DNA from: Candidatus Eiseniibacteriota bacterium
Lineage (GTDB): Bacteria > Eisenbacteria > RBG-16-71-46
Assembly: GCA_044222065.1 (NCBI GenBank)
Contig: JBGAOA010000060.1
Location: forward strand, 1 to 26,509
Direction: 5' to 3'
Length of the DNA: 26,509 nt
The translations under genes were made by a program, and so were the position numbers. This document shows positions 1 through 26,509 of this stretch, in pieces. The notes beneath the pieces were generated by a model. That model was not told the DNA's origin, did no database searches, and worked only from the letters and a program-made list of their open reading frames with translations. Position 1 is the stretch's first letter; each line of letters begins with the position of its first letter.

Positions 1-538
1 CCGTCACCGCGAGCGACACGTCGGCCGAGATCCCGTTCGCAGAGTTCTTCTTCTTGAAGTCGGCGAAAACTCTCACGCCCTCGGCGCCGATCGCGCTGCG
101 GTAGCGCAGCAGTTCGCCCGCGTCGGATTCGAAGACGCCTTCGTCGGCGACGTGCGCGAACACGAAGCCCTCGACGCGCACGAACGAGGCGCCGCACGCG
201 TGCGCGACGGCGATCGCCTCGCGGTTCGCGCCCGCGAGCACCTGCACGCCGAGCGGCAGGTCCACGGCGCGGCGCACCTCGCGGCCGACGAGCGTCATCG
301 CGGCGACGACCTCGGGGCCGACCGCGCGCTTCAGGTACGGGCGGTCGTGCATGTTCTCGATCGCGAGCGCGCCGAAGCCCGCGGCGCGGTAGATCCGCGC
401 CTCGCGCACGGCGGTCTCGACGATGCGCTCGAGCGGGTCGCGCGCGGCGGGCGTCCCGGGCAGCGCGCGCACGTGGATCATGCCGATCAGCGCGCGCGGC
501 GCGCCGAAGAGGTCGCGAAGGAGTGCGGCTCGGTTCAT
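1..538 (-). CDS. BtpA/SgcQ family TIM-barrel protein, 3' end outside the window (not in the ORF track)
   Basis: Manual translation from the ATG at 538: MNRAALLRDLFGAPRALIGMIHVRALPGTP...IENMHDRPY...LPLGVQVLAGAN...FVRVEGFVFAHVADEG...VFADFKKKNS. The IGMIH-x-x-x-LPG, ENxxDxPY and FVRVEGFV motifs are typical of BtpA/SgcQ. Confidence 0.88.
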   Translation of the reverse strand, partial: MNRAALLRDLFGAPRALIGMIHVRALPGTPAARDPLERIVETAVREARIYRAAGFGALAIENMHDRPYLKRAVGPEVVAAMTLVGREVRRAVDLPLGVQVLAGANREAIAVAHACGASFVRVEGFVFAHVADEGVFESDAGELLRYRSAIGAEGVRVFADFKKKNSANGISADVSLAVT

Positions 539-693
539 GGCGGGATCCGGGGTGGAAGCGGTCGGAGGGCGCGGACTATAGCGGATGCGTTCCGCGGCCG
601 TCGCGCGTCGGCGGACGTCGTGCGATAGTGCGCGCGCCCTCGGAACGGACGATCCCGGAGCGGCCCTCGCGCCGCGTCGCACGGAGACCGCAC

Positions 694-1116
694 ATGCGAA
701 AGCGGCTGTTCATCGCCGGCAGCATCGGCTGGATGCTCGTCGGCATCGCGCACCTCGTGGGTCAGTTCGCGCCCCAGGGACCCGATCCGAAGTTCGACTC
801 GCTCGCCGCCGGACTGCGCGACTACGTGTTCGACACCTGGCCGCGCTTCACGCTGCTCGACGCCTTCATGTCGTGGGGACTGCTGTTCGGCACGCTGTCG
901 CTGTTCGCCGGCGCGCAGAACCTCATGCTCGTGCGCCTCGCCGGCGGCGACGAGGCGAAGCTGCGCGCGCCGGCGCTCCTGAACCTCGTCGGTCTCGTGG
1001 CGCTCATCGCCGGCAGCGCCGCCTACCACGCGGCGCCGCCCTTGATGGCGTACTCGGTCGTGTTCGTCGTGTTCCTGCTCGCGGCGTTCGCGGGTCCGCG
1101 GAAGCCGGCGGCCTGA
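694..1116 (+). CDS. Small 4-TM membrane protein (resembles LIC_13387-type hypothetical proteins)
   Basis: ATG at 694 with GGAG upstream. The 140 aa product (MRKRLFIAGSIGWMLVGIAHLVGQF...) has four hydrophobic segments and high GC3 codon usage. Confidence 0.8.
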   Translation: MRKRLFIAGSIGWMLVGIAHLVGQFAPQGPDPKFDSLAAGLRDYVFDTWPRFTLLDAFMSWGLLFGTLSLFAGAQNLMLVRLAGGDEAKLRAPALLNLVGLVALIAGSAAYHAAPPLMAYSVVFVVFLLAAFAGPRKPAA

Positions 1117-1187
1117 GGCTCGATCTCGTCCTCCGTCCCGCGCTTCGAGGCTTGATTCCGCGGGCGCAGGCGAGCAGGCTTCCGTCC

Positions 1188-3434
1188 GTGGTTCCCTGGG
1201 TCGGAAGATCCGCCGGCGCGATCATGATCGCGTCGCTGTTCCTGCTCGCCGCGCCCGCCTCGAGCCGTGCGAGCACGTCGGCCGTCACCGACTCGCTGAC
1301 GTGGACGACGCTGCCGGGCGAAGCGGTGAACGTCGCGCGCAACCAGGCCGCACTCGTGTTTGACTCGCGCCGGAACCGCGTGCTCGCCTTTTGCGGCGGC
1401 GTCTCTTCCCTGTGCTTCAGCAGCTACAGCACGAAGTTCTTCGACGATGTCCGCGCGATCGATCCGTCCGTCGGCACCGCGTGGGATTCGCTCCCGCCCG
1501 GTCCCGGTCGGCGGCCGCAGCTGCTCGACGTCGCCGCGGTGTACGACTCGACGGGCGACCGGATCCTGATGTTCGGCGGAGTGCACCCCTTCCCCGGCAG
1601 CACGCACTTCCCTTCGCCTCGGCCGGCGTGGTCCGACACGCTGTGGAGCTTCGACTGCTCGACGAACACGTGGAGCATCGTTCCGAGTTCGGGCTCCGGG
1701 CCCTCGGCCCGATCGAACGCGTCCCTGTCGCTCGACCCGCTCCGTGACCGCCTGATCCTGTTCGGCGGCAGAGACTCGAACGGCGTGGCCCTCTCGGATC
1801 TGTGGACGGCGCCTCGGAGCGCACCCGGGCAGTGGTCGCTCCTCGTGGCCGGCGGCGCACCGCCTCCGGGTCGTTCGGATCACCTGGCCGCCTACGATCC
1901 GGGGCGTGATCGGCTTCTGATCGTCGGCGGCTCGTCACCCGATACGACGCGAGGGACGTGGTCGCTCTCGCTCGCGGGATCGCCCGCGTGGACGCCGCTC
2001 ACGACATCGGCCTCGACGCCCACGGGCGTGACGTTCGGGGGGCTGGATGCGCGGCGCGGTCGACTGTTCGCGGTCGGCGCGGATCCCGAACCCACGGTGC
2101 GCGTGCTCGACCTCGCTTCGAACGAGTGGTTCACCGCCTCCCCGGCGGGCCAGTCGCCGCGCACCTTCGGATACACCACGAGCGGCCTCGGCGGGTGCAC
2201 GGCGGTGTTCGATCCGGTTCACGACGGGCTGGTGCTCTCCTGGATCGGCCCCTTCCCCTTCGGCTGTTGGAACGGGATCACGACCGGCCTCACCCACGTC
2301 CTGCGGAGCGGCCCCCTCGGTCCCGCCTCGCTCACGGCCGCGTTCGACAGCGTCGAGTACTTTCGCGGCGTCGGAACGTTGCACTGGTCCCTCGATCTGA
2401 GCGGGACGCCCTCGGGAGCCCTCGAGGCCGAGGTGGATGCGGGCGCGGGATTCGGACGCTATCAGCTGGTCTTCGCGACCGAGAGCGGCCCTTGCACGAC
2501 GTCGTTGCCGCTCTCGCCGGCGACGGCGTATCGGTTCCGCCTGCGCTGGTTCGACGGCACGGCCAGTCGCACGACGTCTCCGGTTGACGTCCAGACGCCG
2601 CCCGCGCCGGCCCGGGTCTCCGTCGCGGTGGACTCGATCTTCGTCGCGGGCGGATCCATCTTCCCGCGCTTCCTCCTGACGAGCGACAGTCTGCAGCTGC
2701 TGACGCCGACGGTGATGGAGTACCGAATGCCCGGCGGATCGTGGCAGGACGCGCAACTGGGCTGGCCGCTCCTCAACGGCTGGTTCGGAGCGCGCCAGGA
2801 CGACGTGCCGCCCAACACGCTCATCGAGTATCGCCTGCGCTGGGGACCCGTCCCGCTCACGTATTCCTCCGTGTATTCCTACCTGACGCCGCCCGTGCCC
2901 GTGTTCGATTCGTCACACGTCGAAGCGCGGCAGATCTCGCTCCACTGGCACTCGATTCCGGGTGCGACGCTCTCGTGCATCCTCTTGAAGTCGGCGCCCG
3001 GAGGTAAGGGCTGGCCGGACACGTCGTACGTGCAGACGGACGCCCAGGGTCGCATCGACTTCGTGGACCGGTCGGTCGCGCCCTCGACCTTCTACAACTA
3101 CCAGCTCGATTGGCTGGAGGGAGGAATCGAGCGGACCGCGACGACGGTGGGGCTCGCGACGCCGGCGGATTCTCGGCCGGTCCCGCTCGCGCTCGCGTCC
3201 CCCGCTCCGAACCCCGCGGCGAACGCCTTCGACGTGCGGCTCGATTCCTCGAACGCTTCGAGTGTGCTGGTCGAGTTGTACGACGTCGGCGGACGACGAA
3301 GATGGTCCCGCGTCGTTCCGGGCGGGCCACAGGTGGTTCACGTGGCCCCCACGTCGCTCAGGAGCGGTGTCTACTCGCTGGTCGTCCGGCAGGCGGGTAA
3401 GCACGTCGCGCGTCGCGTGGTCATCGTCCACTGA
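1188..3434 (+). CDS. Secreted Kelch-like beta-propeller + Fn3-like domains + C-terminal T9SS type A/FlgD-like sorting domain (start uncertain: 1152, 1188 or 1224)
   Basis: Signal-peptide-like segment IMIASLFLLAAPASSRA. Repeated motifs YDSTGDRILMFGG, LDPLRDRLILFGG and YDPGRDRLLIVGG. Fn3-like segments LSPATAYRFRLRW and VAPSTFYNYQL. C-terminus PAPNPA...VELYDVGGR...LRSGVYSLVV...RRVVIVH. Confidence 0.82.
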   Translation: MVPWVGRSAGAIMIASLFLLAAPASSRASTSAVTDSLTWTTLPGEAVNVARNQAALVFDSRRNRVLAFCGGVSSLCFSSYSTKFFDDVRAIDPSVGTAWDSLPPGPGRRPQLLDVAAVYDSTGDRILMFGGVHPFPGSTHFPSPRPAWSDTLWSFDCSTNTWSIVPSSGSGPSARSNASLSLDPLRDRLILFGGRDSNGVALSDLWTAPRSAPGQWSLLVAGGAPPPGRSDHLAAYDPGRDRLLIVGGSSPDTTRGTWSLSLAGSPAWTPLTTSASTPTGVTFGGLDARRGRLFAVGADPEPTVRVLDLASNEWFTASPAGQSPRTFGYTTSGLGGCTAVFDPVHDGLVLSWIGPFPFGCWNGITTGLTHVLRSGPLGPASLTAAFDSVEYFRGVGTLHWSLDLSGTPSGALEAEVDAGAGFGRYQLVFATESGPCTTSLPLSPATAYRFRLRWFDGTASRTTSPVDVQTPPAPARVSVAVDSIFVAGGSIFPRFLLTSDSLQLLTPTVMEYRMPGGSWQDAQLGWPLLNGWFGARQDDVPPNTLIEYRLRWGPVPLTYSSVYSYLTPPVPVFDSSHVEARQISLHWHSIPGATLSCILLKSAPGGKGWPDTSYVQTDAQGRIDFVDRSVAPSTFYNYQLDWLEGGIERTATTVGLATPADSRPVPLALASPAPNPAANAFDVRLDSSNASSVLVELYDVGGRRRWSRVVPGGPQVVHVAPTSLRSGVYSLVVRQAGKHVARRVVIVH

Positions 3435-3438
3435 CGCG

Positions 3439-3468
3439 GGCGGCGCGGGGATCGCTCGCCGCGCCGCC
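3439..3468. terminator. GC-rich stem-loop between convergent genes, possible bidirectional terminator
   Basis: GGCGGCGCGG (3439-3448) pairs perfectly with CCGCGCCGCC (3459-3468) around a 10-nt loop. There is no U-tract. Confidence 0.45.
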
Positions 3469-3497
3469 TCACGCCGCTTCCGAACGAACTCGTCGCG

Positions 3498-4841
3498 CTA
3501 CGTCTTCGCGACCGCCGCGGCCCACGCGTGCGCGACCTCGGGCTTCGCGATGTCCGAGTGCTCCATGATGATGTCGTCGGCCTTCAGGTTGTAGATCTTC
3601 CCGCCCTCGAACGCGTACGCGGCGTCGGTCTTCCCGAGCGCGAGATCGACCTTCACGTCGGTTTTCTGCGCGCCGTTCCTGCCGATGCCGCCGTACGGGC
3701 TCTTCGCATCGCCGACGTCGGACGCCTGCTGGCCGCCGAGGCGCGAGGCGAGCGGGTACGCCATGCCGACCGCCTTGTCGCGCCTCGAGTGCGACACGAG
3801 GATCGGGCCCGTCACCCTGTGATCCGTGATCACCGGGCGGAAGAAGCCCGCGTTGTTCTTGTGGTCGTCGTACTTCTGCGAGAAGCCGTAGTGCGAGAAC
3901 GCGGCCTGAAGCAGCGTCAGCGTTGCGACGCCGACCGGCGCCTGCGCCGGGTCGCCCATCGCGGCCGCCGTGACGAGCCGCCCGCCGAAGCTGTGGCCGA
4001 TGAGATGGAAGCGCAGGTTCGGCGCCGCCGCGCGGATCTTGCGGAGCTGCGCGTTCACGGGCCCCGCGCCGGTGCGCCCCGCGCGCTCCTTCATCGTGTA
4101 GTACGTCGCGACGTCGAGCGTGTCCTTCACTTTGCCGAAGAGTCCGCCGAAGAAGCCGCCGACGCCGCCCGCGGCGGCGCCCGCGCCCGGCGTCATCGCC
4201 GCGCCGCCGCCGATCGCCGCCGCGCCTCCGCCGCCGGGCGCACCGACCGGCAGCGGCGCGCGGCCGATGCGCTTCACGACCTCGGCGCCGTCGAGCGCGA
4301 AGAAGTCGCTCTCGTGATCGGTGTCCCCCTGCGTGGACTGGGTCACGAGCTTCCGCAGCAGCTGCACGAATTCGCGGCGCTTCGCGTCGTCGTCGTCCAT
4401 GTGGGGGGCGAGTTCGCGCAGCTTCGCGATCGTCGGATCGCCTTTCGCGAACAGCTTCGCGAATTCGTCCACGAGTCCCTGCGCCTTCGCGCCCGCGTCG
4501 CCGACTCCGGCAGCACCCCCCGGGATGTTCTCTTCGTCCGCCGACTTCTTCGACGGCCAGAACACCTCGAGCACCGCGTACTTTCGCGAGTCCACGCCCG
4601 CGACCTTGCCGGCATCGTTCGCTGGCCGGTCGAGTTCCGCGCGGATCCTGCCGAGCACGTCGTCGTAGAGCTTGCGCGCGTCGTTCTCGTCGTTGCGCCA
4701 GCCGTGCGAGATCACGATCAGGTCGGTGATGCCGTCCGCCTTCACCGTGCCGAGCAGCTGATCCACGTCGGCGGGGTGCAGCACGTTCAGCTCGCGGTCG
4801 ATCTCGAGCGGAAACGTCTTGAAGCCTGCGGTCGTTCGCAT
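3498..4841 (-). CDS. Alpha/beta-hydrolase fold protein (putative esterase/lipase) with an internal Gly/Ala-rich segment
   Basis: Oxyanion-loop-like ISHGWRN, nucleophile elbow LIGHSFGGR, candidate Asp (RRDKAV) and His (MEHSDI). GGAG RBS lies in the 11-bp gap after the subtilase stop. No signal peptide is visible. Confidence 0.82.
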   Translation of the reverse strand: MRTTAGFKTFPLEIDRELNVLHPADVDQLLGTVKADGITDLIVISHGWRNDENDARKLYDDVLGRIRAELDRPANDAGKVAGVDSRKYAVLEVFWPSKKSADEENIPGGAAGVGDAGAKAQGLVDEFAKLFAKGDPTIAKLRELAPHMDDDDAKRREFVQLLRKLVTQSTQGDTDHESDFFALDGAEVVKRIGRAPLPVGAPGGGGAAAIGGGAAMTPGAGAAAGGVGGFFGGLFGKVKDTLDVATYYTMKERAGRTGAGPVNAQLRKIRAAAPNLRFHLIGHSFGGRLVTAAAMGDPAQAPVGVATLTLLQAAFSHYGFSQKYDDHKNNAGFFRPVITDHRVTGPILVSHSRRDKAVGMAYPLASRLGGQQASDVGDAKSPYGGIGRNGAQKTDVKVDLALGKTDAAYAFEGGKIYNLKADDIIMEHSDIAKPEVAHAWAAAVAKT

Positions 4842-4852
4842 GAGGGGTCTCC

Positions 4853-6511
4853 TTAGACGGACTGGATCGCGCGCATCAGGTCCACGAGACCGCGGCCCTG
4901 GAAGTAGCGGTCGCGATGCAGGTCCGTCGCGCTGTCGAGGAAGATCTGCTTCACCCGTTCGGGCTCACCCATGAATTCCCGGCGGATCGAGAGGAACGCG
5001 GCGATCACGCCCGAGACGTGCGGCGCGGCCATGCTCGTGCCGCTCATCTCGACGTAGTAGTGGACGTCCTTGTTGGGCGGCGCTTCGCGGTCGGCGCCGG
5101 CGTCCGGCCGCTTCGCCCCCGCGCCGCACGACAGCACGCGCTCGCCGGGCGCGACGAGATCCGGCTTGAGCCGCCCGTCGCCGGTCGGGCCCTTGGACGA
5201 GAAGTACGACACGCCGTACGTGTGCGGCTCCTCGCGATGCGTCGAGCCCACCGTGATCGCGAGGTCCGCGTTGCCCGGATCGTTGATCGTCAGATCGAGT
5301 CCCGCGGTGCGCACCTCCTGCGTGTTCGTCTGCACGTAGCCGTAGCCCGTATTGCCCGCGGCGGCGACGACCACGACGCCGCTGCGGACGAGGCGGTTCA
5401 CCTCGGTGCAGAGCGGCGAGTGGCCGCACGCGAACCATTCGGGATCGAACTCGTAACCGACGCTCATGTTCACGCCGTGGATGCGCAGCCGGCGTCCGTG
5501 CTCGTTCTGGTCCTGCACGTATTCGAGCGCGACGATGAGGTTGCTCGCGAGCCCGCGGCCCGCCTCGTCGAGCACGCGCAGGCTCAGGATCTTCGTCTTT
5601 GGCGCGACGCCCGAGATCTCGCGCACCTCGTCGAACTCGGTCTTGACCTCGTCCTTCTCCTTCAGCTCTCGCCAGGCGAGCCGCGCGGTGCGCGTGGCGG
5701 ACTCGGGGTCGCTCGCGAGCGCGTATTCGCCCGCGATGATGCCCGCGACGTGCGTGCCGTGGCCGAACGGATCGTCGAGCGCGTCGCCACCTCCGACGAA
5801 GTCGCGGTGCTTGTCCTCGAGTGCGTCCTTCAGTTCGAGGTTCTTGTGCTTCACGAAGTGGACGTGCTTCTTCGACACGCCCGAATCGAGCACCGCCCAC
5901 ACCACGCCTTCGCCCGAAGCCGAGAACGCCTTCAGGGCGGCGTCGGCCTTCACGGTGCGCAGCGATTTCGTGAGCTGGGCCTGGATCTCGAAGTCGGGCC
6001 ACACGCGGTAGATCACGCGGCGCGCGCGCCCGACCGTGAACGAGTCCTCGGGGCGAACCTTGCGGACGTCCCAGGCCACGAGCGCGAGCACGTGCTCGCG
6101 CGTCAGGTAGGCGAACACGTACTGGCGGCTCACGCCGGTCTTCGCACGCGCGAGCCGCGGCCCGCTCCGGCGCTCGCGGCCCTGGGGCTCCTCGCGCAGC
6201 GCGACGAGATCCTCGGGAGGCGGTTCGTCGGTGAGCTTGCAGATCTCGCGCACGATCTTCATGCGCGCCGCTTCACGGCCGTCCTCGTGATCGAGGTTGC
6301 AGTCGATCACGAGCGTGTAGAGGCGCGGTTCGCGCGTCTCACCCGCGGTGCGCGCGGCCTTGCGCGCCGATTCTTCTTCGTCGAAGGCGTCGAGCAACGG
6401 GATTGCGATGACGCTGCGGTCGAGCTTCGAGGGATCGAAGCGCGCGCCCGCGTCGTCGGGCGAAGCGGCGCTCATGGGCCGCGACGTGCGGCGCTTGCGA
6501 GGGGGAGCCAT
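4853..6511 (-). CDS. S8 family serine peptidase (subtilase) with a ~175-aa N-terminal pro-region
   Basis: Catalytic motifs AVLDSG (Asp), GHGTHVAGII (His), AAAGN (oxyanion Asn) and SGTSMAAPHV (Ser), plus LKPDLVAPG. GGAGG RBS precedes ATG 6511. Confidence 0.95.
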   Translation of the reverse strand: MAPPRKRRTSRPMSAASPDDAGARFDPSKLDRSVIAIPLLDAFDEEESARKAARTAGETREPRLYTLVIDCNLDHEDGREAARMKIVREICKLTDEPPPEDLVALREEPQGRERRSGPRLARAKTGVSRQYVFAYLTREHVLALVAWDVRKVRPEDSFTVGRARRVIYRVWPDFEIQAQLTKSLRTVKADAALKAFSASGEGVVWAVLDSGVSKKHVHFVKHKNLELKDALEDKHRDFVGGGDALDDPFGHGTHVAGIIAGEYALASDPESATRTARLAWRELKEKDEVKTEFDEVREISGVAPKTKILSLRVLDEAGRGLASNLIVALEYVQDQNEHGRRLRIHGVNMSVGYEFDPEWFACGHSPLCTEVNRLVRSGVVVVAAAGNTGYGYVQTNTQEVRTAGLDLTINDPGNADLAITVGSTHREEPHTYGVSYFSSKGPTGDGRLKPDLVAPGERVLSCGAGAKRPDAGADREAPPNKDVHYYVEMSGTSMAAPHVSGVIAAFLSIRREFMGEPERVKQIFLDSATDLHRDRYFQGRGLVDLMRAIQSV

Positions 6512-6685
6512 GCGGAAACCTCCGTGTCGGCAAGGGCGGCGCGCGGTGGTGGGATCGCGCGGACGTTCGAACGGGTGGGAGGAGACTGCCGCGCCCGTCG
6601 CCGGTCAAGCCTCGAGATTCTCCGCGCGCCCGCGGCCCGCGCTGTGGCCACAGGTCGGCGGAATGCGATTCCGCACTTCGCCGCG

Positions 6686-8503
6686 CTAGAACCCCACCGG
6701 CGGCGGATACCCCGGCTTCCACGTCGCATCGATGCCGAGCGGACCTCGCACGGCGAGCCACGCGCCGCGAGATTCGCTCGCGGCGGGGATCACGTCGCGC
6801 GCGCAATCGAAGCGCGTCCACCAGCCCCACAGCAGCAGCGCCGGATCGTCGAGCGGCACGTCCTCGCTCACGGCGACGATCAGCCGCAGCGCCGCGTACT
6901 CGCCGCGACGCAGCAGCGACTCGAGCACGTCGCGGCCGGGCAGCGACGACGGCGGCGTCACGTCGGACGACCAGCCGGCGTCGTCGCCGCCGACCTTGCC
7001 CTTCAGCTGCACGAACAGCACGCCGCCCCACATCAGCCGCGACCCGGCGATGCGCGGATCGAACGCGCGCGGATCGGCGACCTCGCGCAGCGGCTGCCAC
7101 GCCGCGGGCGCCGCGGCGCCCGATGCTCCGGCCGCGGTGCCGCCGCTGCCCCCGCTCAGCCGCGAGCCGCTCTGCGCATCGAGGATCATCTTGCTGCCGA
7201 GGTTCATCGTGTAGCTCGTGAAGTCGAGCGTGTCGAGCGGCACGCCCGGAACGAGCAGGAAGTCCTCGGCCGGATCGAAATTCCGGGCGAGCGCTTCGAA
7301 CACCGCGGTCCGGTCGCGCGGGTTCACGTCGGCGTCCACGAGCACGATGCACTTGGTGAGCGAAAGCTGCCCCGTGCCCATGAGGCCGAGCGCGGTCTTC
7401 CGCGCCTCGCGCGCGTAGCGGTTCGCGACCGACACGACGAGCAGGTTGTGGAAACCGGCCTCGAAGTACGCCCACAGGTCCACGACCTCGGGATGGATCA
7501 CGCGCAGAACGCCGCCGAACATGTCCTGCACGGCCTCGCCCATCCACAGGTCTTCCTGCGGCGGCTGGCCGACGACGCTCGCCTGGAACACCGGGCGCTC
7601 GCGGTGCGTCACGTCGCGCACGCGGAACACCGGGAAGTGCGCGGCGTGCGAGTAGTGGCCGAAGTGATCGCCGAACGGGCCCTCGAGGTGGCGCTCGCCC
7701 GGCGGCACGAAGCCCTCGATCACGAACTCGGCGTCGGCCGGCACCCACAGGTCGAGGTGCTTCGCGCGCGAAAGCCGCGTCGGCGCGCCGCGCAGGAAGC
7801 CCGCGAACGCGAGTTCGTCGATGCCTTCCGGGAGCGGCGCCACGCCCGCGAGCATCGTCGCGGGATCGGCGCCGACCGCGACCGCGACCGGCAGCGCTTC
7901 GCCGCGCCGCTCGGCCTCGAGGTAGTGGAAGCCGCCGCCCTTTCCGATCTGCCAGTGCATGCCCGTCGTCTTCGAGTCGAACACGTGCATGCGGTAGAGG
8001 CCGAGGTTGCGCTTCTTCGTCGTCGGGCTCTCGGTGAAAACGAGCGGGAACGTCACGAACCGCCCGCCGTCCTTGGGCCAGAGCTGCAGGATCGGCAGCG
8101 GCTCGAGGTTCGCGCCGAGCGAGTGAACCTGCACCGCGGCCGCGCCGACGCGCTTCGGGCGCGAGGCGAGCACGCGGCCGGCCGAGCCGCGCAGCTTCCA
8201 CAGGTCGCCGAGGGCCTTCGGCGGCAGCGCGTGCACGATCTCTTCGATCTCGGCGCCGACCGATCGCGGCGTGCGGCCGATCGCCCACTCGATGCGCCGC
8301 GTCGCGGCGAGCACGTTGACGGCGAGCGGGAACGGCGAGCCCTTCACCTTCTCGAACAGCAGCGCCGGGCCTTCGGCCTTCGCCTCGGCGCACGCGATCG
8401 CCGTGACCTCGCAGCGCCAGTCCACTTCCTTCGACACGCGCTTCAGGTCGCCGCGGGTTTCCAGGTCGGCGAGGAAGTCCGTGAGCGTGCGGAAGCCGGC
8501 CAT
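6686..8503 (-). CDS. ubiD: UbiD family prFMN-dependent decarboxylase (menaquinone/futalosine-pathway type)
   Basis: Motifs LPILQLWPKDGGRFVT, RNLGLYRMHV, GMHWQIGKGG, EGPFGDHFGHYS and VVGQPPQED. Adjacent to ubiX and ubiA. Confidence 0.93.
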   Translation of the reverse strand: MAGFRTLTDFLADLETRGDLKRVSKEVDWRCEVTAIACAEAKAEGPALLFEKVKGSPFPLAVNVLAATRRIEWAIGRTPRSVGAEIEEIVHALPPKALGDLWKLRGSAGRVLASRPKRVGAAAVQVHSLGANLEPLPILQLWPKDGGRFVTFPLVFTESPTTKKRNLGLYRMHVFDSKTTGMHWQIGKGGGFHYLEAERRGEALPVAVAVGADPATMLAGVAPLPEGIDELAFAGFLRGAPTRLSRAKHLDLWVPADAEFVIEGFVPPGERHLEGPFGDHFGHYSHAAHFPVFRVRDVTHRERPVFQASVVGQPPQEDLWMGEAVQDMFGGVLRVIHPEVVDLWAYFEAGFHNLLVVSVANRYAREARKTALGLMGTGQLSLTKCIVLVDADVNPRDRTAVFEALARNFDPAEDFLLVPGVPLDTLDFTSYTMNLGSKMILDAQSGSRLSGGSGGTAAGASGAAAPAAWQPLREVADPRAFDPRIAGSRLMWGGVLFVQLKGKVGGDDAGWSSDVTPPSSLPGRDVLESLLRRGEYAALRLIVAVSEDVPLDDPALLLWGWWTRFDCARDVIPAASESRGAWLAVRGPLGIDATWKPGYPPPVGF

Positions 8504-8507
8504 CGCG

Positions 8508-9062
8508 CTATTCGAGCTCGGACTCGCGCCAGCCCGCGCCCGCGTCCTCGCCGAGCACGCCGAGGAGCTTCGACGTGAAGCCCGCGACGAGGTCGGCCGC
8601 CGACGTCGGCGCCTGGTACCAGGGCGGCGAGATCGGCATCACGACGACGCCCTCGCGCGACAGCTTGAGCGCGTTCTCGAGCGCGATCGAGCTGAGCGGC
8701 GTCTCGCGCACGCACAGCACGATCCGCATGCGCTCCTTGAGCGCGACCGCCGCCGCACGCGTGATGAGCGTGTCGGCGATGCCGCACGCGATCTTCGCCA
8801 TCGTGCTCACGCTGCACGGCACGATCACGAGCGCGTCGTGACGGTTGCTGCCCGAGGCGAAGGGTGCCGCGAGATCGGCGTCCGAGAAGATCTTTTTCAC
8901 GTGCGGCTCGAGGTCGCTCGGCTTCGAGCCCGTCTCGGTCGCGAGCACCTGGCGCGCCCAGTCCGAGAGCACGAGGTACTTGTCGCCCGGGCAGCGCTTC
9001 ACGAAGTCCACGCCGTAGGCCGCGCCCGAGGCGCCGGTCATCGCGATCAGGTAGCGCGCCAC
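8508..9062 (-). CDS. ubiX: Flavin prenyltransferase UbiX
   Basis: Motifs IAMTGASGAAYG, FASGS, IVPCSVSTMAKIACG, LITRAAAVALKER and VRETPL. Confidence 0.95.
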   Translation of the reverse strand: MARYLIAMTGASGAAYGVDFVKRCPGDKYLVLSDWARQVLATETGSKPSDLEPHVKKIFSDADLAAPFASGSNRHDALVIVPCSVSTMAKIACGIADTLITRAAAVALKERMRIVLCVRETPLSSIALENALKLSREGVVVMPISPPWYQAPTSAADLVAGFTSKLLGVLGEDAGAGWRESELE

Positions 9063-9063
9063 G

Positions 9064-9972
9064 TCAGAAGCCTCCGTTCGCCGCGCGGGCGGCGAGCACG
9101 ACGACGAGCACGAGCGCGCCGACCCACACGTTGGTCTTGAAGAACGCCAGGTTCACGTCCTCGGCCCAGCGCTGCTCCAGGTAGAGCAGCGCGACCGCGC
9201 CGGCGTACGCCGCGAGCGCGAGCACGCCCCACGCGCTCGCGAGCGCCGCCGCCGAACCCAGCAGCCGCCACGCGGCCCACGCGAGCGCGAAGGCCGCGGC
9301 GAGGTGCAGCAGCCACGACACGCGCAGCGCCGCCTCGCGCCCGACGCGCACGACCATCGAGTGGACGCCGTTCGCGACGTCGGACGCCTCGTCGAGCGTC
9401 GCGTAGATGATGTCGAAGCCGCTCACCCAGCAGAGCGCGAACAGCGCGAGCGCGACCGCGGGCTCCCACGCCGCGAGGTCGGGGTGCGCCGCCGCGAAGC
9501 CCGCGAGCGGCGCGAGCGCGAGCGCCGCGCCGACGCCGAAGTGGCAGAGCGGCGTGAAGCGCTTGAGGTACGGATAGAGCGTGAACACCGCGAGCGGCAC
9601 GATCGCGACCTTCAGGAACCAGGGCCCGAGCGCCGCGCACGCCGCGACGTAGGCGGCGGCGCTCGCGAGCAGCAGCCCCCACGCCTCGGCGAGCTTCATC
9701 TTGCCGCTCGGCAGCTCGCGCACCCTCGTGCGCGGGTTCCGCGCGTCGAGTTCGCGGTCCACGATGCGGTTGATCGCCATCGCCGCCGTGCGCGCCCCGA
9801 CGGCGGCGACCGCGACGAGCGACCAGCGCGCGGCCGAGAGCGCCGGACCGGCGGCCGAGAACACGCCCGCGAGGATCAGCGGGAGCGAGAAGAGCGTGTG
9901 CTCGAAGCGCACGAACGAGGCATACGTGCGGAGCTTCGAGTCGGCTCGGGCGGGCAGCGCGTCGGTGGACAT
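9064..9972 (-). CDS. ubiA: UbiA-family prenyltransferase (MqnP-like)
   Basis: Motifs RFEHTLFSLP, ARTAAMAINRIVDRELDARNPRTRVRELPSG, YPYLKRFT and WVSGFDIIYATLD. Multiple TM helices. Confidence 0.93.
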   Translation of the reverse strand: MSTDALPARADSKLRTYASFVRFEHTLFSLPLILAGVFSAAGPALSAARWSLVAVAAVGARTAAMAINRIVDRELDARNPRTRVRELPSGKMKLAEAWGLLLASAAAYVAACAALGPWFLKVAIVPLAVFTLYPYLKRFTPLCHFGVGAALALAPLAGFAAAHPDLAAWEPAVALALFALCWVSGFDIIYATLDEASDVANGVHSMVVRVGREAALRVSWLLHLAAAFALAWAAWRLLGSAAALASAWGVLALAAYAGAVALLYLEQRWAEDVNLAFFKTNVWVGALVLVVVLAARAANGGF

Positions 9973-10074
9973 GATCGGAGGGCCCCGCGGTCGCGGGTGC
10001 GAGCGGCGGAGCCTAATCCACGGCGGGCGGAGCGGGAAGCGTCGTGCGGTCGCGGAGCGCCGACGACGGCGGCG

Positions 10075-11451
10075 TCAGGCCGCGCGCCGCTCCGCGTCCG
10101 GGCCCGAGTCCCGGCGCTCGCGCAGCAGCGCGTCCTGGAGCCGCGCGGCATCGAGCACCGCGAGCCCGTCGAGGCGCACCGGCACCGACACGACGCTCGC
10201 GCTCTCGTCCGCCCCGGCCGCGCGCACCGCCTCGGCCGGCACGCGTCCCGAGACCGTGAGCGGCGGTTCGCCGTCGCCGAGGTCGAGCCGCACCTCGACC
10301 GCCTCGTGCGCGTGCTGGCGGAGCCATTCGCGCCCCGCGCCGCCTTCGAGCAGCAAGTCCACGTGCTCGGCGTTGAGGTCGAGCGCGAGCCCCTCGAGCG
10401 CGCGCTCGGTCGTCGCGCCGTGAACGCGCGCCTCGCGGCTCGCGAAGTCGATCTCGACGTGCGTGGGCGATGGTGCGGGCACGGTCTCGGATGCCGGCGG
10501 CGCCGGCGCGCTCGCGGACGCGGGCGTCGGGACCGCAGCCGGCGGCGCGACCCCCGGGGCCGGAGCGGCGGCGGGCTCGGCCGGCTTCGGGCGCGACGAG
10601 CCCTTCGCCGCGTGCGCGGCCGGCGGCGCGACGTCCGGGGCCGGAGCGGCTGCGGGCTCGGACGGCTTCGAGCGCGACGAGCCCTTGGCCGCGTGCGCGG
10701 CCGGCTTCGATCGCGGCGCCGGCGCGGCGGGCGCCGGCGTCTCGGATTTCGGCGCTTCGGCGATCGCGGGGAGTTCCGGCGCGAACCCGAGGCAGGCGTC
10801 CGAGGATTCGCCGAAGCGCAGCAGCCCGCACGGCCGCTCCGGCGTCACGAGGACGCGCACGGGAACGTCGGCGAGTTCGCCCGACAGCAGCGGCTGACCT
10901 TCCTCGACTTCCCACGCGAACGGCGGCGAAGCGCCGGGAAGCGCGCACCGCGCGCGCCCGAACACGAGCACGCAGCGGTCGGCGCCCGCGAGGTCGCACG
11001 GTTCGAGCCCGAGCACTTCCATGCACGTGCCTTCGGAGACGTTCGAGAACGCGTCCGGCTCGAGCTGCAGCAGTCGCCCCGGCGTCACCCGCACGACCCC
11101 GGCGCGCTCGCCCGCGAGCCTCGGTGCGACGGACCGGAACCACTGGAGCATCGCGACGTAGCGGCGCGGATGGAGGCCGCGCTCGACCGACAGCACGTCG
11201 AGCTGGCGCTGCGCGGCGATCGCCCGGTAGAGGTCGCGCCGCCCGACCGCGCTCGACAGCAGCTTCTCGTACTGGAGCAACGCGAGCGAAGGGTTCTCGA
11301 CCTTCAGGTAGAGCGCCGCGAGCAGGAAGCGCAGCCCGTCGTGGTCGGGCTTCTGGTCCGCGAGCATGCGTGCGGTGACGAGGCAGTCGTGCCAGTCGGC
11401 ACGACGCCACGCGTCCGCGAGTGCGGACCACAGGCGAGGATTCTCGATCAC
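10075..11451 (-). CDS. Hypothetical multidomain protein: TPR-like N-terminus, Pro/Ala linker, degenerate PilZ-like C-terminus
   Basis: TPR-like helices (KPDHDGLRFLLAALYLKVENPSLALLQYEKLL). C-terminal beta-barrel pattern LEGLALDLNAEHVDLL...VEVRLDLGDGEPPLTVSGRV...VRLDGLAVLDAARLQDAL. Domain calls are by eye. Confidence 0.65.
   Translation of the reverse strand: MIENPRLWSALADAWRRADWHDCLVTARMLADQKPDHDGLRFLLAALYLKVENPSLALLQYEKLLSSAVGRRDLYRAIAAQRQLDVLSVERGLHPRRYVAMLQWFRSVAPRLAGERAGVVRVTPGRLLQLEPDAFSNVSEGTCMEVLGLEPCDLAGADRCVLVFGRARCALPGASPPFAWEVEEGQPLLSGELADVPVRVLVTPERPCGLLRFGESSDACLGFAPELPAIAEAPKSETPAPAAPAPRSKPAAHAAKGSSRSKPSEPAAAPAPDVAPPAAHAAKGSSRPKPAEPAAAPAPGVAPPAAVPTPASASAPAPPASETVPAPSPTHVEIDFASREARVHGATTERALEGLALDLNAEHVDLLLEGGAGREWLRQHAHEAVEVRLDLGDGEPPLTVSGRVPAEAVRAAGADESASVVSVPVRLDGLAVLDAARLQDALLRERRDSGPDAERRAA
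10538..10705 (-). repeat. Two ~81-bp tandem coding repeats (27 aa: PAAHAAKGSSRxKPxEPAAAPAPxVAP)
   Basis: GGCGGCGCGA recurs at 10541 and 10622 (period 81) and the downstream sequences are near-identical. Confidence 0.85.
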
Positions 11452-11558
11452 GCGTGAGTTCTCGAGTCGGACGAGGCGGACCCTCAGGGGTCCCGGCGCT
11501 CTCGTTATCGGCCCCGCGAAAGACGCCGTTGAGGACGAACCTGCTAACTTCCCCGCCC

Positions 11559-12230
11559 ATGCGCGCGCTTCGGAGCACTGGGTGGATCGGCGCGCTCGCG
11601 GCTCTCGTCGCGGCGATTTGCACGTTCGCCGACGTCGCGAGGGCCGGCGAGCCGCGAGCCGACGGCGGACTCACCCGCATCGCCGGATCGGTGCGCGCGG
11701 GCGACACGATCGAGCTGCGCTGGGGCGAACTGCCGGGCGATGCCGACGAACTCGAGATCCTGCTGTCGCTGGACGACGGCGAGCACTATCCGATCCGCGT
11801 GAGCCCCGAGCTCGAGGCCGAGGAAGGCGTGTGGCGCTGGCGCGTCCCGAACCTGCCTGCCGAGCGGGCCCGCCTCCGTCTGCGCGTCGGCAACGGGCGC
11901 GGACGTGAACGCTGGCTCGAGCCGGGCGAGGCGTTTCGCATCGTCGGAAGCCCCGGGCGCGCGGCGGAAGCGAGCGTCGTTCGCGAAGCGCCGTGGTGGC
12001 TCGGCGTCGAGGACGAAGCGCACGGCGAGACGCGCTCGATCTCGGACGCGCCGGGCGAGCAGATCTCGGCGCTGCGCGAGCGCCCCGCCGCCACGACGCC
12101 GACGTCGGCGGATGCCGCCCTCGACGCCGCGCCCTCGACGCGCCTCGAGCGCGCGAAGATCCGCCGCGCGATCGAGCGCGCGCGCCCCGTGTCGTTCACC
12201 GCCCCGCGCACGAGTCCGCTGCGCAACTGA
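11559..12230 (+). CDS. Secreted hypothetical protein with an Ig-like beta domain
   Basis: ATG 11559. Signal peptide MRALRSTGWIGALAALVAAICTFADVARA. Ig-like pattern AGDTIELRW...LEILLSLDDGEHYP...WRWRVPNLP...ARLRLRV. Confidence 0.7.
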   Translation: MRALRSTGWIGALAALVAAICTFADVARAGEPRADGGLTRIAGSVRAGDTIELRWGELPGDADELEILLSLDDGEHYPIRVSPELEAEEGVWRWRVPNLPAERARLRLRVGNGRGRERWLEPGEAFRIVGSPGRAAEASVVREAPWWLGVEDEAHGETRSISDAPGEQISALRERPAATTPTSADAALDAAPSTRLERAKIRRAIERARPVSFTAPRTSPLRN

Positions 12231-12314
12231 GTCCGCGCCGGTTCCGAGTCACGACCCGGCCCGCGCGCCTCGTCGCGTCGGGCCCGCGCCCGTCTTTCGA
12301 CCGGAAGGACTCCC

Positions 12315-14378
12315 ATGCTCTCTCTCGTCTCCGCGTTCCTCGTCGCCGCGATCACGGACACGACGATCGTCCCCATGAAGGAGATCGTCGTCACCGGGAC
12401 CCGCGTGCCCACTCAAGCGCTGCGCGTGGCCGCCGGCGTCTCGGCGGTCTCGCGCGCCGAGTTCCAGGACACGCGCGGCAACAGCCTCAAGGACGGCCTG
12501 CCTCTCACGCCGGGGGTGTTCGTCCAGACGCGCGGCGGCGCCTCCGACGTACGCGTCACGATCCGCGGATTCGGCGCGCGCGGCAGCGGCGAACGCTCGA
12601 ACTCGGGCAGCATGCGCGGCATTCGCATCATGACCGACGGCATTCCGGTGACCGAGCCCGACGGCCGCACGTCGCTCGACCTGCCCGACGTCGGCACGGC
12701 GGACCGCATCGAGGTCTCGCGCAGCAACGCGTCCACGCTCTACGGAAACGCCTCGGGCGGCGTCGTGCAGCTGCTGACGAGCTTCAACTTCGACCGTCCG
12801 TGGGCCGAGTGGCGCCAGCGCGCGGGTTCCTTCGGGTTCCACCGCGAGCAGTTCGTGAGCGGCATCACGATCGGGCGTTCGCGCGCGCAGCTCTCGCTCT
12901 CGAATTCCACCTACGGCGGCTGGCGGAGACACAGCGAGAACTTCTCGACCCAGGGCCAGCTTCGCATGCTCACGCCCGTCGGCGAGACCGCCTCGCTGCG
13001 GCTGCTCGTGGACGGCGTGAGCGACCTGATCCGCTTCCCCGGTGCGCTGACCGCGCCCGAGGTGGCGGCCGATCCCGAGCGGGCGGATTCGAACTTCGTG
13101 AAGCGCGATGAGCGTCGACGCAATCGCGTCGGCCGCGTCGGCCTCGCCTACACGCAGGCGCTCAGCGGCTCGCAGGACCTGTCGCTCACGGCATTCGCCG
13201 AACCGAAGGCGCTGCAGCGCTCCGAGCGCAGCCGCTACCGCGACTTCACGCGCTACCACGTCGGCGGCAGCGCGATCTGGTCGTACCACCGCACGTTCGC
13301 GAACGGCGCCAACGCGCGCTTCACGGCCGGCGGCGACGAGGCGTTCCAGGACGGCGCGATCCAGTTCTACAACCTCACCGCCTCGGGCGGACGCAGCACG
13401 ACGCTGCGCGCCGACAAGCGCGAGGCCGCGGGCAGCGGCGGCGTGTTCGGGCAGGTGGACGTGGACTGGAACGACCGCTGGACCACGAGCGTGGCGGCGC
13501 GCTACGACGCGATCCGCTACATCTCGGAGGATCATCAGAACCCGGCGCTCGACAACGACCGCACCTACCCGCGCACGACGCCGAAGGCGGCGATCGCGTA
13601 CCGAGCCGACGCGCACACGTTCTATGCGGCGCTCGGCGGCGGCGTCGAGGCGCCGGCCTTCAACGAGATCGACCCGCCGCCGCCGTTCGACGTGCTGACG
13701 TCGCTCAATCCGTTCCTGAAGCCCACGCATTCGGTGAGCTACGAGCTGGGCGCCAAGGGCCTCGCGCCCGCGCCCGCGGCACTCGGCACGATGACGTACG
13801 ACGCTTCGGTCTACTGGATCGACGTGACGAACGACCTCGTGCCGCTGTCGGGCGGGGCGTACTTCGAGACCGCCGGCAAGACACGCCGCCGCGGAATCGA
13901 ACTGGGCCTGCGCTGGTCGCCGCGCGCCTGGCTCGAGGGCGCGACGGCGGTGACGTTCTCGGACAACGAGTACGTGGAATACCGCTCCGACACGAGCGCC
14001 GTGAATCGCGGCGTCTACGACGGCAACGAGGTCGCGGGACTGCCGCGTTTCGTGGTCGACGCGAGCCTCGAAGCGCGGCACCCGAGCGGCGCGGGGCTCG
14101 CGCTCGGGCTGCGGTCGGTGGACCACTACTTCGCCGACGACGCGAACACGTTCCAGACGCTTCCCTTCACGATCTTCGATGCGACCGCGTCTCTGGACCG
14201 GACGCTCGGCCGGCAGCGCGTCCGAGTGTTCGTGCGCGGTGACAACCTGCTGGACAAGGACTACACGGAGTCGGTGTTCATCAATCCGGTCACGGCCTCG
14301 AACCCGGCGAACGTGCGCTGGCTCGAGCCCGGCCTGCCGCGCAGCTGGTCGGCGGGCGTGACGATTCGCTTCGAGTAG
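12315..14378 (+). CDS. TonB-dependent outer-membrane receptor
   Basis: TonB box EIVVTGTR. Plug motifs VTIRGFG, IMTDGIP and DRIEVSRSNASTLYGNASGGVV. Barrel C-terminus GDNLLDKDY...PGLPRSWSAGVTIRF. GAAGGA RBS. Confidence 0.95.
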   Translation: MLSLVSAFLVAAITDTTIVPMKEIVVTGTRVPTQALRVAAGVSAVSRAEFQDTRGNSLKDGLPLTPGVFVQTRGGASDVRVTIRGFGARGSGERSNSGSMRGIRIMTDGIPVTEPDGRTSLDLPDVGTADRIEVSRSNASTLYGNASGGVVQLLTSFNFDRPWAEWRQRAGSFGFHREQFVSGITIGRSRAQLSLSNSTYGGWRRHSENFSTQGQLRMLTPVGETASLRLLVDGVSDLIRFPGALTAPEVAADPERADSNFVKRDERRRNRVGRVGLAYTQALSGSQDLSLTAFAEPKALQRSERSRYRDFTRYHVGGSAIWSYHRTFANGANARFTAGGDEAFQDGAIQFYNLTASGGRSTTLRADKREAAGSGGVFGQVDVDWNDRWTTSVAARYDAIRYISEDHQNPALDNDRTYPRTTPKAAIAYRADAHTFYAALGGGVEAPAFNEIDPPPPFDVLTSLNPFLKPTHSVSYELGAKGLAPAPAALGTMTYDASVYWIDVTNDLVPLSGGAYFETAGKTRRRGIELGLRWSPRAWLEGATAVTFSDNEYVEYRSDTSAVNRGVYDGNEVAGLPRFVVDASLEARHPSGAGLALGLRSVDHYFADDANTFQTLPFTIFDATASLDRTLGRQRVRVFVRGDNLLDKDYTESVFINPVTASNPANVRWLEPGLPRSWSAGVTIRFE

Positions 14379-14396
14379 CTCCGTCCGGCGAATCGA

Positions 14397-14426
14397 CGAG
14401 GCGGGACCGACACCGGTCCCGCCTCG
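14397..14426 (+). terminator. 13-bp perfect hairpin after the TonB-dependent receptor gene, probable terminator
   Basis: CGAGGCGGGACCG-ACAC-CGGTCCCGCCTCG begins 18 nt after the stop codon. The U-tract is weak. Confidence 0.6.
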
Positions 14427-14833
14427 ATCCGTTTCGGAGTCGCGCTTCGCTTCGGGCGCGGGCCATTCCGCGACCGACAAGACGACGGAGGTGATTCCAC
14501 TTCGGCCAATCGGCCCCCGATTGCGATCAACCTCCGCGGCGCACCGTCCGCCGCTTGCCTGTCGTGGTCGAGGTCTCGCGACCTCGGCGACGTGCTTCTG
14601 CAACCGCGGGGCCACGCGTGGGACGGGGCGCGAATCACGTGCGAGCGCCTTGTCGCGAGCGGCGTTCGGCGGCAGCGCCCATTCGCGGCTCGACACGGCG
14701 CCTCGTCATACGACGTCGACGTCGTGTCCGACGCCGTCCGCGCGTTGACGGTCCCGATCGCGCGAAGGGTCTGCCGATCGCGACGCGATCGAGCGTCGAC
14801 GGTCCGGTCCCGGGCGCCCTCGAACATCCGCCC

Positions 14834-14862
14834 TTGACGGGTGCACGTGCGTGCACTATGGT
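14834..14862 (+). promoter_or_regulatory. Sigma70-type promoter of lexA
   Basis: TTGACG (14834-14839), a 17-bp spacer, then TATGGT (14857-14862). AAGGAGG RBS at 14903-14909. Confidence 0.8.
14841..14856. promoter_or_regulatory. Putative LexA operator (SOS box) GTGCAC-N4-GTGCAC
   Basis: The dyad GTGCAC-GTGC-GTGCAC fills the -35/-10 spacer of the lexA promoter. It fits the TGCNC-N4-GTGCA LexA box I recall for Fibrobacter succinogenes. Confidence 0.8.
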
Positions 14863-14917
14863 GCCCGCCCGTGCCAGGTTCCCCGACGGAACCTCAACCG
14901 CGAAGGAGGCGGTGCCC

Positions 14918-15523
14918 ATGAATGACCGAGCGCGCGAAATCCTGTCGTTCATTCAGCGCTCGTCGCGAGAGCGCGGATATCCGCCGACGATCCGCGAGAT
15001 CGGACGCGAGTTCTCGATCTCTTCGACCAACGGCGTCCGCTACTACCTGAACCTGCTCGAGAAGGCCGGCCACCTGAAGCGCAAGGGCAAGATCTCGCGC
15101 GGCATCGAAGGCGTGGGTGGCGGAGTCGCAACCGCGAAGCGCGGCATCCCGATCCTCGGCCGCGTCGCTGCCGGCCAGCCGATCCTCGCCGAAGAGTCGC
15201 TCGACGGCGCGCTCGAAATGGAAGAAGTCTTCGGCGACACCGGTTCGTTGTTCGCCTTGCGCGTCCGCGGCGACAGCATGATCGAGGCAGGCATCCACGA
15301 AGGCGACTACGTGATCGTGCGGCAGCAGGAGCGTGCGGAAGCGGGAGCGATGGTGGTCGCGCTCATCGAAGACGAAGCGACGGTGAAGTACTACCGGCCG
15401 CGCCGCGATCGAATCGAGCTCCATCCCGCCAACGCCAGATACCAGCCGATCGTGGTGGAACCTTCCTCAGCCTTCCGCATTCTCGGGACGGTGCGAGGAG
15501 TGATTCGAACCCTGACGCGCTAG
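14918..15523 (+). CDS. lexA: SOS repressor LexA
   Basis: wHTH GYPPTIREIGREFSISSTNGVRYYLNLLEKAG, Ala-Gly cleavage site in ILGRVAAGQP, catalytic Ser in VRGDSM and Lys in EATVKY. 201 aa. Confidence 0.97.
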   Translation: MNDRAREILSFIQRSSRERGYPPTIREIGREFSISSTNGVRYYLNLLEKAGHLKRKGKISRGIEGVGGGVATAKRGIPILGRVAAGQPILAEESLDGALEMEEVFGDTGSLFALRVRGDSMIEAGIHEGDYVIVRQQERAEAGAMVVALIEDEATVKYYRPRRDRIELHPANARYQPIVVEPSSAFRILGTVRGVIRTLTR

Positions 15524-15544
15524 CTCGTCGTCCAATAGGTCGGG

Positions 15545-15579
15545 CTTTGATCACCGGGACTCGTTCCCGGTTTTCAAAG
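15545..15579. other. Imperfect hairpin between lexA and the TnpA-like gene (lexA terminator, or IS200/IS605-type subterminal hairpin)
   Basis: CTTTGA-TC-ACCGGGA-[CTCGT]-TCCCGGT-TT-TCAAAG: a 6+7 bp stem with a 2x2 internal loop. Confidence 0.65.
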
Positions 15580-15587
15580 GCCGCGAG

Positions 15588-15603
15588 TTGCACAAACGTT
15601 CAA
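15588..15603. promoter_or_regulatory. Second putative SOS box TTGCAC-AAAC-GTTCAA upstream of the TnpA-like gene
   Basis: One mismatch to TGCAC-N4-GTGCA, with symmetric outer T/A. It lies 10 bp upstream of the AGGAGG RBS (15614-15619). Confidence 0.65.
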
Positions 15604-15625
15604 CCGTCCCCGCAGGAGGTTCGCC

Positions 15626-16084
15626 GTGGAAGACCATTTGGCTCCCGAAGTGAAAGAAGCGCTCAACGGTCGTTGGGAGCCCGTCTACCGCAGCCAGCTC
15701 CACTACCTCGTCACGTGGAGCACGCGCGGACGCCGGCCCGTGCTGCGGCAGAAGCACATGAACACGCTGCACGCGCTGATCGAGCGCTGCTGCGAAGAGC
15801 GTGGCTTCTCGCTGCTCGAGGTCGCCTCGGGCTCGGATCACGTTCACGTGCTGCTCGCGCTCAGCCCTACGCAGAGCGTCGCGAGCGTCGTGCGCGAGCT
15901 GAAGGGCCGGACGGGGATGTCGCTCATGCAGGACCACCCCGAGCTTCGCGTCTGGCTGCGCGGCAATCTCGTGTGGGACGAGCGCTACGCGGTCGAAACC
16001 GTGAGCGCGATGCGGCTCGAACACGTCCGCCATCGGCTCCAGGCGATTCACGGCCCCGCGGAGGACTTCGCGATCGCGAGCTGA
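15626..16084 (+). CDS. IS200/IS605 TnpA (Y1 HUH) homologue that lacks the catalytic tyrosine
   Basis: LHYLVTWSTRGRRPVL, HUH motif DHVH (71-74), SVASVVRELKGRT and VWDERYAVETVS are all Y1_Tnp-like. The C-terminal helix reads LEHVRHRLQAIH where YIxxQ is expected. Strong AGGAGG RBS with a GTG start. Confidence 0.88.
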   Translation: MEDHLAPEVKEALNGRWEPVYRSQLHYLVTWSTRGRRPVLRQKHMNTLHALIERCCEERGFSLLEVASGSDHVHVLLALSPTQSVASVVRELKGRTGMSLMQDHPELRVWLRGNLVWDERYAVETVSAMRLEHVRHRLQAIHGPAEDFAIAS

Positions 16085-16255
16085 GTGCGCGAGCGGACCG
16101 TGTCCGAGCGGCGTGCACGCGGCTCGGGCGCGGCCCGGCCTGCGGACGACGGCCTGTGCAACGCGGCGAGGCAGCGCGGATCGAGCGGCCGCCGCCGGCG
16201 ATCCCGCGGTGAAGAGCGGCCGCGGGGACGCATCGCCTGGGTCTTCGAGCCGAGC

Positions 16256-17203
16256 CTACGGGTGTTGCGAGTCGCGTGAGGCGAGCATCGCCGCGGTGAG
16301 GACCAGCGCCGCTCCGACCCACTGGAGCGATCGCAATCCCTCGCCGAGGAACAGCGCCGCCGACAGCACGGCGACGACCGGCTCGAGCGTGGCGAGGATC
16401 CCCGCGTGCGAAGCCGCGAGCCGGCGAAGCCCCGCGTTGAACAAGATGAACGGAAGCAGCGTCGACAGCATGCCGAGCGCGAAGAACATGCCCCACAGCT
16501 TCGCGTCGTAGCCGGCGGCGAGGATCTTCCAAGGTGGTGTGACGATCGCCCACACGATGAACGCTATCGTGAAGGAATAGGCGAGCACGGTCTCGGGCGG
16601 GTACTTCGCGAGGCCGCGCTTGGACAGCAGGATGTAGGTCGCGAACCAGATCGCGGAGCTGAAGCCGACGACCCAGTGGAGCGGCCGCGCCTGGAGCGCG
16701 ATCGGATCCACGTTTCCGACGAGCAGCGCCGTGCCGCCGATCGCGCACGCGAGCGCGATCGTCGTGACGGCGCGCACGCGCCGTCCGCGCGCGGCGTCCA
16801 CGAGCACGATCAGGGCGGGGGCGAGGTATTGGATCAGGATCGAGAGCCCGACCCCGAGCTTCGAGATCGAGTAGTAGTAGCTGCCCTGCACCGTCGCGAC
16901 GCCGAGCAGGCCGAGCAGGACGAAGTAGGGAAGGTCGCGCGGCGCGATGAGCAGCTTTCGGGGCGATCGAATCGCGAGCCACGGCAGCAGCACCGCGAGG
17001 GCGAAGAACAGCCGCAGTTCGACGACCGCGAGCGCCGGCACGGCGAAGTCGCGGAACACGAAGCGCGCGAGCGTCGCGGACGTGCCCCAGAGCGTCGCCG
17101 CACCGAAGACGAGCAGGCGGCCCGTCGCATCGTGCCTCGGCGCCGCGTGCGCCGCTCCGTCGTCCGCGCGCGTGTCGCCGCCGGCCGTCGCGCGATCGCT
17201 CAC
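16256..17203 (-). CDS. EamA/DMT family transporter
   Basis: About 10 TM helices in two repeats. Motifs AATLWGTS, LIQYLAPALIV and GILATLEPVVAVLSAALFLGE. Confidence 0.93.
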   Translation of the reverse strand: MSDRATAGGDTRADDGAAHAAPRHDATGRLLVFGAATLWGTSATLARFVFRDFAVPALAVVELRLFFALAVLLPWLAIRSPRKLLIAPRDLPYFVLLGLLGVATVQGSYYYSISKLGVGLSILIQYLAPALIVLVDAARGRRVRAVTTIALACAIGGTALLVGNVDPIALQARPLHWVVGFSSAIWFATYILLSKRGLAKYPPETVLAYSFTIAFIVWAIVTPPWKILAAGYDAKLWGMFFALGMLSTLLPFILFNAGLRRLAASHAGILATLEPVVAVLSAALFLGEGLRSLQWVGAALVLTAAMLASRDSQHP

Positions 17204-18537
17204 AACAACCGCTTGCGACGCAGCGTGTACGTCCGCTCGATGCCGGCGCGAGAGAGCACGAGCGTCACCTTCGAGCCGGGGGCTCCCTCGAGCGCGTTCG
17301 CGACGTCGAACAGATCCGCCCCCGCACTCGATCGCCCGTCCACCGACACGACGAGATCGCCCGCCCGGATGCCGGCCGCTTCTGCGGGCGAAGGAATCGC
17401 GACCGCGACGACTTCGATCGCGCCCGAGCGGCGCTCGATCTGAAGCCCGACGTGCGAGTACTCGTTCTCACGGTCGTCCCAGTTCGCGGGCTCGGGCTCG
17501 AACCACGCGACGCGATTCGCGAAGTCGAGCGTGATGCGGTGGCGTTTGAGCGCGGAATATCCGAGGAGCCCTGCGATCTCGCGCCCCGACACTTGCGACA
17601 GCAGCCCCCGAAGCGGGCTCTCGAGTTCGACCGCATCCGACGCTCGCACGATCAAGTCACCCGAGGGGGAGAGCAGCCGGATCTCGGGCACGCGGACCGC
17701 GCACGCGCTCTCGGTTCCGAACAGCGTCGGCGCGGAGAGCCCGCACAGCGCGCGCCACGGCGCGCGGCCCTCGAGCGCGGGACGTCCCTCGTCCACGAAC
17801 AGCACCGTCTTGGTCGCACCGGTATCGAGCACGAGCGTCACGACGCGGGCCCGCGCGCCGCCGACGCGCGCCCGCACGAGGATCTTCCCGTCGCCGGCGA
17901 GTTCGAACGGAACGGCATGCGCGTTCCGCTCGATCAGCGCCCTCGTCGCGAGCTTCGATCGGCCGATGCGGTCCACGGGCGACGCGTCGTGTGACCCGGG
18001 GGCCGACGGAGCCACGGTCACCTGTTCGCCGCGGTAGTCCACCTGGAGGATCTGGTTCGCGAACAGAGGCTGCCCGATGAGGCCGAGCACCGGACGGTCC
18101 GTGACGGCGCGCACGACCTCGGCGTTCAGGGTCAGCACCGGACTCAATTTGTCCACCTGGCGTTCACCGAATTCGAATCGCGGCAGCGCGCGCTCGGCCA
18201 GCGCGACGTCTTCGCGCGCGGAGTCGGGTGACGCGATTCCGAGTCGGATCGCGAGGGCGCGATCGAGCGCGAGCGCACCGGCGCCGGTGTCGAGCACGAA
18301 AAAGCCAGCCGTGTCCGCGCCGCTCAAGCCACGCGCCCGCGCCGTCACGAGGATCACGCCATCCACGTTTTCGACCGGAACGCGAAACGCACCGTCGGGC
18401 AGCGCCATCGGCTGCGCGCGATCATCCGCCCGCGTCCACCCCGGCGCCGCTTGCGCGCCGAGGGCGAGGAACATGGCGAGCGCGGCTGCCCCGGCCGACG
18501 CGCGGCGAAGAACTCGACCGATCCGGAGTCCAAGCAT
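17200..18537 (-). CDS. Exported retropepsin-like aspartyl protease (two DTG domains) with a C-terminal PDZ domain
   Basis: Signal peptide ending ...FLALGAQA. FVLDTGA...GLIG and LVLDTGA...GLLG half-sites. PDZ motif SPAEAAGIRAGDLVVSVDG. Confidence 0.9.
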   Translation of the reverse strand: MLGLRIGRVLRRASAGAAALAMFLALGAQAAPGWTRADDRAQPMALPDGAFRVPVENVDGVILVTARARGLSGADTAGFFVLDTGAGALALDRALAIRLGIASPDSAREDVALAERALPRFEFGERQVDKLSPVLTLNAEVVRAVTDRPVLGLIGQPLFANQILQVDYRGEQVTVAPSAPGSHDASPVDRIGRSKLATRALIERNAHAVPFELAGDGKILVRARVGGARARVVTLVLDTGATKTVLFVDEGRPALEGRAPWRALCGLSAPTLFGTESACAVRVPEIRLLSPSGDLIVRASDAVELESPLRGLLSQVSGREIAGLLGYSALKRHRITLDFANRVAWFEPEPANWDDRENEYSHVGLQIERRSGAIEVVAVAIPSPAEAAGIRAGDLVVSVDGRSSAGADLFDVANALEGAPGSKVTLVLSRAGIERTYTLRRKRLL

Positions 18538-18629
18538 CTGCTACCTATCCAATTTCAAGGCAGATGACTCCACGATTACGACCGAGCGAGATCGAACGGG
18601 CTGGAGAACCGATGACGGGAACCGCGAGG

Positions 18630-19049
18630 CTAGCGGATGGCCTCACGTGCTCGCGACGCGGGCGCTCCCAGATCCACGGACTCACTCCCCGCATCGAGCA
18701 TCGTGCACCGGCCCGTGAAGTAGACGCCGGGTTCCATCGTCACGCTCACCGCGGTGACGTCGCCTTCGAGTCGAGCGCCGGCGTGCAGCTCAATCGTCCC
18801 CAGCGCGCGAATGTTCCCGTCCACGCGGCCGTGCACCACGGCTTCCTTGACCTCGACGTCGGCGCGCATGAGTCCGTGTTCGCCCACCTCGAGACGCTCG
18901 CAGTTCAGGATGTCGCCCTCGAATTCGCCGTCGATCCGCAGCGTTCCGCTCACGAGCAGCGTTCCGCGAAAGCTCGAGCCGACGCCGATCGTCGTGTTCA
19001 CGGGCGGAGGAGCCTGCACCTCCGCCGATTTCGAACGGAATCTCATCAT
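18630..19049 (-). CDS. Bactofilin (polymer-forming cytoskeletal protein)
   Basis: Beta-helix repeats TTIGVGSSFRGTL...LRIDGEFEGDI...VHGRVDGNIRA...MEPGVYFTGRCTM. GGAGG RBS. Confidence 0.93.
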   Translation of the reverse strand: MMRFRSKSAEVQAPPPVNTTIGVGSSFRGTLLVSGTLRIDGEFEGDILNCERLEVGEHGLMRADVEVKEAVVHGRVDGNIRALGTIELHAGARLEGDVTAVSVTMEPGVYFTGRCTMLDAGSESVDLGAPASRAREAIR

Positions 19050-19064
19050 GGGATCCCTCCGTTG

Positions 19065-19925
19065 CTAAAGAACGCCCCAGGCTTCGAGGAGTCGTTCGAG
19101 GTCTTCCTGACCATAGAACTCGAACTCGATCTTTCCGCCCTTCCGACCGGGCGTAATCGCCACGTGGGTCGAGAAGCGCTGCTGGAGCTTCTCCTCCCAC
19201 TCGCGCAGGCCGTCGAGCTTCGAGACGCGGGGTCGGCTGTGCTGTCGCCGAAGGCGTCGCTTCACGAACGCCTCGGTGCGACGCACCGAAAAGCCCTTTG
19301 CGCTCACGTACCGGGCGGCTCCGAGGATCTCGCCTGACTGCTCGAGTGCGAGCAGAGCGCGCGCGTGCCCGGCGGACAGCGTTCCACGTGAAACCATCTC
19401 GCGCACCTCGGGCGGAAGCGACAGCAGCCGGAGCGCGTTCGAGATCGAGCTGCGCTGCTTGCCGACGCGCTCCGAAATCTGCTCGTGCGTCAGGCCAATC
19501 TTCTCGATGAGCCCGTGGTAGGCGTGCGCCTCGTCGATCGGATTCAGGTCCTCGCGCTGGATGTTCTCGATCAGCGCCATTTCCATCATGTCGCGATCGC
19601 TCACCTCGCGGACGATCGCGGGGATCTTCCCAAGGCCCGCGACTCGAGCCGCGCGGAGGCGTCGCTCACCCGCGACCAGTACGAACGTGTCGCCCTGGCG
19701 TCGCACGAGGACGGGTTGCAGCACGCCGCTCGCCTTGATCGAGGCCGCCAGCTCCTCGATGGCTTCGTCGTTGAACCGCGTGCGCGGCTGGAACGGATTC
19801 GGACCGATGTCGTCCACGGCGATCTCACGAACGCCCGCCGAGGGTGGCGTCCCGTCGGCGACGGCGGTTCCGGCCGCCCCGGGAATCAGGGCCTCGAGTC
19901 CGCGGCCAAGCGCTTTCCTATGCAT
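19065..19925 (-). CDS. parB: Chromosome partitioning protein ParB
   Basis: Start at ATG 19925 ([14 protein letters not shown]). Motifs [22 protein letters not shown] and [17 protein letters not shown], plus an HTH. Overlaps the parA stop codon. Confidence 0.97.
19380..19395. promoter_or_regulatory. parS site inside parB
   Basis: CGTTCCACGTGAAACC compared with the consensus TGTTTCACGTGAAACA. It encodes the VSRGT peptide. Confidence 0.8.
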
Positions 19926-20679
19926 GCTCCAGTACCTCCCGCGCGAGATCGCGATAGCTCTCTGCGCCTGAGCTGTGCGGGTCGTACAGCACGATGGGCT
20001 TCCCGAACGACGGCGCCTCACTCAGCCGAACGTTCCTCGGAATCACTGTCTTGTATACACGTTCCGCGAAGAATTTTCGCGCCTCATCCGCGACCTGCTG
20101 GGACAGGTTCAGGCGCGCGTCGAACATGGTGAGCAGCACGCCTTCGATCCTCAGCGCCGGATTCAGGTGATCCTGGACGAGACGAATGGAGCCGATGAGC
20201 TGCGTCAGCCCCTCGAGCGCGAGGTACTCGCACTGGAGCGGAATCAGAACGGAGTCCGCGGCCGTCAGCGCGTTCACGGTCAGCAGGCCGAGCGACGGCG
20301 GGCTGTCCACGAGGATGTAGTCGTACTCCTCGCGAATCTTCTCGAGGCAGCCTCGCAGGCGCGTCTCCCGCGCCATCATTCCCACCAACTCCACCTCAGC
20401 CCCGGACAGTCGCTGCCCGGCGGGAAGCAGGTCGAGATTCGCGAGCGCCGTGGCAACCACGGCCTCCTTGATCTCGGCGCTCCCGATGATCACCTCGTAG
20501 GTCGAGAGCCGCTTGTCGTTCCCGTTGATCCCCATTCCGCTCGACGCATTGCCCTGCGGATCGATGTCCACGATGAGCACGCGCCGGCCTTCCTGGGCGA
20601 TGCAGGCGCCGAGGTTGATGGCGGTCGTGGTCTTCCCGACGCCGCCCTTCTGACTGGCGATGGCGATGACCTTGCTCAT
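19918..20679 (-). CDS. parA: Chromosome partitioning ATPase ParA/Soj
   Basis: Start at ATG 20679. Deviant Walker [11 protein letters not shown], plus [27 protein letters not shown] and [14 protein letters not shown]. Confidence 0.97.
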
Positions 20680-20750
20680 TCCTTGAGTCGCGGGGGCGGA
20701 CGTCCTGCCCACCGTCTTGAATGGGGGGATCGGAGGCGAGTGCGGCGGCG

Positions 20751-20780
20751 AAAATAGCAACCGCGCCGCTCGGCGAACAA
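20751..20780 (-). promoter_or_regulatory. Possible parAB promoter
   Basis: On the minus strand: TTGTTC, an 18-bp spacer, then TATTTT with an extended -10 TG. It sits in a locally AT-richer intergenic stretch. Confidence 0.4.
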
Positions 20781-20786
20781 GCGATT

Positions 20787-20802
20787 TGTTTCACGTGGAA
20801 CG
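20787..20802. promoter_or_regulatory. parS site upstream of parA
   Basis: TGTTTCACGTGGAACG, two mismatches to the TGTTTCACGTGAAACA consensus. Confidence 0.88.
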
Positions 20803-20825
20803 ACTCGAAACAAAATCTCGCTTGC

Positions 20826-22058
20826 TTATGTCTTTCGCTTGAGTCGAACGATGACGACTTGGCCGTCAGCGAGCCCGATCAACCCATCGGGCTCCCAGAG
20901 ATCACGCCAGCGGCCGGGCGCGCTCATCTCTTCCTCCCTGCGGCTGCCCTTCCACAGGAACGCCCAGCCTCCGGGGCGAACGAAGTGCGCCGCGAGCTCG
21001 AGCGTGGGCGCGAGCGCCATCGTCGCGCGTGCGGTGAATCCATCGAACGCGCCCGCGAGTTCGCCTTCGAGCGCGAGGTCCTCGAGTCGCACCATTCGCA
21101 CGTCAACGCCCGACAGACCGAGTTGCTCGCAGGCGCGACGCAGGAACAGCGTCTTCGTCCGCCGCGACTCGACCAGCGTCCAGTGCTCTCCGATGCCGGC
21201 GATCGCCAACGGAATCGCGGGCAGCCCACCGCCGGAGCCGAAGTCGAGCCACCGAGTCGCTCCGCTCTCCTTGAGGCGGGATGCGGGCTCGAGCGACTCG
21301 ACGAGATGCCGGGCAACGAAGCGGGCCTCATCGTTCTTCGAAATGAGGTTGGAGACCTTGCGGTTCCATTGGAGGAGCAGCGTCGTGAACCGCTTGAGGG
21401 CCCCGAGTCGCTCCTCGGAATAGCCGCCCGCCCGCAAGAGGTGAGGCGTGAGCAGCTCGAAGTCCTGCGACTCGACCGCACGCGACACGTCCGGCCAGGA
21501 TTCGCGTGTGAACTCCACCTCCGGCCCGATTCGAGCGGGCCTCGATTCGGTCATGGACCTCGGTCGCACGCCTCCCTTGCCGCCGGCAGGCGCGCGTCGA
21601 CGAGCGCCACGGAAATTGCGCTCCGAATCAGCGGAACGCTTTGAACGGAAAGGCCTCGCCGGACGCTCGAATCGTCTTCCGTCGCGCGAGCGCGGCCCCT
21701 CGGGCCCCGTCCTCGCGCCATCACTCCGCCGATCGTCGCGCGGCCCGCGCCGTGCCGAGTCCGCTCCGGGCCGGCGGAACTCCGAGCTTCCGCGGGGCGA
21801 CTCGCCCCGCCGACCGTCGCGCGGCCCGCGCCGCGCCGAGTCCGCTCCGGGCCGGCGGAACTCCGAGCCTCCGCGGGGCGACTCGCCCCGCCGCCCGTCG
21901 CGCGGCCCGCGCCGCGTCGAGTCGCCTTCGGGCCGGCGATACGGCGAGCCGCCTCGGGGCGCATCGCCCCGGCGCGTCCCTTCGGAGCCGCGTCGCGCGG
22001 AATCGGAGCGCGGCGCCGGACGAGGCCCGCGCCGCGCGGATGAACGGGTTCGCTTCAC
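20826..22058 (-). CDS. rsmG: 16S rRNA m7G527 methyltransferase RsmG/GidB with a long Arg-rich N-terminal extension (alternative start ATG 21554)
   Basis: Motifs LLQWNRKVSNLIS, RHLVESL, LDFGSGGGLPAIPLAI, LVESRRTK and TARA. Located between mnmG and parA. Confidence 0.9.
   Translation of the reverse strand: MKRTRSSARRGPRPAPRSDSARRGSEGTRRGDAPRGGSPYRRPEGDSTRRGPRDGRRGESPRGGSEFRRPGADSARRGPRDGRRGESPRGSSEFRRPGADSARRGPRDDRRSDGARTGPEGPRSRDGRRFERPARPFRSKRSADSERNFRGARRRAPAGGKGGVRPRSMTESRPARIGPEVEFTRESWPDVSRAVESQDFELLTPHLLRAGGYSEERLGALKRFTTLLLQWNRKVSNLISKNDEARFVARHLVESLEPASRLKESGATRWLDFGSGGGLPAIPLAIAGIGEHWTLVESRRTKTLFLRRACEQLGLSGVDVRMVRLEDLALEGELAGAFDGFTARATMALAPTLELAAHFVRPGGWAFLWKGSRREEEMSAPGRWRDLWEPDGLIGLADGQVVIVRLKRKT
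21734..21976 (-). repeat. Three 81-bp tandem repeats (27 aa: RRGESPRGGSEFRRPGADSARRGPRDG)
   Basis: CGTCGCGCGGCCCGCGCCG recurs at 21734, 21815 and 21896. The first two copies are near-identical and the third is diverged. Confidence 0.9.
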
Positions 22059-22067
22059 GCGCGCAAT

Positions 22068-23969
<1,902 letters not shown>

Positions 23970-23977
23970 CGCACGCC

Positions 23978-25384
23978 TCACTTGCCCACGCAGAAGCGGC
24001 TGAAGATCCGCTCGAGCAGGTCTTCGCTGACGTTGCGGCCCGTGACTTCGCCGATCGCCGCGATGCCTTCGCGCAATTCCAGCGCGACGATTTCGCCGGG
24101 CTCACCCGCGCGTCCGGCGACGGCGGCGCGCTCGAACGCGGCGCGTGCGCGAGCGAGCGCCTCGGCGTGGCGTGGATTCGCAACCGCCTGCCCGAGGTCG
24201 CCGCCGCCATCGCCGCCCCCGAGCAACTCCGCGAGCGCGGTGCGCAGCGCGTCGAGCCCGGCGCCCGCGAGCGCCGAGACCTGGACGAGGCGGTGCGTCG
24301 CGCCTGCGAGCGCGCCGGCGAGTGCGTCCAGCGCCACGGCCTCGCCGAGATCCGACTTGTTGAGCGCCACGAGCACGCGCTTGCCCGCGAACGAGCGGGC
24401 GAGAGCCTCGTCCTCGGCCGCGAGGGGACGCGAGCCGTCCACGACCCAGATCGCGAGCGCGGCGCTCGCGAGCGCCGCCTCGGCACGCGCGACGCCCTCG
24501 CGCTCGACCGCCCCGGCCGGCGCGCGCAATCCGGCCGTGTCGCTCAGCGTGACGCGCACGCCGGCGATCTCGATCGCCTCGCTCACGCGGTCGCGCGTCG
24601 AGCCCGCGACCGGCGTCACGATCGCGCGCGACTCGCCGAGGAGGGCGTTGAAGAGCGACGACTTGCCCGCGTTCGGCCGGCCGACGATCGGGACCGCGAC
24701 CCCTTCGCGCACGGCGCGCGCGTACGCCGAGCCGCCGAGCCAGCCCGCGAGATCCGCGGCGAGCGCCTCGATCGCGGCGATGCCCTCGGGCGGCACCTCG
24801 ATCCCGCCCACGTCCTCGGCGAAGTCCACGCGCGCCTCGACGTCGGCGAGCACGTCGGCCGCGCGCTCGGCGAGCGCGTCGAGCGCGCGCGACAGCCCGC
24901 CCGAGAGCTGCGGACCGCGAGCGCGTGGGCCGCGCGCGTCTCGGCGTGGATGACGTCCGCGACCGCCTCCGCGCGCGAGGTCGAGCCGCCCGTTGAGGAA
25001 CGCCCGCAGCGTGAACTCGCCGGGCCGGGCGAGCCTCGCCCCGGCCGAGAGCAGCGCCTCGAGCACGCGCGCGGCCGACAGCGCGCCACCGTGGCACGAC
25101 AGCTCGACGACGTCCTCGCGGGTGTAGGAATGCGAGGCGCGGAACACGGCCGCAACGACCTCGTCGAGTGCGGCGCCGCGCGGCGCCGCGCCGTCGCCCG
25201 CGAGCGCGGCCGCCCGCGCGGAGCCGACGTGCAGCGTGTGGCTCGCCGCGGCGGCGAGCGGCGCGCGGCCGTCGAACACCGCGTCCGCGACCGCAACCGC
25301 GCGCGCACCCGAGACGCGGACGACCGCGAGCCCTGCGACGCCGGGGGCGGTCGCGAGCGCGGCGATGGTGTCTTCGGTGGTCAT
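23978..25384 (-). CDS. mnmE: tRNA modification GTPase MnmE/TrmE, with a short internally frameshifted segment at 24911-24973
   Basis: Motifs [57 protein letters not shown] and the C-terminal FSRFCVGK. Confidence 0.95.
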
Positions 25385-25472
25385 GCGGGAGACGGCTCCC
25401 TGGCGCAGGGCGCGCAAACGAGAAGGCGCCGGGTCGCGAGCGCGAACCCGGCGCCTCGTGGATTCGGACGCG

Positions 25473-26120
25473 TTACGCGTCGTCCCGCGGCGTGGGTTCG
25501 AACGCCGCCGGCGCGACCGCGATGCGTTTGATCATGCCGTTGCCGAGCGCGTACGTCTTCACGCGCGCGTCCTCGCGCAGCGTCACGTGGATGATGCGGC
25601 GCTCCTGCGCGTTCAGGTACTCGCTCACGACTTCGTCGCCGGCCGCGACGGCCCGGTCGGCCATCGAGCGGGCGATTTCCTGAAGCTCCGACTCGCGCTG
25701 CTTCCAGAAGTCGTCGATCTCGAGCTGCAGGTGGTACCGCGAGCCTTCGCCCTGGTTGATCATGCGGTTGAGCAGGTGCTGCATCGCCTGCCGCACCTCG
25801 CCCTTGGGACCCGTGAGCAGCGACTCGTCCTGCGTCACGTTGGCCGTGACCTCGACGTGGTCGCCCTCGGCGCGCACCTCGATCGTCGCTTGCCAGCCCA
25901 TCGCCTTGAGCAGATCCGACGTCCATCGGCGCGCGAGCTCCACGAGCTCGGCGTCCACGACGGCCGGTGCGGCGGGCGACTGGGTCTCGTGCTCGTGCTC
26001 GTGTTCGCTCGACAGCGTGGCGCTCTCGACGAACGGCCCCGCCGTCATCTCGGGCGCCTCGTCGAAGCCTGCCGGTTCCTCGGCTCCGTTCGACGCGGGC
26101 TCCGTGCGCTGCGGCGGCAT
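25473..26120 (-). CDS. jag: Jag/KhpB (EloR) RNA-binding protein, KH + R3H domains; true 5' end probably further upstream
   Basis: KH-like LLTGPKGEVRQAMQHLL and R3H motif LNAQERRIIHVTL. Canonical position upstream of mnmE. The frame stays open upstream to a TGA at 26205-26207. Confidence 0.88.
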   Translation of the reverse strand: MPPQRTEPASNGAEEPAGFDEAPEMTAGPFVESATLSSEHEHEHETQSPAAPAVVDAELVELARRWTSDLLKAMGWQATIEVRAEGDHVEVTANVTQDESLLTGPKGEVRQAMQHLLNRMINQGEGSRYHLQLEIDDFWKQRESELQEIARSMADRAVAAGDEVVSEYLNAQERRIIHVTLREDARVKTYALGNGMIKRIAVAPAAFEPTPRDDA

Positions 26121-26330
26121 CCCGGCGCCCTCGCCGCGACCGCGGCCGCCGCGGCGACCACGCCGACGGCGACGGCGGCCTCCGCGATCGTCATCGGCCG
26201 AGCATCAGACCCGCGTCAGTCGATAGGCCTCAGCAGGTACGCTCCCGCATCCTCCCGGAGCTTCGGGCCGCTCTTCGCAGGCCTGAACAGGCTCCCGCTG
26301 CAAGCATCCTCGGCATCCGGGCCATGATCT

Positions 26331-26480
26331 TCGCGCGGCCGATCATCGCGCGGCCGGTCCTCGCGGGGCCGATCGTCGCGCGGCCGGTCGTCGCGGGGCC
26401 GGTCGTCGCGCGGCCGGTCGTCGCGGGGCCGGTCGTCGCGGGGCCGGTCCTCGCGGGGCCGATCGTCGCGCGGCCGGTCC
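26331..26480 (-). repeat. Ten 15-bp tandem repeats encoding (D/E)DRPR
   Basis: Unit TCGCG(C/G)GGCCG(A/G)TCN occurs 10 times, with variation at synonymous or D/E positions of the minus-strand frame. Confidence 0.9.
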
Positions 26481-26509
26481 TCCCGGCGCGGACGGTCCTC
26501 GCGGCCGCG

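Follow-up and report, generated by a model that had tools for sequence, protein, structure and literature searches.

A tyrosine-less IS200/IS605 transposase homologue fixed behind lexA is a probable, putatively LexA-regulated helper of the DNA-damage response in one order of Candidatus Eisenbacteria

In the sections cited here of a survey of Y1 transposases (TnpA), these proteins are defined by an HUH motif together with a catalytic tyrosine, and incomplete cores were filtered out before the tree was built (PMC6006769). Domesticated members are known as TnpA-REP/RAYT, single-locus Y1 HUH proteins that keep the Tyr, are monomeric and are flanked by REP sequences. A LexA box in the promoter of a HUH transposase gene is reported in part of the account of ISCR, whose genes are IS91-like and located on mobile elements (PMC13393415). 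Among SOS mutagenesis cassettes, the lexA-ImuB-C-dinB and imuA-imuB-dnaE2 types have been described in passages of two papers (PMC3765255, PMC12926913), stand-alone ImuB-C genes with dinB and lexA in one of them (PMC3765255), and the re-use of dead enzymes as accessory subunits is a known theme in both. A dead TnpA is not among the cassette components described there, and the words 'transposase' and 'HUH' are absent from the main texts.

Here, we describe a gene of an uncultured Ca. Eisenbacteria member, termed tnpA*, which resembles each of these systems in part. It is located in the window, by which we mean the whole stretch of 26,509 nucleotides analyzed (contig JBGAOA010000060.1), taken from a genome that is 94% complete; the feature coordinates are collected in Table 1. 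With the IS200/IS605 TnpA proteins of ISDra2 and IS608, TnpA* shares the Y1_Tnp domain, the fold, the size, the dimer-interface residues and, in the family of the window (f1), the HUH motif. In contrast to them, it has no catalytic Tyr, no metal-binding Gln and no tnpB, and it occupies one fixed chromosomal locus per genome, with a LexA-type operator and a housekeeping-like purifying selection. TnpA-REP/RAYT (4er8, VIA Z 10.5) is comparable as a domesticated single-locus protein, but TnpA* lacks the Tyr, keeps IS200-type dimer residues and shows no repeated flanks in our searches. Unlike the ISCR genes, tnpA* is chromosomal and Tyr-less. With the mutagenesis cassettes, the locus has in common lexA, a small beta-rich DUF6504 protein and dinB. 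A literature search, with subscription journals and paper supplements mostly outside its reach, returned no published description of a lexA-linked Tyr-less tnpA* and no literature on 'Eisenbacteria' with 'lexA'.

Table 1. Features of the lexA-tnpA* region, with positions counted from the first nucleotide of the window.
Feature	Position	Strand	Basis
lexA sigma70-type promoter, TTGACG, 17 nt, TATGGT	14834..14862	+	promoter scan; layout same in relatives
LexA-type operator GTGCACGTGCGTGCAC, between -35 and -10 of lexA	14841..14856	.	strict pattern in relatives
lexA, 201 aa	14918..15523	+	TIGR00498 182 bits vs cut-off 111; Pfam LexA_DNA_bind and Peptidase_S24
Hairpin ACCGGGA-CTCGT-TCCCGGT with T-tract, between lexA and the second operator	15553..15575	+	comparison within f1
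Second LexA-type operator TTGCACAAACGTTCAA, 10 nt 5' of the tnpA* RBS	15588..15603	.	matrix and shuffles; conserved site
RBS AGGAGG of tnpA*	15614..15619	+	sequence; conserved in relatives
tnpA*, Y1/HUH transposase homologue without the Tyr, 152 aa	15626..16084	+	Pfam, NCBIfam, homologue alignment, structure model
HUH motif H72-V73-H74	15839..15847	+	f1 retains it; f2 and f3 have lost it
Codon of R137, in place of the catalytic Tyr	16034..16036	+	alignments; unchanged in independent DNA run
C-terminal F-A-I-A-S, a hydrophobic-A-x-A-S tail, candidate protease tag	16067..16081	+	homologue ends

The gene starts with GTG, is separated from the lexA stop by 102 nt and is followed in the window by a convergent EamA gene. 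Its GC3 of 0.86 (lexA, 0.81) and its RBS bear out the preliminary description of this DNA, which had reported an intact, host-like Y1 ORF behind lexA. TnpA* reaches 84 bits with Pfam Y1_Tnp and exceeds the cut-off of the NCBIfam IS200/IS605 model NF033573 (85 vs 55), while it stays below that of the RAYT model NF047646 (37.2 vs 80). A structure model (AlphaFold2, 135 sequences, mean pLDDT 86) matches the TnpA structures of ISDra2 (2xm3/2xo6) and IS608 (2vhg/2a6m) with a Foldseek E of 2.5e-10, and VIA comparison with IS200/IS605 TnpA gave a Z of 16.4 and an rmsd of 2.1 over 110 aligned residues; only Y1_Tnp clusters were returned by a search of the ESM Atlas. In the 94% complete source genome, tnpA* is the sole Y1_Tnp match and no match to the TnpB family was found anywhere, in line with the earlier remark that no tnpB adjoins the gene. 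Elsewhere in the window, an mnmE/trmE-like ORF at 23978-25417, near a parA/parB/rsmG/mnmG block, seems by eye to start out of frame, which suggests a contig error or a frameshift.

The catalytic residues were compared with those of ISDra2 TnpA, which aligns without gaps. R137 stands at the position of Y132, I141 at that of Q136 and L28 at that of the N-terminal His, in agreement with the by-eye placement of R137, I141 and an N-terminal Leu in the preliminary description. The only tyrosines of TnpA* are Y21, Y27 and Y121, and a sequence check found no TA dinucleotide between Y121 and the stop, again as described before. For residue counts, the best 120 of 952 database homologues were aligned. 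In these 120, the Tyr of helix alphaD (Y---Q) is replaced by R137 throughout (120/120), the third metal ligand, a Gln four residues past the Tyr, is mostly Leu, and H72, H74 and H142 are present in 119/120, 120/120 and 120/120, respectively; a Tyr beyond the last strand occurs in 2/120, both times within the C-terminal tail. Likewise, no Tyr was found at position 137 in 50 f1/f3 loci. Codons 136 and 137 read CAT and CGG. An assembly error at these codons was ruled out by the codon check, by a contig from another study's DNA run that spans 14825-16156 with three differences, none of which affects them, and by the homologue alignment, since R137 is present in all 120 of the best-scoring sequences. 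By sequence comparison, TnpA* is a descendant of one IS200/IS605 TnpA that lost the Tyr nucleophile and the metal Gln.

To map the distribution of the gene, 193 genomes from the phylum were searched with a profile, 95 within the order of the window and 98 outside it. Orthologues were detected in 89/95 genomes of this one Ca. Eisenbacteria order, comprising 77/83 in f1 (the window's own genome counted), 9/9 in f3 and 3/3 in f2; the unpublished genome G026 is included here and in the synteny tally, and the conclusions are independent of it. Six f1 genomes gave no match; since lexA is likewise unmatched in five of them and truncated at a contig end in the other one, these absences are ascribed to assembly gaps. 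tnpA* follows lexA directly in 88 of the 89 genomes (88/88 assessable; the gene of G034 sits at a contig end), with lexA 5' on the same strand in 54/54 fetched loci, among them G037 from outside the 89-genome set, in 34/34 further f1 genomes according to their coordinates, and in G026. In G027 (L034), a short extra gene, glyoxalase-like by eye, separates the two. Outside the order, 7/98 genomes gave weak matches; the six that were fetched are ordinary TnpAs, Tyr-bearing or truncated and located away from lexA, and were rejected as orthologues. Among 51 related loci (29 labelled Ca. Eisenbacteria, 17 without lineage and 5 of other lineages), all carry lexA 5' and the box, an overlap with the sampled genomes making this count non-independent; the five records with other phylum labels and the same lexA-tnpA* block are probably mislabelled or misbinned.

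Signs of mobility (copies at unrelated sites, a patchy spread) are absent. The window's genome contains a single match, and in G113 the additional copies comprise the entire lexA-tnpA*-eamA region: two frameshifted sets on small contigs (L069, L070), probably owing to a strain mixture in the bin. Of the two end hairpins of an IS, the left one may be represented by a conserved hairpin 5' of tnpA*, and inspection of 30 loci by eye showed no conserved sequence 3' of the gene. In flank searches, the 102 nt 5' of tnpA* have no match at E < 0.29 other than themselves, and the downstream 171 nt yield only short GC-rich matches; REP-like repeats or multicopy ends around tnpA* were not found. On the evidence of synteny, tnpA* is fixed behind lexA across the order.

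Selection was estimated within genera by NG86, which is rough at this GC content. The median dN/dS of tnpA* is 0.20 in f1 (lexA 0.24, 33 pairs) and 0.35 in f3 (lexA 0.41, 11 pairs); the one f2 pair (86 codons) gives 0.46 vs 0.23 for lexA, indicating weaker constraint. In 15/15 non-overlapping pairs, the upper 95% bootstrap bound of tnpA* stays below 1, and by this measure the gene is under purifying selection. When 20 tnpA* orthologues were placed in a quick tree with the 60 other single-domain Y1 proteins that scored best, the orthologues grouped together, apart from the rest (SH-aLRT 89). Multi-genome genera are recovered in 11/14 cases by the tnpA* tree and in 13/14 by that of lexA. Congruence with recA was not found inside f1, as the rank correlation is 0.17 for tnpA* and 0.04 for lexA (12 genomes), and 3/11 and 4/11 strong splits, respectively, conflict with recA among 22 genomes. 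Since both short genes agree poorly with recA, they leave the deep f1 branching unresolved, and vertical descent, for which the preliminary description had suggested a comparison with the species tree, is supported at the family and genus level only. The dinB and lexA trees give no resolution of the branching order of the families. One probable natural pseudogene was observed in G015 (L161), where tnpA* carries an internal deletion and a frameshift and the intergenic region has neither hairpin nor box; the gene is therefore dispensable at least in this genome.

Next to these data stand the regulatory signals. The lexA promoter is the sole promoter-like site within 14600-16400 (0.0 expected in shuffles), and a strict operator pattern is located 5' of lexA in 50/54 loci, one of the four misses lying at a contig edge. 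Using a matrix trained on lexA promoters alone (27 genera), TTGCACAAACGTTCAA is the best-scoring site of the lexA-tnpA* intergenic region, and 1/1000 dinucleotide shuffles reach its score, confirming the copy of the lexA-promoter palindrome noticed earlier before the RBS. The copy is imperfect and, with 6.8 bits against at least 10 for 38 other genomic sites, rather weak; its weight therefore rests on positional conservation: in 52/54 loci the score of the tnpA* box is reached by at most 1/100 shuffles, and a box of the TGCAC-N4-GT(G/T)CA type precedes tnpA* in 53/54 loci by pattern, the sole miss being the broken gene. A related box overlaps the recA promoter in 21/29 loci, a set without G026 and with two loci from outside the order; in f1, such a box also lies 5' of the dinB module in 23/23 loci. 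This set of genes, lexA, recA, dinB and tnpA*, marks the motif as a putative LexA box.

Further observations concern these genes and boxes. In nine f1 genomes (L106-L108), recA is split near model position 194-198 inside one long frame of 580-817 aa, which looks like an intein. The box 5' of lexA reads TGAAC-N4-GTTCA in the outgroup family f10 (L151-L153, L155) vs TGCAC-N4-GTGCA in the order, an operator drift within the class. A strong LexA-type box was also found about 145-290 nt 5' of mraZ in 22/23 loci scored (L111 / L172, G000:C51:36346; L162-L185); mraZ usually heads the division and cell-wall cluster, and direct SOS control of division genes in the order is possible.

A sigma70 promoter at the tnpA* box was found neither by scan nor on anchoring 42 intergenic regions at the box; consequently, the box may either belong to a promoter of unrecognised type or, lying behind a leaky terminator, work as a roadblock. 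The hairpin with its T-tract between lexA and the box, missed by the preliminary description, is likely such a leaky intrinsic terminator and possibly a relic of the left end of the IS. It is positioned 14-18 nt 5' of the box in 36/43 f1 loci, and its stem pairs show some compensatory changes among 34 loci; a strict terminator scan does not call it. Altogether, Tyr loss, synteny, purifying selection and the box shared with recA and dinB give good support to the earlier proposal of a host-retained, single-locus gene rather than a mobile IS, and the three contrary outcomes named there at the sequence level (a Tyr in reads or homologues, multiple copies, or absence beside lexA with neutral decay) were not encountered. 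We conclude that tnpA* is very probably a domesticated, non-transposing and LexA-regulated gene.

The families differ in what lies downstream. dinB is found 3' of tnpA* in 11/11 f2/f3 loci, with DUF6504 in between in six of them, and in 0/43 f1 loci. In f1, the dinB module has a box of its own at another location, and the convergent EamA gene usually comes next after tnpA*. No DUF6504 match was found in the operon of the f3 genus g29; in g30 and g31 of the same family, the tnpA* stop overlaps the DUF6504 start. For comparison, 17 of the 92 outgroup genomes with a lexA match were fetched, mostly by best score. In 14/17, lexA runs directly into (DUF6504-)dinB, one ends at a contig edge and two have no dinB nearby; a tnpA-like match was present in 0/17. 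Where the flank is long enough, dinB is nearly always followed by DUF72, inside and outside the order. As the outgroup arrangement is lexA-(DUF6504)-dinB-DUF72 without tnpA, the IS was probably inserted into an SOS mutagenesis operon and then domesticated, and a single insertion in the ancestor of the order is the simplest reading of the operon comparison. In such a history, the ancestral operon would have been lexA-DUF6504-dinB-DUF72, with the IS entering between lexA and DUF6504/dinB; behind the terminator-like hairpin of the IS, a second LexA box would have arisen, and in f1 the dinB module would later have left with its own box while tnpA* remained. From its size, its context and a conserved C-terminal Trp, we infer that DUF6504 is a stand-alone ImuB-C. 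A relationship between DUF6504 and TnpA* was considered and dismissed (probability 0.1%). Two related loci were noted besides: a DUF6504-dinB-DUF72 operon with a strong box (G000:C58, L109) and a second DUF6504-like gene, equipped with a promoter and a LexA-type box of its own (G000:C83, L110:964-1218).

With regard to the protein, the families retain different parts of the ancestral TnpA. The IS608 dimer residues P73, V77, I113 and T115, given in part of PMC3479197, correspond to P81, V85, V123 and T125 of TnpA*, which are kept in f1, mostly kept in f3 and lost in f2; f1 also keeps HUH and H142. Position 137 is R or K in 8/8 f3 loci, of which 0/8 have an intact HUH. In f2, the HUH is lost in 3/3 loci and the protein ends near W117, the C-terminal third being gone. 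All three families share R90 and R108 without exception; by homology with TnpA-REP (PMC3479197) and with the structure of IS608 TnpA, R90 would lie on the helix facing the hairpin DNA. The A-x-A-S end is present in 117/120 homologues (best 120 of 952) vs 2/1600 long ORFs of the genome, is confined to f1 and varies in its distance from the core. The tmRNA tag of the genome ends in ALAA. According to part of PMC9368063, tmRNA-tagged proteins are degraded by ClpXP, which traps RecN and UvrA after damage, and by analogy the tail may be a degron like the tmRNA tag. Many proteins of 250-300 aa with tandem Y1 domains were also seen (P0128, P0134, P0136, P0149, P0166 and others), some with halves lacking HUH or Tyr; these are possible single-chain dimers.

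How could a transposase without its nucleophile serve the SOS response? In parts of a study of IS608 TnpA, the enzyme is reported to localise to stalled replication forks, to bind DNA of fork-like structure and to interact with DnaN (PMC5027513). By analogy, a Tyr-less TnpA* induced together with recA and dinB would most plausibly keep this fork targeting without cutting. Upon DNA damage, LexA would be cleaved and TnpA* be made; it would dimerise in the usual TnpA manner and bind hairpin or fork-like ssDNA at stalled forks, where it would protect the DNA, or help to place or restrain the co-regulated DinB/DUF6504/RecA translesion machinery, before removal in f1 via the tmRNA-tag-like tail. With confidence a little short of even, we therefore propose a short-lived, non-cleaving hairpin/fork DNA-binding SOS accessory. 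The evidence counted for it comprises R137, synteny, dN/dS, the shared box, dinB linkage in f2/f3, the outgroup operons, the dimer residues, R90, the fold and the fork binding of IS608. Against it stands that f1, the family with the strongest selection, has tnpA* outside the dinB operon; the broken copy of G015, g29 without DUF6504, the lack of a sigma70 promoter at the box and the restriction of the tail to f1 count on the same side. Moreover, f2 lacks the part after W117 as well as the dimer residues and shows weaker constraint, so one mechanism may not cover all families. A more specific version, in which an IS200 within the ancestral lexA-ImuB-C-dinB operon became a damage-induced, protease-tagged, non-cleaving dimer that recognises ssDNA in fork or hairpin form and acts as a gate for the DinB translesion complex, a UmuD/ImuA-like role with a transposase fold, is possible at best and rather unlikely as a whole.

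One alternative, which we consider unlikely, is that TnpA* regulates its own locus by binding the relic left-end hairpin, as DNA or RNA, or LexA itself, and thereby tunes read-through or SOS shut-off; in a variant, the box may be a LexA roadblock behind the leaky terminator rather than the operator of a separate promoter. The linkage to lexA, unbroken in all 88 assessable loci while dinB is separable, argues for it, as do the conserved stem GGGAGC..GCTCCC with its spacing to the box and the missing sigma70 promoter. RNA-library contigs of two studies, also counted in its favour, span the hairpin and cover tnpA* without differences; they carry no strand or level information, may include DNA, cover lexA too sparsely for ranking genes and prove neither a single transcript nor RNA origin. 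However, the hairpin was not found in 7/43 f1 loci whose protein is mostly intact, and in G027 the box abuts the RBS behind the extra gene, which implies an own promoter for tnpA* in that genome.

Somewhat less probable still is a dominant-negative inhibitor of IS200/IS605 transposition, which would be induced as ssDNA accumulates and poison active TnpA dimers or cover IS ends. The preliminary description had offered this function beside that of an SOS accessory; operon history points more to the SOS/mutagenesis accessory. f1 does retain the dimer and hairpin-side residues, tnpA* is the sole Y1 match in most genomes of the order, G015 with its broken copy carries another Tyr-bearing Y1 gene, and active HUH transposases under the control of LexA have a precedent in ISCR (PMC13393415, in part). 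Yet other Y1 genes are rare in these assemblies and coexist with intact tnpA* in Tyr-bearing form in G102 and G125, Y1 matches are not evidently more frequent in outgroups that lack tnpA* (the 7/98 above), and f2 has lost the dimer strand that a dominant-negative protein needs, which together make the inhibitor less likely; the Y1 counts are weak either way because metagenome bins lose IS copies. Hardly different in probability, if anything lower, is a metal enzyme with new chemistry in f1, where H72, H74 and H142 would bind a metal and DNA would be hydrolysed or processed via water, Y121 or Y21. The near-complete conservation of these His residues among the best 120 of 952 homologues fits, as does an extra alphaD His that serves as metal ligand in TnpA-REP according to part of PMC3479197. 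On the other hand, f3 has lost the HUH in 8/8 loci under selection still comparable to that on lexA, f2 has lost it in 3/3, Y21 varies, and H142 and Y121 are both inherited, aligning with the His after the Gln in YIESQH of ISDra2 and with the Tyr that active enzymes carry in the W..Y strand motif, respectively.

It is very improbable that the reading frame persists chiefly as a leader or spacer whose translation couples downstream expression, with little function of the protein: the stop-start overlap with DUF6504 in g30 and g31 and the eroded f2 gene are in favour of this reading, but in the window, which belongs to f1, no same-strand gene follows tnpA* (EamA is convergent), dozens of positions are near-invariant in f1 and dN/dS is about 0.2, and for f1 this reading is largely excluded by sequence comparison. 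A decaying IS remnant or an assembly error, suggested by the IS200/IS605 transposase annotation (NF033573 above cut-off) and the broken orthologue in G015, has a negligible chance given the shared Tyr loss, the selection, the fixed locus, the conserved box and the independent DNA run.

TnpA* is a small protein suited to purification, for which an operator and candidate partners can be named. The domesticated Y1 transposases described in the papers cited here (TnpA-REP/RAYT) keep their chemistry; tnpA* is a dead one under selection as strong as that on lexA, and its insertion site, its new operator and the stepwise loss of catalysis can be traced over three families. The finding also defines a putative LexA-type box for Eisenbacteria and indicates that 'IS200 transposase' annotations adjoining lexA can be host SOS genes. 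Consequently, tnpA* probably encodes a hitherto undescribed factor that assists the DNA-damage response in these bacteria.
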